Source: a virus (Duplodnaviria > Caudoviricetes). Taken from it: a stretch of 58,340 nucleotides of DNA. This document shows positions 1 to 58,340 of the stretch, piece by piece (the stretch's first letter is position 1; each line of letters begins with the position of its first letter). The stretch spans positions 1-58,340 of IMG/VR virus record IMGVR_UViG_3300035670_000243. One strand, given 5' to 3'. The translations under genes were made by a program, and so were the position numbers. The notes below the pieces were generated by a model that saw nothing but the letters and a program-made list of their open reading frames with translations, was not told the DNA's origin and did no database searches.

Positions 1-236
1 TCGACAACGCTGCATCGACTGGGGTGCAGTTCGTGGGCAATTTGCGGTTGTACCGCGACGACGGGACTTCTCCAGTTGTGGCCTCTACCACGGGCGGCGG
101 CTCCATCACGCTTTACGCTGATAAGGTTTATGTTATAACTACGGGAGGTTCTGCGCTGACCCCAACCGAGTCGGCGAAGTTGATGAGCCTGCCCAGTAAT
201 GCTTTGACTACGCCGAACTTCTTGGCCCTTAAATAA
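1..236 (+). CDS. C-terminal fragment of a large virion/tail protein (5'-truncated; probably the same gene as 57014-58340)
   Basis: Frame is open from position 3 to the TAA at 236; Thr/Gly/Ser-rich like the 57014 ORF and in frame with it if the window ends are joined. Confidence 0.6.
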   Translation, partial: DNAASTGVQFVGNLRLYRDDGTSPVVASTTGGGSITLYADKVYVITTGGSALTPTESAKLMSLPSNALTTPNFLALK

Positions 237-244
237 GGTGTGAC

Positions 245-919
245 ATGGCTAACGTAAAGATCACCGACCTTTCAGCCGCAACCGCCCTTGGTGGCACTGA
301 GTTGTTTGAGTGCGTGCAGTCCTCGACTTCGGTGAAGGCGTCGGCTACGCAGATCCAGACGTTTGTGGGACAGTCACTCGCTGTTAGCAACGCAACAGGA
401 TCGTTTGATTCGATTACGGTTACGGCGGGTTCGATTCCGTACACGGCTGTTACTGGCAAGGTGTACGGATTCTTCTCGTCAAATCGTGATCAGCAGTACA
501 GCGCCAACGTCAACTCAGTTTTGAGTTTGGATGCTTCGGCTGACTTTAACGCTGGCGTGACGTTAGTTAGCAGCACCAACATTACCTTTGCAACAGCGGG
601 TATCTACGAGATCAACGCAGCGATTCAGTTTTCTAACACTGATAGTGCTGATCACGACGTAACCGTTTGGTTTCGCAAAGACGGTAATGACATCGTAGGT
701 TCTGCTTCAAAAGTCACTGTTGCTAAAGCAGCAGATGGCGGTGCTGCATTGTTGTCTATCTCTGGCATCGAAAGCTTCTCGATTAGCAGCTACATTCAGT
801 GCGTGGCTAATTTTGAAAGCTCGCTGGTGATTGCCAACTATGAAGCTGCCGTGGTTGGACCGCCTGCAATTCCGTCTATTCCGTCTGTTCGCATCTCTGC
901 CAAGAGGGTGGGTCTGTGA
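245..919 (+). CDS. Putative tail fibre/virion structural protein
   Basis: N-terminus MANVKITDLSAAT is typical of phage fibre-attachment segments; beta-rich C-terminal domain; RBS AAGGTG upstream. Confidence 0.6.
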   Translation: MANVKITDLSAATALGGTELFECVQSSTSVKASATQIQTFVGQSLAVSNATGSFDSITVTAGSIPYTAVTGKVYGFFSSNRDQQYSANVNSVLSLDASADFNAGVTLVSSTNITFATAGIYEINAAIQFSNTDSADHDVTVWFRKDGNDIVGSASKVTVAKAADGGAALLSISGIESFSISSYIQCVANFESSLVIANYEAAVVGPPAIPSIPSVRISAKRVGL

Positions 920-1443
920 AGATTGCAGTTGAGAAAACATGCAGTCATTGCAAAAAAGAACAGCCAATTTCTTGCTTTTATACTAGCGGGAAAAAAACCG
1001 ATGGCAGTGTTCAATACGCAAGTTGGTGCAAAAGCTGTATAAAGGAAAAGCAAGCGTCTTATCACAAAAAGACATGGGGTAAAGAAAAGCTCCATTATGT
1101 TGCTTTTAAACGAACAAAAACTGCTAGAAGTTATTTGGCGTACTTGCGCTCAAAAGCCAATCAGCGCAGATTAAATGAAGAAGTAATTTCTCTTGATGCT
1201 CTTGAAGTTATTTGGAACATTCAAGGTGGAAATTGCGCAATTACTGGATGGCCAATGACGATGGAACTGGCCAATGGTGTTGTTCAAACAAACTGCAGTA
1301 TTGACAGAATTGATTCTTCAAAAGGCTATGTGGTTGGCAATGTTCAACTTGTTTGCCGAGCTGTTAATGTTGCAAAAAGCGCTCTTTCAATGAGTGATTT
1401 TTTAAACTTATGTAAAGCGGTTGTAAGTAAAAATGGCTTATAA
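916..1443 (+). CDS. Free-standing HNH (His-Me finger) homing endonuclease
   Basis: N-terminal CxxC pairs and SIDRIDSSKGYVVGNVQLVCRAVN motif; visibly more AT-rich than flanks; overlaps both neighbours. Confidence 0.8.
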   Translation: MKIAVEKTCSHCKKEQPISCFYTSGKKTDGSVQYASWCKSCIKEKQASYHKKTWGKEKLHYVAFKRTKTARSYLAYLRSKANQRRLNEEVISLDALEVIWNIQGGNCAITGWPMTMELANGVVQTNCSIDRIDSSKGYVVGNVQLVCRAVNVAKSALSMSDFLNLCKAVVSKNGL

Positions 1444-1696
1444 AACTCCAGCATGGCAAAGATCTGAAGGCAAGTCTAAATCTGGCGGCTTGAACGAGGC
1501 CGGGCGACGGAGTGCAAAGCGCGAGGGGATGAATCTGAAGCCGCCGGTTAGTGCCGGGCAGGCGAAGAAGTCTCCCAAGGCAGCGGCACGCCGGAAGTCG
1601 TTCTGTGCGCGGATGTCTGGGATGCCGGGTCCGATGAAGGACGAGAAGGGCCGGCCCACTCGCAAGGCGTTGTCTTTGAGAAAGTGGGATTGCTGA
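1433..1696 (+). CDS. Small basic phage protein (DUF6321-like)
   Basis: PAWQRSEGK..GGLN..RRKSFCARM..SLRKW pattern; Lys/Arg-rich. Confidence 0.7.
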   Translation: MAYKTPAWQRSEGKSKSGGLNEAGRRSAKREGMNLKPPVSAGQAKKSPKAAARRKSFCARMSGMPGPMKDEKGRPTRKALSLRKWDC

Positions 1697-1827
1697 TGAG
1701 TGGCGGGCTGGGATTTTGGGACAGGGTATCTATTAATTTGTTAGTCATTAAGGCAAACTTAAACTTGTTGATGATCCGGATCAAACTGTTTGCGGCTAAG
1801 CCGCGAGGGTATCTAAATGGGCGTTAA
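1696..1827 (+). CDS. Possible small 43-aa ORF
   Basis: ATG coupled to the upstream stop (TGATG); fills the gap to the next gene; no family recognised. Confidence 0.25.
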   Translation: MSGGLGFWDRVSINLLVIKANLNLLMIRIKLFAAKPRGYLNGR

Positions 1828-2938
1828 GTACGTAAAGGACTTTGATTTTTCACAGCTTGGAAATCCTAACGTCCAGCGGTACGCCAAGGGCGGCAAGGTT
1901 GAGAAGGTGATGGGCGAGTACAAGCGGGGTGAGCTGCACTCGGGCAGCAAAAAGGGCCCGGTTGTAAAGAGCCGCAAGCAGGCTGTTGCGATTGCGCTGT
2001 CTGAGGCGCGTAAGGCCGGCCAGAAGGTTGTGAAGAAGGCCGAGGGCGGGTACCAAGAGTCGCCGCCTGAGATGAAGTCTGAGAGCTTCAAGGAGGCTTT
2101 CCGCCGGGCGCGTAACGCGGGGCAGAAAGAATTCTCTTGGCGGGGTGAGCGATACACGACCAAACTGAAGGAAGAGGTGAAGCCTCGGGAAGAGGCAAAG
2201 GAGCGTGTCGCTGGCGAGCCCGGTTCAAAGGGTGGTCCGTCCAGCCGGCAGGGTCCGCGCCGCGTGGCTGAGGCGAAGAGCGAGAAGTCCGAGCGCCCGC
2301 GTTATTCTGGCGTGTACGGTGAGACTCGCGAGGCGCTTTCCAGCCTGTCTCCGGAGCAGAAGAAGGAGGCTCTGAAGACTGGCGTGGCGGGGGCGCTGTC
2401 AATGATTCCGGTTGCGCGTGCTGTGCGTGCTGCGCGAGGGGCTGCTTCGATGGGTCGCACTGGCGAAGTGGGGGTGCGCGGTATGACGCTGGCTCAGCGC
2501 GAGCGTGACGCTGCCGCAGCGGCGGAAGCCGCCAAGCGGGTGAAGCGCCTGAGGGATACGGCTCAGGCTCGCTCGCGACTTTCCAAGGGGGCTGCGTACG
2601 CCGAGGGCGGCGCTGTTAGCGCGTACGGCGACAAGAAGGGTCCGTATCGCGGTAGCCCCAAAAAGGCGCGGGAACTGGGCCGGCAGGACCGTCGCGAGCG
2701 TCTTGCTCGAGAAGCCATGGAGCGTGCTGAGAAGTACGCGCCTGGCCTCAGCCTTGACATGAAGGCGAAGGGCGGGATGGCCAAGCACGAAGATGTCAAG
2801 ATGGACAAGGCGGTGGTGCGCAAGGCTGTGCATAAGCACGAGAAGTCGATGCACCCCGGCAAGCCGCTGACCAAGCTTCGCAATGGCGGGGTTCCGTCGT
2901 ACGGTCGAAAGCCCATGTATGGCGGCGGAAAGTGCTAA
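1817..2938 (+). CDS. Basic modular internal virion protein containing a DUF6496-like segment
   Basis: KVEKVMGEYKRGELHSGS..SRKQAVAIALSEARK segment; several x-A-x-GG motifs; very K/R-rich. Confidence 0.65.
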   Translation: MGVKYVKDFDFSQLGNPNVQRYAKGGKVEKVMGEYKRGELHSGSKKGPVVKSRKQAVAIALSEARKAGQKVVKKAEGGYQESPPEMKSESFKEAFRRARNAGQKEFSWRGERYTTKLKEEVKPREEAKERVAGEPGSKGGPSSRQGPRRVAEAKSEKSERPRYSGVYGETREALSSLSPEQKKEALKTGVAGALSMIPVARAVRAARGAASMGRTGEVGVRGMTLAQRERDAAAAAEAAKRVKRLRDTAQARSRLSKGAAYAEGGAVSAYGDKKGPYRGSPKKARELGRQDRRERLAREAMERAEKYAPGLSLDMKAKGGMAKHEDVKMDKAVVRKAVHKHEKSMHPGKPLTKLRNGGVPSYGRKPMYGGGKC

Positions 2939-3003
2939 AATAGCCTCCGTCCAGTCATTGGGGTCTGCTTGATACGGCGGGCCACTGCGCAAGAGGGACC
3001 CTA

Positions 3004-3999
3004 ATGGCAACTTCCGGAACGGTATCGACAACTCAATTTACGACTAGGCAGGTCATTGACCATGCCTACAGGCGTTGTCGGCTGGGTGCGCAACAGATCA
3101 CCTCAGAGATGATTGATGTTGCGAACGATCAGCTTTACCTTGTTCTGAGTAACCTTGCCAACCGTGGCGTTCAGCTGTGGTGTATTGAGAAACTAATCAT
3201 GCCGTTGTACGAGGGGAACGGCGCTGTGACGCTGCCTCTTGGGACGGTTGACGTTTTGAATACCAACTTGCGCACGTTGGCTCAGGTCTCTGGCGTGGAG
3301 ACTTCGACGGCGACGGAGTTTCAGGTATACGTTGCTGGCGGCGCTACGGCGACGACTGTGGGTGTATTGTGGAGCGCCGCTGCTGTTCCGTTTGTGGTGG
3401 AGCAATCTGCGGACGGCGTAAGTTGGAGCGCGGTTGCGACTGAACAAGACACGACTGCTCCGACGCAGGGCGCTGGCGAGTGGTTGTGGGTAGACTTTGA
3501 CGCTACGACGACGAACGTGTATTTCCGCGTTCGCGCTACGAGCGGTACGCTTTCGGTCTCGGACGTATATTTTGGGAACACGCCTACAGAAATCCCTATA
3601 GCGCGATTGAATCGCGATGACTATACGGCGCTGCCCAACAAATACTTCCTTGGCCGACCTTTGCAGTTCTGGTTTGATCGACAGATCGACCAGCCGGTGA
3701 TGCGTCTGTGGCCGGTTCCTAATTTGGCTGCGACGACGCAGCAGATTGTTTTGTGGCGGCACCGGTACATCCAAGACGTTGGGTCGATGACCCAAGAACT
3801 GGACATTCCGCAGCGTTGGTTTGACGCGATTGTTGCGCTTCTGGCTGCGAAGCTGGCGGAGGAAACTCCGGAAGTTGATTCGCAGTTGATGCCGATTCTG
3901 GATACGAAGGCTGCGAAGGCTTTGGCGGAAGCGGAGAGCGAAGAGCGCGATAATTCGCCGATTTACTGGGCCCCGTCCATTAATTGTTACACGAGGTAA
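3004..3999 (+). CDS. Head-tail adaptor/neck protein
   Basis: MATSGT..IDHAYRRC..LSNLANRGVQLW N-terminus and LPNK..GRP.QFWFDR..DIPQRW C-terminus resemble podovirus-type connectors; position in structural operon. Confidence 0.65.
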   Translation: MATSGTVSTTQFTTRQVIDHAYRRCRLGAQQITSEMIDVANDQLYLVLSNLANRGVQLWCIEKLIMPLYEGNGAVTLPLGTVDVLNTNLRTLAQVSGVETSTATEFQVYVAGGATATTVGVLWSAAAVPFVVEQSADGVSWSAVATEQDTTAPTQGAGEWLWVDFDATTTNVYFRVRATSGTLSVSDVYFGNTPTEIPIARLNRDDYTALPNKYFLGRPLQFWFDRQIDQPVMRLWPVPNLAATTQQIVLWRHRYIQDVGSMTQELDIPQRWFDAIVALLAAKLAEETPEVDSQLMPILDTKAAKALAEAESEERDNSPIYWAPSINCYTR

Positions 4000-4001
4000 G
4001 T

Positions 4002-4226
4002 ATGGGATTGTTTCTCGACACTCGTGGGCTGACGTATGCAGCTATTGGCTGTTGTGATCGTTGCAAAATTAAGTATCCTTTAGGGGCTCTTGGTCCAGAC
4101 CCAAATGCGCCTGGTTTGAGGGTTTGCATAGAGTGTACTGACCAACTGGACCCTTACCGTCTTCCTGCGCGTCAGACAGAGCGAATTACTTTGCCGTTTG
4201 TGCGCCCTGATGTGCCGTTGGAGTAA
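4002..4226 (+). CDS. Small Cys-rich (Zn-binding) virion-associated protein
   Basis: CDRC..VCxxC-D..P motif; ATG at 4002 after GAGG. Confidence 0.6.
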   Translation: MGLFLDTRGLTYAAIGCCDRCKIKYPLGALGPDPNAPGLRVCIECTDQLDPYRLPARQTERITLPFVRPDVPLE

Positions 4227-4232
4227 AAGACT

Positions 4233-6590
4233 ATGACGACTATTCTGATCAAAAAGAGTGACACTCCTGGTGCAGTCCCCACCACGGCAAATCTGACGAA
4301 TGCTGCGGGCGGAGCGGAGATGGCAGTTAACACTGCCGACAAGCGCCTGTTCTCGATAAACAGCAGCAGCGCGATCATTGAGGTCGGTACCAACCCGTCG
4401 AGCTTAACTTGCGCGGATGCTTCGCTGACGATTGCGCGGATTGGAAGTCTCACCATCAGCAACAACCTCACCCTCTCCGGCGGCACAGCCAACGGCGTGC
4501 TGTATCTGGACGGCAGCAAGGTGGCGACGAGTGGGAGTGCGTTGGTATTCAACGGCACAAACCTTGGTATTGGCACTAACAGCCCGTCAAAGAGGATTGA
4601 CGCAAGAACTAGCGCGGCAGGAGAGGCTGCGTTAATTACTATAAGCAATGACGATACAAGCGGAACAACCGTTTCATCTATTGAGTTCGCATCTTCTGGC
4701 GTTGCAAAAGCATCTATTGCTGCTGCCGTTTATGGCGATGGATGGATGTCGTTTAGGAATAATAACAACACGGAAAAAATGCGGTTAACTGCGGGTGGAG
4801 ACCTTGGCATCGGGACGAGTTCGCCGGGGTCGCTTTGGTCTGGCGCAAATAAACTGGTAATTGGAGGAGGCTCTGGCGCGTCTGGACTCACCATTTACAC
4901 AGGAACTACTGACGCAGGAACCTTAGCGTTTGGCGATGGAACAACGGGTTCTGACCCCTACAGTGGGTACGTCCAATACAACCATAGTTCCAATTCGTTT
5001 TTGTTTGGCACTTCTGGAACCACCAAAGCCACGCTCGACTCCTCCGGCAACCTCGGCTTGGGCGTCACGCCGAGTGCGTTTGGTGCAGCACAAAAAGCCG
5101 TGCAAGTTCTAAACGGTTCGCTGTATGCGGATGCCAGCAGTGCTGGTGTTCAGTACAACTCGTTCTTTAATGGAACAAATGAGCGTTATATCGCCAACGG
5201 GAACGCCACTTCTTACTACCAAGCAAGCGGCCAGCATATCTGGCGCACCGCCCCCTCCGGCACCGCAGGCAACACCATCTCGTTCACGCAGGCGATGACG
5301 CTGCAAGGCACTTCTAACGTAGATTTGGGTCTTGGAACAACCTCCCCAAAAAATAATGCTGGCTACGCTACCTTCACGCTTAACAACGCAACCAACGGCG
5401 GCGTGGTTCAGTTTTGCCAAGCCGATACAACTATTGGTCAGTTGTTTTTTGACGGTAACGGCGGCACGTTAAAAACGGTTAGTAATACTGCTTTTATTTT
5501 CGGCACCAACAACACCGAACGCGCCCGCATCACGAGCGGGGGGGATTTTGGTATTGGGGTGACTTCACCGGGGGCAAAACTAGAAGCTTCTTCAGTCAAC
5601 AGCGGTGGCACTTTAGGTAGTGGTGAACAAGTAATCATCACTCGCAACACCGGAACTAGTAGCGGCGCTAGGGGCGCTGCGTGGCGCATGTGTTATGGGA
5701 CTTCAACAAGTCCATCGGCCCAGATTGATTTAATCAACGGATCTTCTAACCAAGAAGGTTCAATGTCGTTTGCAACAACAAACAGCAGCGGCACATTTGC
5801 CGAACGCGCCCGCATCACGAGCGGGGGGGATTTTGAATTACAAAACGGTGACCTGTTTGTTTCGGCAGGTTCTGGCACTTCCTATGCAACCAGACTGTTA
5901 ACGGAATATGCGTTTCCATACGTTAATTCGTATTTTGATTCAGTAGCAGGAGCGTCGTATAGCGGGCAATTGATATTCCGCAATAGTTCAGGCGGCGGAA
6001 GTATGACCGAACGCGCCCGCATCACGAGCGGGGGGGATTTTTACATTGGCAATTCAACAGGCGATGCAAGGCTTTTGGTATCAAAGGCTTCAGATCAAAC
6101 AGAAGCCGCCCCGCACGTAAGAATTGAAGGAAACGGATATTCTGGCTATCACTGGCTTGATGCTACTGCTTATTACATAGGTCAAAATAGCGGATCAAGA
6201 AGTTTGCGTGTTTACTCAAGCGCAGAAACCGCTGGTGTTGAATTGGCTGCTGGCGGGACATCGTGGGGGACGTTCTCTGACGAAAGACTGAAATACGACA
6301 TTGAGCCTGTAACAAACGCAATTGAATCTTTAGCAAATATCCGAACGGTCAAGTACCGACTAAAAGACGTTGACTCTCCAAAATCTAAAAAGAAGATTGG
6401 TGTTATTGCCCAAGACCTTGTTGGAGTTATTGACGAAGTTATTGACAGTTCAAAGCGTCCAGATGACGAAACGGATTACTTGAATGTCCGGTATTCGGAA
6501 CTAATCCCTGTGTTGGTCAAGGCCATCCAAGAACAGCAAGCAATGATTAACGAACTGAAAGCCGAAGTATCGGCATTGAAAGGAGCCTAA
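4233..6590 (+). CDS. Tail fibre with C-terminal intramolecular chaperone (peptidase S74) domain
   Basis: Repeated GIGT.SP and ERARITSGG modules; C-terminal SDERLK..GVIAQD..Y.ELIPVLVKAIQE coiled coil. Confidence 0.9.
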   Translation: MTTILIKKSDTPGAVPTTANLTNAAGGAEMAVNTADKRLFSINSSSAIIEVGTNPSSLTCADASLTIARIGSLTISNNLTLSGGTANGVLYLDGSKVATSGSALVFNGTNLGIGTNSPSKRIDARTSAAGEAALITISNDDTSGTTVSSIEFASSGVAKASIAAAVYGDGWMSFRNNNNTEKMRLTAGGDLGIGTSSPGSLWSGANKLVIGGGSGASGLTIYTGTTDAGTLAFGDGTTGSDPYSGYVQYNHSSNSFLFGTSGTTKATLDSSGNLGLGVTPSAFGAAQKAVQVLNGSLYADASSAGVQYNSFFNGTNERYIANGNATSYYQASGQHIWRTAPSGTAGNTISFTQAMTLQGTSNVDLGLGTTSPKNNAGYATFTLNNATNGGVVQFCQADTTIGQLFFDGNGGTLKTVSNTAFIFGTNNTERARITSGGDFGIGVTSPGAKLEASSVNSGGTLGSGEQVIITRNTGTSSGARGAAWRMCYGTSTSPSAQIDLINGSSNQEGSMSFATTNSSGTFAERARITSGGDFELQNGDLFVSAGSGTSYATRLLTEYAFPYVNSYFDSVAGASYSGQLIFRNSSGGGSMTERARITSGGDFYIGNSTGDARLLVSKASDQTEAAPHVRIEGNGYSGYHWLDATAYYIGQNSGSRSLRVYSSAETAGVELAAGGTSWGTFSDERLKYDIEPVTNAIESLANIRTVKYRLKDVDSPKSKKKIGVIAQDLVGVIDEVIDSSKRPDDETDYLNVRYSELIPVLVKAIQEQQAMINELKAEVSALKGA
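5515..6041 (+). repeat. Three identical 35-bp direct repeats CCGAACGCGCCCGCATCACGAGCGGGGGGGATTTT (5515-5549, 5800-5834, 6007-6041)
   Basis: Read directly; each encodes ERARITSGGDF. Confidence 0.95.
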
Positions 6591-6593
6591 ATC

Positions 6594-6746
6594 GTGGAAG
6601 TCGAACTGAAAGTGTCTATCGAAGAGGCCGTCGCCATCGTGAACCTGTTGGGTAGCCTCCAGACTAGTCAAGGCGCAGGGCCGCTGTGGCAGAAACTGAA
6701 GGCGCAAGTGGAGCCGCATCTACCGAAGCCCGAGAAAGACAAGTGA
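6594..6746 (+). CDS. Small fibre-associated helical protein (50 aa, GTG start)
   Basis: VEVELKVSIEEAVAIVNLLGSL..LWQKLKAQ; RBS AAGGAG upstream; too short for the ORF track. Confidence 0.6.
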   Translation: MEVELKVSIEEAVAIVNLLGSLQTSQGAGPLWQKLKAQVEPHLPKPEKDK

Positions 6747-7006
6747 ACACCGGCTGGCTGATCGTGTTTGTGCTGCTGAACGCAGCCGACATCTACACCA
6801 CGCACACAGTGCTGAAGCAAGGCGGGCGGGAACTGAACCCGGTACTCGCCAAGTTGTTTGAGCAGTTTGACCCTATCGTTGTGATGGTAACTTTAAAGTT
6901 ACTGGCGGTGTGGGCGTTGTGGTATGTGGACGTTTACTGGATCACGGCGCTGGCCTGCTGCGTGTATCTGTACGTTGTCGTTAACAATTGGTACGAGATG
7001 AAGTAA
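6743..7006 (+). CDS. Small membrane protein (DUF5658-like)
   Basis: LNAADIYTT..GGRELNP motif with hydrophobic segments; GTG start overlaps the upstream stop. Confidence 0.6.
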   Translation: MNTGWLIVFVLLNAADIYTTHTVLKQGGRELNPVLAKLFEQFDPIVVMVTLKLLAVWALWYVDVYWITALACCVYLYVVVNNWYEMK

Positions 7007-7227
7007 TGGACATCCAAGTGCTGTTTAACATTGTCGTGGGAGTGGCTGCGTTCTTCGGCGGGTGGATGTTAAGCAGCATCAGCCGAGCTATTGAACGTCT
7101 GGATAACGATGTGCGTGATATGCCACACGTTTATGTAACCCAGGCTGCCTATCAGCGTGATATTACCGAGATTAAAGAGATGCTAGGCAAGATCTTCGAC
7201 CGGCTTGAGACAAAGGCCGACAAATGA
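7006..7227 (+). CDS. Small membrane protein of the lysis cassette (holin/antiholin-like)
   Basis: N-terminal TM helix followed by a coiled coil; TAATG coupling. Confidence 0.55.
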   Translation: MDIQVLFNIVVGVAAFFGGWMLSSISRAIERLDNDVRDMPHVYVTQAAYQRDITEIKEMLGKIFDRLETKADK

Positions 7228-7766
7228 TTCCTGCCGCGTTAGCCCCTATCCTCAAGCCCCTGCTGGCTAATGGCCTTGGCCTAGTGGCCAATGCTGTGCT
7301 GGCAAAGGGTAAGAAGGTTGTGGAAGACAAGTTGGGAGTAGAACTCAAGCCTGACATGTCTAGTGAAGATCTGGCGAAAGTGCAGATCGCGGCCATGGAG
7401 CATGAGGAAGAACTCATGCGGCTTCGTATCGAGGAGGACAAACTCGATCTTGCCGAGTTGGAGTTACGCCTCAAGGACGTTGACTCGGCTCGTGACCGCG
7501 AAACTGCCATTGCCACGAGCAAGGACGCTCCGCTGCTCAACAAGATCGTCACTCCTATCCTTGCGCTGGGCCTTCTAACAATGACCTTCACGCTGTTTGG
7601 CGTGGTCATGTTTGACAACAACCCGGTCGAGGCATCCCGCAAGGACATTCTCATCTACGTCCTTGGGGTACTGTCGGCCATCAGTACGCAAGTGGTGTCG
7701 TATTACTTTGGGTCTAGCCAAGGTTCCAAGGACAAGGGCGAGCAGCTTAAGGAGGCGATGAAATGA
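7224..7766 (+). CDS. Holin-like membrane protein
   Basis: Two C-terminal TM helices ending YYFGSS; directly upstream of the endolysin. Confidence 0.6.
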   Translation: MIPAALAPILKPLLANGLGLVANAVLAKGKKVVEDKLGVELKPDMSSEDLAKVQIAAMEHEEELMRLRIEEDKLDLAELELRLKDVDSARDRETAIATSKDAPLLNKIVTPILALGLLTMTFTLFGVVMFDNNPVEASRKDILIYVLGVLSAISTQVVSYYFGSSQGSKDKGEQLKEAMK

Positions 7767-8101
7767 GCCTCGTAGCCGAACAAGCCGCCTTCTTGCTGGA
7801 TGTCTGCAAGTTGATTCAATACGCCACGGAGCAAGGCTTTGTGGTGACGGGCGGTGAATTAGCCCGCACGGTCGAACAGCAGCAGATTTACGTCAAGTCG
7901 GGTCGCAGCAAGACGATGAACAGCATCCATTTGAAGCGATGCGCCATCGACCTTAATTTCTTCAAAGACGGCAAGTTGACCTACGATATTAAGGAACTGA
8001 CCCCGGTTGGTAAATATTGGGAGTCATTGCACCCCAAAAACCAATGGGGCGGGTTCTGGAAGTCGTTTAAGGACGTACCGCACTTTCAACGCACGGTGTA
8101 A
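7763..8101 (+). CDS. Endolysin, peptidase M15 family
   Basis: R..EQQ..SKTMNSIH..AID and WGG.W..D.PHF zinc-peptidase motifs. Confidence 0.85.
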   Translation: MSLVAEQAAFLLDVCKLIQYATEQGFVVTGGELARTVEQQQIYVKSGRSKTMNSIHLKRCAIDLNFFKDGKLTYDIKELTPVGKYWESLHPKNQWGGFWKSFKDVPHFQRTV

Positions 8102-8103
8102 CC

Positions 8104-8751
8104 ATGCCAGCATCAATGACTTTCACAAGCTTGCAGGCGGACATCCGCAACTACCTCGAGCGTGGTGGCGCGACGGACCCAATTGTCTACGAGCAGATCC
8201 CCCGGCTGATCACGCTTGCTGAGCGGCGGATTTCCCGTGAACTGAAGATCCAGGGATTCCAGACCGTCGTTAATACGACGATGCAATCTGGGGTGGCGGT
8301 CTACGCAAAGCCGGATCGCTGGCGCGATACGATCAGCATTAACATCGGCACTGGCAGCGGGAACAATGTTCATACCCCGGTCTTTGTAAGATCGTATGAA
8401 TACATCCGACAGTACTGGCCCAATGAAACACAGACTGATCAGCCTAAGTTTTATGCGGACTACGACTACAAGCACTGGATATTTGCTCCGACTCCGGGTG
8501 CAGACTATCCGATGGAAGTCATTTATTATCAGCTTCCGCCGTTGCTTGATGACACGAATCAAACCAACTGGCTGTCTGAATACGCGCCAAATCTGTTGCT
8601 GTATGGGTCGCTGGTTGAAGCAACTCCGTTCATCAAGGACGACGAGCGCGTACAGCTTTGGCAGTCTTACTACGACCGCGCTCTTGCTGCACTGAACGGC
8701 GAGGACTTGCAGAAGATTGTTGACCGGTCTACTAATCGCCGGGAGGCATAA
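8104..8751 (+). CDS. Phage adaptor/tail tubular protein
   Basis: IPRLITLAERRI..APTP..TNWLS..P.LLLYGSL.EA pattern. Confidence 0.7.
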   Translation: MPASMTFTSLQADIRNYLERGGATDPIVYEQIPRLITLAERRISRELKIQGFQTVVNTTMQSGVAVYAKPDRWRDTISINIGTGSGNNVHTPVFVRSYEYIRQYWPNETQTDQPKFYADYDYKHWIFAPTPGADYPMEVIYYQLPPLLDDTNQTNWLSEYAPNLLLYGSLVEATPFIKDDERVQLWQSYYDRALAALNGEDLQKIVDRSTNRREA

Positions 8752-8754
8752 GGC

Positions 8755-9951
8755 ATGACGACCTATGTTCAAACTTTTGGCGGCACAAACGTATACCCGA
8801 GCGACGTTTCGTATCGGTATGTGTCGCTCACTATCGACCAGGCGCTTGACTGGCCTTTAGAGGCAGCGCCTAGCGCGAACGTCGTAGCGTCCATCATGGA
8901 CGTTAATGCGACGACGACCAGTCTTGTCATTACGATGCCGGATGCGACCGAGGCCAGTACTGGTCTTACGGTGTTGTTTAACAACGTCGGGTCAAACACG
9001 TTCAGCGTTAACACAAACTCTGGCACGTTGATTTGTGCTCCGCAATCGAGCACGACGTTCCAGATTTACCTGACCGGTAATAGCACCGCAGGAGGTACTT
9101 GGCGCTCATTCCAATACGGGGCATCGGTTTCTGCAACGAACGCCGCCTCGCTGGCCGGGCTTGGTATCAAGGCAATTGCGACGACGCTTAACCAGTCAGC
9201 GCCTGTTAGCACGTTTAACAGCAACTACACGGCTGGCACGAGTGACCGCGCCAAGGCGCTGGTGTGGACCGGCGGCGCCGGCACGCTGTCGTTTGACCCG
9301 GTGGTGTCGCTGGGGAACGATTGGTTTGTAAACATCCGCAACGGCGGCACGGGTGATTTGACTCTTGACCCAAACAGTGGAGAGTTAATTAACGACGGGA
9401 CGACGTTGGTTCTTTCTCCCGGCGACAGTGCGACGGTAGTTACAAACGGCGTGCAGTTCTGGACGATTGGATTCGGACAGTCTGCTGTATACGCATTCAG
9501 TCTGTTGCAGATTGACGTTTCGGGAAGCGGTAACTACACGCTGTCGATTTCCGAGCTGAACCGAACGGCGTACATCTTTACGGGAACCCTGACGGGTAAT
9601 CGAGATATTGTTGTCCCGACGACGATTCAGCAGTACTGGATCAGTAACCAGACGTCTGGTCCGTACACGCTTGGCGTGAGAACGGCAGCGCAACCAAGCC
9701 CTGGCGTTAACGTCCCGTCTGCGGGCCGGGCAATTTTGTACTGCGATGGAACTGACGTTGTAGACGCTGACACGGCAACGATTGGTATTCCTGTTGCGGT
9801 AAGCCAAGGCGGTACTGGTGCAACGACTGCTAGCGCAGCCCGGACGAACTTGGGGGCTACCTCGATTGGTAATGCGGTATTCACGGCTGCGTCAACCTCT
9901 GCCGCTCAGATTGCGCTCGGCCTTGACCCGATTCAGGGCGGAACTTACTGA
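8755..9951 (+). CDS. Tail protein
   Basis: Thr/Ser/Gly beta-rich; FTGTLTGNR and VAVSQGGTGATTASAARTNLG fibre-like motifs. Confidence 0.65.
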   Translation: MTTYVQTFGGTNVYPSDVSYRYVSLTIDQALDWPLEAAPSANVVASIMDVNATTTSLVITMPDATEASTGLTVLFNNVGSNTFSVNTNSGTLICAPQSSTTFQIYLTGNSTAGGTWRSFQYGASVSATNAASLAGLGIKAIATTLNQSAPVSTFNSNYTAGTSDRAKALVWTGGAGTLSFDPVVSLGNDWFVNIRNGGTGDLTLDPNSGELINDGTTLVLSPGDSATVVTNGVQFWTIGFGQSAVYAFSLLQIDVSGSGNYTLSISELNRTAYIFTGTLTGNRDIVVPTTIQQYWISNQTSGPYTLGVRTAAQPSPGVNVPSAGRAILYCDGTDVVDADTATIGIPVAVSQGGTGATTASAARTNLGATSIGNAVFTAASTSAAQIALGLDPIQGGTY

Positions 9952-11561
9952 TGCCTTTGCAGCCGGTCATTGTTCGTTCTGAACCGGGCATCAAGCGGGA
10001 CGGAACGAAATTCGATGGTAACTTTTATGTAGACGGACAGTGGGTCCGTTTTCAGCGTGGGTTACCTAGAAAGATTGGCGGATACCGGGCGCTGCAAGAC
10101 CGGCTGGATGGCATTGCTCGAGGCATGCACATCCACAATCACAACGCCTATACGTATGTACACATTGGTACAGCGGACGGCGTGTTCCGATTCCGCCTTG
10201 ATTCAAACGGTTTGTCCAGCATTGTGACGAACCGGACCAATCCGGCTTATGTATCTAACATCAATTCGATGTATCAGTTTGATGTTGCGTACAACACCAC
10301 GACGAATCAAAACGAAATATTGGCTCACGTTGCGCCAAACCTTGCGGACATTTCCTCCGACTCAAACGGGGCGCTGTACCGTGGGTATGACAACGGAACG
10401 GCTACGCTAGATCTTGAGCCTGGGGTTGCAGCATCTGGTGGAATCGTTGCCTTGGCTCCGTATGTATTTGGTTATGGGTCTGACGGGTTTATTCAGTGGA
10501 GCCGCGCTGGGTATACGGATGACTGGGCGAACGGCGATGCTGGCGCAGCCCGTATTACCAGCCAGAAGATTGTAAAGGGGCTTCCGCTTCGAGCCGGCGC
10601 TGGTAATGCCCCGTCTGGATTGTTCTGGTCTATTGACTCTGTGCTGCGCGCTACATATACCGGCAATAGTGCGGTATTTCAATTTGATACGATTACCTCG
10701 CAGTCAAGCATTCTCTCTTCTCAGAGTGTGATTGAGTACGACGGTATCTACTACTGGTGCGGTGTTGATCGATTCTTGATGTTCAACGGTGTTGTACGGG
10801 AAGTCCCGAACAGCCTTAACTTGAACTGGTTCTACGACAATCTGAACTACGCTCAGCGCCAGAAAGTGTTCGCGTTCAAGGTTCCCCGCTGGGGCGAGAT
10901 CTGGTGGTGCTACCCGAGGGGTGATGCCACGGAGTGCAGCCACGCGGTCATTTATAACGTCCGTGAGAATACGTGGTATGACACGGAACTGCCTGGAGGT
11001 GGCCGCTCTGCGGGCGCTTACGCTCAGGTCTTTAGTTCGCCGCTGGTGGTGGGTGTTGTTGATACCGAGTTGACGCAGTACCGAGGCGTAGAGAGCAGCG
11101 AGCGGCGCATTACGGAAGATGGTGATTACAGAATCATCAACGACCCGAAGGGCTACGTTGTTTGGCAGCATGAGTACAAGACGGACGAGATCAATGGCGA
11201 TCAGATTCGTCCTATTCAATCGTACTTTGAGACGGCAGACATATCTCTGGTTGCCTCTCAAGAGCCGCAGAACATGGCGATTAGGGTTGAGTTTATGGAG
11301 CCCGACTTTGTACAGTCCGGTAATATGACTGTGCAGGTTACGGGCCGGGCGAATGCGAAATCTGCTGAAATAACCAGTGACCCGCAGACGATTTACGCAA
11401 CCCCGAACACGAAGCAAGAGCAGTTGGTGTACTTCCGTGAGATCCGTCGCGAGATGCGTTTCCGGTTTGAGAGCAACACGGTTGGTGGCAACTACCAGAT
11501 GGGCCAGACGATAGCCCATATTGAGCCGGCTACGGGCACGGTGCTTGGGGAAAACCCGTGA
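9951..11561 (+). CDS. Tail nozzle/packaged-DNA stabilisation protein (P22 gp10-like)
   Basis: PGIKRDGT..WVRF..G.P.KIGG start, GEIWWCYP motif; size and position. Confidence 0.65.
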   Translation: MPLQPVIVRSEPGIKRDGTKFDGNFYVDGQWVRFQRGLPRKIGGYRALQDRLDGIARGMHIHNHNAYTYVHIGTADGVFRFRLDSNGLSSIVTNRTNPAYVSNINSMYQFDVAYNTTTNQNEILAHVAPNLADISSDSNGALYRGYDNGTATLDLEPGVAASGGIVALAPYVFGYGSDGFIQWSRAGYTDDWANGDAGAARITSQKIVKGLPLRAGAGNAPSGLFWSIDSVLRATYTGNSAVFQFDTITSQSSILSSQSVIEYDGIYYWCGVDRFLMFNGVVREVPNSLNLNWFYDNLNYAQRQKVFAFKVPRWGEIWWCYPRGDATECSHAVIYNVRENTWYDTELPGGGRSAGAYAQVFSSPLVVGVVDTELTQYRGVESSERRITEDGDYRIINDPKGYVVWQHEYKTDEINGDQIRPIQSYFETADISLVASQEPQNMAIRVEFMEPDFVQSGNMTVQVTGRANAKSAEITSDPQTIYATPNTKQEQLVYFREIRREMRFRFESNTVGGNYQMGQTIAHIEPATGTVLGENP

Positions 11562-11797
11562 CGACTCATCGGATAGTTGACCCTCGCGGGATGGATATAC
11601 AGTACTGGGCTGACACCCTGTGCCTTGACCTAGACGATTATGCGGTGATCCCGCAGCTGTATAATAAAGACGAATGGCAGAACTGGGCTGCTGGCCTGAT
11701 CAGTATTAATGGTATTTCCCAGTTGAACCCTCCGTCGCCCTACCAGTTTGACGACTGGCAAGAGTGGGCATATCGTTTTTATCAGGTCTTGAATTAG
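11558..11797 (+). CDS. Small Trp-rich hypothetical protein
   Basis: Translationally coupled ORF; WQNWA and WQEWA repeats. Confidence 0.6.
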   Translation: MTTHRIVDPRGMDIQYWADTLCLDLDDYAVIPQLYNKDEWQNWAAGLISINGISQLNPPSPYQFDDWQEWAYRFYQVLN

Positions 11798-11804
11798 GTG
11801 AACA

Positions 11805-14800
11805 ATGGCTAGGTTTTACACTTACGGTGAAGTTCCTACCGCAGAATCTGAGGAAGGCTCTGAAGAAGGCGAGCGCAGTAGAGTATTAAGAATGGCTGCG
11901 GAGCGCGAGGCTGCACGCCAGCGCCAAGCAGAACTTCTTGAGATGCAGCGGCGGCAAGAGGAAATTGCTGCCCAGCGGGCTGCGGATGAAAGCCGTCGTG
12001 TTGCTGCTGAGCGCCTTGCTGAAGAGCGTGCTCGTGAAGACCTGATGAGGCAGGAGCAGGCTCGGCGTGCGGAAGAAGCGCGTGCGGCTGAGGCTGCTAG
12101 GGCGGAGGCTGCTAGGGCTCAGGCTGCAAGAGAGCAAGCGGCACGAGAAGAGGCGGCGCGTGCGCAGGCTGCTCGTGAGGAGTCGGCTCGAGCCGAAGCC
12201 GTTGGGGCTCAGGCTGCGCGTGAGCGAGCCGCTCGTGCAGAAGCCGCCCGGCAAGAGCAGATTCGTCAGGAGCAGATTCGCCAGGAACAGGCTAGGCAGG
12301 CAGAGGCGGCTCGTATTGCTGCCGAGCAAGAAGCCGCCCGTGTTGCGGCGGAGCGCGAGGCTGCGCGTATTGCTGCGGAACAAGAATCGGCTCGTGTTGC
12401 GGCGGAAGAAAACGCAAGGAAGCAGGCGGCGTCTGCTTCTTCTCCGTTGAGTGACGCTGTTGTGTCTGATGAGCCTGTTGTTGACAGGGGTGGCTCAAGT
12501 CCTTCCACCGCGCCAACCGAGATGAGCTGGATTGACAGGATGAAGCTTTTCGGAGCGCAGCCCTCGCTTGTTCCTAACCTGACCCAGCCCGGCACTGGCG
12601 GTGCGGACATTGCTGCCGCAGATCGATACAAGAAAGAAAAGCAATCCGCTGTTAGCGACTATGAGCAAAAGATCAATTCTTTAAGAACGGCTAATCAGCT
12701 TACGCCTGAAATTGAAAATGGGCTAAAAGAAAACCTCAAGCAAACGCTTGATTCCCTTTCTGGTCAAGAGTCGGCTTATCTTAATAGTTTGCCTCAGCGT
12801 CAGGTTCTTTCTGATTTGTTGAAGAGCAATCGGTTTGAAGAGGCTTATAAGTATGCCTCCGAAAACGGAATGCAAACTCTGTTGACGCAGACCAACGAGC
12901 TTAAAAACCTTAGGGGTGCTTTCACCAAGGAAGAGGCTCGTCAGTTTATTAATGCCATGCCGTCCGACTTTATGAAGGGCGCTTATGGAGATAGATATAA
13001 ATTTGATGAGGCTTGGAAGTTTGACCCGAAGGGAGCCGAGGAACGCGGTGCATTAGCGTTTGTAACCGGGTTTGACGAGTCTGGAAAAGCGATAACGTCA
13101 GACACTGGTTACCCGATGCTTGACCGAGTTCTTCAGGCTCAAGAGGTCAAGAAAGATCCTGGCATATTTAAGGACATCTTTAACGCTGCCGCGATTGCTG
13201 CTGCCATATTTGGCGGTGCGCAACTTGCCGGCGCGCTGGGTGGCGGTGCTGGAACTGGAGCGGGTGCGGGTGCGGGTGCGGGGGCTGGTGCTGGCACAGC
13301 AGCGGGTACAACCGCAGCAGGGGCTGGGGCAGGGGCCGGAGCTGGGGCAGCGGCTGGGGCGGGAACCACAAGCGGAGGGCTTGCTGGAGCAGTAAAGGCA
13401 ATTGGTGGAATTCCCGCTAGCATTGGAAACACAGTTGCAAACGCAGTTGGCCTAAGCATTACAAACCCTTTGTCTCAAGCCGCTCTTGGTAATGCAATTA
13501 TTACCGGAGGTATAACCGCTGCTAAAGGTGGTGACATAGAAGATGTTCTAAAGTCTGCTCTATTGGCTGCTGGAATTACTTATGTTTCAGCGCCAGTTAT
13601 GGACGGGCTGAAAGATGCGGCTAAAGCGGTCGGTACAAAGATGGGGCTTACCAGTGGCGCAGCCACTACAGCGGCAGGTCAAGCTGCTACCGATGCCCTA
13701 ACGGATGTGGCGGTTGATGACATTCTTAAAGAAGTTGTTGTTACTGCAACTAGGCCGGGGCTGGAAAGCCTTGTTGGCGTTGGAGCCGCTGCTGTTCCGA
13801 CAAAAACAACCGCTGATATTCCAGAAAAGACTTCTGAGGGCGCTCTTGATGAAATTACGGTAACTGGTAAAAAGGCCCCGATTAATACCTCTACTTCTCC
13901 GCTTTCTACGGTTGTTTCCAAAGTTGCTTCGGAGCCCACTCCGGAGCCGGAAGAGCCTGCGAAAAAAGAAGAGGCTCCTTTGCAGACGTTTAACATCGAG
14001 GCTAGCCGACTGCCATCGCTAGATGTGATGGTCAACGTCCCTGCATTGTCTAGCATGCTGGCTGATGCGGGTTATCAGAAGCCTGTGTTTGATACAACTC
14101 CGGTCGAGCAACTTCCGGAAGTGGTCGTACGAGCAGAGGCTCCGAAGCCGATTGATCTCGGGGACTCCGCTATTCCGCTGATTACCCAAGGGTTCACTCA
14201 ACCGAACGTCGAGCCGACTACCGGTGAAATCAAAGAGACGCCGAAGACGGAACAGGAGCTGGACAAGATCCAAGGTGCGCTCAGCACCGGGGCTGCGATT
14301 CCTTCCGGCTCTAGCATGTTTGATAAGTTTGAAAAGTTTGTATCAGGCGCTCAAAAGGTTAATGACTTAATCAAAGTCCTCGGCCTGTTGGGCGCGTTGG
14401 GTGCGGGCGGTAAAACAAAGACCCCGACTCCGGTTGGGCCCGCTCCTGCTGGCGGTCTTAGCGCACTCCCGAAATATAACTTTGAGCGCACTCAGCTCAA
14501 CCCAAACATTGACTACTACAACTACGGGTTTGGTCCTGAGGCAAAGTTCTTCTCAGATACGCTGTCTCCTGCCCCTGCTACGGGGATGGTCAATCCAAAG
14601 GATCAGCCTGTGTTTGCAGAAGGCGGATTAACGGGGTACTCCAAAGGCGGGTCTAATAGTTCTCGCTATGTGGACGGGCCGGGGTCTGGCCGAGAGGACA
14701 AGATCCCTGCTCTGCTGAGCGACGGGGAGTACGTCATTGACGCCGAAACTCTGGCTCTTTTGGGAGATGGTTCGACCAAGGAGGGGGCCCGGCAAATGGA

Positions 14801-14909
14801 TAAATTCCGTGCTAATATCCGCAAGCACAAGGGTCGTGCCCTATCGCGTGGCCAGATTAGTCCGGACGCAAAATCGCCCGATAAGTATATGGGCGGAGGG
14901 TTAGCCTAA
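11805..14909 (+). CDS. Large internal virion/ejection protein
   Basis: A/E/R-rich coiled-coil N-terminus, Gly-Ala hydrophobic stretch, C-terminal GPGSGREDKIPALLSDGEYVIDAE motif. Confidence 0.65.
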   Translation: MARFYTYGEVPTAESEEGSEEGERSRVLRMAAEREAARQRQAELLEMQRRQEEIAAQRAADESRRVAAERLAEERAREDLMRQEQARRAEEARAAEAARAEAARAQAAREQAAREEAARAQAAREESARAEAVGAQAARERAARAEAARQEQIRQEQIRQEQARQAEAARIAAEQEAARVAAEREAARIAAEQESARVAAEENARKQAASASSPLSDAVVSDEPVVDRGGSSPSTAPTEMSWIDRMKLFGAQPSLVPNLTQPGTGGADIAAADRYKKEKQSAVSDYEQKINSLRTANQLTPEIENGLKENLKQTLDSLSGQESAYLNSLPQRQVLSDLLKSNRFEEAYKYASENGMQTLLTQTNELKNLRGAFTKEEARQFINAMPSDFMKGAYGDRYKFDEAWKFDPKGAEERGALAFVTGFDESGKAITSDTGYPMLDRVLQAQEVKKDPGIFKDIFNAAAIAAAIFGGAQLAGALGGGAGTGAGAGAGAGAGAGTAAGTTAAGAGAGAGAGAAAGAGTTSGGLAGAVKAIGGIPASIGNTVANAVGLSITNPLSQAALGNAIITGGITAAKGGDIEDVLKSALLAAGITYVSAPVMDGLKDAAKAVGTKMGLTSGAATTAAGQAATDALTDVAVDDILKEVVVTATRPGLESLVGVGAAAVPTKTTADIPEKTSEGALDEITVTGKKAPINTSTSPLSTVVSKVASEPTPEPEEPAKKEEAPLQTFNIEASRLPSLDVMVNVPALSSMLADAGYQKPVFDTTPVEQLPEVVVRAEAPKPIDLGDSAIPLITQGFTQPNVEPTTGEIKETPKTEQELDKIQGALSTGAAIPSGSSMFDKFEKFVSGAQKVNDLIKVLGLLGALGAGGKTKTPTPVGPAPAGGLSALPKYNFERTQLNPNIDYYNYGFGPEAKFFSDTLSPAPATGMVNPKDQPVFAEGGLTGYSKGGSNSSRYVDGPGSGREDKIPALLSDGEYVIDAETLALLGDGSTKEGARQMDKFRANIRKHKGRALSRGQISPDAKSPDKYMGGGLA

Positions 14910-16681
14910 TGAGTGTGACAGACTTCCTTTTTGAGGGGAGCGCCCCGACTCCTTCAACAACGACTGGAACCAGTACGGTTCAGCTGCCGGAGTGGTATAC
15001 CCAGTACACCACGGATATGTTGGGCCGCGCTCAGGCCGTTGCAAACCTCCCCTACGCTCAGTACCAAGGGCCGCGAATCGCGCAATTTACCCCTACTGAG
15101 AGAGCCGGATTTGAGGCTACCAAAACCGCTGCCGGGGCGTATCAGCCCTTCTTGCAGCAGGCCGGCACCACATTAGGGCAGGCAGGCGCTATAAGCGGTC
15201 TGGGCGCGGCCGAACCGGCGTTTACCCGCGCTGCGGGCATGCTGGGCGGAGCAGCCGCTCAGCCTATGATCTCGCAAGGGCTGGGGATGAGCGCCGCTGG
15301 GGCGGCGGCTCCGGCGCTTTCTGCCGCTGAGTCAATCCGGTCTGCTCTTGCAGCCGAGCCTGGCTTCTCCCAAGCCGCCGGCATGTCTGGAGTGTCCGCT
15401 GCCCAGCCCGCCTTTAGCAGGGCTGCGGGGGTTTCTGGTGCCGAGGCTATGCGTCCGTTTGCGGATCGTGGCATTGGCGCGGTAACTCGAGCAGGTGAGA
15501 CTGCGGTTACCCCGCTTGCCGAAAGGTATTTCCAGCAGGCGGTTGGCGCTTCCCCTATGGCAGCGGCTGAGCCGTACATGAAGCAGGCCTCACGTACTTT
15601 CCCCGAAGCGGCGAAAGAGTACATGAGCCCGTACATTGAAGACGTCGTTAAGAAAATTGCTGATGTTGGCGTGCGCCAGCTTCAGGAAAAGTACTTGCCC
15701 GCCGTAGGTCAGGAGTTCATTGGCGCTGGCCAGTTCGGTCCCGGTCCGGGCAGCACCCGCATGGGCGAGTTTGGCGCTCGCGCTTTGCGTGACGTACAAG
15801 AGGCGGTGCTAGGCGAGCAGGCCAAGGCGTTGCAAGCCGGCTACGGGCAGGCTGCGGACATCTTTGGTCAGGATGTGGGTCGCGCAGCACAGTTGGCTGG
15901 CACTGCTGGTCAGTTGGGCGGGGCTCAGCAGCAGGCGCTTTTGGAGGCTGGCACGAAGGTCGGTCAGTTCTCTACGGAAGATCTCAACCGTCTTCTGCAA
16001 AGTGGAGTCAGCGTTGCGGATATCGGGGCCAAGATGGGCCAGTTGTCCGCTGCCGATGCCGAGCGTCTTATCTCAATCGGCCAGCAAACCGGCCAACTTA
16101 CGGCTCAAGATGCAGCGCGGCTCGCAGATATTGCGCAGGCGCGTGGGCAACTTACCGGCCAAGACGCTGCTCGCCTCGCGGAGATTGGGCAAGTTCGCGG
16201 CACGCTTACCGGCCAAGATGCTTCCAGAATCCTTGAGGGCGCTCAACTTACCGGGCAGCTTACACAGCAAGATGCTGCAAACCTCGCTCGGATTGCTGAG
16301 GCTCGAGGCCAGTTGTCCCAGCAGGATGCTGCGAATCTTCAGGCTCTTGCGTCCAAGTATTTGGGCATGGGAGAAGGGGCGCAGACGCTAGGCTTGCGTG
16401 GTGGTCAAGCCATTACCGGCGTTGGTGAAACCGAGCGCAAGATGCAGCAGGCTAACTTGGATCTGGCATACCAAGACTTCTTGCGTCAGCAGGGTTATCC
16501 GGAAGATCGGGTCAAGTTCCTTGCGAGCGTCCTGAGTGGTGTGGAGCTACCGCAAACGACGATTACCCAAACAAGCACAATGCCTGCGCAGCCTGGTAGC
16601 CCGTCAGCCATAGAGCAGGCTCTGTCTGGTGCTGAAGGTCTTGGAACCATATTCGACCTGATCAAAAAGTATTTCCCGTAA
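14909..16681 (+). CDS. Internal virion/DNA-ejection protein with tandem repeats
   Basis: A/G/Q-rich; YMSPY and GAGQFG motifs; 18-aa GQLTxQDAAxL repeats. Confidence 0.65.
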   Translation: MSVTDFLFEGSAPTPSTTTGTSTVQLPEWYTQYTTDMLGRAQAVANLPYAQYQGPRIAQFTPTERAGFEATKTAAGAYQPFLQQAGTTLGQAGAISGLGAAEPAFTRAAGMLGGAAAQPMISQGLGMSAAGAAAPALSAAESIRSALAAEPGFSQAAGMSGVSAAQPAFSRAAGVSGAEAMRPFADRGIGAVTRAGETAVTPLAERYFQQAVGASPMAAAEPYMKQASRTFPEAAKEYMSPYIEDVVKKIADVGVRQLQEKYLPAVGQEFIGAGQFGPGPGSTRMGEFGARALRDVQEAVLGEQAKALQAGYGQAADIFGQDVGRAAQLAGTAGQLGGAQQQALLEAGTKVGQFSTEDLNRLLQSGVSVADIGAKMGQLSAADAERLISIGQQTGQLTAQDAARLADIAQARGQLTGQDAARLAEIGQVRGTLTGQDASRILEGAQLTGQLTQQDAANLARIAEARGQLSQQDAANLQALASKYLGMGEGAQTLGLRGGQAITGVGETERKMQQANLDLAYQDFLRQQGYPEDRVKFLASVLSGVELPQTTITQTSTMPAQPGSPSAIEQALSGAEGLGTIFDLIKKYFP

Positions 16682-16698
16682 AAGCTGAGGGATAAAGA

Positions 16699-17691
16699 AT
16701 GGGCGTCTTTGACGAAGAAGAGTTGTTCAAGTACAGCGAGCAAGAAGCTGCTCGTGATTCGGAAGAGTCCCCTCTTTCTTCCGCAGCCTTTGACTATCAG
16801 GCTGATTACCTTAAAAAGGTAAGAGAGCGCGAGAAGGCAAGTAAGAATTTGATTGATCAGGTTGAAGCGGCAAAGAACAAACTTCTTGCCCCTGCCTCTG
16901 AGCCGTCTGGCCGCGAAGTTCTGCGAGGGATTGCTCAAAAACTTACTGCTCCTAAGGAAAGCACTGACCCTCGCTTTTTTGAGCGCCGCAATCTTTATAC
17001 TTTCTTAAGAGATGTTGGCCAATACGGCACTGAGCAGGAGCAAAAGCAGAAAGAGACCGAAGCCGCAAAGCAAGAGCAGCTCAAGGCTCTTGAGGACCTT
17101 GCTTCAAAGTACAAGTATCAAGGTGCTAAGGAGTCTGAAGAGGCCGCGTTTAGGGCTTTGAAAGAATTTAGTAAGCCTCCTAAAGAAAATAAGTTAGTTG
17201 CAGATGCTCAGAAGATTTTGGATTTGGAATCCATTATCAACAACCCTGACGCATCTCCAACAGCAAAAAGCGCGGCAGAGCGTCAGCTCAAGATGCTGAC
17301 TGAGGGTAAGTCTGAACAAGACAGCACTCGACTTGGACAGTTAAAACGCGCCTTGGAAATGTCTAGAAGTAAAGACCCTCGGGAGAGACAAGACGGCATT
17401 CGTTTGTTTAATGCTCTAAAAGGGTCTGGGGGCGGAGGCCAACTTACTCTTACCCAGCAAAGAGCAGATTCTGAAATCTTATCTGCAAGGGATTTGATTA
17501 AGGGCGTTCCTCAAGCGCAAATTGATATGGCTTTTAGGAAAGGGCAGTATAGAACTGCTCGGGAAAATGACATTGTAAAAGCATACACATTGGCTCAACG
17601 CAAAACCCTTGCTGAGATGATGGACGAGGGTGCTGTTGGGCAGAGTGGTAACGAAGAAGACGAAAGCGTTATCAACGAAGAAATGCCGTAA
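16699..17691 (+). CDS. Internal virion protein (charged, helical)
   Basis: Position among ejection genes; RBS GAGG upstream. Confidence 0.55.
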   Translation: MGVFDEEELFKYSEQEAARDSEESPLSSAAFDYQADYLKKVREREKASKNLIDQVEAAKNKLLAPASEPSGREVLRGIAQKLTAPKESTDPRFFERRNLYTFLRDVGQYGTEQEQKQKETEAAKQEQLKALEDLASKYKYQGAKESEEAAFRALKEFSKPPKENKLVADAQKILDLESIINNPDASPTAKSAAERQLKMLTEGKSEQDSTRLGQLKRALEMSRSKDPRERQDGIRLFNALKGSGGGGQLTLTQQRADSEILSARDLIKGVPQAQIDMAFRKGQYRTARENDIVKAYTLAQRKTLAEMMDEGAVGQSGNEEDESVINEEMP

Positions 17692-17702
17692 GAGGGCTGC
17701 AC

Positions 17703-20700
17703 ATGCCTGTTTACAATGTTATTGGTCCAGACGGCAAGAAGTTCCGTGTTAACTCCAAAGAGGGGCAGACACAGGAAGATGCCAATCGATACATCTTCGG
17801 CAAGTACTACGCTGATACGCCGGTTGATGCCGCTAAGGTTTCTTCTCTGGCAACGGTTATTCCAACTCCTGCGCCGCAGCCCAAGCCGAAAGAGCGGTCA
17901 TACATTCCTGCGCCATCAATTGCAGAGAAGGCGTTGCAGCCTATTACGAGTTACCCCGAGGCGCTTCAGCGGGCGGCGGGTGAGAGCTATGAGTTTGCAA
18001 GAGAAGGCGTAGCAAAACTCCAAGAACCTGGCGTAATGCCGAAACTAAAAGGCGTTGGAAAAATCGGGCTTGGCATGCTCGGGGTTGCAACTGCTCCGGT
18101 TGAGGCGGCGATTGAAACTGTAGCCGGAAAGCCAATCGAAGAGGCTACCGGCATCCCGTCCGAGGGGACTGAGTTGATTCTTGGTATGGCGCTGCCGTTT
18201 GGCGGCAAGACCAAGGCTGTAAAAAAAGCTGCCAAGACAATTGAGGAGAAGACAGGCGTAGATGTTCTTGAGGCAACCGCTGCTGGACAGGCAGAGAAGG
18301 CTGCTCGAGAGCAGGTGATCAAGTCAACGCAGGCGGCTCCGACCGTAGAGCAGTTAAAGCCGGGGATTGCAGCTAAGCCGATTCAAATTTATCAGGATTA
18401 TGTCGGTCGTCCCGCGCTTGAGTTTATGAAGAAGAGCCCCTTGGCTACGACAACTGGGGCTGTGACTGGCGTGTTCGGGATGGAGAATCTGCCAGAAGAC
18501 GCGACTGTTCAAGACAAGGCTCAGGCATTTGCGCTCGGCGCTCTTGCCGGATTTGGCGGTGCTAAAGGATTGAAGTACGTAGCCGGAAAAGTTCCGGCAG
18601 GGAACGATGAGAACATTGCAGACAAGTTTGCGCGTGGGCTTATTGACAACTATGGCCTCCCGCAGGACTACCTTGACGTTAAGCAAAACGCCAAGATGTT
18701 CAAGAACCAGATGTCATCTGACTTCTTGGATCTGACTCGCGATGTAGCAAAGTTGAGCGACGATGAGCGCAAGGCGATGTACTACATCATGCAGGGAGAG
18801 CAACTACCGATTGAGTCCGTCGCAGCCCTGAGTGATAAGGCTAGAGACACCATTACCAAGTACGGTCAAAAGATGGTGGACGTTGGTCTATTAAGCCCAA
18901 AAACATTTCAGAAAAACGCCGCGACTTACTTGCGTCGTGAGTACGCCAGCAAGTTAAAGCCGGAAGGGTACCTTACTCGGGCAGCGAATAACCTAAGGCT
19001 TATTGGCTCAAGCCTAAAGCCGCGTGGAGTGATCATTGAGATATCTCCCAAGAACCTTGAGAAATACAAGGCTGAGGGATGGGAAAAGTTTGGCGAGGCA
19101 AAAAGCGGAAACAAGATCCGCGTGCGTCGTCAATTAACTGCTGAAGAGCGAAAGGCAAAGGGCGAAATTGACGACGCTGCTTATGCTATTTCTCGTACTG
19201 GGCAACTGATGTCTAACGATATCGCCACGTACAAGATGTACGACGATATCTCAAAGATGGATCAGTATGTCAGCGACCAACCTGTTGAAGGTTGGATTCA
19301 GTTGTCTAGCGACAAGATTCCTAAAACAAACATTGCTCGTTACGGGAACCTTGCAGGAAAGTATGTTTCTCCAGAGGTTGCTCGTGACTTGCAGGGCCTT
19401 GAGCTTACGAGAGGCCTTAACAGGAATCCTATTGTTAGTGCTTACCGCCAGGCGCTGGCTGCATGGAAAGCCGGCAAGACTGCGTTGAACCCTGCTGTTC
19501 ATATGAACAACGTGGTATCAAACGTGATGCTGTATGACCTGTCTGGGTCTGATTGGCGATCATTGGCAAGTGCTGCAAACGAACTTCGCAAAGGAGACAA
19601 GAGCGACCTGTACAAGCAGGCTGAGAAGCTCGGGGTATTCGATGCCGGGTTCTCCTCTCAAGAGTTGGGGCGCGAGGGAAAGAATGTACTTGACGCCATC
19701 GAGGCGTCACGCCCTGCGGACAACGCAGTAGATGCTGCGCTCAAGATTGCAAGTGCCGGGTGGAAGAAGACAGGCGGAAAGATCATTGACGCCTATCAGG
19801 GCGAAGACAGCATCTTCCGCTTTGGAATTTTCTTGGATCGCATCCGCGCTGGCATGTCGCCAGAAGATGCGGCTAAAGAATCTAAGAAGTGGTTGATCGA
19901 TTACGAGATCAATGCGCCTGCTATTCAGGCCATGCGTAACACGACGCATCCGTTCATTGCCTACAGCTACCGCGCTATCCCGCTGCTGGCGGAGTCCGCA
20001 GCCTTGCGCCCGTGGAAGTATGCTAAGTGGGCTGCGCTTGGATACGGTCTTAACGAATACGGCGAGCAAGAGTCGCCGGGTCGTGATGTCGAGAAAGAGC
20101 GGCGCATGCTGCCGGAGTACCAGAAGGGAACTATGTTTGGCGTTCCGGGTGCTCCGCCGACGATGATCAAGCTGCCGTCAGAAGAGCCTGTGCCAGATGC
20201 GGAGACTGGAGAAGTCCCACCGTCCATGTACTTGGACGTTCAGCGGTTCATCCCCGGCGGCGATGTGTTTGCAACCACCGAGGCTGCGGGGCGTCGTATT
20301 GAATACTTGCCCCAGTTCTTGCAGCCTGGCGGTCCGCTGTTTGATGCCTTCTCTGTTCTTTACGAAGGGCGAGATCCGTTTACCGGAAAAGATCTTCCGG
20401 GGATGAACATTGGCGCGACCGAAGGTGAGGTTCGTGCAAACAACGCTGCTATCAAGGCAAGCAAGTTCATCACGACTTTGCTGCCAAACTTGCCCGGAAT
20501 ACCCGGCGCTCCGGCTACGGAGAAATTCAAGAAGGCAGAGGCTGGCGCTGAGTCTTTGACGCAGCCGCAGATCAGCACGACTCAGGCTGTGCTGCAAACA
20601 TTTGGTATCAAGGTTACGCCAGTCGATGTTGAGAAACTTTCAATTCAACAACTTTTATCTATGAAGAAAGATGTTGATAACGTAGCCAAGGATTACACCT

Positions 20701-21365
20701 CTGTTATTCGCAGGCATGAACAGGGCTTGGCTAATGACGAGGAGTTATCTGAAGCCTCGGCTGCGTTTGATTCCCGTTTGAAGAACATTTTCGACAAGTA
20801 TCAGAAGCGCGAAGAAGGCCCTGCTAAAGAAGAGCCAGAGGCTGCTGCACCTGCTCCTGCGGAGGCCGCAGCCCCTGAGCCAGAGGCTCCGGCTCAGGAC
20901 AACCGAGTTATGTTTACCGGCCCGGACGGCAAAGTTTACCGTGTCAAAGTGAAGCCGGGGCAGACTGAGGCCGATGTTCAAAAATACATCATGCAAAAGT
21001 ACTACCCCCAAAATAAGGCCCAAGGCGGGCTGGTTACTCCTGGAAACATTGATGTATCCAAGCTCCCCGCTGTACGCAATCCAGATGGTACTTACAGTAC
21101 TGTTCGGTCTATGGGCGTTAACATTGACGGTAAAGAAGTGCTTATCCCAACGGTCATTAATGGCAGGGTTGTTTCTGAGAAGGAAGCAATTGATGCTTAC
21201 TTGAAAACAGGAAAGCACCTAGGAATTTTTTCTAGTCCCGAAGCCTCTACTGCTTACGCCCAGCGCCTTCACGAGCAGGAGGCACAGCGAATTAAGAAAG
21301 CCAAAGGCGGCGTGGTTTATACCCCAGCAGAAGAAGTCTTGCTAAGAAGATACGCAAGCAGGTAG
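17703..21365 (+). CDS. Very large internal virion/ejection protein
   Basis: 1220 aa; KTALNPAVHMNN and HPFIAY motifs; duplicated GPDGK domain; last gene of the structural block. Confidence 0.65.
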   Translation: MPVYNVIGPDGKKFRVNSKEGQTQEDANRYIFGKYYADTPVDAAKVSSLATVIPTPAPQPKPKERSYIPAPSIAEKALQPITSYPEALQRAAGESYEFAREGVAKLQEPGVMPKLKGVGKIGLGMLGVATAPVEAAIETVAGKPIEEATGIPSEGTELILGMALPFGGKTKAVKKAAKTIEEKTGVDVLEATAAGQAEKAAREQVIKSTQAAPTVEQLKPGIAAKPIQIYQDYVGRPALEFMKKSPLATTTGAVTGVFGMENLPEDATVQDKAQAFALGALAGFGGAKGLKYVAGKVPAGNDENIADKFARGLIDNYGLPQDYLDVKQNAKMFKNQMSSDFLDLTRDVAKLSDDERKAMYYIMQGEQLPIESVAALSDKARDTITKYGQKMVDVGLLSPKTFQKNAATYLRREYASKLKPEGYLTRAANNLRLIGSSLKPRGVIIEISPKNLEKYKAEGWEKFGEAKSGNKIRVRRQLTAEERKAKGEIDDAAYAISRTGQLMSNDIATYKMYDDISKMDQYVSDQPVEGWIQLSSDKIPKTNIARYGNLAGKYVSPEVARDLQGLELTRGLNRNPIVSAYRQALAAWKAGKTALNPAVHMNNVVSNVMLYDLSGSDWRSLASAANELRKGDKSDLYKQAEKLGVFDAGFSSQELGREGKNVLDAIEASRPADNAVDAALKIASAGWKKTGGKIIDAYQGEDSIFRFGIFLDRIRAGMSPEDAAKESKKWLIDYEINAPAIQAMRNTTHPFIAYSYRAIPLLAESAALRPWKYAKWAALGYGLNEYGEQESPGRDVEKERRMLPEYQKGTMFGVPGAPPTMIKLPSEEPVPDAETGEVPPSMYLDVQRFIPGGDVFATTEAAGRRIEYLPQFLQPGGPLFDAFSVLYEGRDPFTGKDLPGMNIGATEGEVRANNAAIKASKFITTLLPNLPGIPGAPATEKFKKAEAGAESLTQPQISTTQAVLQTFGIKVTPVDVEKLSIQQLLSMKKDVDNVAKDYTSVIRRHEQGLANDEELSEASAAFDSRLKNIFDKYQKREEGPAKEEPEAAAPAPAEAAAPEPEAPAQDNRVMFTGPDGKVYRVKVKPGQTEADVQKYIMQKYYPQNKAQGGLVTPGNIDVSKLPAVRNPDGTYSTVRSMGVNIDGKEVLIPTVINGRVVSEKEAIDAYLKTGKHLGIFSSPEASTAYAQRLHEQEAQRIKKAKGGVVYTPAEEVLLRRYASR

Positions 21366-21375
21366 AGTCAAGCCC

Positions 21376-21603
21376 ATGAAAAAGAAGGACAAGTACACGC
21401 CTGTCCAGATCGAGGACGGCAAGTGGTATCGCGTTCGTGGGTATACGCACACGGAGTGTTGCGACTGTGCGCTGGTTCACAGGGAAGAGTTCCGGATGGT
21501 CGATGGACATTTGGAGTGGAGAGCCACCCGAGATGACAAGGCCACCGACAAGCGCCGCAAAGAACTTGGAATAAAGGTGGATCGTGCCAAAGAGAATATC
21601 TGA
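21376..21603 (+). CDS. Hypothetical protein (CCDC motif)
   Basis: ORF overlapping the start of the phosphoesterase gene. Confidence 0.55.
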   Translation: MKKKDKYTPVQIEDGKWYRVRGYTHTECCDCALVHREEFRMVDGHLEWRATRDDKATDKRRKELGIKVDRAKENI

Positions 21604-22579
21604 CGAAGAGTTCATATCAACTTGGATCAGACTTAAAAAACCTAGTGAAATAGCAAAAGAATTGGGGGTGGCGCAAAGGCCGATGATGTCTCGTCGCCGC
21701 AATCTTGAAGCCAAATACGGCATCGTGCTTCCCGCAGTGAACAAGAATAACTCTCAGAGTGAGAAAACTCTGAAGGGTAACAGGGCGTCTAAGACTGCTG
21801 AGGACCGAGCCCGGCGGTACGAATCAGAGATGCTCGATACGCTGCAAGACGGCGTGGTAATGATTGCCTCGGATGCGCACTACTGGCCCGGCATCGTGAG
21901 CCTCGCGCATGAAGCGTTTTGCAGGTTAGCTAAGCAACTTAGTCCGCAAATCATTGTGCTAAACGGCGACATCTTAGACGGCGCTCGTATCAGCCGGCAT
22001 GCTCGCATCATGTGGGAAAAGCAGCCTGAACTGAAGGAAGAGATCCACGCGGTACAAGATCGGTGCGCGGAGATCGAGCGGGCTGCGGGTAAGGCGAGGC
22101 TCATCAGGACAATCGGTAATCACGATGCTAGGTTTGAGAACTACCTATCCGGCAGAGTCGGTGAACTTGAAGAGATGACGGGCACTACGCTGCTCGATTA
22201 CCTGCCACGCTGGCGAGCGGGCTGGTGCTTGCACCTGAACAGGGGAGAGGACGGGTGGCTTACGATCCGTCACCGCCCTGTATCCGGCGGGATACACGCC
22301 TCCTACAACAGCACCCTAAAGGCTGGGGTCTCTTACGTGCACGGGCATCTTCACAAGCTTCAGGTCACGCCGTGGGCGGACTATCGAGGTCGGCGGTATG
22401 GCGTAGATACCGGCACTCTTGCTGAGCCCTACGGTCCGCAGTTCAACTACACCGAAGCCGGCCCGCTTAACTGGGCGTCAGGCTTTGCCGTCATCACCTT
22501 CAAGGGCGGCAAGATGCTTCAGCCAGAGTTGTGCGTTGTGGAGCACGGCAAGGCATGGTTCCGAGGGAAGGAAGTATGA
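21584..22579 (+). CDS. Calcineurin-like metallophosphoesterase with N-terminal HTH-like segment
   Basis: SDAH, NGD, GNHD and HGHLH motifs. Confidence 0.85.
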   Translation: MPKRISDEEFISTWIRLKKPSEIAKELGVAQRPMMSRRRNLEAKYGIVLPAVNKNNSQSEKTLKGNRASKTAEDRARRYESEMLDTLQDGVVMIASDAHYWPGIVSLAHEAFCRLAKQLSPQIIVLNGDILDGARISRHARIMWEKQPELKEEIHAVQDRCAEIERAAGKARLIRTIGNHDARFENYLSGRVGELEEMTGTTLLDYLPRWRAGWCLHLNRGEDGWLTIRHRPVSGGIHASYNSTLKAGVSYVHGHLHKLQVTPWADYRGRRYGVDTGTLAEPYGPQFNYTEAGPLNWASGFAVITFKGGKMLQPELCVVEHGKAWFRGKEV

Positions 22580-22770
22580 ACCGCTGCCCGCAGTGCAAGC
22601 ACTTCATCAAGACTTACGAGGACGAGGGGTGGTGCTCAAACGGCAAGTACTCTGGCTTCATGGAAGTCAACTTCAACGAAGAGCGTTGCAAAGGGGAAGG
22701 GTTCGTTAGGGGAAACGAACCCCCTCGGACTCAGCCTTCTGAGCCTGAAGCGAATCCACGTACGCTGTGA
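22576..22770 (+). CDS. Small Cys-rich hypothetical protein
   Basis: ATGA overlap; CPQC motif. Confidence 0.45.
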   Translation: MNRCPQCKHFIKTYEDEGWCSNGKYSGFMEVNFNEERCKGEGFVRGNEPPRTQPSEPEANPRTL

Positions 22771-23101
22771 TGATCGCTTCAATTAACTCATCGTATTGAG
22801 TAGGCGTGAACTCGAGGAAGTTGTACACCCCGATAGCCTCGATGAAGTAACCGCCGGCAGCGGCAGCATCGTTGATAGCGGCCTGTTCGTTTGGTGACTT
22901 GTCGATCATGTAATCATCCACGCACTTTAGTGAGCAGAACCTGGCTTGCTTGCGCGTTGCCCCCGGCGGCGGGGAGTACATGAACCCCCTCGCTTCCCGA
23001 TGACACATCGGACACAAACCGAAACTCCGTAATCTCCGTGTACTGGCCATTCTTCTGAACCTTGATTTCGGTGGGTTTGAGTAATGCGTCTGCATTACCA
23101 A
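22706..23101 (-). CDS. DUF6511-like protein (true start uncertain)
   Basis: C..C.REARGF..FCS..C followed by MID..NEQAAI; follows the helicase. Confidence 0.55.
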   Translation of the reverse strand: MVMQTHYSNPPKSRFRRMASTRRLRSFGLCPMCHREARGFMYSPPPGATRKQARFCSLKCVDDYMIDKSPNEQAAINDAAAAGGYFIEAIGVYNFLEFTPTQYDELIEAIITAYVDSLQAQKAESEGVRFP

Positions 23102-24593
23102 GGGCGTCTGCGGTCGAGGCCGGCAGGATGCCGGGTCCCTTCATGCGCTTGCGCCACCACTTGACTGCCTTGTCTTTGGGGTAGCCCTTGTGATCGAAGC
23201 AGACCCACTCCCGAAATACTTCCATTCCGGATCTATATTCCACGCGCATGGAGTCCGGCTTCCCCGGCTTATGGTGCCGGCGGTAGAAGACGGCATTGAC
23301 CTTTCTCCACTCAGCCGGGGCGTCCACGCTCATGATGGGCAGCGTCGTCGCCGTAGAGGCGATCTCAGGCTCTCTAGGGGGCCAGACATACCCACAGTCG
23401 GGGCACTCCATGGAGCCCGCAAAAACGATGCTCTTGCATTCTGGGCAGGTCTTGGTCGGAGCCTCCCCGGCCTCGTCACTCTTGCGCGGCTTCTTGGGAT
23501 TGACCTTATCCACCGGCCCGTGCCGGGCAACGTTACCCGCAAAGTCCAGCACCAAGCAGTCCGCCTTGCCTGGCGAGTTACGCATCCCCCGTCCCATGAT
23601 CTGTATATACAAGCCGGTTGAGCAAGTAGGTCTCAGCACCGCAAGGAGGTCCACATTCGGGGCGTTGAACCCGGTCGTCAATACTCCCATAGATGCGATA
23701 GCCCGCAGCCTGCCGGCCTTGAAGTCGCGGATGATCTCATCCCGCTCTACCCTTGGGGTGTCGCCAAAAATGGTCGCACAGTCGATGCTGTGCTTCCCCA
23801 GCAGCGAAGCAATGTGGGTGGCGTGACTCACGCCAGAGCAGAAGATCAGCCACGAGCGGCGGTCCTTTCCGTATTCCAAGATCTCCTCTACGACGGCAGC
23901 GTTGATGTCGTCCTTGTCAACGGCTTTCTCGAGTTCCCCTTGGATGTACTCGCCGCCCCGCATACCAACTCCGCTCACCCCCAGCTGCGTCTTGGGTTGC
24001 TTCGATATCAACTTGGTCAGGAACCCCTCGCGCACCATGTTGGAAAGCGGAGCCTCGTACGAGACCGAATCGAACAGCGCATCCTTGCCTTCGTACAGCA
24101 AGCCAGAGTCCAACCGATATGGTGTAGCAGTTAACCCAATCACCCGCATGTCCGGGTTCATCACCTTCAGGTTGTTCAGAAACTTCTGATACATCGTGTT
24201 TGTCTTGCGCGGGATAAGATGCGCTTCGTCGATCAAAACGATATCGACCTTAACGAACTTCGATGCCTTGGCGTGAACGGACTGTATACCGCAGAACACA
24301 ATCGAAGGTTCGTACTCGCGCTTGTTGAGCCCCGCTGAGTTGATGCCGGCCGGGGCTTCGGGCCAGAGGCTTTTCAGTTCGTCGTAGTTCTGCTTGATCA
24401 ACTCGCGAACGTGCGTTACCACCAGAATCTTCGTATCCGCCCACTGGCTGAGAACCAGCCGGCAGAACTCCGCAATCACCAAGCTCTTCCCAGTGCCTGT
24501 TGACAGGACGATGACGGGGTTGCCGTCATTCTCCTGCATGTAGCGCATGGTGGCTTCGATGGATTCCTCTTGGTAGTAACGCAGTTTAATCAC
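22914..24593 (-). CDS. SF2 DEAH-box helicase (RadD/YejH-like) with Zn ribbon
   Basis: LRYYQ, TGTGKS, DEAH, TATP and QIMGRGMR motifs; CPEC..CPDC. Confidence 0.92.
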   Translation of the reverse strand: MIKLRYYQEESIEATMRYMQENDGNPVIVLSTGTGKSLVIAEFCRLVLSQWADTKILVVTHVRELIKQNYDELKSLWPEAPAGINSAGLNKREYEPSIVFCGIQSVHAKASKFVKVDIVLIDEAHLIPRKTNTMYQKFLNNLKVMNPDMRVIGLTATPYRLDSGLLYEGKDALFDSVSYEAPLSNMVREGFLTKLISKQPKTQLGVSGVGMRGGEYIQGELEKAVDKDDINAAVVEEILEYGKDRRSWLIFCSGVSHATHIASLLGKHSIDCATIFGDTPRVERDEIIRDFKAGRLRAIASMGVLTTGFNAPNVDLLAVLRPTCSTGLYIQIMGRGMRNSPGKADCLVLDFAGNVARHGPVDKVNPKKPRKSDEAGEAPTKTCPECKSIVFAGSMECPDCGYVWPPREPEIASTATTLPIMSVDAPAEWRKVNAVFYRRHHKPGKPDSMRVEYRSGMEVFREWVCFDHKGYPKDKAVKWWRKRMKGPGILPASTADALGNADALLKPTEIKVQKNGQYTEITEFRFVSDVSSGSEGVHVLPAAGGNAQASQVLLTKVRG

Positions 24594-24808
24594 GAGTCAA
24601 GCTCCTGTTTCGGTAGTGATTTCATTATTTCTGTTGCAACGTGCTTCACATGTTCAAGCTCTTTGGTAGAGAACGACATGATCAGGCTATATGCGTACAA
24701 GTCGAGTGCTTTCAAAATAATCAGCAGATCCTCTCCAGTCAGCAGCATCGTTGACTGGACGTCATCATCCGATACTTCATCTGGATCTATGCTGCGGTGT
24801 CTGTCCAT
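24590..24808 (-). CDS. Hypothetical protein
   Basis: Coupled ORF between nuclease and helicase. Confidence 0.5.
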   Translation of the reverse strand: MDRHRSIDPDEVSDDDVQSTMLLTGEDLLIILKALDLYAYSLIMSFSTKELEHVKHVATEIMKSLPKQELDS

Positions 24809-25737
24809 ACCGATCCATCCTTCATCAGATACTCAACCCAATTAGGACCCGAGTTTATCTGCTCTCCGGGGATCAGATCAGGTACAAACAAGTGGTGTTC
24901 GCAGCCACGCTTCTGCACTTCCAGATCCAAGCTCTTGTTATGCCACTCACATTTCCACCCGCCAGTCGGAAGCGGCGTACTGTGCAGACAGGTTCTGCAC
25001 GATTTCTGTCGCGGCATGTCTTCGCCGTGGCACATCTGACTAAAGGTGCAGTACTTGCACTCGTGCCATGCGGGGTCGTTCGACAGTTTGCCGGGAGGCT
25101 TCGGAGCGAAGATGACGCGCTTTGCCTTCTCGATGAACATCTCGGCTTCGCTCTGTACGTACAATGTACACACACTGGTCAGGTCGCGAACGCCGGGCGA
25201 GGCTGCGGTAAGGTAGTGCTTCTTAGTTCCGAAGTAGTGCATGTAGATCTGGGCCTGCGCGTAGTACACGTAGTCCCAGTTCTTCAGCGCAGTGGACTCA
25301 TCCGTGAAGCGCAACTTCTGCAACTTCTTAAACTTGTTTTCGTTAACAACTTTGCATTCCCAGACGTAGAGTTCGTCCGGGTCTTGCAAAAGCCCGTCGA
25401 TAAGCCCATCGCAGTTGCCGCGAAAGTGCCCGCCGATTGCCTCAAAAGAATGCTGGACACCGGGTTCCTTTTCCGTAGAAAGATTAACGCCAGGCACAAG
25501 GCGAAGCATGTCTGCGACTACCTGTTCGCCCCGATGTCCATCATTGATTCGACGCAGCCCGCCGGCCTCGATAAACCCTCGCCTTACCCAGCGAAAGTTG
25601 AACCAGAGCTTACGCTCGCATGAGTCCCCAACCGCAGATGCACCAAGGTATCCGCGAGGGCTGTTCTCTTGCAGGGACTCCATCGCGGCATCGACTGCAC
25701 GCAATGTGAGATCTTCAGTGTCTGGAATCTTGACCAT
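24787..25737 (-). CDS. Cas4-like PD-(D/E)xK exonuclease
   Basis: YLGAS..C.RKLW, G..DG..WECK, YYAQAQIYM and C..C..C cluster; SD GGGAGG before the ATG at 25737. Confidence 0.85.
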   Translation of the reverse strand: MVKIPDTEDLTLRAVDAAMESLQENSPRGYLGASAVGDSCERKLWFNFRWVRRGFIEAGGLRRINDGHRGEQVVADMLRLVPGVNLSTEKEPGVQHSFEAIGGHFRGNCDGLIDGLLQDPDELYVWECKVVNENKFKKLQKLRFTDESTALKNWDYVYYAQAQIYMHYFGTKKHYLTAASPGVRDLTSVCTLYVQSEAEMFIEKAKRVIFAPKPPGKLSNDPAWHECKYCTFSQMCHGEDMPRQKSCRTCLHSTPLPTGGWKCEWHNKSLDLEVQKRGCEHHLFVPDLIPGEQINSGPNWVEYLMKDGSVWTDTAA

Positions 25738-25828
25738 ATCCCCTCCCAAAAAGGGAGGCGCGACACCCGGTCGGTGGGTGGGGAGAGAGCAACTGGGGGT
25801 TGCTAACCGGATGCCGCGCCTCTTTATG

Positions 25829-26314
25829 TTACTTCTTGTGACGTTCCCACGGCTTCGGAGCAGAGCCCGAAGCGGCAGCAACAGGAGCAGCCTGAGGGGC
25901 AGCGGCTGCGGGAGCGGTCCCGCTCAAGGGGTAGTACGCAGCGCGTGCGTCCAGACCACCCATCTTGTTCTCCTTGTGGGTAATAGTGACCTTCATCGGC
26001 TTGAAATGCAACTGCTCGGTGTCCTCAAACACGGACAGACCGACCGCGTTGCAGATGTTGCCCAAGGTCTTCTTCGCGATCTTGACAGTCGCCTCGCTCT
26101 TGTTGAAGAGATTGAGACGCTCCCAGAACCGACTGCCCGCGTACTTCGGGCCCATCACCTCCAGCTCCAGCCAGATGTACTGGCCGTCGCCTGCCTTCGT
26201 GTCGCGAAGGTCCGACTGCACGATCTGCATCGTGTAGTCCCCAGCCGGCAGAATCTCGCGGGTGTTCTGCGTGAGATCGCCCGCGTCTGCTACGTTGAAA
26301 CTTACCTTAGCCAT
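25829..26314 (-). CDS. DUF669-family single-stranded DNA-binding protein
   Basis: LPAGDY..K.GDG.YI.LE; Ala/Pro tail ending KPW. Confidence 0.8.
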   Translation of the reverse strand: MAKVSFNVADAGDLTQNTREILPAGDYTMQIVQSDLRDTKAGDGQYIWLELEVMGPKYAGSRFWERLNLFNKSEATVKIAKKTLGNICNAVGLSVFEDTEQLHFKPMKVTITHKENKMGGLDARAAYYPLSGTAPAAAAPQAAPVAAASGSAPKPWERHKK

Positions 26315-26319
26315 TTTAA

Positions 26320-27084
26320 TTAACCTCCAGTGACGTTGTTCATTGCCGTGCCCAGTGCATCGGCAAACTTTTGATACTCAAGCGGGAGCATGTCGGGCAG
26401 CGGCCAGCGAGACTTCGCCTGCCAACCTGGACGCTCTTGGGTGTACAACACCCGGTTCCCGTTACCCACAGCGCGAGTGATCTTCTGGTTGAAACCCACA
26501 TCACTCTTGACAGTCGAGTACTGCTGATTGGCAAACATCAGAATGTCGCACCACTCAGCAATCAAGCTTGAGCTGCCGTGATGCAGGTCCAACTGATAGC
26601 GGTCATACGGGTCAGCAAGTGGGTCATCGAAACGCTTCACTTGCGTGTGAGCGAGTACGATCACCTGCATACCCTGCTCGTTGCGCAGGTAATCAAACGC
26701 ATCAAGAATCTGCCGCCAGTAATCCGACGCAGCCTTGTAGCCGCGACCGTAGCCGATGGCGTCGATGGTCTTGACGTTGTTATCTTCCGCAACCTTCTTG
26801 TGGATCAACTGCTCGGCCCAGTCCGCAGAGTCAAGCACCACGGTGCCAAACTCATGCGACTCCGATGCCAGGGCTGCGATGCTCTCCATGATGTCTTCAA
26901 ACTTCTGACATCGCGGGAACGCATCCACGTTGATTGCATCCAAGCCCTCTTCGGTCTGGATGAACACCGGCTTCGGGGCTTGCGCCGCGAACGTGGACTT
27001 GCCGATGCCGTGCGTGCCGTACACCACGATGCGTGGCGGACGGGCAACGCCTGTCTTTCTCAAACTACTCAGTGATATCGCCAT
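26320..27084 (-). CDS. Sak4-like AAA ATPase (single-strand annealing recombinase)
   Basis: YGTHGIGKSTFA P-loop; TVVLDSADW, GYGRGY and EWCD motifs. Confidence 0.88.
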   Translation of the reverse strand: MAISLSSLRKTGVARPPRIVVYGTHGIGKSTFAAQAPKPVFIQTEEGLDAINVDAFPRCQKFEDIMESIAALASESHEFGTVVLDSADWAEQLIHKKVAEDNNVKTIDAIGYGRGYKAASDYWRQILDAFDYLRNEQGMQVIVLAHTQVKRFDDPLADPYDRYQLDLHHGSSSLIAEWCDILMFANQQYSTVKSDVGFNQKITRAVGNGNRVLYTQERPGWQAKSRWPLPDMLPLEYQKFADALGTAMNNVTGG

Positions 27085-27088
27085 CTCA

Positions 27089-27472
27089 TTAAACTCCTTG
27101 GACAATGGTTACTGCGGTCTTGGCGGGTTTGACGGTGAGTGCAGCAGAAAGGATCTTGTAGAACTGCGGCTCGTTATTGGAAAGGTACTTGACCCCGGCA
27201 TCGTCAAGCTCGCGCTTCATCTTCACAGGATGCAGACTGTCGGGGATCTTCGCTGCAATCTTTGCATCGAAGATGTCCCAATCAATCTTGCGGTTGAGCT
27301 TGCCGGTGATGGTGATCTTGAACGCTCCGACCTGATGGGTCTGAGAGCCTTCCTCTCTCGAGCCGAGAAGAGCGATCAACTCTTCCTCGAGGGCTACTCG
27401 CTTTTCGGTAGCCTTCTTCTCTTCGATCTTCGCTGCAAACAACTCTTCTGCAATTTCAATTTCAGTTTTCAT
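27089..27472 (-). CDS. Hypothetical protein of the recombination module
   Basis: First gene after the leftward promoter; ends T.KPAK..V. Confidence 0.6.
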   Translation of the reverse strand: MKTEIEIAEELFAAKIEEKKATEKRVALEEELIALLGSREEGSQTHQVGAFKITITGKLNRKIDWDIFDAKIAAKIPDSLHPVKMKRELDDAGVKYLSNNEPQFYKILSAALTVKPAKTAVTIVQGV

Positions 27473-27511
27473 TTCAGGTTTCCTTGGTGTGTCGTTAATG
27501 CCGACAGAGAG

Positions 27512-27553
27512 AGCGTACACCCCCTTGTGACGGAATGCAAGGGGTGGCATGAT
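27512..27553. promoter_or_regulatory. Overlapping divergent sigma70-type promoters with an inverted repeat
   Basis: Minus: TTGCAT-17-TACGCT; plus: TTGTGA-17-CATGAT; CCCCTTG..CAAGGGG inverted repeat. Confidence 0.55.
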
Positions 27554-27583
27554 GTCACCATCAAAGGAGCACGGAGACGCCCG

Positions 27584-27946
27584 ATGAATGAGTTCTTACG
27601 ATACATTCGCGATAATGACTTGACGCATCAGCAGTTCGCTGCTATGTGCGGGGTTGACCGATCCACTGTCACAAAGTGGATCAAAGGATCAAGATCCCCC
27701 TCGCCCAAGGCGGTGCAGGTTATCAGCAAAAAAACCAAGGGTGAGGTTGCGAGCACTGAGCCCAGCGCGACAGACCCCTACCACAAAAGGCTGATGCTTG
27801 CGCTTCTCAAGAATGGACTGACCATTCGCGATGGCGCAGCAAGGCTGCGGATTAGTCGCAACACTCTGGCGCATTACGTCAAGGGCAAGGCAGAGCCCAG
27901 CGTCAAAACACGCGAGCGAATCTACAAATCTCTGGGGGTCAAATGA
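27584..27946 (+). CDS. Transcriptional regulator with two XRE-type HTH domains
   Basis: LTHQQFAAMCGVDRSTVTKW and LTIRDGAARLRISRNTLAHY; RBS AAGGAG. Confidence 0.8.
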   Translation: MNEFLRYIRDNDLTHQQFAAMCGVDRSTVTKWIKGSRSPSPKAVQVISKKTKGEVASTEPSATDPYHKRLMLALLKNGLTIRDGAARLRISRNTLAHYVKGKAEPSVKTRERIYKSLGVK

Positions 27947-28320
27947 TTGATATTGTCATTTACGGTAAGCCCGTAGGGAAAGCACGCCCACGGTTTGGTC
28001 GCAGCCGCTCTGGGAAGGCGGTAGCGTATACCCCATTCAAGACCAAGAAGTACGAGCAGGAAGTCAAGACCCTCGCGCAAGTTGCCATGTTCGGCAAGTC
28101 CATGCTAGAAGGTCCAGTACGGGTCACGGTCACGGCGTACTTTTCGCACAAGACGAAAACGGGATATCACACATCACGCCCCGATCTTGACAACATCATC
28201 AAGGCAATCCTCGACGGGTTGAACGGCATCGTATTTCACGATGACGCAGCCGTTGCAGAAATCATTGCCTCGAAAAAGTACGGGGAAGATAGGGTGGAGG
28301 TTCAAGTCCAAAATGTCTGA
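27943..28320 (+). CDS. rusA: RusA-family Holliday junction resolvase
   Basis: P.GKARPR, RPDLDNIIKAILDGLNG and DD..V motifs. Confidence 0.88.
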   Translation: MIDIVIYGKPVGKARPRFGRSRSGKAVAYTPFKTKKYEQEVKTLAQVAMFGKSMLEGPVRVTVTAYFSHKTKTGYHTSRPDLDNIIKAILDGLNGIVFHDDAAVAEIIASKKYGEDRVEVQVQNV

Positions 28321-30550
28321 CAACTTCATGCACAAATTTGGCGCGAAGCTGAAAGATGGCGGCTATCGCGTAATCCCCATCATGCCGGGCACCAAGCGCC
28401 CAGGCAGGTGGGACGGCAGCAAGTGGGGGGAACTCTCGCGCTGGAACGATATTGATGCACAACTTGTGCACATTGATATCTGGTCTAACTGGACAGGCTG
28501 CGGTGTCGGCATTCTGACTGGCGAAGTCGTTGCCATCGACATCGACATCCTAGAACCAGACATCGCCGTCATGGTCGGAGAGGTGTTCTCAAGCATCCTC
28601 GGGCGGACCGATATGATCCGTATCGGGAAGTCCCCCAAGGCGCTGTACCTGTACAGAACCAACGAACCGTTCAGCAAGATATCCATGCACCCCATCGAGG
28701 TGCTCGGACTCGGCCAGCAGTTCGTGGCATACGCCATCCACCCGGATACCGGCGAACCATATCGCTGGCCAGTCTCCTCACCGCACGAGACCCCCGTTGG
28801 TGCGCTGCCGCTCGTGACCAAAGAACAGGTGCTGCACGCTTGCGAGGAAGCGTACAAAGTCCTGCCGCCCAACCTTCGCAAGAAGGTGCTGCGCACTGTC
28901 ATCCCAGACAAGGAAGCGAAGGCCTCGCAAGATGGGCTCGTCGGCACCTTTGCTGCGGTCGAAGATGCCCTGCGCTACGTTCCAAACCCAGACCTTTCTT
29001 GGGATGACTGGAACCGAATCGGCATGGCCATCTACTGCGCTACAGAAGCCAAGGGATTCACCATCTTCGATCAGTGGTCGCAATCCTCCGGCAAGTACAA
29101 TCAAACCGAAACCAGCCAGCGGTGGGATCACTACAGCAAGTCGCCGCCCACAAAGATCGGTGCCGGCACACTGTACTTCTTGGCTCAGCAAGGCGGCTGG
29201 GTACCGCCGCCGCACATCGATCTCAACCCGGTCAAGACGGCGAAGGTCGATCTTACCGGGCTCGACAAGATGGCGAAGAAGGTTGTCAGAAGTACGCGAG
29301 AGAATTTCCCACACGAGTGGTTCCAAAGCCCGTCGCTGGTCGGTCGCGTTACCCGCTGGATCAACTCCACCGCGCAGCAACCGCAGCCGACGTTCGCGTT
29401 GATGAACACGCTGTGCATGTTCGGCGCACTCTTCGGACGGCGCTACGCAATGGCTCGACTGAATACGCGCTGCAATATTTTCGTGATCGCCGTCGCAAAG
29501 CCAGGCGCAGGCAAGGATCATTCGCGTCAGCGCATCAAAGAACTGATGGCAAAGTGCGGGCTCGGGCAGTTGATCTGCGGCGACCGGTTCAGCTCCGGTG
29601 TTGCAATCCTGCGGACACTCCACGACTACCCATCCCGCATCTCTCACCTCGATGAGATGGGGCTGTACCTGCAAACGCTGACGTCAAAGAACGCAGCCTC
29701 GCACCAGCGCGACATCATCAAGACCCTGCTCGAGGTGTACTCCTCCAGCAGCGGCGTGTACCACGGGCAAGAATACGCAGACTCCAAAGACCGGCAGCGT
29801 CTCGACATCAATCAGCCAAACTTCAACTTCTTTGGAACGACAACTCCGAGAACGCTGATCCCCGCGCTGAACCACGACATGGTGGATAACGGAACGCTCA
29901 GCCGAATACTTCTCGTGCCGCCGTTCGATGACTACCCGGATGCCCAGATCCCCGAAGTCACTGAAGTCCCGCAGGATGTCATCGAAGATATCCAGCACTC
30001 GGCACAGATTATCCCCTCAGGCATCGGTAACATGACCAACATACCGGGCATCCCCAACTCAGCAGTCGTTCCGATTGTTGTCGAGTGGGAAGAGGAAGCC
30101 TTCGCTGAGTACAGCAAGATGCGTGAGTGGCAAATCAACCAAGCACGCAAGGACGATGCCTTGTGGGTTCGCTACACCGAGATCACCGTGAAGATTGGAA
30201 TGATCGAAGCCATCGCACGAGATCCGGTGAGCCCCATCTTGACGCTCGACATCTTCAAGATGGCTAACGATCTGACCCGCTGGTCGTTCAACTACACCTC
30301 GGATCTGATCGTCAAGGAAATCTCAGAGAACGAAATCGAAGCCTCGCACAAAAAGGTACTCAACATCATTCGCAAGTCTGGCGATGCCGGCATGAGCACC
30401 ACACAAATCACCAAGGTCTGCCAAGGAATGAAGGCGCGAGATCGAAACGAAATCCTGCAAACCCTTGTCGAGTCCGGAGACCTGCTGGAAGAAGTAATCA
30501 AGGGTGGACCGGGACGGGATCGCCGGGTCTATCGCGCAAGGCTCAGATAA
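28313..30550 (+). CDS. Primase-polymerase with PriCT-2 and C-terminal helicase-like domain
   Basis: GILTG.VVAIDID prim-pol motif; W..IGMA..FDQWS..SGKY PriCT-2; PGAGKD Walker A and LDE Walker B. Confidence 0.85.
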   Translation: MSDNFMHKFGAKLKDGGYRVIPIMPGTKRPGRWDGSKWGELSRWNDIDAQLVHIDIWSNWTGCGVGILTGEVVAIDIDILEPDIAVMVGEVFSSILGRTDMIRIGKSPKALYLYRTNEPFSKISMHPIEVLGLGQQFVAYAIHPDTGEPYRWPVSSPHETPVGALPLVTKEQVLHACEEAYKVLPPNLRKKVLRTVIPDKEAKASQDGLVGTFAAVEDALRYVPNPDLSWDDWNRIGMAIYCATEAKGFTIFDQWSQSSGKYNQTETSQRWDHYSKSPPTKIGAGTLYFLAQQGGWVPPPHIDLNPVKTAKVDLTGLDKMAKKVVRSTRENFPHEWFQSPSLVGRVTRWINSTAQQPQPTFALMNTLCMFGALFGRRYAMARLNTRCNIFVIAVAKPGAGKDHSRQRIKELMAKCGLGQLICGDRFSSGVAILRTLHDYPSRISHLDEMGLYLQTLTSKNAASHQRDIIKTLLEVYSSSSGVYHGQEYADSKDRQRLDINQPNFNFFGTTTPRTLIPALNHDMVDNGTLSRILLVPPFDDYPDAQIPEVTEVPQDVIEDIQHSAQIIPSGIGNMTNIPGIPNSAVVPIVVEWEEEAFAEYSKMREWQINQARKDDALWVRYTEITVKIGMIEAIARDPVSPILTLDIFKMANDLTRWSFNYTSDLIVKEISENEIEASHKKVLNIIRKSGDAGMSTTQITKVCQGMKARDRNEILQTLVESGDLLEEVIKGGPGRDRRVYRARLR

Positions 30551-30575
30551 AAAAGCCCCGGCACGAAGCCGGGGC
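30549..30575 (-). terminator. Rho-independent terminator for the leftward accessory operon
   Basis: GCCCCGGC-5nt-GCCGGGGC hairpin followed by T6 on the minus strand. Confidence 0.75.
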
Positions 30576-30622
30576 AAGTCTCACAACTAACAGGAGATAA
30601 CATGAGATAGCACGGGGGGATC

Positions 30623-30970
30623 TTATCCCCTCGGGTCCTTGTTCGCAAGCCAAGAGACATACCACAACGTCTTGTTGGCATCCTGCTCAACGGCATCCTT
30701 GTGCCCGAGCCTCCAGAGATACGCCACTGCCGTACCCTTCAGAAACCCCCTCCACTCATCCTCAGTCAGCATCGACTTGATGGCATCGATGCACTCGATG
30801 TCACCCTTCTTGTAATGGCTTGGGTTTACGGGATCGCTTCTTTCGCTTGGCGTGGCTGATTCGCGCCATTCTCTGATAGTGCTCTCGAGATCTGCGTTTC
30901 TTGTCTCCTGTAGCAGAGCTTCCACCTCGCTTGCCGATAGTGGATAAGTACTGTTTGACGGCATCCTCAT
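30623..30970 (-). CDS. DUF3310-family protein
   Basis: DPVNPSHY..GDIECIDAI..YLWR..K..QD..K..WY. Confidence 0.85.
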   Translation of the reverse strand: MRMPSNSTYPLSASEVEALLQETRNADLESTIREWRESATPSERSDPVNPSHYKKGDIECIDAIKSMLTEDEWRGFLKGTAVAYLWRLGHKDAVEQDANKTLWYVSWLANKDPRG

Positions 30971-32346
30971 TAACCTCCATTACTGAAACTCCCTAATACT
31001 TCTACAACTCGTTCGATCACATTATCCCACGGAGCCACCATGTTGCTGCGAGGGAATATCTGAACGCTCGGGTACCACAGGCTGCGACCCTCTCGGGTGT
31101 TGCCCCAGTACCACAACTTGTTGGCGTCCATCAAAAGAACCGGAACACCCAGAGCGCCCGCCAGGTGGACAGTGGAACTGCTGATCGAAACCACCACATC
31201 GCACTGCTCGCACAGCGCAGCCAGCCCCTCAAAATCGCCCCAGAGGTCCACAGAGGCGGTCACCACGTTCGTCCCATGCGCACGGTTGAACTCGTCCATC
31301 GCCCGCTTATCGCTGCCGTATTGCAGGTTTAGGATGTTGTAGTCGCCCTTTAAGATCGGCATCAACTGCTCAAGGTTGACGCTCTTGTGCGGGCCAATCT
31401 TGATCGCCGTACTGATCCACGAGATACCCACCGTCAGCTTGTTCGGGTCAAGCCCCAAATCCTGGCGGTACTTCTCAACCAGTTCCAAATCTGCCTTCAG
31501 GTACCGCCTGGCTGCGTGCACCGGAATGTCATCCAGCTCCTGAATAAATGTGCTCCCGATACTGGCGAACGGAATCTGCGTTTCATGTAACGCAGCCTCC
31601 ACCTGGTCGAGGTTCGACATGAAGTTGATGTCCGGCATCGACCGCTTGAAAAGGGGAATCAATCTCGAGTCCAGCATCGCCGTCACGTAGTTAGCCTGCT
31701 TTCGAATCGCCGGCAGTAAAGACCCGTAGATAATCTGATCCCCAATCCCCTGCTCGCCCCAAACCAGTACCGACTTCGACGGACTGCCAGAAAACCACTG
31801 CGGTTTCTCTGTCACCAGCTTGCGGCTCTTGAACCGCTCGCTCAACCACCGCTTCTCGTACAACGGCCAGCCCGTCTTGAAGTCGTTCATCTGCAACGAC
31901 AACAACCCCAAGATCCAGTTCGCATTCGGATCGTTCGGGGAAATCTCATTCGCACGGCGGAAGTCCGCGAGCGCATCCTCGTACCGGCGCATCTCCCAGT
32001 TCGCAGCCCCTCGCTGAATCACCGCGTGCAAGTACGTTGGATTAATCTCCAACACCCTGTTGAACTCCACGATGGCATCGTCGTACCGCTGCTGCGAGGC
32101 GACCACAATCCCAAGGTTCACCAGATCATCCTCATCCGGCTTCATCCGCTTGAGCGCAGATCGGTAATATCTCTCGGCTTCCTGAAACTGACCCTTGATC
32201 TGACAAAGCCTGGCCTTCGCACGGTACGCAATCGGATCAGCCGGTGCCATCGCAATCGCCAGATTGCACAGGTCCATAGCCTCTTCGTATTTCTTCGCCT
32301 GAAACCGCTGCTCGATCTGCTTGATGATCTCTTTGTGGTTTTTCAT
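30970..32346 (-). CDS. TPR-repeat protein fused to a GT9-like glycosyltransferase
   Basis: N-terminal TPRs; EQGIGDQI, LQYG and SSSTVHLAGALG.P..WYPS motifs. Confidence 0.85.
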   Translation of the reverse strand: MKNHKEIIKQIEQRFQAKKYEEAMDLCNLAIAMAPADPIAYRAKARLCQIKGQFQEAERYYRSALKRMKPDEDDLVNLGIVVASQQRYDDAIVEFNRVLEINPTYLHAVIQRGAANWEMRRYEDALADFRRANEISPNDPNANWILGLLSLQMNDFKTGWPLYEKRWLSERFKSRKLVTEKPQWFSGSPSKSVLVWGEQGIGDQIIYGSLLPAIRKQANYVTAMLDSRLIPLFKRSMPDINFMSNLDQVEAALHETQIPFASIGSTFIQELDDIPVHAARRYLKADLELVEKYRQDLGLDPNKLTVGISWISTAIKIGPHKSVNLEQLMPILKGDYNILNLQYGSDKRAMDEFNRAHGTNVVTASVDLWGDFEGLAALCEQCDVVVSISSSTVHLAGALGVPVLLMDANKLWYWGNTREGRSLWYPSVQIFPRSNMVAPWDNVIERVVEVLGSFSNGG

Positions 32347-33014
32347 ATGATGGATGCCACCGCCATCCACTCCTTCCCAAACTCAACGTCGCACCAGTCC
32401 TTGAACCAAGGACCACCCCTCGTGAAGTGAACCGCTACCGGGTCGGGCTCATCCGTCCTCGTGTACCACCCCTCAAGATAGTTGTACGACACCGGCAAGT
32501 GACCAATCACATCATCACTAAGCCACTCAAACCTGTGAAGATAACTCGGCGTTGCCACATTCACAATCTCTGGCGTTAGTCGCTTAACTTGTTCATGCTC
32601 ACAGTTGATGAACATGAATGAACTCCAGTTCTTGCGAGGGTAAAGATGCTGCGGTCGATGATCCATTTTGATCGCTTCGGTAGGCCGGTAGTCGTGCGGT
32701 ACAACGAAGCACGCTTTTGTCCGGTCGGCATAGTCAAGCAGTCCCGCAATATCCCGCCGGAACAAAAAATCGCAGTCGCAAAACAAGGCCCAGCCGGTAT
32801 ACCCCGCGAGGTGTGGAGTCAGAAACCGCGTAATGCTGAACTCCGTAGATGCAAGCGCATCGACACCACGCCAATAGATACCCTGCTCGCGCAACTCGTT
32901 CTGCTTTATCGGAACGATGTCTAAGGGGATCGAACTCGTCAGCTTCAGCGACTGCTCGCAAACTTGATACGCCACATCTTCGCGACTGTCGTACCCAATA
33001 AATACTTTAAGCAT
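32343..33014 (-). CDS. Glycosyltransferase (GT-A fold, GT8-like)
   Basis: FIGYDSRE, STEFS.TRFL.P, DCD, PRKNWSS and HFT.GGPW motifs. Confidence 0.85.
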   Translation of the reverse strand: MLKVFIGYDSREDVAYQVCEQSLKLTSSIPLDIVPIKQNELREQGIYWRGVDALASTEFSITRFLTPHLAGYTGWALFCDCDFLFRRDIAGLLDYADRTKACFVVPHDYRPTEAIKMDHRPQHLYPRKNWSSFMFINCEHEQVKRLTPEIVNVATPSYLHRFEWLSDDVIGHLPVSYNYLEGWYTRTDEPDPVAVHFTRGGPWFKDWCDVEFGKEWMAVASII

Positions 33015-33678
33015 TTAAGAAAGCCTCTTTACGCGCCGGCCCCTTGTAGTGCAGCACCTTCGGCACTTGATCCGGTAACCGCCTGTCAGGCAGACAGGCA
33101 TACTCGCTTTCCTCAACCTCGCCCACCAACTCCGGCAGTAGCATGTTCGAGTACACCTTCAGCGCCTCTTGATCCCCATACCACTTGCGTAGCGGCTCAT
33201 CCATGAACCCCATCAGAATCGCCATGCACTTCCACGCATGGTAGTTACTGGTAATCGTCATGCACCCAAGGTACGGGTACAACGTACCGAGCGGAATGCC
33301 GTGGTACTTCTTGAATACCCCGCCACGCTGCTCCCCGTTGAAGCCCGCCTCGCGATCAAACGAGCGGCGGCAGAACACCACCTCGCGTTCGCCCAATACC
33401 GCAGCCGGTAAGAACGGAAGTACGAACAGCATGTCCGTGTCAATGTACGCCGCCGGCTGTGTGATCTTCGCATCCGCAAATGCCCGCGTCCGCCAGTACA
33501 TGATCTGCTCGTAGTTACCCTGCGAGTACTTGTAATCGTCAACGCCAGGCACCTGCGGAGTAGCATCGTCCGTGCACATCGTAACCTGCGAGTCAGGCAT
33601 CACCGCCTTCAGCGACTGCACCATCTTCGTCGGGAACGTAATGTCAGCACCAACGTGAAAGAATACAAAGCGACTCAC
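33007..33678 (-). CDS. Glycosyltransferase-like protein (GT-A, DxD)
   Basis: YIDTDML, WYGDQ.AL and LHYKG..K motifs. Confidence 0.7.
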   Translation of the reverse strand: MSRFVFFHVGADITFPTKMVQSLKAVMPDSQVTMCTDDATPQVPGVDDYKYSQGNYEQIMYWRTRAFADAKITQPAAYIDTDMLFVLPFLPAAVLGEREVVFCRRSFDREAGFNGEQRGGVFKKYHGIPLGTLYPYLGCMTITSNYHAWKCMAILMGFMDEPLRKWYGDQEALKVYSNMLLPELVGEVEESEYACLPDRRLPDQVPKVLHYKGPARKEAFLNA

Positions 33679-33977
33679 TCCACCACCTCCAGCGGATCTT
33701 TCACAACAACAATCGACGACTCCGCAGAATGCGTGCCGTACTTCACCAGTAACTCCGCAGCCCTCTCGAGAGTCTGCTTGCGTACCAATACCGCCAGCTT
33801 GCACAAGATCTGCGGGTGAGTCTTCGGGGTCAACGGGCCAGACTGGTCGTACTCTTCAGCGACCTTCTCAACAAACGCCCAGTTGAAAATGTCCAACTCC
33901 CCAGTCGGACCAATCTTGCACCACACCTTGTCCTTGTCCTCAACCTCGATCTTCTCCATGTAATCAAACTCGCTCAT
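33675..33977 (-). CDS. Hypothetical protein
   Basis: Coupled ORF within the operon. Confidence 0.55.
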   Translation of the reverse strand: MSEFDYMEKIEVEDKDKVWCKIGPTGELDIFNWAFVEKVAEEYDQSGPLTPKTHPQILCKLAVLVRKQTLERAAELLVKYGTHSAESSIVVVKDPLEVVE

Positions 33978-34684
33978 TTGACATCCTTCCGTATGACCAA
34001 CATTTGTGGGTAGTAACTAAACTCTTTGACCGGCCCTCGCGCATCAACTACACGCATCAGCGTGTCCATCAAGTCCAAGATGCTGCGCCGGTCGTTCACT
34101 GCGTTCGGATCAAAGTGGCTGCGGAACTGCTCAGTGTACGCCTTATTATAGGTACACCGCAGATCCTCAATTACGTAGTACCCGCCAGGTCTAACCCAGT
34201 CCCAGCAGTTCTCAAACATCGCAACGATCTGCTCCGAAATGTGCGAAGCATCGTCAATAAAAATGTCAAAGCAAAAGTCCGGCGCATCCATCTTCGCCGG
34301 ATCGCCAATCACAATGTTCACGTTATGCAAGTTCTCGCATAACCCCGCGCACTCCGGGCGGATGTCGTAGCCGTAAATCGTAGAGCTTGGCAAGTAGTTC
34401 GCGAATGCCCGCAGGCTCGCACCGCAAGCAACCCCGGCTTCGGCAATCATAAAGTCACAGTCCGCTCGAGGGAGATCCTCTGCGCAAATCAGCCGGTCGA
34501 TAAGACGCTCGTACACATCAGTGTATCGATGCTTGATCGTACCCTTGTCGCTGCCGTATAGATCGCACAGCCCGGTCAGCGTCATCTCACGTAGGTTCAC
34601 CTCGCCCGTGTTCGGCAAGTACTCCTCTGGCTTTACGGTATCCAGATACCGACGAACGCCGCCCCTCGACATCGGATCAGTCAT
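33974..34684 (-). CDS. Class I SAM-dependent methyltransferase (sugar O-methyltransferase-like)
   Basis: GSDK..H.Y..YE, E.GV..GAS, DIFIDDASH and GGYYVIEDL motifs. Confidence 0.8.
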   Translation of the reverse strand: MTDPMSRGGVRRYLDTVKPEEYLPNTGEVNLREMTLTGLCDLYGSDKGTIKHRYTDVYERLIDRLICAEDLPRADCDFMIAEAGVACGASLRAFANYLPSSTIYGYDIRPECAGLCENLHNVNIVIGDPAKMDAPDFCFDIFIDDASHISEQIVAMFENCWDWVRPGGYYVIEDLRCTYNKAYTEQFRSHFDPNAVNDRRSILDLMDTLMRVVDARGPVKEFSYYPQMLVIRKDVK

Positions 34685-34874
34685 GCTTCCTCCTGCGCGT
34701 GAAATACATGAACGCCATCCCAGCGACTACGCCGGCAGAGAACTGCCACGGCAGGACGATCACTAGCCAGATCGCAATCCCAAGCGGAATCGCAACCAAC
34801 ACAAACATCACAAACAACACAAACACAATGCCGCGTATTGTCGGCGGCGCTGCTCCCATGGCTGGCATGTTCAT
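34677..34874 (-). CDS. Small membrane protein
   Basis: Two hydrophobic segments and a basic C-terminus. Confidence 0.5.
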   Translation of the reverse strand: MNMPAMGAAPPTIRGIVFVLFVMFVLVAIPLGIAIWLVIVLPWQFSAGVVAGMAFMYFTRRRKHD

Positions 34875-35083
34875 ACCCTCATAGCTGCGGCGACAAGCGT
34901 GGCGAACTTTTCGATCTCCTCCAGCGAGGCCCAGGCGGGGATGAAGTAGTCCTCCGACAGGTCTACTTTGTCGAGCAGGCCTGCTTGGCGGGCAAGTTCG
35001 ATCACTTCACGGCTAGGCAAGCGGTCATTTGTGGCCGGTTGCATTACCTTTGTCCGGTTAAGCGGTCGTTTATGGCCGGTCAT
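34871..35083 (-). CDS. Small hypothetical protein (LARQAG..EKFA.LV type)
   Basis: Coupled ORF; motif shared with neighbours. Confidence 0.5.
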   Translation of the reverse strand: MTGHKRPLNRTKVMQPATNDRLPSREVIELARQAGLLDKVDLSEDYFIPAWASLEEIEKFATLVAAAMRV

Positions 35084-35259
35084 GGCTGCGGCTCCTCAAA
35101 CTTGAACCACTCGCATACTTGGTTCATAACTTCACGCCGAATCTCTTCGATCATTGCGTCCTCACTCGGCGCATCGGTGTATTTGAATGCGCGACGCACA
35201 CCAATCGCCACGCCGTCATCCACGGCCATCTGCAATACCTTGTAAGTATCTGGCTTCAT
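35080..35259 (-). CDS. Small hypothetical protein (59 aa, MKPDTYKVLQMAVDDGV..EWFKFE)
   Basis: Translated by hand; RBS AAGGA; below the ORF-track cutoff. Confidence 0.55.
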   Translation of the reverse strand: MKPDTYKVLQMAVDDGVAIGVRRAFKYTDAPSEDAMIEEIRREVMNQVCEWFKFEEPQP

Positions 35260-35280
35260 TGTTCATTCCTTATTGGCCGG

Positions 35281-35640
35281 TCATGGCTTGTTGACTCCCT
35301 GTGCTAGAGCAAGGAACTTCTCCAGTTTTTGCACGGTGATTTCCGTGCTACTCGTTCCGAATACGATCCCGGCTTTCTCGGCAAGTTTGACCACGTTATA
35401 TAACTCACCACCTTCCAGCGACCGGGCGCACTCCGCGCAGTGTGTTTTCTTACGCAGCCTTGGGTAGAGGTTGCAGTAATCGCAAGTCAGTTCCTTGTCC
35501 ATCCACTGCCAGCCGAAGCACAGTCGCATCATGGCGCGGTGGAATGCGTGAGGTTTACGGGTCACTCCAAACTGCTGGACACCCTCTGCGCCCGGCAGTA
35601 GCCAACGGCCAAGTTCTTTCTTCTGATGCACAGATGTCAT
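35281..35640 (-). CDS. Hypothetical protein with Zn-ribbon-like Cys pairs
   Basis: CDYC..CAEC; coupled start. Confidence 0.5.
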   Translation of the reverse strand: MTSVHQKKELGRWLLPGAEGVQQFGVTRKPHAFHRAMMRLCFGWQWMDKELTCDYCNLYPRLRKKTHCAECARSLEGGELYNVVKLAEKAGIVFGTSSTEITVQKLEKFLALAQGVNKP

Positions 35641-35897
35641 TTGCTTTCTCCCCTCGCACGGATGGCGGTGGCGCATCGCTCAAGTGTTGGAATATGCGTC
35701 AATTCTGTTGGGTCTTGCGGCACCGGAATATCCTCACACACCTTCGCACACGCCTCTCGCTCACGCTCGGCAACGAGGGCGGCGAAGCGTTCAAGATGTT
35801 TGTTGATGTGAATTCCATCGACGCTTACCGCCCAGATGTCAAAGTTCACCTCAAACCCCGCCTCCCGCGCCATTCGGATGATGTCTTTGCTAATCAT
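35637..35897 (-). CDS. Small phage protein (IIRMAREAG..EREACAKVCE..AIRARG type)
   Basis: Recognisable motif of small accessory phage proteins. Confidence 0.65.
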   Translation of the reverse strand: MISKDIIRMAREAGFEVNFDIWAVSVDGIHINKHLERFAALVAEREREACAKVCEDIPVPQDPTELTHIPTLERCATAIRARGESK

Positions 35898-36082
35898 GGC
35901 TTCTTCTCCACCACTTCGCACACGCCGATCTCAATGATCTTGTCGATGCAGCACTTCATGCAGAACGTCTTCGACCATCCGTCCGTGCTGACGAGGACAG
36001 TACCGACAATCGTGCCGTGTACTGGGCAGTCGTATTCCGGCTGTTTGATAATTAGGCTTTCGATATTTGATTGTGTGGTCAT
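35894..36082 (-). CDS. Small Cys-rich hypothetical protein
   Basis: CPVHG..FCMKC. Confidence 0.5.
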   Translation of the reverse strand: MTTQSNIESLIIKQPEYDCPVHGTIVGTVLVSTDGWSKTFCMKCCIDKIIEIGVCEVVEKKP

Positions 36083-36086
36083 TTGT

Positions 36087-36305
36087 TTATCCTCCAATTC
36101 CTACATCACCAGTCTCGGGATCAATTCGGATTCGCTGTTTGCCGTCGTGACCGTAGTATTTAATGGGGTTCTGTTCTAATGCAGCGCGGAGGGCGACAGT
36201 TACAGCCCAATCCTCTGGGTACATGTCCATCTGCCCGATTGACTCCAAAACCTTTAGCGCCTCCTCGGCTGCTTTGCGTAGGTCGGTGATGTCGTCGCGG
36301 TTCAT
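36087..36305 (-). CDS. Hypothetical protein
   Basis: LRKAAEEAL..ALRAALEQ; RBS AGGAG. Confidence 0.5.
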   Translation of the reverse strand: MNRDDITDLRKAAEEALKVLESIGQMDMYPEDWAVTVALRAALEQNPIKYYGHDGKQRIRIDPETGDVGIGG

Positions 36306-36454
36306 TTCTCTACTCCTAGGGCTTTGCATAGATCGTAGTACGCAATCCCAAACCAAAGAAAAAACATAACGCCAATCATGTACGGCAGAATCCATATTGG
36401 AGAAGTCACAATTATTAGTACGGCGGCAACCCTCTTCCAGAAGTCTCGGGTCAT
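36302..36454 (-). CDS. Small membrane protein
   Basis: Hydrophobic 50-aa coupled ORF. Confidence 0.4.
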   Translation of the reverse strand: MTRDFWKRVAAVLIIVTSPIWILPYMIGVMFFLWFGIAYYDLCKALGVEK

Positions 36455-36648
36455 GGCTCTTGCACCCACCGCGCATCCGCAGCCTTCAGTGTCTTCACTT
36501 CCTGCTCCAGCTCCGCAATTCGCTTGAGGTAGTACCATATCCGCTCGCGCATCTCCCGTATCTCCTGGCGGTACTCCGTTTCAGTGTGACTCCTTGCGTC
36601 CCACTCCCGCTGCCACGCCCCCGGCGGGCTTTCTCTGTCGATTTGCAT
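36451..36648 (-). CDS. Small coiled-coil hypothetical protein
   Basis: RBS AGGAG; coupled ORF. Confidence 0.5.
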   Translation of the reverse strand: MQIDRESPPGAWQREWDARSHTETEYRQEIREMRERIWYYLKRIAELEQEVKTLKAADARWVQEP

Positions 36649-36762
36649 GTCTCGTTCTCCTGTAGATTCTTACCGTCTTGCCAGTGTCACTACAAAATGA
36701 ATTCATCCAAACCTTTTTCGAGTCCCGCTCCAGCACCGACTCGCAGTGCGAGCAGTAGTACT

Positions 36763-37332
36763 TCATCCCCACTGCTCCGCCATTGCAGATGCAATCCCAG
36801 CGTACGTCTCGCTGCGCTTCTTCCAACGGTCAGCAGAGGGCGGCATCTTGTGAATGCGAGCTTCTCTTCCCTCGACAATGTTGGTCGGCTTTAGCAGCGG
36901 AAGATTCTTCAACCAAAGACACGTTGCCTTGGTCTCGCCATGCCCAAACTGCCACGGCTGAATGATCTGGTCGGGCTTCCTGATGCGGCTGCTGATAATG
37001 CTTACCGGATTCTCAAGCGCAATGCGCGGTATCGGCGCATCCAAAAGGAACCTTACAAACTCCAGGGCCTCCTCCTGCTCGACTCGCTTCTCCTTAAACC
37101 AACGCGCTCCGCTCACTGCAAGATGAGTACAAGGCGGGTGCGCAATCATTAAGTCCCACGGCAGTTCAGCCCATGGCTTGCCGCGCCCGAGAACATTGCG
37201 CACATCGTCCTGGTAGTGATGCTCGCTGCCATCGTCCGCCGGCAACAAGTCACATGACCATGCGTCATGCCCTCGCTCGCGAAACGCACGGCGAACCGCA
37301 CCAGAATACTCACATGCAATTAGAACCTTCAC
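36763..37332 (-). CDS. DNA cytosine-5 methyltransferase-like protein
   Basis: VLIACEYSG, SCDLLP, HPPCT (PC) and ENP motifs. Confidence 0.8.
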   Translation of the reverse strand: MKVLIACEYSGAVRRAFRERGHDAWSCDLLPADDGSEHHYQDDVRNVLGRGKPWAELPWDLMIAHPPCTHLAVSGARWFKEKRVEQEEALEFVRFLLDAPIPRIALENPVSIISSRIRKPDQIIQPWQFGHGETKATCLWLKNLPLLKPTNIVEGREARIHKMPPSADRWKKRSETYAGIASAMAEQWG

Positions 37333-37502
37333 GATGCAATCACCCACCCGCACAGCATCCCAATAAAAAACATCACCACGCACACCACAATCTCACCCAC
37401 CAGCGCCTCACGCTGGCGCATCTCAAACTCCTCGCTCATCCGATCCATCTTGTCTTCCAGCTTCCGTATCTGTGCTCGCAGCCGGTCTTGTGAGTACTCC
37501 AT
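37329..37502 (-). CDS. Small membrane-anchored protein
   Basis: Coiled coil plus C-terminal TM segment. Confidence 0.45.
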   Translation of the reverse strand: MEYSQDRLRAQIRKLEDKMDRMSEEFEMRQREALVGEIVVCVVMFFIGMLCGWVIAS

Positions 37503-37644
37503 ATTCACCAGTAAAACCCCCCAGTGCGGCGGCGTGAACACCCCCAGCTCGGCGGCGGTACGTGATTCCAGTCAAGTTTCGCCTTGTGCTTTAGTCTTCG
37601 TATCAATCGGTTCAACCAGTTCATTTGGATCAGTCCTCGATAGT

Positions 37645-37983
37645 TCACTTTCGAGTAAGCGTATTTCTCTTTGCTTCTCGCGGATCAACTCCCAGATACG
37701 TTCGACTTTCCGTTGCCTTGGGCTTCCATCGCCCAACCGTCCATCGTCCGGTACGTCGCCCCTCTTCCACTGCATCACCTAACTCCCGTATCAGTTTGCG
37801 AGCGTGTAACAATCGCATCCGCTCACCCTTGCGCTCCATCCATCGCAGCACCTCCTCCACGCGAGGCGCTCGCGTCTTACTCAAGCGCATGAAGTGACAC
37901 CGCCCACGGTGCTCCACGTGACATCGCGGACAGGTAATCCGCTCCTTCGGTGCCAACCCCCAACGCTCGCGAAAGTCGTTCAT
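37645..37983 (-). CDS. Hypothetical basic protein (CPRC)
   Basis: ATGA coupling; overlaps the alternative ORF 37572-37778. Confidence 0.35.
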   Translation of the reverse strand: MNDFRERWGLAPKERITCPRCHVEHRGRCHFMRLSKTRAPRVEEVLRWMERKGERMRLLHARKLIRELGDAVEEGRRTGRWTVGRWKPKATESRTYLGVDPREAKRNTLTRK

Positions 37984-38330
37984 TCGTACGACAACTCCCA
38001 CTGCCTCGCCTGCTCGTCATCGTGCGCGTTCATATCCCGCGTGAATCGCACCGCATCCTCGATCTGAATCAGCGCGTCAATCGACTTCCCACCCACGTTC
38101 CAAATCTTTACCTGCTCAAGCGGAATGTCGCGGCACTTCCAGTCATACACCGTCGCCACGACATCACCCTCGCCAGTGTCAAACAACACCACCCATTCCG
38201 CCCGCGTCTTGTCATCCGCTGCCGTCAAGGGCTTACCAAACGTCTGACGCAGCTCCTCATAAGTCGCCTCCACCAAACCCACAAAATGAGTGCCGTTCGC
38301 TACCCGAAAATTATTCATCACCTGGTACAT
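37980..38330 (-). CDS. Hypothetical phage protein (ATYEEL..FGKP..EW..ATVYDWK..WNVGG)
   Basis: Family-like motif; RBS GGAG. Confidence 0.65.
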   Translation of the reverse strand: MYQVMNNFRVANGTHFVGLVEATYEELRQTFGKPLTAADDKTRAEWVVLFDTGEGDVVATVYDWKCRDIPLEQVKIWNVGGKSIDALIQIEDAVRFTRDMNAHDDEQARQWELSYE

Positions 38331-38420
38331 TGCTCTCTCCTGAAAGTAAGCAGATAAATTCACCAGTCCCAACCAATAATACCCAACCGGCTTGAGTAGT
38401 CAATCCCAATTTGGGACTAC

Positions 38421-39062
38421 CTACTGCGGTGTCAGTTGCAAACACCGCTGCGAAACCATCAGCGCCGTCTTCCCACCCGCTCGCGGGTACACCAGCAAGT
38501 GCTGGCTGAAAGTGTCGCTTAGTAACATCGAAGCGTTCGCGACCCCCTTCTCCAACCCCTCGAAATCGTCCAGCACCACCAGCGCGTCCGGGTTCAACTT
38601 CTTCATCAACCCCGCATCCTCGCGGCTCAAACGACCGTCGATGTAAAACATGTCCACGCTGACGGCTGCGGAGTACAACTCCTCAAACATCTGCGTCGAG
38701 GTTGTCTTCGGGTGCTGGATTACCTGCGCCCCACATACCGGCCCGATCTGAATGGCGTTCGATGAGTCGCAGGTGTAAATCGTCAAGTGATCCTCACCCC
38801 GCGACAGATTCCCCGCAGCCATTGCTCGAGTGCTCCGCCCGATATAAGTCCCCACCTCCGCAATAACCGAAGGCTCGAAATACTCCACAATTGCCCGCAG
38901 CTCCGCCGCATCCTGCGAACTGATAGACCCCGTGCGGTACTCCGCCTGCTCGACCAACTTGCCCTCGCTCGTGCCAGAGTAGTAAGACCGAATCCCATCG
39001 GGTGCAATCGCTGCCCAAATCGCCGGTGAAAGTGTCATCCGGTTCATGCGTAACGGGTTCAT
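38421..39062 (-). CDS. Class I SAM-dependent methyltransferase (Methyltransf_24-like)
   Basis: EVGTYIGRST, DMFYIDG and VVLDD motifs. Confidence 0.75.
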   Translation of the reverse strand: MNPLRMNRMTLSPAIWAAIAPDGIRSYYSGTSEGKLVEQAEYRTGSISSQDAAELRAIVEYFEPSVIAEVGTYIGRSTRAMAAGNLSRGEDHLTIYTCDSSNAIQIGPVCGAQVIQHPKTTSTQMFEELYSAAVSVDMFYIDGRLSREDAGLMKKLNPDALVVLDDFEGLEKGVANASMLLSDTFSQHLLVYPRAGGKTALMVSQRCLQLTPQ

Positions 39063-39271
39063 TCGTCATCCTCCATCTCAAAGTTAGTTGATTCGCACTT
39101 CGGGCATACATGCCCCCGAAAAGTTGGGATCCACTCTCCGCCAATCCCATAATCCGCGTACTCGCGTTCGTCGATATACAACGGCTCTTGAAACCTGGCA
39201 TCGCACTTCTTGCATACGTACGTTGCCGGCCCGAATAGGCGGAGGCTCAAGTCGTCTTGCAGTTGTCTCAT
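39059..39271 (-). CDS. Small Zn-ribbon protein
   Basis: CKKC..CPKC. Confidence 0.55.
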   Translation of the reverse strand: MRQLQDDLSLRLFGPATYVCKKCDARFQEPLYIDEREYADYGIGGEWIPTFRGHVCPKCESTNFEMEDDE

Positions 39272-39456
39272 TGGAATACCCTCTCTGCGCGGCGCTTGGC
39301 GTTGATCTTCGCTGCCCGTATGTCATCCGCATGCATCCCCTGCGCGAGTTCTTGCGCGAGCGCAATCGCTCGTTCCGCATGCGCGTCGGTCGGTGCCGTG
39401 ATCGCGAGGAATAACGCAAGCGTCAGTGCCTCGCGAGGGGTTCGGGGTTGTCTCAT
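39268..39456 (-). CDS. Small hypothetical protein
   Basis: REALTLALFLAITAP motif; coupled. Confidence 0.5.
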   Translation of the reverse strand: MRQPRTPREALTLALFLAITAPTDAHAERAIALAQELAQGMHADDIRAAKINAKRRAERVFQ

Positions 39457-39743
39457 TTCGCGTTCTCCACGGCGGCGATAGCCGCGTCTATGTTGTAATA
39501 TTTTTCGCACGTTGCCGACGCAATCAGACCAACGCCGGGGTCGTCCCCGAAGGATTCTTCGGAGCGGTATACGCACACGTTAAAGTCATCGAACGTCGGG
39601 TAACCCATTCCACCCATGTCGGTAATCACCATGTACCGCCCGTCCTCGAGCGTCTGCGTCAAAGCCTGGAATCGTCCGTCATCGTAGGCATCGAACTCTG
39701 GCAGTTCTGCGCGGATGTTGTAGTCGCGGTCGCTGATGCTCAT
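39453..39743 (-). CDS. Acidic hypothetical protein
   Basis: Coupled ORF. Confidence 0.5.
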   Translation of the reverse strand: MSISDRDYNIRAELPEFDAYDDGRFQALTQTLEDGRYMVITDMGGMGYPTFDDFNVCVYRSEESFGDDPGVGLIASATCEKYYNIDAAIAAVENAK

Positions 39744-40048
39744 GGCTGACCCCCCGTTGCCTTGGCAATCACCGCCAGAATCTCACGCTCCACGCGGTAC
39801 GCGTCCGTGCCGTCCGCATCCGGGTTGTTCAGCAGCGCGAGCACCTCGTGCAGCATCGCGAGCATGTCCGGTGCGGCTGCGATCAGACGAGCGTTTGCCT
39901 TGATCGTAGGCGCGTTCCAACCGGTCTCGCGGGTGCCATCCACGGACGCAACCCGGACATACCAAGTCGCGATTCCGTTATCGAACTCTGGGGCAGCGAT
40001 TTCGTTCCCGTTAACGATCCACGGGCCGGGGGTGAATTTTACGTCCAC
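39740..40048 (-). CDS. Small phage protein (TPGPW..ANARLIAAAP type), copy 1
   Basis: Signature motif; RBS AGGAG. Confidence 0.7.
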   Translation of the reverse strand: MDVKFTPGPWIVNGNEIAAPEFDNGIATWYVRVASVDGTRETGWNAPTIKANARLIAAAPDMLAMLHEVLALLNNPDADGTDAYRVEREILAVIAKATGGQP

Positions 40049-40120
40049 TGCTGTTCTCCTGTTGTGGTTGGTCTCTTCAGTGGCAGCATCACTGCCAGAC
40101 CGGCTTGCGCCGGTTTCGAC

Positions 40121-40429
40121 CTAGGCTGCATCGCCACAAGCATCCGCGACGGCGTTGCGAATGCGATTCCAGAGCGCGTCATCCAACTCGCCATGCGAGC
40201 CAAGCACTTGCTTGAGGCATGCGAAAAGCTCCGGTGCACTCGCAATCAAACGAGCGTTCGCGGCATCCTCGGCATCGTTCCAACCGCGAGTCACGCTGCA
40301 GATCGGGTACAGAGTCGTGATGCCCTTGTCCAAACGCATGCGGGCATAAGGCGTATCCTCATTCGCAAACACGCTGCCCTCGCCGTTCCCCGTGCCAACG
40401 TGCCACGGGCCCTTTGTATGCTTGCTCAT
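40121..40429 (-). CDS. Small phage protein (TKGPW..ANARLIASAP type), copy 2
   Basis: Signature motif; RBS GAGG. Confidence 0.7.
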   Translation of the reverse strand: MSKHTKGPWHVGTGNGEGSVFANEDTPYARMRLDKGITTLYPICSVTRGWNDAEDAANARLIASAPELFACLKQVLGSHGELDDALWNRIRNAVADACGDAA

Positions 40430-40779
40430 TTTGTCACCTCGCTAACCAAGTTAATGTTGTAGATGCTTTTGATCAACCTAACCCAGCATTCGCGGGTGGA
40501 TTCATCGAACGTCTTCCACATCTCGTCCGCGAACAAATGCAGCACGATCAAAATCTCTGCGTCCTCTTCCCACCAGTTCGGCTTCGGTGCGTAGGCTTTG
40601 ATCTTGCGCGTCCACGCCGGCATCTCCGCTGCCCTTTCGGGAGAGATCCAGCACCCACCGTGCGAGGGAGTCTGTACGCGGTAGATGCCATCGGCCCACC
40701 GCTCGACGTATTCAATCGGCCCCCATGGCGAATCATCGTTCACGCGGGGCGGGTTCGGGTTCAGTTCGTTCGGGTTCAT
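40426..40779 (-). CDS. DUF7007-like protein
   Basis: SPWG..ADGI..V.TPSHGG..WWEED motif. Confidence 0.65.
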   Translation of the reverse strand: MNPNELNPNPPRVNDDSPWGPIEYVERWADGIYRVQTPSHGGCWISPERAAEMPAWTRKIKAYAPKPNWWEEDAEILIVLHLFADEMWKTFDESTRECWVRLIKSIYNINLVSEVTK

Positions 40780-40875
40780 GGTTCGTTCGCTCCGGTTCAG
40801 TGGTTCAGTGTTCAATCGGCGGAGGGAGTGTTGCACAAGCGGGTTGCGCATGTCAACACCCCCTTGCCGGTGGGG

Positions 40876-41232
40876 TTAGGTGATGAAGTTCTTAGCGAGT
40901 TCTCGTCCCTCTTTCGTCAGCACCCAAACCTCTGGGTTGCTTTCGCTGAGGAAAATTAACTTAGCGTCAACAAGCCCTTGGATGGCCTCTTGACGTAGGG
41001 CTTTCGTGACGAACTTCGACATTTCACTGTCCGCCACGTAAGCGCGGTGATGTGCAGTTGAAAGCGCATCGTATTGTGCATACGCCACCAGCAAACACCG
41101 CAGTTGCTTCTCAGCCCCTTTGAACTTCCCCTCAAGACTCCCGCTCTTTTGCAGTTGAATTTCCCAGAGCGTTGTAAACAAAGGGTCTGAAAGGAAAGCG
41201 GCGGCATCAATCCCGAAACCGTTCTTTTCCAT
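40876..41232 (-). CDS. Hypothetical protein
   Basis: C-terminal W.LT.EGRE winged-helix-like end. Confidence 0.45.
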   Translation of the reverse strand: MEKNGFGIDAAAFLSDPLFTTLWEIQLQKSGSLEGKFKGAEKQLRCLLVAYAQYDALSTAHHRAYVADSEMSKFVTKALRQEAIQGLVDAKLIFLSESNPEVWVLTKEGRELAKNFIT

Positions 41233-41237
41233 GTGAG

Positions 41238-41534
41238 TTACCCCTGCAATTCCGCAATCCGCGCTCGCAGCTTTTGGTTCTCCGCCTCCAGCATCTTCAG
41301 TTGCGTTGTCAGTTTCATCACCGGATCGATTGCTTCGATCTTTGCCCAATACTTTCCGTTTTCCTTCAACACCAGGCCTTTCGTGACCCACCGTTCCAGC
41401 GACTGACGCGCACTCGCTCGCTCGCCCTTCACGCGATCCCCAAACATGGCTTTCGCCTTCTCGTGCACCTCTTTAACCGTTGCCGGTGCCTCAAACGAGG
41501 CCAGCGCATCCAGATATAACGTAACGTTTGACAT
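41238..41534 (-). CDS. Winged-helix-like protein with C-terminal coiled coil
   Basis: Strong RBS GGAGG; SARQSLERWV.KGLV..GKY. Confidence 0.55.
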   Translation of the reverse strand: MSNVTLYLDALASFEAPATVKEVHEKAKAMFGDRVKGERASARQSLERWVTKGLVLKENGKYWAKIEAIDPVMKLTTQLKMLEAENQKLRARIAELQG

Positions 41535-41591
41535 ACAATTAACCTCCGATTGTTTAATTTGATGCACCATTGGTCTGTGATGCATTGCATC

Positions 41592-41620
41592 CTTTTAGCA
41601 TTACATTGCCGCAATGTAAA
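41592..41620 (-). promoter_or_regulatory. Leftward promoter overlapped by an operator-like palindrome
   Basis: TTTACA-17-TAAAAG on minus; TTACATTGC-C-GCAATGTAA perfect inverted repeat at 41601-41619. Confidence 0.5.
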
Positions 41621-41761
41621 GCATACGATTGCGGATTCGTCCGTCTGTGAATTTGAGACTCTATCGTCTCTAAATGTACGCCATGTTTAGTGTTTTGTTT
41701 GCTGGCGTTTTGAATTAATTTTGGATTTTTTTTAATTAATTTTAGAACGATTAACGGGGGT

Positions 41762-41973
41762 TAAGTTGTTGATATCAAAGGAAGTTTTCCTCGAAACTGA
41801 ATTTTTTCTTTAATTTTTCAAAAGTAAGGAAAAGAGAGGGGATATAGGGGGTTCGCAGCCGGTAGGGGTAGGGGGTGTTGCAGGAAAACAACAGGTGAGG
41901 GTATATAATAATAAAAAAAAAAAAAAAAAAATTAATATATACTAGTCTTTGGCCCTTTGAAATCAATAGGTTA
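41762..41973. promoter_or_regulatory. AT-rich noncoding region bracketed by two inverted IHF-consensus sites
   Basis: TATCAACAACTTA (minus, 41762-41774) and AATCAATAGGTTA (plus, 41961-41973) match WATCAANNNNTTR; A19 run at 41913-41931. Confidence 0.55.
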
Positions 41974-42231
41974 CGAGCGTTTGTTAAATTCTGATGTGAA
42001 AAGAAGAAATAAAATTAAGTTTTTGCACAACTTTGGTGCGCTTTAGCGGCTTGTGCATCCCCTTCTGGCTGCGGTAATTTATGGAGCATCGGCAGGCTAT
42101 ATAGCGGAGGCTGCGTAAACGTGAGCGAGAAGGCATTGCAGGCGAGTAAGGGGGAGACCCTAGGGGTGGGTATCGGGTCGGGGAGGAGCCGGTATAAGGG
42201 CTCTAAAGCGAAGCCTGGAGGTGATGTAGTG

Positions 42232-42660
42232 ATGCATAACACCAATGCTGTATCCCCGATAAATAACAATCGCAAACATCCAGACCCTACACTCGCTGCG
42301 ACTATCGCCACCATGTCATTTTCCGGGTTCACCATGGCACAGGTGTGCAGTTCGCTGCGCATTTCGGAGTCCACGGTGCGCGAGTATTACGACTACGAAT
42401 TCAAAAACGGACAGTCCAACATGGTGTCCGAAATTGCCGGTTCCCTCGCGCAGCGTGCAAAAGCTGGCAGTGACACCGCTGCGATTTTCCTGTTAAAAAC
42501 TAGGGGAGCCGGCAAGTTTACAGAGCGTAATGGCGTGGAATTAACCGGCAAGGACGGCGGCCCGATTGAAATTGCGCAGCGCACGGAAATATTGCAAACG
42601 GTAAACGGTCTGCTATCGAAAGGAATCACGATAGACGGCGAGGCGGAGCCGTTGGACTGA
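42232..42660 (+). CDS. terS: Terminase small subunit
   Basis: HTH-like N-terminus; A.AGSDTAAIFLLKTR..ELTGKDGGPI motif; RBS GGAGG. Confidence 0.8.
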   Translation: MHNTNAVSPINNNRKHPDPTLAATIATMSFSGFTMAQVCSSLRISESTVREYYDYEFKNGQSNMVSEIAGSLAQRAKAGSDTAAIFLLKTRGAGKFTERNGVELTGKDGGPIEIAQRTEILQTVNGLLSKGITIDGEAEPLD

Positions 42661-42663
42661 CGC

Positions 42664-42688
42664 AAAAAAAAGGGGCGCATAGCGCCCC
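42664..42688 (-). terminator. Rho-independent terminator
   Basis: GGGGCGC-3nt-GCGCCCC hairpin followed by T8 on the minus strand. Confidence 0.7.
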
Positions 42689-42710
42689 AAAGGGTTGCAC
42701 ACTGAAATTG

Positions 42711-42896
42711 TTAGGAATTCGCGATTCTGTCGGCAATCCAGTCGGAGGCAATTTTAGCGGCCTCTGCGCGTGTATCGCACTCGCCTATATATCCCTCGCC
42801 ATTTTGGTCTGTCGCCAATACGTAAACGGCGGCGGAGTTATCGAATCGCGCCCACACTTGATACCCTTTTCGTTCGGCAATTTTGAAAGATTCCAT
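42711..42896 (-). CDS. Small hypothetical protein
   Basis: Last gene of a three-gene leftward unit; RBS AGGGG. Confidence 0.55.
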   Translation of the reverse strand: MESFKIAERKGYQVWARFDNSAAVYVLATDQNGEGYIGECDTRAEAAKIASDWIADRIANS

Positions 42897-42910
42897 GATG
42901 TTCCCCTAGG

Positions 42911-43684
42911 TTATGCGGCCATCTGAACAACGAATCCAGACCGGTCACGCCGTGCGCGACCCTTTGCCTTTAGTCCGACTACTACGTTCGGGTCGTCTAG
43001 GAACCGCAGGTCTGACTCGTCCCCGTTGATCACGCGACGACCTAAAAAGGTTTCGGGGAGCCCACCGTAGAACACGGCCGCAAAATTGACGGCCGACCCG
43101 TAGTTTTTTAGCGCCTTGACAATGACCGGCGCAAACTCTGGACGGTGGGAATAGGAAAAAGTAACGCGATAGTTTGGAATGCGCGTGATCTTGCGGGTCG
43201 GAATTTTGGTGTAATCGTAAAACTGAATTTCGGGGAATGCCGCGAAAATGTTGGGGTATTCGACGCCAGCGCGCACGCATGGGATATTCTCGAATGCGAT
43301 ATCGCTAGTGCCATTTGGGCGCACTACGGGAGTCAGACCCGCACGCGCTGCGCGTTTTTTGAAATTCTCAATTTCACGCACCATGCGTGCCATGAATGCG
43401 TCGCGTGACTCGTGAAACAATCGCGTACGCTCAAGCCGTGCTCGCTGGATTGCGTTGTCGGGCAATGTGTCACCATTGGGAGCGCGAAACGTCGCGTTAC
43501 CCTTTGCCATGCCGCCACGGCCGGCCGTTTTCAAACATCCTTCTTTGCATCCTGCAAGATCCGCCAGCGCGCAGATATTGACGCCGGCAAGATCATAGGG
43601 CGCAAGATACATGACAGCAGTCATGTACCCCTGCGCGTTACCCTTAACGGTTTTCGGGTCGTTTTCGATTGTGAATAGGTTCAT
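42911..43684 (-). CDS. Gp88-like phage protein (Cys-cluster, radical-SAM-like)
   Basis: NIC..GCKEGCL..AGRG, R.NGTSDI, FYDYTK and GDESDLRFLD motifs. Confidence 0.75.
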   Translation of the reverse strand: MNLFTIENDPKTVKGNAQGYMTAVMYLAPYDLAGVNICALADLAGCKEGCLKTAGRGGMAKGNATFRAPNGDTLPDNAIQRARLERTRLFHESRDAFMARMVREIENFKKRAARAGLTPVVRPNGTSDIAFENIPCVRAGVEYPNIFAAFPEIQFYDYTKIPTRKITRIPNYRVTFSYSHRPEFAPVIVKALKNYGSAVNFAAVFYGGLPETFLGRRVINGDESDLRFLDDPNVVVGLKAKGRARRDRSGFVVQMAA

Positions 43685-43896
43685 GCCGCTACCCTCACGC
43701 GAGCGCCAACGATGCGCGAGCATTCGCGCAGGATTTTCTGAATGGTCGGGTCGGTCGGCGAATAGTCCGCCATTGAATAGCCAAGGATGGCCAGCGACTC
43801 GCGAGCAAGCGAAACATGGTCGCGATGCGAGCACGCAATGTGCCGCGCTACGTTAGTGACAGCGGTTACAGTGTGTAGGCTTTTTGTGAGTGTCAT
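43681..43896 (-). CDS. Hypothetical protein
   Basis: RBS AGGA; first gene after the promoter at 43935-43963. Confidence 0.5.
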   Translation of the reverse strand: MTLTKSLHTVTAVTNVARHIACSHRDHVSLARESLAILGYSMADYSPTDPTIQKILRECSRIVGARVRVAA

Positions 43897-43934
43897 GTGT
43901 GCTATTTCCTGCGGTTAGTTATCGGACAGGTGAC

Positions 43935-43963
43935 AGAATGCACACAATCCGCGTCGCTGTCAA
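43935..43963 (-). promoter_or_regulatory. Sigma70-type promoter (probably early)
   Basis: TTGACA-17 nt-CATTCT on the minus strand. Confidence 0.6.
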
Positions 43964-44035
43964 GCATTCCGCTACCGAGACCACTACGCGGACAGACTGC
44001 ACACAGGTATTGACAACGCACGCGCAAGTAATAAC

Positions 44036-44157
44036 CGCGCACACGCACGCATACGCGCACGTACACGCGCGCGCCTGGCGTGCACGCACGCACGCGCACG
44101 CGATCTAATCGCGCAAATACCCTAGGGACCCCTATAAATCGCGCACGCGCACGCACG
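44036..44157. repeat. Alternating purine-pyrimidine tracts
   Basis: Uninterrupted RY alternation at 44036-44074, 44078-44102 and 44140-44157. Confidence 0.85.
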
Positions 44158-44305
44158 AAAAACGCGCACGGGGGAGCACCAAAACCAGGGGCGGGGTGAC
44201 GGGTCCCATCTACACAATTCACCCTCCCCACCCCACCCCAACTCTCACATGCACTACCCCCTTGCGCTATTTACACTAGGGTCCCATCTGGTATGCTCGG
44301 CGTAT

Positions 44306-44455
44306 ATGAAAAAGCCCGGACTGTACGAGAACATTCACGCGAAGCGCGAGCGCATTAAAGCTGGGTCCCCGGAGCGCATGAGAAAGCCGGGGTCCCTTGG
44401 AGCGCCGACTGCGAAGGCATTCCGTGACTCAGCTAAAACTGCCAAGCGCAAGTAG
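44306..44455 (+). CDS. Small basic phage protein (MKKPGLYENIHAKR..GAPTAKAF)
   Basis: Recognisable small basic phage protein; TTTACA-16-TATGCT just upstream suggests a near-leaderless mRNA. Confidence 0.65.
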   Translation: MKKPGLYENIHAKRERIKAGSPERMRKPGSLGAPTAKAFRDSAKTAKRK

Positions 44456-47400
44456 CCAGTCACCGGGGACCCCTCCCCCTCCCCCGGCTGCGATTGACTT
44501 TAACGATCCTTTGATTAGGGAGCTGAACAAGCTTCCGACGGAGGATTTGATAGCGTATGAGAACCGGTTGAGGTGGGTGAATCAGCGTCACAAGCACCAG
44601 AAGCCGCCGAAGGGTGAGTGGACGGTGTGGTTGTTACTGGCGGGACGCGGAGCGGGTAAAGCGCTTTGTGTGGATACGCCTGTTGCGACGGCAACGGGCT
44701 GGACGCGCATGGGTGATCTTCGAGATGGCGATGTGGTGTTTGACGAGCAAGGAGCTGCGTGCACTGTAGTGAAATCGCATGAGCCGTATATTCCTGCTGC
44801 GATGTATCGGTTGACGTTTTCGGATGGCTCAACGATTGATGCGGACGCAGAGCATTTGTGGACGACTTTGACGCATCGTGCGCGAAAGCAGATGACGCGG
44901 CATGGGATTTCCAGGGTTCCGGACGATTGGGCGACATACCGGCATGTGTTGACTGATTGCCACGGCAACGTCACTGGGGAGGTTGGGGCTGAGACGTTGA
45001 CGACTGAGCAGTTGATTGGGTCTTTTACGCACAGTAGCAGGGGTGATTTAAACCACTGCATTCCGACCGCACAGCCGTTAAATCTTCCTGAGAAGGATCT
45101 GCTGATTGACCCATATTTGTTGGGTGTGTGGCTAGGTGATGGCGCATCTAAGGACCAAGTGATTTGGTCACACATTGACGATTTGCCGTTTGCTGAGGCG
45201 CATATTCAGTCGCTGGGTTACGAAACGTCGAGAAAGCACGATCAGGGTAATACGTGGAGTTTGCGCATTCAGGGGCTTGCCGCGCAGCTTAAAGAACTAG
45301 GCGTTTTTAAAAACAAGCATGTTCCAAGCCAATATCTTCGTGCGTCGATTGAGCAGCGTTTAGCGTTGTTGCGCGGGTTAATGGACACCGATGGGTATCA
45401 GTCTTCAAAGGCTGCGGAGTTTTGCAATACCAATCGCGCATTGGCTGAAGCGGTGTATGAGTTAGCGGTGTCATTGGGTGAGAAGCCGACTTTTAAAGAA
45501 AGCCGCGCCATGTTGTACGGTCGTGATTGTGGTGAGAAATATCGCGTGACATGGCGGTGGAATCGGTTTAACCCGTTCTCGTTGCCGCGCAAAGTGAATC
45601 AATTAGCAGCCCCCGAAGCGCAAGCGTTCAAGCACGGGCATCGGATGATTGTGTCGATTGAGCGCATTCAGCCATCCACTGTGCGGTGCATTACGGTGGA
45701 TAGTGCTTCGCGGTTGTATTTGGCCGGGGAGGCCATGATTCCAACGCACAATACACGCGCAGCAGCGGAATGGGTGTGGTGGCAGGCGTACAAAACGCCG
45801 GAGACGCGCTGGTTGGTGTGTGCACCAACGGCAGCGGACATTCGCGATACGTGTTTTGAGGGTGATTCTGGGTTAATTCAGGTGATGCCGGAGCGTGTTG
45901 TATCGGAATACAACCGGTCGCTATCGGAAATTATTCTGAAGAACGGCTCGCTAATCAAAGGCATTTCAGCGGAGACTCCCGACCGGCTGCGCGGTGGTCA
46001 ATGGCATGGTGCTTGGTGTCACCCTGCTGGAACTCCGGTCTTGATGGCAGACGGTAGCGAGAAGCCCATCGAGAAGATCCAAGTAGGTGATGTAGTTCAA
46101 ACGCGATTTGGGCCGCACGCAGTCACGGCATCGGGCTTGAGCCAGAACCCCGCACCGCTGTACCGTATCAGTTATGGCACGACGAACTTGACATGTACCG
46201 CAGATCATCCGATACTGATTGCAGGCCGGGGATGGGTCCCGGCTGAAAGCGTCAGAGTAGGAGATGAGCTATGGATACCATTGAGTTTGGCGGGAAAATA
46301 TGGCGTAAGCGCAAAGACGGGTACTACCGAAACGGTAAGAAGCAGTACCTTCATCGACACGTTTACGAGCAAAGCCACGGAGCTATTCCGCCCGGCTACG
46401 TTGTGCATCACGCCGATCACGACCCGGCTAACAACGACATTACGAACTTGGTGCTTATGCGTCGTTCTGAGCATCACAGCTATCATTCAGCAGGCAGACC
46501 AACGTCTGATAAGCAGAAGCAAGCTGCTTCAGCAACTTTTGTGCGCATGTGGCAAGAGTTGGAGTTGGATTCAAAAGCTTGCGTGCAGTGCGGTACGCAG
46601 TTTGAAAGCAAATCCATGCACAAAACTCGTGAGTTCTGTTCTGCAAAGTGCATGGAGAAGTGGAGAGCAAATGCTTTCCAGCCTGAAGAGCGCAAGTGCG
46701 AAGAGTGTAAAAGCCCTTACGAAGCCGTTAAGCGAACTCAGAAGTATTGCTGCGAGTCTTGCAATCAGAAAGCCGCTACTCGCCGGTATCGGGCGGATCG
46801 ACCCATTACAGTTCAGTCCTGTAATACCTGCGGAAAACAGTACGAAACCAAGCGCGCAAACGCAAGGTTCTGCTCAAGGCCCTGCGCCGTTCGCTATCAC
46901 GGCAAAAATCAGCGCCGTCGAAAGGTTAAAGACGCGGGAGCCGGTTTATAACCTGACAGTTGATCAGGTAAACGAGTACGTTGCAGGCGGAGTCGTGGTG
47001 CATAATTGCGATGAGTTAGCAGCTTGGCAGTACGATCAGGAGGCGTGGGACATGATTATGTTCGCGCTTCGATTGGGGAAACGTCCGAGGATTGTAGCGA
47101 CGACGACTCCGAAGCCGAAGGCGTTGATTCGTGACTTGATTGCGCGTGATGGGGCGGATGTGCACGTTACGAGGGCGAGCACGTACGAGAACATTGCGAA
47201 TTTGGCTCCGACTTTTCAGCAGCAGTTGTTGAAATTTGAGGGCACGACGCTTGGAAGACAGGAAATCCACGCGGAGGTGTTAAATCCTGAGGAGCAGGGG
47301 ATTATCAAGCGCAATTGGGTGAAGCTCTGGCCGGCGAAGAAGCCGTTACCGGCGCTTGAGCACATTGTGATGAGCTTGGACACGGCATTTACGGAGCAGA

Positions 47401-48032
47401 CGAGGGACAAAAAGACGTCCGATTCGGACCCGAGTGCGTGTGTGGTGTTGGGATTGTTCTACGAGAACGAGAAACCGAACATTATTTTGCTGGATTGTTG
47501 GGAAGACCGGCTGGGGATGCCGGAGTTGATCAAGAAGGTGAAGCGGGAGATGGAGGTTTACTACGGGGAGGACGATCAGAAGCCGATTATCAAGCCGATG
47601 TACGGTCCTTCGCGGATGATTAACACGGGTCGGAAGCCCGATACGATAGTGATTGAGGACAAGGGCAGCGGGATTTCTCTCCGTCAGATGCTCTCTAGGG
47701 AGGGGATTCTGGCGCATGCGTATAACCCTGGGAAGGCATCTAAGTTGACCCGATTGCACATGGTGAGTCACTTATTTGCCAGTGGGATGGTGTGGTTTGT
47801 GGAGAGTGAGAAGCGTTCCGGGCAGGTTAGATCATGGGCGGAGCCGCTTTTGTACCAATTGTGTTCGTTTTCGGGGGAGGGGACGATCAAACACGATGAT
47901 TTGATGGATGCTTGCACGCAGGGATTACGTTTCCTAGCGGACAGGGATATGATAAGCGTGAGTAAACCTAAGCCGGTACAGCCGCGACTAATTGTGAACG
48001 AGCGTCCGAGGGGAAATCCATATGGCATCTGA
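44397..48032 (+). CDS. terL: Terminase large subunit containing two inteins (about 517 aa after splicing; true start may be the GTG at 44424)
   Basis: Walker A AGRGAGK/T and Walker B GAW/CDE restored after intein removal; TTTP, DTA, IEDK.SG and HDD..DA motifs. Confidence 0.93.
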   Translation: MERRLRRHSVTQLKLPSASSQSPGTPPPPPAAIDFNDPLIRELNKLPTEDLIAYENRLRWVNQRHKHQKPPKGEWTVWLLLAGRGAGKALCVDTPVATATGWTRMGDLRDGDVVFDEQGAACTVVKSHEPYIPAAMYRLTFSDGSTIDADAEHLWTTLTHRARKQMTRHGISRVPDDWATYRHVLTDCHGNVTGEVGAETLTTEQLIGSFTHSSRGDLNHCIPTAQPLNLPEKDLLIDPYLLGVWLGDGASKDQVIWSHIDDLPFAEAHIQSLGYETSRKHDQGNTWSLRIQGLAAQLKELGVFKNKHVPSQYLRASIEQRLALLRGLMDTDGYQSSKAAEFCNTNRALAEAVYELAVSLGEKPTFKESRAMLYGRDCGEKYRVTWRWNRFNPFSLPRKVNQLAAPEAQAFKHGHRMIVSIERIQPSTVRCITVDSASRLYLAGEAMIPTHNTRAAAEWVWWQAYKTPETRWLVCAPTAADIRDTCFEGDSGLIQVMPERVVSEYNRSLSEIILKNGSLIKGISAETPDRLRGGQWHGAWCHPAGTPVLMADGSEKPIEKIQVGDVVQTRFGPHAVTASGLSQNPAPLYRISYGTTNLTCTADHPILIAGRGWVPAESVRVGDELWIPLSLAGKYGVSAKTGTTETVRSSTFIDTFTSKATELFRPATLCITPITTRLTTTLRTWCLCVVLSITAIIQQADQRLISRSKLLQQLLCACGKSWSWIQKLACSAVRSLKANPCTKLVSSVLQSAWRSGEQMLSSLKSASAKSVKALTKPLSELRSIAASLAIRKPLLAGIGRIDPLQFSPVIPAENSTKPSAQTQGSAQGPAPFAITAKISAVERLKTREPVYNLTVDQVNEYVAGGVVVHNCDELAAWQYDQEAWDMIMFALRLGKRPRIVATTTPKPKALIRDLIARDGADVHVTRASTYENIANLAPTFQQQLLKFEGTTLGRQEIHAEVLNPEEQGIIKRNWVKLWPAKKPLPALEHIVMSLDTAFTEQTRDKKTSDSDPSACVVLGLFYENEKPNIILLDCWEDRLGMPELIKKVKREMEVYYGEDDQKPIIKPMYGPSRMINTGRKPDTIVIEDKGSGISLRQMLSREGILAHAYNPGKASKLTRLHMVSHLFASGMVWFVESEKRSGQVRSWAEPLLYQLCSFSGEGTIKHDDLMDACTQGLRFLADRDMISVSKPKPVQPRLIVNERPRGNPYGI
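44661..45752 (+). mobile_element. Intein 1 (364 aa, Ala-1, class-3 signature) with LAGLIDADG endonuclease, inserted in Walker A
   Basis: ALCVDTPV start, AEHLW block B, VRCITVD block F, IPTHN/T end; PYLLGVWLGDG and LLRGLMDTDG motifs. Confidence 0.9.
46017..47006 (+). mobile_element. Intein 2 (330 aa, Cys-1), inserted in Walker B
   Basis: CHPAGTPVLMADG start, TADH block B, VYNLTV block F, VVHN/C end. Confidence 0.9.
46271..46951 (+). CDS. HNH endonuclease with C-terminal Zn-finger repeats, nested out of frame inside intein 2
   Basis: YLHRHVYE..G.IP.GYVVHH.D.D..NN...NL..HH HNH core; three CxxC..CxxxC repeats; AGGAG 7 nt upstream of the ATG. Confidence 0.88.
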   Translation: MDTIEFGGKIWRKRKDGYYRNGKKQYLHRHVYEQSHGAIPPGYVVHHADHDPANNDITNLVLMRRSEHHSYHSAGRPTSDKQKQAASATFVRMWQELELDSKACVQCGTQFESKSMHKTREFCSAKCMEKWRANAFQPEERKCEECKSPYEAVKRTQKYCCESCNQKAATRRYRADRPITVQSCNTCGKQYETKRANARFCSRPCAVRYHGKNQRRRKVKDAGAGL

Positions 48033-50541
48033 GCCGAATGATTTGGATGAAGCGAAGGAAGACCTTGGTGAGATGTTTGAACTCCCTGATGAGGTGTCTG
48101 AGATTGAGGACACTGAGGACGGCGGGGCGATTGTTCGTTTTGAAGAGGAGTCCGAGGAGTCTGTTGAGTTGGAGTTTTACTCTAACTTAGCGGAGACGCT
48201 GCCTGAGGGGGAGATGGACGACTTGGCCCAGAGTTTGTTGGGTTTGGTGTCCAAGGACAAGGAAGCGCGTAAGAAGCGTGATGAGCAGTATGAAGAGGGA
48301 ATCCGGCGTACGGGACTTGGAGATGATGCACCAGGCGGCGCTCAATTTCAGGGTGCAAGTCGGGTTGTGCACCCCATGCTTACTGAGGTTTGCGTGGACT
48401 TCTCTGCCCGAGCTATTAAGGAGCTTTTCCCGGCTGCGGGTCCGGTAAAGGACTACATTGTTGGGGAGCCGACTGCGGACAAGGTGACGAAGGCATCGCG
48501 CAAGAGCCAGTACATGAACTGGCAGTTGACGCAGCAGATGCCGGAGTTCCGTGCGGAGTTGGAGCAATTACTGACTCAGGTCCCGCTGGGTGGTGCGCAG
48601 TATTTGAAGTTGAGTTGGGACTCTGGCAAGCGCCGTCCGGTTCCGCTGTTCATTGGTATTGACGACATTTACCTGCCGTACGCGGCAACGAACTTTTATT
48701 CGGCCGAGCGCAAGACGCACGTTCAGTACGTGACGGAGATTGAGTACCGGCAGCGGATTCGCTCTGGGATGTATCGGGATGTTGACTTGGCTCCGACGAC
48801 GATGGAGCCGGATGTCTCGAAGGCTGAGAAGGCAAACAACAAGATCGAGGGTCGCGACAGCAGCGCGTACGACGTTGACGGGCTGCGCACGATCTTTGAA
48901 ATCTATGTCATTTCTGACATAGAAGACGAGTACGGGCTGGCTCCGTACATTGTTTCTCTGGACAAGACGACGGGTAAGGTTCTCAGCATCTATCGCAACT
49001 GGCGTGAGGAAGACGACACGCTTGAGGAGATGCAGTGGATCATTGAGTTCCCGTTTGTTCCGTGGCGTGGTGCGTACCCGATTGGCATTCCGCAGATGAT
49101 TGGCGGATTGTCTGCTGCGGCTACGGGTGCTCTTCGGGCGCTGTTGGATTCTGCGCACATTGCGAACTTTCCTGGAATGCTGAAGCTGAAGGGCGGTCGT
49201 GAGGGCGGGCAGTCTGAGCGCATTGATCCGACCGAGGTTAAGGAGATTGAGGGCGGCGCGTTTTCGGATGACATCCGAAAGATTGCGATGCCGTTGCCGT
49301 TCAACCAGCCTTCTGAGACGTTGTTCCGATTGCTGGGCTTTTTGATTGAGTCTGGCAAGGGCGTGGTTCGCACCACGATGGAGAACATCACCGACAGCAA
49401 CGCCAACGTCCCGGTTGGTACGCAGCTCTCGCGTATTGAGCAGGGGATGATGGTATTCAGTGCGATTCATGCGCGATTGCATGATGCGATGGGTCGCACG
49501 CTGAAGGTTCTGCATCGTTTGAACGCGATGTACTTGGAGGACGAAGAGGTCAAGGAAGAGCTTGGCGAGTTGATTGTTCGCCGTTCTGACTTTGAAGGTC
49601 CGATGGATGTGGTTCCGGTTTCGGACCCGAACATTTTCAGCGAAGCCCAGCGTTACGCTCAGGTTCAGGCTCTTGCTCAGCGTGCGATTGCTTTGCCGCA
49701 GATTTACGATTTGCGCAAAGTTGAAGAGCGCATCCTTGATCAGTTGAAGATTCCGAATGCCAAGGATTTGTTGGTTCCTGCTCCGAAGCCGAAGGAGATG
49801 AATGCCGTTAATGAAAACATTGCTGCAACTCTTGGGCGTCCACTATCGGCGTTCCCGGAACAGGATCACCTTGCGCACATCCAGGTCCACTTGGACTATC
49901 TCACTAGCCCCGTACTGGGTGGCGGTTTCCTCATGTCGGGGACATACATTCCTGTCATTCTTAACCATCTCAAAGAGCATATCGCTCTTTGGTATGCGAA
50001 TCATGTCTTTGAAGTTGCCTCTAGCGCGATGGGTCGGGACATTTCGGAAGTCCAGCGCGAAAAGGGCAGTTCGGAATTGAAGCGCAGCTTTGACCAGATG
50101 CTGGCTGCGGCATCTCAGCGCGTAGTTCCGGATGCGGCAAAGGCGTTCAGCGCGATCCCGCAGATCGTTCAGCAAGCGATGCAGGTCATGCAGCAGATGC
50201 AGGGCATGGGACCGCAAGATCCGAAGACGGCGGCGCAGATGGCAGAGACGCAGCGCAAGGCTGCTGCGGATCAAGGGTTGCTTCAGGTCAAGCAGGCCGA
50301 GTTGCAGCTTGAGGCGCAGAAGGTGCAGTCTGGTTCGCAAGAGCAGACAGCGAAGATGCAGCAGGCAGCGCAGCGTGAAGTGCTCAAGCAGGATCGCTTG
50401 GACGAGCGTCAGGCTGCTGAGCTTCAGGTCAAGATGCTTACGAACCGCGAGGACAACCAGACGGCGAAGGACATCGCTGCTGCGGAAGTTCTCACGGGTG
50501 AAAAGGTTGGTGTTTCAACGGGCACGGGTATTAACCCGTAG
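48022..50541 (+). CDS. Portal protein
   Basis: Follows terL; F.GAS.VVHP.L.E, YMNWQLT and PVSDPNIFS motifs; Q-rich coiled-coil C-terminus. Confidence 0.88.
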   Translation: MASEPNDLDEAKEDLGEMFELPDEVSEIEDTEDGGAIVRFEEESEESVELEFYSNLAETLPEGEMDDLAQSLLGLVSKDKEARKKRDEQYEEGIRRTGLGDDAPGGAQFQGASRVVHPMLTEVCVDFSARAIKELFPAAGPVKDYIVGEPTADKVTKASRKSQYMNWQLTQQMPEFRAELEQLLTQVPLGGAQYLKLSWDSGKRRPVPLFIGIDDIYLPYAATNFYSAERKTHVQYVTEIEYRQRIRSGMYRDVDLAPTTMEPDVSKAEKANNKIEGRDSSAYDVDGLRTIFEIYVISDIEDEYGLAPYIVSLDKTTGKVLSIYRNWREEDDTLEEMQWIIEFPFVPWRGAYPIGIPQMIGGLSAAATGALRALLDSAHIANFPGMLKLKGGREGGQSERIDPTEVKEIEGGAFSDDIRKIAMPLPFNQPSETLFRLLGFLIESGKGVVRTTMENITDSNANVPVGTQLSRIEQGMMVFSAIHARLHDAMGRTLKVLHRLNAMYLEDEEVKEELGELIVRRSDFEGPMDVVPVSDPNIFSEAQRYAQVQALAQRAIALPQIYDLRKVEERILDQLKIPNAKDLLVPAPKPKEMNAVNENIAATLGRPLSAFPEQDHLAHIQVHLDYLTSPVLGGGFLMSGTYIPVILNHLKEHIALWYANHVFEVASSAMGRDISEVQREKGSSELKRSFDQMLAAASQRVVPDAAKAFSAIPQIVQQAMQVMQQMQGMGPQDPKTAAQMAETQRKAAADQGLLQVKQAELQLEAQKVQSGSQEQTAKMQQAAQREVLKQDRLDERQAAELQVKMLTNREDNQTAKDIAAAEVLTGEKVGVSTGTGINP

Positions 50542-50550
50542 GAGTGATAT

Positions 50551-50721
50551 ATGGCAAACGATTACGTGAATCAGCACAAGATGCTGGCGATGGGCGCTAA
50601 GGTTGACGGGCAGAAGATGCCGGGCAGCGCCCCGAAGGGTTTGGACATGGGTTCAAAGGGAGTCAAGGGCGATCCCAAGGCAACGCCCGCCATCATTAGC
50701 AAGGGTAAACAAAACGCATGA
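50551..50721 (+). CDS. Small basic hypothetical protein (56 aa)
   Basis: RBS AGGAG; MANDYVNQHKMLAMG; below the ORF-track cutoff. Confidence 0.5.
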   Translation: MANDYVNQHKMLAMGAKVDGQKMPGSAPKGLDMGSKGVKGDPKATPAIISKGKQNA

Positions 50722-50915
50722 TTGAACGCATCATTGACGAATTGGAGTTGGCCAAGGCTCGCGTTGCACACGATGCGATGAAGCGGCAACTGGAAGGTAA
50801 GGATGCTTCGTTTGAATATGGCAAGGCAGTGGGCACTTACGCCGGGTTGCAGGCCGCGTTAACTTACATTGATCGTCTTCTCAAGCAGGAAGAAGAAGAC
50901 GGAGAGGATTTCTAA
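50718..50915 (+). CDS. Small hypothetical protein upstream of GroES
   Basis: EYGKAVG.Y.GL motif; ATGA coupling. Confidence 0.65.
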   Translation: MIERIIDELELAKARVAHDAMKRQLEGKDASFEYGKAVGTYAGLQAALTYIDRLLKQEEEDGEDF

Positions 50916-51314
50916 ATGTCAGCATTGGATGAGGCTTTTCCTAGTGTAGAGCCGGGATTGGTTCCGTTTGGATCTCGAGTTCTGGTGCAGATTCGTTCAG
51001 CAAAGAAGACTTCTGCTGGCGGAATTATTCTGCACAACGAGACTCGTGAGACTGAGATCTGGAATACCCAGATCGCAAAGGTAGTCACTCTTGGACCGTT
51101 GGCGTTCAAGAATCGCAATACGATGGAGTCCTGGCCGGAAGGTAATTGGTGCAAGCCTGGCGAATTTGTCCGGGTGCCCAAGTACGGCGGAGATCGTTGG
51201 AAGGTACCGCATGGTAAGGACGGGGAAGAAGAAGCCCTGTTCGTGATCTTCAACGATCTGGACATCGTTGGTGGTGTGGTGGGTGACCCCCTCGCCATTA
51301 AAGCGTTCATTTGA
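50916..51314 (+). CDS. groES: GroES-like co-chaperonin
   Basis: P.GSRVLV..KTSAGGIIL..V..GP..W.K.GE.V..KYGG..ND.DI. Confidence 0.85.
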   Translation: MSALDEAFPSVEPGLVPFGSRVLVQIRSAKKTSAGGIILHNETRETEIWNTQIAKVVTLGPLAFKNRNTMESWPEGNWCKPGEFVRVPKYGGDRWKVPHGKDGEEEALFVIFNDLDIVGGVVGDPLAIKAFI

Positions 51315-51337
51315 CACTAACGTCGAAGAGGTGACTT

Positions 51338-52336
51338 ATGTCTGAAAAAGACCAGTTAGTTGAAAACGACGAGACTCCCGAGACCGAGGAGTACGTCATT
51401 ACCGAAACGCCGCCTGAGGAGGCCAGTGCTGAAGCTGTTGAGGCAGAGGTTGCGGCTGAAGATGAAGACGAGGGCGATGAGCGTCTTGCCGATGCGGATT
51501 CTTCTGAAGATGAAGAGTCTCCGAAGGGCAAGCGTGCGCTGACTCCGGAAGAGAAGCGTGCCCAGCGGCAGAACCGCAAGTTCCGTCGTAAGGCTGCGAT
51601 TGAGCACAAGGAGCGCGAGTTGGCGTTCTTGCGTGCGGAGAACGAAGAGTTCAAGCGCCGCTTGGCCAGCGTCGAACAGCAGACTAGCAAGTTTAATGTC
51701 AACGCGGTGGACCAGAAGCTGAGCGAGGCGCTGAACGAAGCGCAACTTGCTGAGCGGATCATGGCGAAGGCCATCGAGCAGGGCCAAGGTGAAGACGTCA
51801 CCAAGGCGTTGCAGATCCGCGATCAGGCTCTCGAGCGTGCTCGTCTGCTTCGGGCGGAGAAGGAGCAGGCGGAAAAGCCGCGCCAATCAGAGAAGCCCGG
51901 CAAGGACCCGCGAGTGGCTGCGTACGCTAAGGAATGGGTAGAAGCCAACAACTGGTACGACCCGTCTGGCAAGGATGAAGACTCAGCGATTGTGAAGGTC
52001 ATCGACCAGCGTCTGGCTTCGGAAGGGTTCGACCCGGCTACGGAAGATTATTGGATTGAGTTGGACAACCGGGTGGCTCGGCGGCTTCCCCATCGTTACG
52101 GAGAGGAACCCAGCATGGAAACGGAAAAGCCTGCCCCCAAGGCAGCGGCTACTCGTAAAGGTCCGCCGGTTGGCGGGAAGCGTGAATACGCTGCCCCGTC
52201 TACCCGCAAAGAGGTGTATATCAGCCCTGAGCGCAAGCAGGCGCTCATCGACGCAGGCGTCTGGGATAACCCGGACTTGCGTCAACGCTACATTAAGCGT
52301 TATGCTGAATATGATCGTAACAATTCTTCTCGCTAA
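51338..52336 (+). CDS. Capsid scaffolding protein
   Basis: Acidic N-terminus, long coiled coil, W...N.W motif; upstream of capsid genes. Confidence 0.7.
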   Translation: MSEKDQLVENDETPETEEYVITETPPEEASAEAVEAEVAAEDEDEGDERLADADSSEDEESPKGKRALTPEEKRAQRQNRKFRRKAAIEHKERELAFLRAENEEFKRRLASVEQQTSKFNVNAVDQKLSEALNEAQLAERIMAKAIEQGQGEDVTKALQIRDQALERARLLRAEKEQAEKPRQSEKPGKDPRVAAYAKEWVEANNWYDPSGKDEDSAIVKVIDQRLASEGFDPATEDYWIELDNRVARRLPHRYGEEPSMETEKPAPKAAATRKGPPVGGKREYAAPSTRKEVYISPERKQALIDAGVWDNPDLRQRYIKRYAEYDRNNSSR

Positions 52337-52353
52337 ATAAGGGAGCGAGTTAT

Positions 52354-52887
52354 ATGAGCGACGAAAGACTGAAGAAAGTTCTTGGCGAAGGGCGTGAAAC
52401 CAGAGCTGCGTATGATCGCGCAGCAACTGAGAGTCGTGAACTCTCTGATGACGCACGAGTCGAGATGTTTCGACAGCAATTTATTCAGGCCGCGTTGCCT
52501 GATTTGCCGAAACTTCCGGGTTACCACACTTGCTGGTTGACCACCACGAACCCACGAGATTCGATCCACGCACGCATTCGGCTGGGATATGAGCCGATTA
52601 AACCCGAAGATGTTCCCGGCTGGGAATATGCTTCGATCAAGACTGGCGAATGGCAGGGGTTCATTGGAGTCAACGAGATGCTTGCTTTCAAGCTTCCGAT
52701 TTCGCTGTACAAGAAGTACATGCACGCGGTGCACTACGATGCACCCAATCAGGAAGAAGAGCGGCTGCTCAGCAGTAACGAGGCCATGCGCGAGCAGGCC
52801 GAGCGTGCTGGGTCTAAGTTGGTCGAAGGTGACGGCATGTCGGCAATTCGGGAATCCGCCAAGGTACGCGCTCCGCAAGAGTGGTAA
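52354..52887 (+). CDS. Head-module hypothetical protein
   Basis: PGYH.CW..R..LGYEP motif; position. Confidence 0.6.
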   Translation: MSDERLKKVLGEGRETRAAYDRAATESRELSDDARVEMFRQQFIQAALPDLPKLPGYHTCWLTTTNPRDSIHARIRLGYEPIKPEDVPGWEYASIKTGEWQGFIGVNEMLAFKLPISLYKKYMHAVHYDAPNQEEERLLSSNEAMREQAERAGSKLVEGDGMSAIRESAKVRAPQEW

Positions 52888-52918
52888 TTGGCAGTCACGT
52901 TTTATGAGGATTTAACAA

Positions 52919-53482
52919 ATGCCTTCGACCAGTGCACCGTTTGGCCTGCGTCCGGCTTTTCATCCGAGTGGGCTTATTCGTCCGGTCGCGATGACTATTG
53001 AGTCGGGCTACAACGCCAACATTCTTCAATTCCAGCCGGTCAAGATCGGCGCTAGCGGTACTGTTGAAGCCGCTGCCGCCACCGAGGCCGCTATCGTAGG
53101 TACGTTCATGGGCGTCGAATTCACCGACTCCGATGGCCGTCGCCGCGTAAGCAACAAGTGGACGGCTTCGACCGCCGCCACGGACATCGTTGCTTATGTC
53201 ACCACCGACCCGGCGATTGTGTACGAGATCCAGGCGAACGACTCGCTTGTGGTCACGGACATCGGCGCTCAGGCCGACTTCGCAAGCGTCACTGCTGGCA
53301 GCACCGTGACTGGCCTTTCTGCGGCCATGCTCGATGTTGCTCAGAAGACGACCTCGGGCAACGAAATCCTTCGCATCGTGAATCTCGCTCCCGAGATCAA
53401 CAATGCTTGGGGTGACGCTTACACCATCGTTCAGGTCCAGATCAGCGAGCACCAGTTCGTCGCTGATAAGGCTGCATTCTAA
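52919..53482 (+). CDS. Capsid decoration/minor capsid protein
   Basis: APFGLRP..G.F.GVE..DP.IVYEIQA; immediately upstream of the MCP gene. Confidence 0.7.
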   Translation: MPSTSAPFGLRPAFHPSGLIRPVAMTIESGYNANILQFQPVKIGASGTVEAAAATEAAIVGTFMGVEFTDSDGRRRVSNKWTASTAATDIVAYVTTDPAIVYEIQANDSLVVTDIGAQADFASVTAGSTVTGLSAAMLDVAQKTTSGNEILRIVNLAPEINNAWGDAYTIVQVQISEHQFVADKAAF

Positions 53483-53495
53483 GGAGGACTAGAAC

Positions 53496-54410
53496 ATGGC
53501 AGTCCCAATGCGTAGTACTGACTTTCGTTCCATTGTTGAGCCGATTCTCAATGAGGCTTTCGATGGCGTTTATGACCAGCGTGCTGACGAGTGGAAGCAA
53601 GTCTTCGTTCAGCAGCAGGGCATTCCCCGCAACTACCACGAAGAGCCGGTGCTCTACGGGTTCGGCGCTGCTCCGGAACTTCCGGACGGCATGCCGGTCA
53701 CGTATCAGGCCGGTGGCGTGCTCTTCCTCCAGCGTTATGTCTACAAGGTCTACGGCCTTGCATTCGCGCTGACGAAGGTGCTCGTGGAAGATGGTGACCA
53801 CATCCGTATCGGCCAGACCTACGCCAAGCACTTGGCGCAGTCGCTGATCGAGACGAAGGAAACCCTCTGCGCCAACGTGCTCAACCGCGCCTTCACCCCC
53901 GGCTACAACGGTGGCGACGGCGTGACGCTGATCAACACGGCTCACCCGATTGCTTCGGGCTCGTTCAGCAACCAGCTGGCCAGCGCAGCCGCGCTGTCCC
54001 AGACGTCGCTCGAGCAGATGCTCATTCAGATCCGCAACGCTGTTGACAACAACGGCAAGCGTATCCGTCTGAACCCGGAGAAGCTGGTTGTGTCGCCGTC
54101 GAACGTGTTCCAGGCTGAGGTGCTCCTCAAGAGCGTCCTCCGCACCGGCACGGCCGACAACGACATCAACCCGGTGAAGTCGATGGGCCTCCTCGCTGGC
54201 GGTCAGGCTAACCTCTCGCGTCTTACCTCAACCACCGCTTGGTGGGTGAAGACGGACGCGCCGGAAGGCCTCAAGCTGATGATGCGTCGTGGTCTGGAGA
54301 AGTCCATGGAAGGCGACTTCGAGACTGACAGCACCCGCTTTAAATCGACAGAGCGATATGCCGTTGGATTTACGGATCCACGCACTTTGTTCGGCACGCC
54401 GGGCGTTTGA
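53496..54410 (+). CDS. Major capsid protein (Mu gpT-like)
   Basis: YGLAFALT..ED, LA.S..ETKE, GGDG..L....HP and DF.T...FK..ERY..G..DPR motifs; strongly C/G-ending codons. Confidence 0.88.
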   Translation: MAVPMRSTDFRSIVEPILNEAFDGVYDQRADEWKQVFVQQQGIPRNYHEEPVLYGFGAAPELPDGMPVTYQAGGVLFLQRYVYKVYGLAFALTKVLVEDGDHIRIGQTYAKHLAQSLIETKETLCANVLNRAFTPGYNGGDGVTLINTAHPIASGSFSNQLASAAALSQTSLEQMLIQIRNAVDNNGKRIRLNPEKLVVSPSNVFQAEVLLKSVLRTGTADNDINPVKSMGLLAGGQANLSRLTSTTAWWVKTDAPEGLKLMMRRGLEKSMEGDFETDSTRFKSTERYAVGFTDPRTLFGTPGV

Positions 54411-54496
54411 GCCTTGATTTGTAAGGGATTTTTTCTCTAGACAAATCCTTGCCCGGCTCTGTATGATGGTATCCTACTTTGAAACAGGAGACTATC

Positions 54497-55432
54497 ATGC
54501 AGCAGCCGGGCAAGTTTTATGTGTACGTTTATCTTGATCCCCGTCCGGGGAAAGGGCTTCAGCCCATCTACGTTGGCAAAGGCACCGTAGACTTAGACCG
54601 CGCCAGTTATCACTGGGAACGCCGGTGCGTTAATCCGTTTTTGCAGAGCGTTCTGGACAAAATCCGGGCAGCGGGGCTTGTTCCGCAAATTACGATTGCC
54701 GCGTACATGGAAGACGAAGAAGACGCTTTTGCTATGGAGCGTGATTTGATTGCTCAGTACGGGCGGCGAGACTTGCGCACTGGTTCTCTTTGCAATTTAA
54801 CCGGAGGCGGTCAAGGCACGGCAGGGCTTAAATACAGCGAAGAACGCTTACGCAAAAAGCGAGAGCAATGCTCAACGCCAGAGTGGCGAGAAATGATGAC
54901 CAAGATCATAAAGAAGGCGTGGCAAAACCCAGAGCATAGAAAGCGGATTCTTGACTCTCAAAGCAAATTAAAAAACGACCCCGCCTACCGCGCCCGTCTT
55001 CGCGAAGCCATTCTGAAAAGCCGCACTGAGCAAGTTCGCAACAAGATCAGCGTAGCCATGCGCACGAACTGGGAGTCGGACGAGTACCGTTCCAAGCAGG
55101 CTGCGTCTCGAGCGGAGGCGCATGCTCGTCCGGAGGAGAAGCAGCGCAAGAGCGAGGCTTCTAAAAAGGTATGGACAAAGCATGGCGATAAGATTAGATT
55201 AGCCATCAAGGCCGCGAAATCGACTCCGGAGCGCCGTGCTGAGGCTTCTAAGAAGTCTAGGGCATATTACGAGAGTGAAGACGCTCGTAAGAAAGCAGGG
55301 GAGTATGCGAAGGCGCACAATACGCCAGAGGTTCGCGCAGCGAAAGCTGAGTTGTTGAGGAAGCGTTGGGCAGATCCTGAGTTTAGAGAGAAGATGCTAG
55401 CGAAGAGGAAGTCCAAAGCAAAGGCGATTTGA
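54497..55432 (+). CDS. Free-standing GIY-YIG homing endonuclease with repetitive basic C-terminal helices
   Basis: FYVYVY.DP..YVGKG..R, E..LI..YGR and L.N...GG.G motifs; RBS AGGAG; TAGACA-18-TATGAT upstream. Confidence 0.82.
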   Translation: MQQPGKFYVYVYLDPRPGKGLQPIYVGKGTVDLDRASYHWERRCVNPFLQSVLDKIRAAGLVPQITIAAYMEDEEDAFAMERDLIAQYGRRDLRTGSLCNLTGGGQGTAGLKYSEERLRKKREQCSTPEWREMMTKIIKKAWQNPEHRKRILDSQSKLKNDPAYRARLREAILKSRTEQVRNKISVAMRTNWESDEYRSKQAASRAEAHARPEEKQRKSEASKKVWTKHGDKIRLAIKAAKSTPERRAEASKKSRAYYESEDARKKAGEYAKAHNTPEVRAAKAELLRKRWADPEFREKMLAKRKSKAKAI

Positions 55433-55434
55433 TT

Positions 55435-55501
55435 CTAGGCGTAACCAGCCCATTAGACCGGCCTAGCGGACGATGCACAGACTAATGGGCGACTCGTGCA
55501 T
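55435..55501 (+). ncRNA. Candidate structured RNA with two pseudoknots (Mu-gpT-DE-like)
   Basis: Three crossing complementary pairs: CTAGGC/GCCTAG, GCCCATTAG/CTAATGGGC and ATGCAC/GTGCAT. Confidence 0.55.
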
Positions 55502-55513
55502 GAGGATATTGCA

Positions 55514-55753
55514 ATGGCGAACACGCGATTTTCTGGTCCGGTAAACTCGGACAACGGCTTCTCCGGTACGGTTCTTACGGTGGCGTCTGCCACGATCACG
55601 AACCTGGTTTCGACTTCGTTGACGATTGGCACGACCAAGCTGACGAGTGGCAGCGCGGTGTCGGGCTTGGTGTCGGCGCAGTTGGGTTACATCCCTGTGA
55701 TGGTGGGTTCGACCACTGCGTACATTGGTTTGTACCGTAGCATCACGCTGTAA
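55514..55753 (+). CDS. Small virion protein (MANTRFSGPV.S.NGF type)
   Basis: N-terminus typical of genes following the MCP; RBS GAGGA. Confidence 0.7.
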   Translation: MANTRFSGPVNSDNGFSGTVLTVASATITNLVSTSLTIGTTKLTSGSAVSGLVSAQLGYIPVMVGSTTAYIGLYRSITL

Positions 55754-55790
55754 GTGGGTGGGGCTTAGCTCTGACCTTTAGGAGGCTGCG

Positions 55791-56120
55791 ATGCGCCCTG
55801 TTTATTTTACGGTAACTGGGACAGAGGTTTCTCTGCCCTGCCCGATGGACCGGTACATTTCCCCGACCAACATATCGCTTGCGGTATTGATTAGCGGTAC
55901 GGAGAACTGCACTGTTCAGTACACGTTTGACGATGTGTACGCTTCTGGGTACGACCCGGCGACTGGGGACTGGCGCAATCATCCGAGTTTGACTTCGCTG
56001 ACGGCGTCGGCTGACTCGAACATTGCGTACCCGGTTTCTGCGATCCGGATCATTTCCAATTCTGGTACGGGCAGCGCCAAGCTGACTATCTTGCAGTCTG
56101 GCGGTGGAGGTATCTCGTGA
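55791..56120 (+). CDS. Small beta-rich virion protein
   Basis: TVQYTFDD..N.AYPV.AIR; RBS AGGAGG. Confidence 0.65.
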   Translation: MRPVYFTVTGTEVSLPCPMDRYISPTNISLAVLISGTENCTVQYTFDDVYASGYDPATGDWRNHPSLTSLTASADSNIAYPVSAIRIISNSGTGSAKLTILQSGGGGIS

Positions 56121-56674
56121 TTTCAAGAGATATTACTGGCTCTGTATCCAATGGATCAGAGCAACTTTTCAATCTTTTGGCTTTGGTGTCAAACCCGAAG
56201 CTTTACGAAGAAAAGATCAAAGAGCTTCAAGACGCTGTTGCGAAGAACCAGAAGTACGTAGACGCTGTGGGTCACGTAGATGAAGTTTTGCGCTTGCGGA
56301 AAGAGGCGGCTGACGCAGCCAAGGCAGCGAAAGACAAGGCAGACGAGTTGAACAGGCTTGCTGCGGAGGCTCTTCGCAAGGCCCAGGCTGAAGCGTCTGC
56401 GGTAGTGTCTGCTGCTCGAGACTCTGCAAACAAGTTGAACAATGAAGCGAAGCAGGCTGTTGACAAGGCGAATGCCCTTGTGAAGAAGGCTGAGTCGCGC
56501 AACTTGGATGTAGACGTTCGCGAGGTTCGTCTCGAAAAGATTGAGAGCGAACTGAAGGCCAAGGAGGCTGCGCTTGTGAAGGCGCTTGCCGAGGCTGAGG
56601 CAGCGAAGAGCGCGGCGTTGAAGGCCAAAGAAGAAGTTCTTGCCAAGCACAAAGCCTTTCTTCAGGGATTGTAA
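56117..56674 (+). CDS. Coiled-coil protein
   Basis: A/K/E-rich heptads. Confidence 0.6.
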   Translation: MISRDITGSVSNGSEQLFNLLALVSNPKLYEEKIKELQDAVAKNQKYVDAVGHVDEVLRLRKEAADAAKAAKDKADELNRLAAEALRKAQAEASAVVSAARDSANKLNNEAKQAVDKANALVKKAESRNLDVDVREVRLEKIESELKAKEAALVKALAEAEAAKSAALKAKEEVLAKHKAFLQGL

Positions 56675-57010
56675 ATGACTGGCATAGTTGATTTCCGTAC
56701 TTCGTTACTTGATGAAATCGGGAATCCTATCAACTCTGGAAATCCGCTACCCACTACGGGTGGGGGCGGAGGAGGTGGTGGCGGCGTTTTTGATTTTTAT
56801 GCGCTTAACGACTTCCTTGATGGCGACCCTTTATATCTTGGTAAAGCGAAATCTGATGGGACTTGGCTGGTGCAGAAATACACTGGCAGCACGGGCGAGA
56901 TGCGTTATGCAAACCTGTCAAACAACGCTGGGGTAACGACCTATGCGACGGCGTGGACAAACAAAACTACGCTGACCTATGGGTTGTTCCAAACGTTGAC
57001 TGGGGTCTAG
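56675..57010 (+). CDS. Putative virion protein with a poly-Gly hinge
   Basis: NPLP..G9 linker, then Y.GK..DG.W..AW.N..LTY. Confidence 0.55.
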   Translation: MTGIVDFRTSLLDEIGNPINSGNPLPTTGGGGGGGGGVFDFYALNDFLDGDPLYLGKAKSDGTWLVQKYTGSTGEMRYANLSNNAGVTTYATAWTNKTTLTYGLFQTLTGV

Positions 57011-57013
57011 TAA

Positions 57014-58340
57014 ATGACCGCACAAACTGTCACCACCGTTGTCAACTATGACAGCGCCGCCATCAGCGGCTTGAACAACGGCGAGTCGATAACGATTAAC
57101 GGCGGCTCGGTCACTGTAAATGCCGACGTTCGCTGGAACCAGCAGGCTGCGGTGTTTGGCGCGGTTACGCTGTCATCGTCCCTTGGCGGGTCGTTCTTGC
57201 TCGACGGAACCGAGATTTGGGAAGTGCCGTTTAGCGCATCGTCTGGCAACGTGCCGACGCAGGCTGCACTTGGCAGCAACGGAGTTACGGGTGGCACATC
57301 GGGCGCGACGGGTGAATTGACTCGCGTCTGGGCGACTGGTTCGCTTACTCCTGAAGCGGCAGGCGGATCGATGCCCGCGACGGGCTTCATCAAACTGCGG
57401 TCAAAGACTGGCACCTTCCAGAACGGTGAGACGATCACGCTGCCGGGTGGCGCTACAGTCACGGCGTCTGGTGCTGGCAAGCGGTCGTGGATTCATGTAG
57501 TCGGTTTAGGCGTCACCACGGGTACTGGTGGCCGTCTGACTATTCCGCGCCTTGGCACGTTTGAGGCTACGGGCGACTGGTACGAGATTGGCGAGACAGA
57601 CGGCACAGACGATCAGACCTTCCAATTCCCGGTGGCCGACCAATGCCCAGCGATCTGGATTGAGACTGCTGCATCGTCGGGCGTCTATGAAATCTGGTTG
57701 AACGCTGGCGCTCGATGGCTGGACGGCGCAGTGGCAACGGGTGATGCTCGCGGTAAATACTTTGGAATGGACGCCACCACGGGCGTTATCACCATCGCCG
57801 CACGCACTGGCAACACGGCTGGATTGAAACCCGCCAGCGGCTGCAAGGTCAGAATTCCCAACATCATCATGTCGCAGGCGACATCGGCCAACTACGCGGC
57901 GAACAACATTCCAACGAGCAGCACGTTCCGATACGGCTTCACGACCACCGCTGCCGGTTCGGTCATCATGGATCATGTGTCTTGCAACTGGTTGCCAGCC
58001 ACATCAGCAGCGTTTGAAATTGACATCAGCGATAGCGGCTTTGGTGGCATTCTTGGGGCATTCAGCAATACCGGAACTACGGTGACGCTGAACAATGTCG
58101 GCGTTGGAGTTGTTGACACGGTTGCCCACACCCCGCTGGCAATTTCCACTAGTTATGGCGGTGGATCGCTCACGGATGTGCGCGTGGTGCGGCGAATTAC
58201 TGGCGCCAACTTGACTAACATCGTTTTGACCGACACTGCTGACTTTACGCTTACACGTTGTCGGTCGGATGTATTCGGTGCGGCGACTACTAACGCGCCA
58301 ACGGCTACCGCCTCGCTTTTTGAAACCACCCGTGCCATCA
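57014..58340 (+). CDS. Large Thr/Gly-rich virion/tail protein (3'-truncated at the window edge)
   Basis: ATG at 57014 (MTAQTVTTVVNYD..); I found no stop before the window end; absent from the ORF track because it lacks a stop. Confidence 0.75.
   Translation, partial: MTAQTVTTVVNYDSAAISGLNNGESITINGGSVTVNADVRWNQQAAVFGAVTLSSSLGGSFLLDGTEIWEVPFSASSGNVPTQAALGSNGVTGGTSGATGELTRVWATGSLTPEAAGGSMPATGFIKLRSKTGTFQNGETITLPGGATVTASGAGKRSWIHVVGLGVTTGTGGRLTIPRLGTFEATGDWYEIGETDGTDDQTFQFPVADQCPAIWIETAASSGVYEIWLNAGARWLDGAVATGDARGKYFGMDATTGVITIAARTGNTAGLKPASGCKVRIPNIIMSQATSANYAANNIPTSSTFRYGFTTTAAGSVIMDHVSCNWLPATSAAFEIDISDSGFGGILGAFSNTGTTVTLNNVGVGVVDTVAHTPLAISTSYGGGSLTDVRVVRRITGANLTNIVLTDTADFTLTRCRSDVFGAATTNAPTATASLFETTRAI

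Follow-up and report, generated by a model that had tools for sequence, protein, structure and literature searches.

The stretch of DNA analysed here, which we refer to as the window, is the 58,340-nucleotide virus record IMGVR_UViG_3300035670_000243 (Duplodnaviria; Caudoviricetes). It contains a gene for the large terminase subunit, terL, in which one open reading frame (44397..48032) reads through two inteins. The second of these interrupts the Walker B motif, and inside it lies a complete ORF for a predicted HNH endonuclease, in a different reading frame. The features that concern us all lie on the plus strand:

44397..48032, plus strand: terL precursor ORF of 1211 codons, from the ORF list, matching Terminase_6N (E 4e-14) and Terminase_6C (E 2.6e-6).
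44661..45752, plus strand: insertion 1, an intein that splits the Walker A motif and carries a LAGLIDADG domain in its own frame (LAGLIDADG_3 at residues 319-369).
46017..47006, plus strand: intein 2, 330 codons, in the Walker B motif between GAW and CDELAAW (Intein_splicing profile; 0 stops).
46017..46270, plus strand: N-terminal splicing region of intein 2, blocks A and B, with Cys1 and T61-A-D-H64 (HMM score 106 bits; pLDDT 86-94 over residues 1-90).
46188..46216, plus strand: promoter-like site TTGACA-17-GATACT, 55 nt upstream of the HNH ATG (10/12 matches; a lead only).
46259..46263, plus strand: Shine-Dalgarno (SD) sequence AGGAG of the HNH ORF, 7 nt before its ATG, within Gly-Asp codons of the intein.
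46271..46951, plus strand: HNH endonuclease ORF (predicted), 226 aa plus stop, in the +2 frame relative to terL (HNH_3; omega 0.19; pLDDT 91.0).
46272..46940, plus strand: shadow-frame linker, the 223 terL-frame codons that overlap the HNH ORF (no Pfam match; omega 0.83).
46283..46495, plus strand: HNH (beta-beta-alpha-metal) catalytic domain, residues 5-75 of the HNH protein (structural match to I-HmuI; invariant residues).
46580..46885, plus strand: three CxxC...CxxxC zinc-ribbon units, C104-C127, C143-C164 and C184-C205 (cysteines invariant or nearly so).
46941..47006, plus strand: C-terminal splicing region of intein 2, blocks F and G, VYNLTV ... VVVHN (pLDDT 79-92 over residues 291-330).
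47007..47009, plus strand: Cys codon at position +1 of the C-extein (CDELAAW, Walker B), from the junction alignment with empty alleles.

Insertion 1 is mentioned for context and lies outside the finding reported here; it is absent, leaving GRGAGK-TRAAAEW uninterrupted, from 71 of the 72 relatives in which the Walker-B site is empty.

Intein 2 has normal splicing blocks, as a sequence-only reading of the locus had stated. Cys1, TADH at residues 61-64, VYNLTV from residue 310, the terminal VVVHN and the +1 Cys are all present, and across 11 aligned inteins C1, T61, H64 and N330 are invariant and H329 nearly so. The Intein_splicing profile matches intein 2 alone with 36.4 bits against a cut-off of 35.8, a narrow margin, and in the AF2 model of the intein frame only the two ends fold. 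The terL frame holds no stop codon across the intein, compared with 23 and 7 in the other two frames of the same strand; an interpretation as a fractured gene or split intein was rejected on this ground. The insertion is precise and in frame, since 72 of 80 relatives read W-CDEL or W-TDEL with nothing inserted. From its blocks and modelled ends, intein 2 is predicted to be a class-1-type HINT intein that splices. One could also propose that the insert leaves as RNA, as a group I or group II intron with an HNH ORF, given that phage group I introns commonly carry HNH ORFs and that I-HmuI is itself intron-encoded. In-frame intein blocks flank the insert, however, its frame is open, and an Rfam search over 44000..48500 returned no intron family at E<=1, only three chance miRNA rows upstream of the intein. 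We give removal as RNA next to no weight.

The HNH ORF runs from the ATG at 46271 to the TAA at 46949-46951. Its ATG straddles the terL-frame codons CTA-TGG, and its TAA lies within the TAT-AAC codons of the C-terminal region of the intein; these boundaries, the AGGAG and the three zinc-finger repeats had all been read correctly from the sequence at the outset. The translated ORF matches Pfam HNH_3 with an E-value of 2.1e-16 (59.7 bits, cut-off 24.8), and H46, H47, D49, N54, N55, N59, H68 and H72 are invariant in 38 HNH sequences. The fold predicted for the HNH frame has a mean pLDDT of 91.0. The best structural match of the HNH domain is I-HmuI (1u3e), with a Z score of 8.2 from a VIA re-alignment (rmsd 2.7 Å, 71 residues aligned, 28% identity), the Foldseek match against the PDB being weak (E 0.019); I-PpoI comes second (Z 4.6), and a sequence-level search of the PDB with the HNH protein gave no match. 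The zinc-ribbon units structurally resemble YacG/FCS-type zinc fingers (Z 3-4.3), and presumably constitute the DNA-binding part of the protein. Profile match and modelled fold together identify the product as an HNH_3 / His-Me finger endonuclease of predicted activity.

Several signals suggest that translation of this ORF is initiated independently, at ATG 46271. The position of its AGGAG is occupied by GGAGA or GGGGA in Walker-B relatives. With the start codon of each locus chosen heuristically, 25 of 58 HNH starts are preceded at 4-12 nt by an SD core of 4 nt or longer, against 567 of 6473 background ATG/GTG/TTG triplets (8.8%), an enrichment of about fivefold; the other 33 starts have no SD core. 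At the ribosome-binding site of the HNH ORF, neither an RNA structure nor a masking hairpin stands out (z -0.72). Two promoter-like sites were found where 0.8 were expected, which is not significant by itself; the one listed above is identical in a related contig with the full intein (L137), its -35 hexamer is retained in another relative (L006), and it is missing in three mini-inteins. The HNH frame is also the -1 frame of terL, and -1 ribosomal frameshifting could instead yield the HNH joined to the N-terminal portion of the precursor. In 15 of 61 loci the HNH frame does extend, without a stop, more than 90 nt beyond the chosen start in the upstream direction. In the window, however, a TGA at 46265-46267 closes it one codon upstream of the ATG, so the shifted frame does not run back to a slippery site, and in 29 of the 61 loci the HNH frame is closed by a stop no more than 30 nt ahead of the start. 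The nearest start is ATG in 45 of 58 loci, which together with the enrichment of SD cores makes a frameshift product very improbable.

In relatives of the HNH we asked whether it stays out of frame while the intein frame stays open, and among the nearest ones this layout proved to be the prevailing one. We surveyed the best 80 of at least 514 confirmed viral-contig relatives of the HNH, together with 5 of 89 GenBank phage matches. A contiguous intein with the HNH at +2 is present in 61 of the 80 contigs. In 58 of them the intein N and C blocks, classified with home-made HMMs built from 5 seed sequences, share one frame with no stop between them; three more were recognized by eye. With clustering at 90% identity the open-intein +2 loci fill 55 of 72 clusters, and with clustering at 50% identity they fill 38 of 48. 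Since the survey started from an alignment (A1) of HNHs that are embedded in inteins, and covered the best 80 of at least 514, the figure of 61/80 describes the nearest relatives and not the whole of HNH_3. In four of the five GenBank phages examined, the annotated terL runs on without interruption and contains the HNH at +2; these are Tetrasphaera TJE1, C. difficile phiCDHM19, Acinetobacter Highwayman and Rhodobacteraceae LS06-2018-MD07. All four records annotate the region as "terminase large subunit" only, so a whole gene has been missed by annotation. Most of the 89 tblastn matches cover the HNH core only, and many are annotated as free-standing HNH genes; the first words of their organism names include Klebsiella, Escherichia, Vibrio, Clostridium and others. 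A fractured terL with the same HNH occurs in Vibrio phage 1.238.A and in 8 of the 80 contigs, and in one contig (L047) a free-standing relative directly follows an uninterrupted terL. In a FastTree tree of the HNHs, in which many branches are weak, those from the Walker-B site cluster, with 2 label changes compared with 12.3 in shuffles (0/500 as low); only the Walker-B label was used, since many CxDAxRY sites fell under "other".

The same survey bears on the concern that two compensating indels, introduced by sequencing or assembly, mask an ordinary in-frame HNH intein. The same offset is found in 61 independent contigs and 4 isolate genomes, the alignment to L006 is ungapped over 2139 nt, and the HNH comes with a stop, an SD and an ATG of its own. 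The sole relative with the HNH in the frame of the intein N half (L018) was considered as an in-frame HNH intein and rejected: a stop codon separates the two, so this is not an in-frame fusion. An artefact of this kind is barely conceivable.

The middle of intein 2 had been described as stop-free in the terL frame and as matching no protein family, and both statements hold: there are no stops, and the 223-aa peptide has no Pfam match even at E<=10. Its pLDDT is below 50 over intein residues 101-146 and 195-289. Some columns of the shadow frame, such as T139 and T140, appeared to be conserved; they are the HNH motif HHxDxxxNN read one base off. With no Pfam match, no confident fold and an omega of 0.83, the shadow peptide was rejected as a real domain. 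The openness of this frame had been given a chance of (61/64)^227, or 2e-5, a figure that is too low by about three orders of magnitude. A host-frame stop can arise only at an NTA-R or NTG-A codon junction of the HNH gene. If the HNH protein is held fixed, 1.2% of synonymous-codon permutations leave the host frame without a stop; the proportion is 4% when synonymous codons follow the usage of the window and 0.2% when they are drawn uniformly. Taken by itself, the window thus makes an open shadow frame no more than mildly improbable (an event of 0.2-4%), and the strong evidence comes from the conservation of the open frame in relatives. On average the permutations give 1.7 expected host-frame stops, compared with 15.1 for the other frame, and the +2 relation is therefore what stop-codon arithmetic allows. 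This arithmetic amounts to a simple rule for which frame is open to an overprinted nuclease. As a control, we counted host-frame stops in 16 relatives outside an open intein frame, setting apart two contig-cut loci and L074/L075: 15 of the 16 carry 2-12, and the free-standing L047 carries none.

Selection was assessed on a single pair, the window and L006, at 79% identity. Omega (dN/dS) is 0.19 in the HNH frame, 0.83 in the shadow frame and 1.75 in the third frame, compared with 0.14 and 0.16 in the two intein ends and 0.06 and 0.12 in the exteins. The differences fall at HNH codon positions 1, 2 and 3 in the numbers 47, 28 and 74, and are thus concentrated at third positions. The sequence-only reading had proposed that both frames are under selection. 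For the HNH frame this is borne out, whereas the contrast of 0.19 with 0.83 indicates that the shadow frame is selected for the avoidance of stops only.

If the HNH is a homing endonuclease, its presence at this site should vary. Among the 80 closest relatives of the terL C-extein (88-99% amino acid identity), 72 have an empty Walker-B site, reading WHGAW-CDEL, and 8 are occupied: 5 by the 330-aa intein with the HNH and 3 by a 126-127-aa mini-intein that lacks it. Three states are thus found at a single site in one phage population. The nearest terL relatives, about 95% identical at the nucleotide level, have the empty site; among GenBank phages the terL DNA gave one weak match only (65.6% identity over 10% of the query). 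Judged from these alleles, the presence of the HNH is sporadic in the manner of a homing endonuclease gene. Mismatches between the C-extein and its nearest empty alleles crowd towards the insertion site, with 35 of 47 in the adjacent 285 nt and 12 spread over the remaining 741 nt (Fisher p 1e-11, on metagenomic contigs that are possibly chimeric). Such a gradient fits co-conversion, but other forms of recombination could produce it too.

These distributions also weigh on the notion that the HNH ORF is a decaying relic, neither expressed nor active any longer, and the element a vertically inherited mini-intein with a long junk linker. The missing SD cores at 33 of 58 starts and the HNH-less mini-inteins at the same site speak for a relic. 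Against it stand the omega of 0.19 with its excess of third-position differences, the invariant catalytic and zinc residues across 38 sequences, the confident fold and the intact ORF in 61 of the best 80 of at least 514 relatives. The empty sites of the nearest terL relatives and the clustering of mismatches at the insertion site likewise do not fit, and we consider a relic quite improbable.

HNH proteins assist cos cleavage in HK97-like phages, and the HNH studied here might similarly have been domesticated as a packaging helper of the terminase, with no role in homing. Its strict association with terL across many phages would agree with this, as would the free-standing relative adjoining terL in L047; HNH genes adjoining terminase genes are noted in the accessible part of PMC3592412. 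The HNH nevertheless occupies exactly the endonuclease slot of an intein, its best structural match is a homing nickase, its sequences group by insertion site, and the whole element is missing in 72 of the 80 closest terL relatives, so it is not needed for packaging in this lineage. A packaging role is in our opinion improbable.

Comparison of a full-intein allele (L137) with a mini-intein allele (L147) suggests how the HNH may have arrived. Their exteins are 94-98% identical, and the first 125 nt and last 61 nt of their inteins are 100% identical; the interior has 40% identity over 178 aligned nt, and the full intein is 623 nt longer. Identity resumes at the stop codon of the HNH, in the sequence TAA-C. 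The HNH cassette might then exploit the intein as a parasite rather than act as its partner, homing into alleles that already have a mini-intein. The mobile unit would extend from about nucleotide 126 of the intein to the HNH stop codon, and would be a self-contained gene (promoter-like site, SD and ORF) that uses the intein as a phenotypically silent landing pad. We put this forward tentatively, at somewhat less than even odds.

Taken together, we consider it likely, with a probability of roughly 85%, that a homing endonuclease gene of the free-standing type has been overprinted on the terL mini-intein and is translated independently. Between blocks B and F, where an in-frame endonuclease is normally found, the intein would here hold a complete HNH gene in the +2 frame. 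Translation of terL would give a precursor in which about 223 meaningless, stop-free codons form a loose linker between the two HINT halves, and splicing of intein 2 would restore the Walker B motif (GAW-CDE). Separate initiation at AGGAG/ATG 46271 would give a 226-aa protein with an I-HmuI-like HNH nuclease at its N-terminus and three zinc ribbons behind it. In a mixed infection this enzyme might nick or cut related terL alleles, and repair would copy the cassette in. Selection would preserve the HNH protein, and in the terL frame it would act against stop codons only. The anatomy, conservation, frame-specific selection, sporadic distribution and mosaic alleles were observed, along with the fold predictions, while independent initiation, splicing, and the activity and target of the HNH are inferred. 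The core of the sequence-only reading, a separate nuclease gene in the endonuclease slot and an excised shadow peptide, is upheld by recurrence, omega and predicted folds, and further by the enrichment of SD cores, the sporadic distribution and the gradient resembling co-conversion.

The architecture with an out-of-frame HEN is reportedly treated in Gorbalenya's "Non-canonical inteins" of 1998. In intein 2 the HEN lies between blocks B and F, the intein frame is uninterrupted, and purifying selection was found, in one pairwise comparison, in the HEN frame and not in the overlapping host frame. The sequence-only reading had left it undecided whether the architecture had been described; it is already in print, in papers of the Gogarten laboratory from 2025-26. 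Our literature search found no paper on an out-of-frame HNH_3 in terL inteins, which subscription journals or supplements could hold, nor one joining "intein" with TJE1, phiCD119, phiCDHM19 or 1.238.A. The architecture itself is thus known; for this HNH_3 family in terL inteins, our searches met with no printed account.

A close precedent is provided by inteins of actinobacteriophages that have an endonuclease VII-like HEN lying "in frame 3", where a free-standing HEN is proposed to have invaded an intein and the architecture is called rare (Gosselin, Arsenault and Gogarten, bioRxiv 10.1101/2025.01.02.630785). As the accessible text presents them, these inteins, some of them in the terminase large subunit, resemble intein 2 in their intact splicing ends, in the structureless in-frame middle and in the His-Me-finger nuclease ORF that occupies the endonuclease slot in the third frame. 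They differ in the nuclease, which is EndoVII-like there and HNH_3/I-HmuI-like, with three zinc ribbons, here. None of the actinophages named in that part of the preprint is among the 89 phage records retrieved by tblastn with the HNH, and the hosts of the HNH relatives extend beyond Actinobacteria, unlike those of that set. The arrangement called rare there is the majority state among the nearest relatives of the terL HNH.

A cyanobacterial dnaX intein with an out-of-frame LAGLIDADG HE, for which secondary invasion of a mini-intein is proposed (Phillips, DeSimone and Gogarten, bioRxiv 10.64898/2026.09.14.751524), is comparable in further respects. According to the portion of the preprint that is accessible, it too has an internal +2 ORF, with low dN/dS values for the HE frame and elevated ones for the host frame, and coexisting empty, mini and full alleles. 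That intein sits in a cellular gene and has a LAGLIDADG enzyme, whereas here a phage terL is occupied by an HNH with a clear SD and ATG within intein codons. The ShiLan domain, an out-of-frame HNH with flanking zinc fingers in a phage DNA methylase (Arsenault et al., 2025; PMC11855218), is likewise hidden in the third frame of a stop-free host gene, with its stop at the end of the insert (TAAC). In the accessible sections of that article no RBS was found for ShiLan, and it is without a splicing domain, so its insert stays in the host protein; the terL HNH has an SD, and the intein would remove the shadow peptide. I-HmuI, an HNH nicking homing endonuclease of a Bacillus phage intron, shares the arrangement of an N-terminal nuclease with a C-terminal DNA-binding extension, but it comes from an intron, and the part of it that binds DNA is built differently from the string of zinc ribbons predicted for the terL HNH.

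The origin of homing endonucleases in inteins is an old question, often framed as "splicing first, nuclease later". Fractured genes, in which split inteins have a free-standing HEG between their halves (Dassa et al., 2009; PMC2677866), share with intein 2 a free-standing endonuclease gene at the endonuclease position of an intein, in one case in a terminase, and an endonuclease 3' end that overlaps the C-terminal part of the intein. In the cases given in the accessible text the host is split into two genes and the HEGs are GIY-YIG or Vsr-like, whereas the terL frame is continuous here. Within one HNH family, empty sites, mini-inteins, overprinted HNHs, fractured terL genes and a free-standing gene beside terL are now seen side by side. 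Since these states coexist, the invasion model is directly testable, and an HNH that is free-standing in some phages, fractures terL in others and is overprinted in yet others may preserve successive steps in the acquisition of endonucleases by inteins.

The window is a complete 58,340-bp genome on a single contig, and its terL gene carries two predicted inteins, the second of which overlaps a nuclease ORF in another reading frame:

44397..48032, + strand: terL precursor ORF, 1211 aa, with Terminase_6N and Terminase_6C matches and two Hint/intein regions
44661..45752, + strand: intein 1, in the Walker A motif of terL, with an in-frame LAGLIDADG
46017..47006, + strand: intein 2, 330 codons
46188..46216, + strand: promoter-like TTGACA-17-GATACT, in intein block B codons, 55 nt 5' of the HNH ATG
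46271 (ATG) to 46949-46951 (TAA), + strand: HNH ORF, +2 frame, 226 aa

Intein 2 splits the Walker B motif, which reads WHGAW/CDELAAW in intein-free relatives (the slash marks the insertion point), and has the splicing motifs Cys1, TADH at residues 61-64, VYNLTV at residue 310, a terminal VVVHN and a +1 Cys. The terL frame contains no stop across the intein, compared with 23 and 7 in the remaining two same-strand frames. The HNH ORF matches Pfam HNH_3 (E 2.1e-16) and its product has three CxxC...CxxxC units. An AGGAG (46259-46263) located 7 nt 5' of its ATG is encoded within intein Gly-Asp codons, the ATG overlaps Leu-Trp codons, and the TAA lies within the Tyr-Asn codons of block F. The sequence-only reading had described these motifs, the open terL frame, the HNH gene at +2 and the SD, ATG and TAA positions accurately. 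A search of both frames agreed with it: the HNH frame is HNH_3, while the shadow frame, the 223 codons that lie in frame between the splicing blocks, gave no Pfam match even at E<=10.

Structure prediction for the HNH frame (38-sequence alignment) gave a mean pLDDT of 91.0. Residues 5-75 of this model superimposed on the homing nickase I-HmuI (1u3e) with Z 8.2, rmsd 2.7 Å and 28% identity over 71 residues, the next structural match being I-PpoI (Z 4.6); the Foldseek E-value of the I-HmuI match was only 0.019, and a sequence-level PDB search with the HNH protein found no match. In the predicted structure, the C-terminal units resemble small zinc fingers (Z 3-4.3). The intein-frame model (11-sequence alignment) folds at its ends only, with block-of-10 pLDDT means of 86-94 for residues 1-90 and 79-92 for residues 291-330, and values below 50 at residues 101-146 and 195-289.

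Selection was assessed with Nei-Gojobori estimates in one pairwise comparison, between the window and L006, a 4,069-bp contig that aligns ungapped across 2139 nt at 79% identity. In the overlap, omega was 0.19 for the HNH frame, 0.83 for the intein frame and 1.75 for the third frame. Outside the overlap it was 0.14 and 0.16 for the intein N and C blocks, and 0.06 and 0.12 for the exteins. Differences in the overlap fell on HNH codon positions 1, 2 and 3 in 47, 28 and 74 cases, and this third-position excess together with the low HNH-frame omega indicates, for this one pair, that the HNH protein is conserved. The shadow peptide appears in the same comparison to drift, constrained only to stay stop-free. 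The contrast in per-frame dN/dS thus favoured the two-frame interpretation, but the accompanying claim that both frames are selected holds in full only for the HNH protein; for the shadow frame it extends to stop avoidance and not to the peptide.

An open shadow frame had also been judged improbable by chance from (61/64)^227, which is the wrong null. Because terL is read one base off the HNH frame, stops can form only at two kinds of HNH codon junction: a codon with TA as its last two bases before A or G, and a codon with TG as its last two bases before A. When codons were changed but the HNH protein was kept, the terL frame remained free of stops in 1.2% of cases if the gene's own synonymous codons were permuted, in 4% of recodings with the window's codon usage and in 0.2% with uniform synonymous choice, i.e. 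in 0.2-4%. Phages with a broken terL are never observed, which introduces a survivorship effect into any such estimate. Taken alone, the open shadow frame of the window is therefore suggestive of more than chance, and no more than suggestive.

A tblastn search of GenBank phages with the HNH protein returned 89 records, several under genes annotated as large terminase, and five of these were examined. The HNH lies at +2 in an uninterrupted terL in Tetrasphaera phage TJE1, C. difficile phage phiCDHM19, Acinetobacter phage Highwayman and Rhodobacteraceae phage LS06-2018-MD07, and the in-frame terL middle is likewise meaningless in all four. In records L001, L003, L004 and L005 the region is annotated as large terminase only, and no separate feature marks the HNH ORF inside it. 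Vibrio phage 1.238.A (L002) also has the HNH at +2, but its terL frame stops: at 2343..3461 the HNH lies between a stop-ended intein N half and a C half downstream, where a separate "hint domain protein" is found in the terL frame.

Viral contigs were then scanned with an alignment of the six HNHs of the window and these five phages, which confirmed at least 514 relatives; of these, the best 80 were taken further. For the N and C blocks of the intein, profile HMMs were built from the five contiguous examples and run against all three forward frames. Among these best 80 of at least 514, 58 loci have the two blocks joined by a stop-free stretch of one frame, with the HNH at +2, and three more (L051, L059, L080) show the same layout by eye, giving 61/80. 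The out-of-frame position with an open intein frame is thus recurrent among related terL inteins. Eight loci are fractured, with a stop that ends the N half close to where the HNH begins and a C half farther downstream (L018, L031, L033, L034, L056, L058, L066, L079); seven gave no intein block with our home-made HMMs, among them L047, in which the HNH comes after an unbroken terL end, and two are cut by contig ends. The near-identical contigs L074 and L075 have a contiguous terL intein with a related HNH at +1 (L074, 3520..4611). Near-duplicates exist among the 80, and the contiguous +2 state was found in 55/72 clusters at 90% HNH identity and 38/48 at 50%. Since the query came from intein-embedded HNHs and the nearest 80 were kept, 61/80 describes the zinc-ribbon subfamily, not HNH_3 at large. 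One relative, L008, has a second intein N/C block pair (3361..4263) 3' of its Walker-B intein, in a 1079-aa terL.

When synonymous codons were permuted locus by locus among the HNH relatives, the host frame had a mean of 1.7 expected stops per HNH gene and a median chance of 0.116 of staying open, whereas the other frame had 15.1 expected stops and virtually no chance of staying open. Relatives outside an open intein frame have 2-12 stops in the host frame in 15 of 16 cases; the exception, with none, is L047 (1260..1865), where a free-standing relative of the HNH lies directly 3' of a terL whose nuclease motif (DNNVIDALRYALE) is uninterrupted, and where the +1 frame has no stops across the entire HNH. 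Together, the stop expectations and the stops in non-enclosed relatives indicate that only one frame is reachable. Overprinted HNH genes are additionally depleted of stop-making codon junctions. L074 and L075 depart from the frame pattern, with 0 host-frame stops against 5.7 expected by synonymous permutation. Judged from these alignments, it is the relatives, rather than the window alone, that settle whether the open shadow frame exceeds chance.

The HNH could in principle be reached by frameshifting from terL or from its own start. In the window, the HNH frame has a TGA stop just one codon 5' of the ATG, and in 29 of the 61 overprinted loci a stop in the HNH frame lies at most 30 nt upstream of the start, which makes frameshifting unlikely. 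In the same set from the best 80 of at least 514, the start codon nearest the HNH homology is ATG in 45/58 loci, and 25/58 HNH starts are preceded, at a spacing of 4-12 nt, by an SD core 4 nt or longer, against 8.8% (567/6473) of all ATG/GTG/TTG triplets in these regions. In the Walker-B group, a GGAGA/GGGGA motif and an ATG recur within the intein G-D and L-W codons. The HNH is thus probably made from its own start inside the intein, and not by a frameshift from terL. The promoter-like site is identical in L137 (a full intein) and kept among full inteins, and mini-inteins (those without HNH) lack it; finding two sites of this kind where 0.8 are expected is not significant, which makes it no more than a lead. 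At the HNH ribosome-binding site no RNA hairpin is conspicuous, and Rfam detected no intron family in 44000..48500.

Mobility was examined in the 80 closest terL C-exteins in viral contigs (88-99% protein identity). The Walker-B site is empty in 72 and occupied in 8, five by a 330-aa intein with HNH and three by a 126-127-aa mini-intein. Empty alleles read W/CDEL in 33 cases and W/TDEL in 39, i.e. the +1 position is polymorphic (33 Cys, 39 Thr; L086-L164), and 17 of the 39 Thr alleles also have GCW instead of GAW; Thr alleles might be poor hosts for the element, or resistant. The nearest relatives of the window (C-extein about 95% nucleotide identity) are empty alleles, and its extein identity to intein-bearing alleles is only 77-83%. 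Mismatches with the nearest empty alleles cluster at the site, 35 of 47 falling in the adjoining 285 nt of the C-extein and 12 in the other 741 nt (Fisher p 1e-11), and the 264 nt on the opposite side are also only 88% identical. This gradient fits the pattern expected of co-conversion in homing; other recombination is also possible, and no donor allele was identified. Among 86 HNHs placed in a FastTree phylogeny, the 13 from the Walker-B site required 2 label changes versus 12.3 when shuffled (0/500 reach 2), and this clustering indicates that the nuclease tracks its own insertion site.

The pair L137 (full intein) and L147 (mini-intein) is mosaic. Their exteins are 94-98% identical and their inteins match at 100% over the first 125 nt and the last 61 nt, while the interior shows 40% identity across 178 aligned nt, the full form having 623 additional nt. 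The HNH stop codon is the exact point at which identity returns, so what was exchanged appears to be the intein interior together with the HNH gene rather than the entire intein. As a reading secondary to the main one, the HNH cassette may pass from one intein allele to another, as judged from few pairs on metagenomic contigs that are possibly chimeric.

Intein 1 is absent from 71 of the 72 relatives with an empty Walker-B site. Its inserted segment begins with Ala-Leu-Cys and not Cys (empty allele GRGAGK/TRAAAEW), so either the intein would start with Ala or two extra residues would remain in the P-loop. Just 5' of terL, 43900..44230 is low-complexity and strand-skewed (GC 0.59-0.63, AT skew 0.51), and the ORFs of either strand translate into sequences full of His/Ala/Arg/Val repeats; the stretch is possibly a packaging site or a repeat.

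With 61/80 relatives, omega of 0.19 versus 0.83 and the predicted folds in agreement, a separate nuclease gene in the endonuclease slot of the intein was the correct interpretation, and intein 2 with its overprinted HNH is well supported as a real feature, whose expression, splicing and cleavage are predicted. Our literature search turned up no paper that reports an HNH_3-type nuclease lying out of frame in terL inteins, or inteins in TJE1, phiCD119, phiCDHM19 or 1.238.A, although subscription journals or supplements may hold such a description. The architecture of an intein with an out-of-frame nuclease is already in print and is not a new kind. One preprint describes an EndoVII-like HEN "in frame 3" of inteins, with hosts including the terminase large subunit, proposes that free-standing HENs invaded inteins, and credits Gorbalenya 1998 with earlier non-canonical inteins (Gosselin, Arsenault and Gogarten, bioRxiv 10.1101/2025.01.02.630785). 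According to another, a cyanobacterial dnaX intein has an out-of-frame LAGLIDADG, an arrangement termed "a rarity"; as with intein 2, dN/dS differs between the frames in the same way, and empty, mini and full alleles coexist (Phillips, DeSimone and Gogarten, bioRxiv 10.64898/2026.09.14.751524). A phage methylase carries an out-of-frame HNH with zinc fingers in the third frame, ending in TAAC, but, unlike the terL case, without an intein (Arsenault et al. 2025, PMC11855218). Dassa et al. 2009 (PMC2677866) describe fractured genes in which a free-standing HEG sits between the two halves of a split intein, and predicted that HNH genes could fracture likewise; Vibrio phage 1.238.A and the eight fractured contigs have terL genes fractured in this style, but by an HNH. 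To these precedents our analysis adds the scale of the overprinted arrangement within this HNH subfamily, an account based on stop codons of why the frame is +2, and a population with empty, mini-intein and overprinted alleles at one site.
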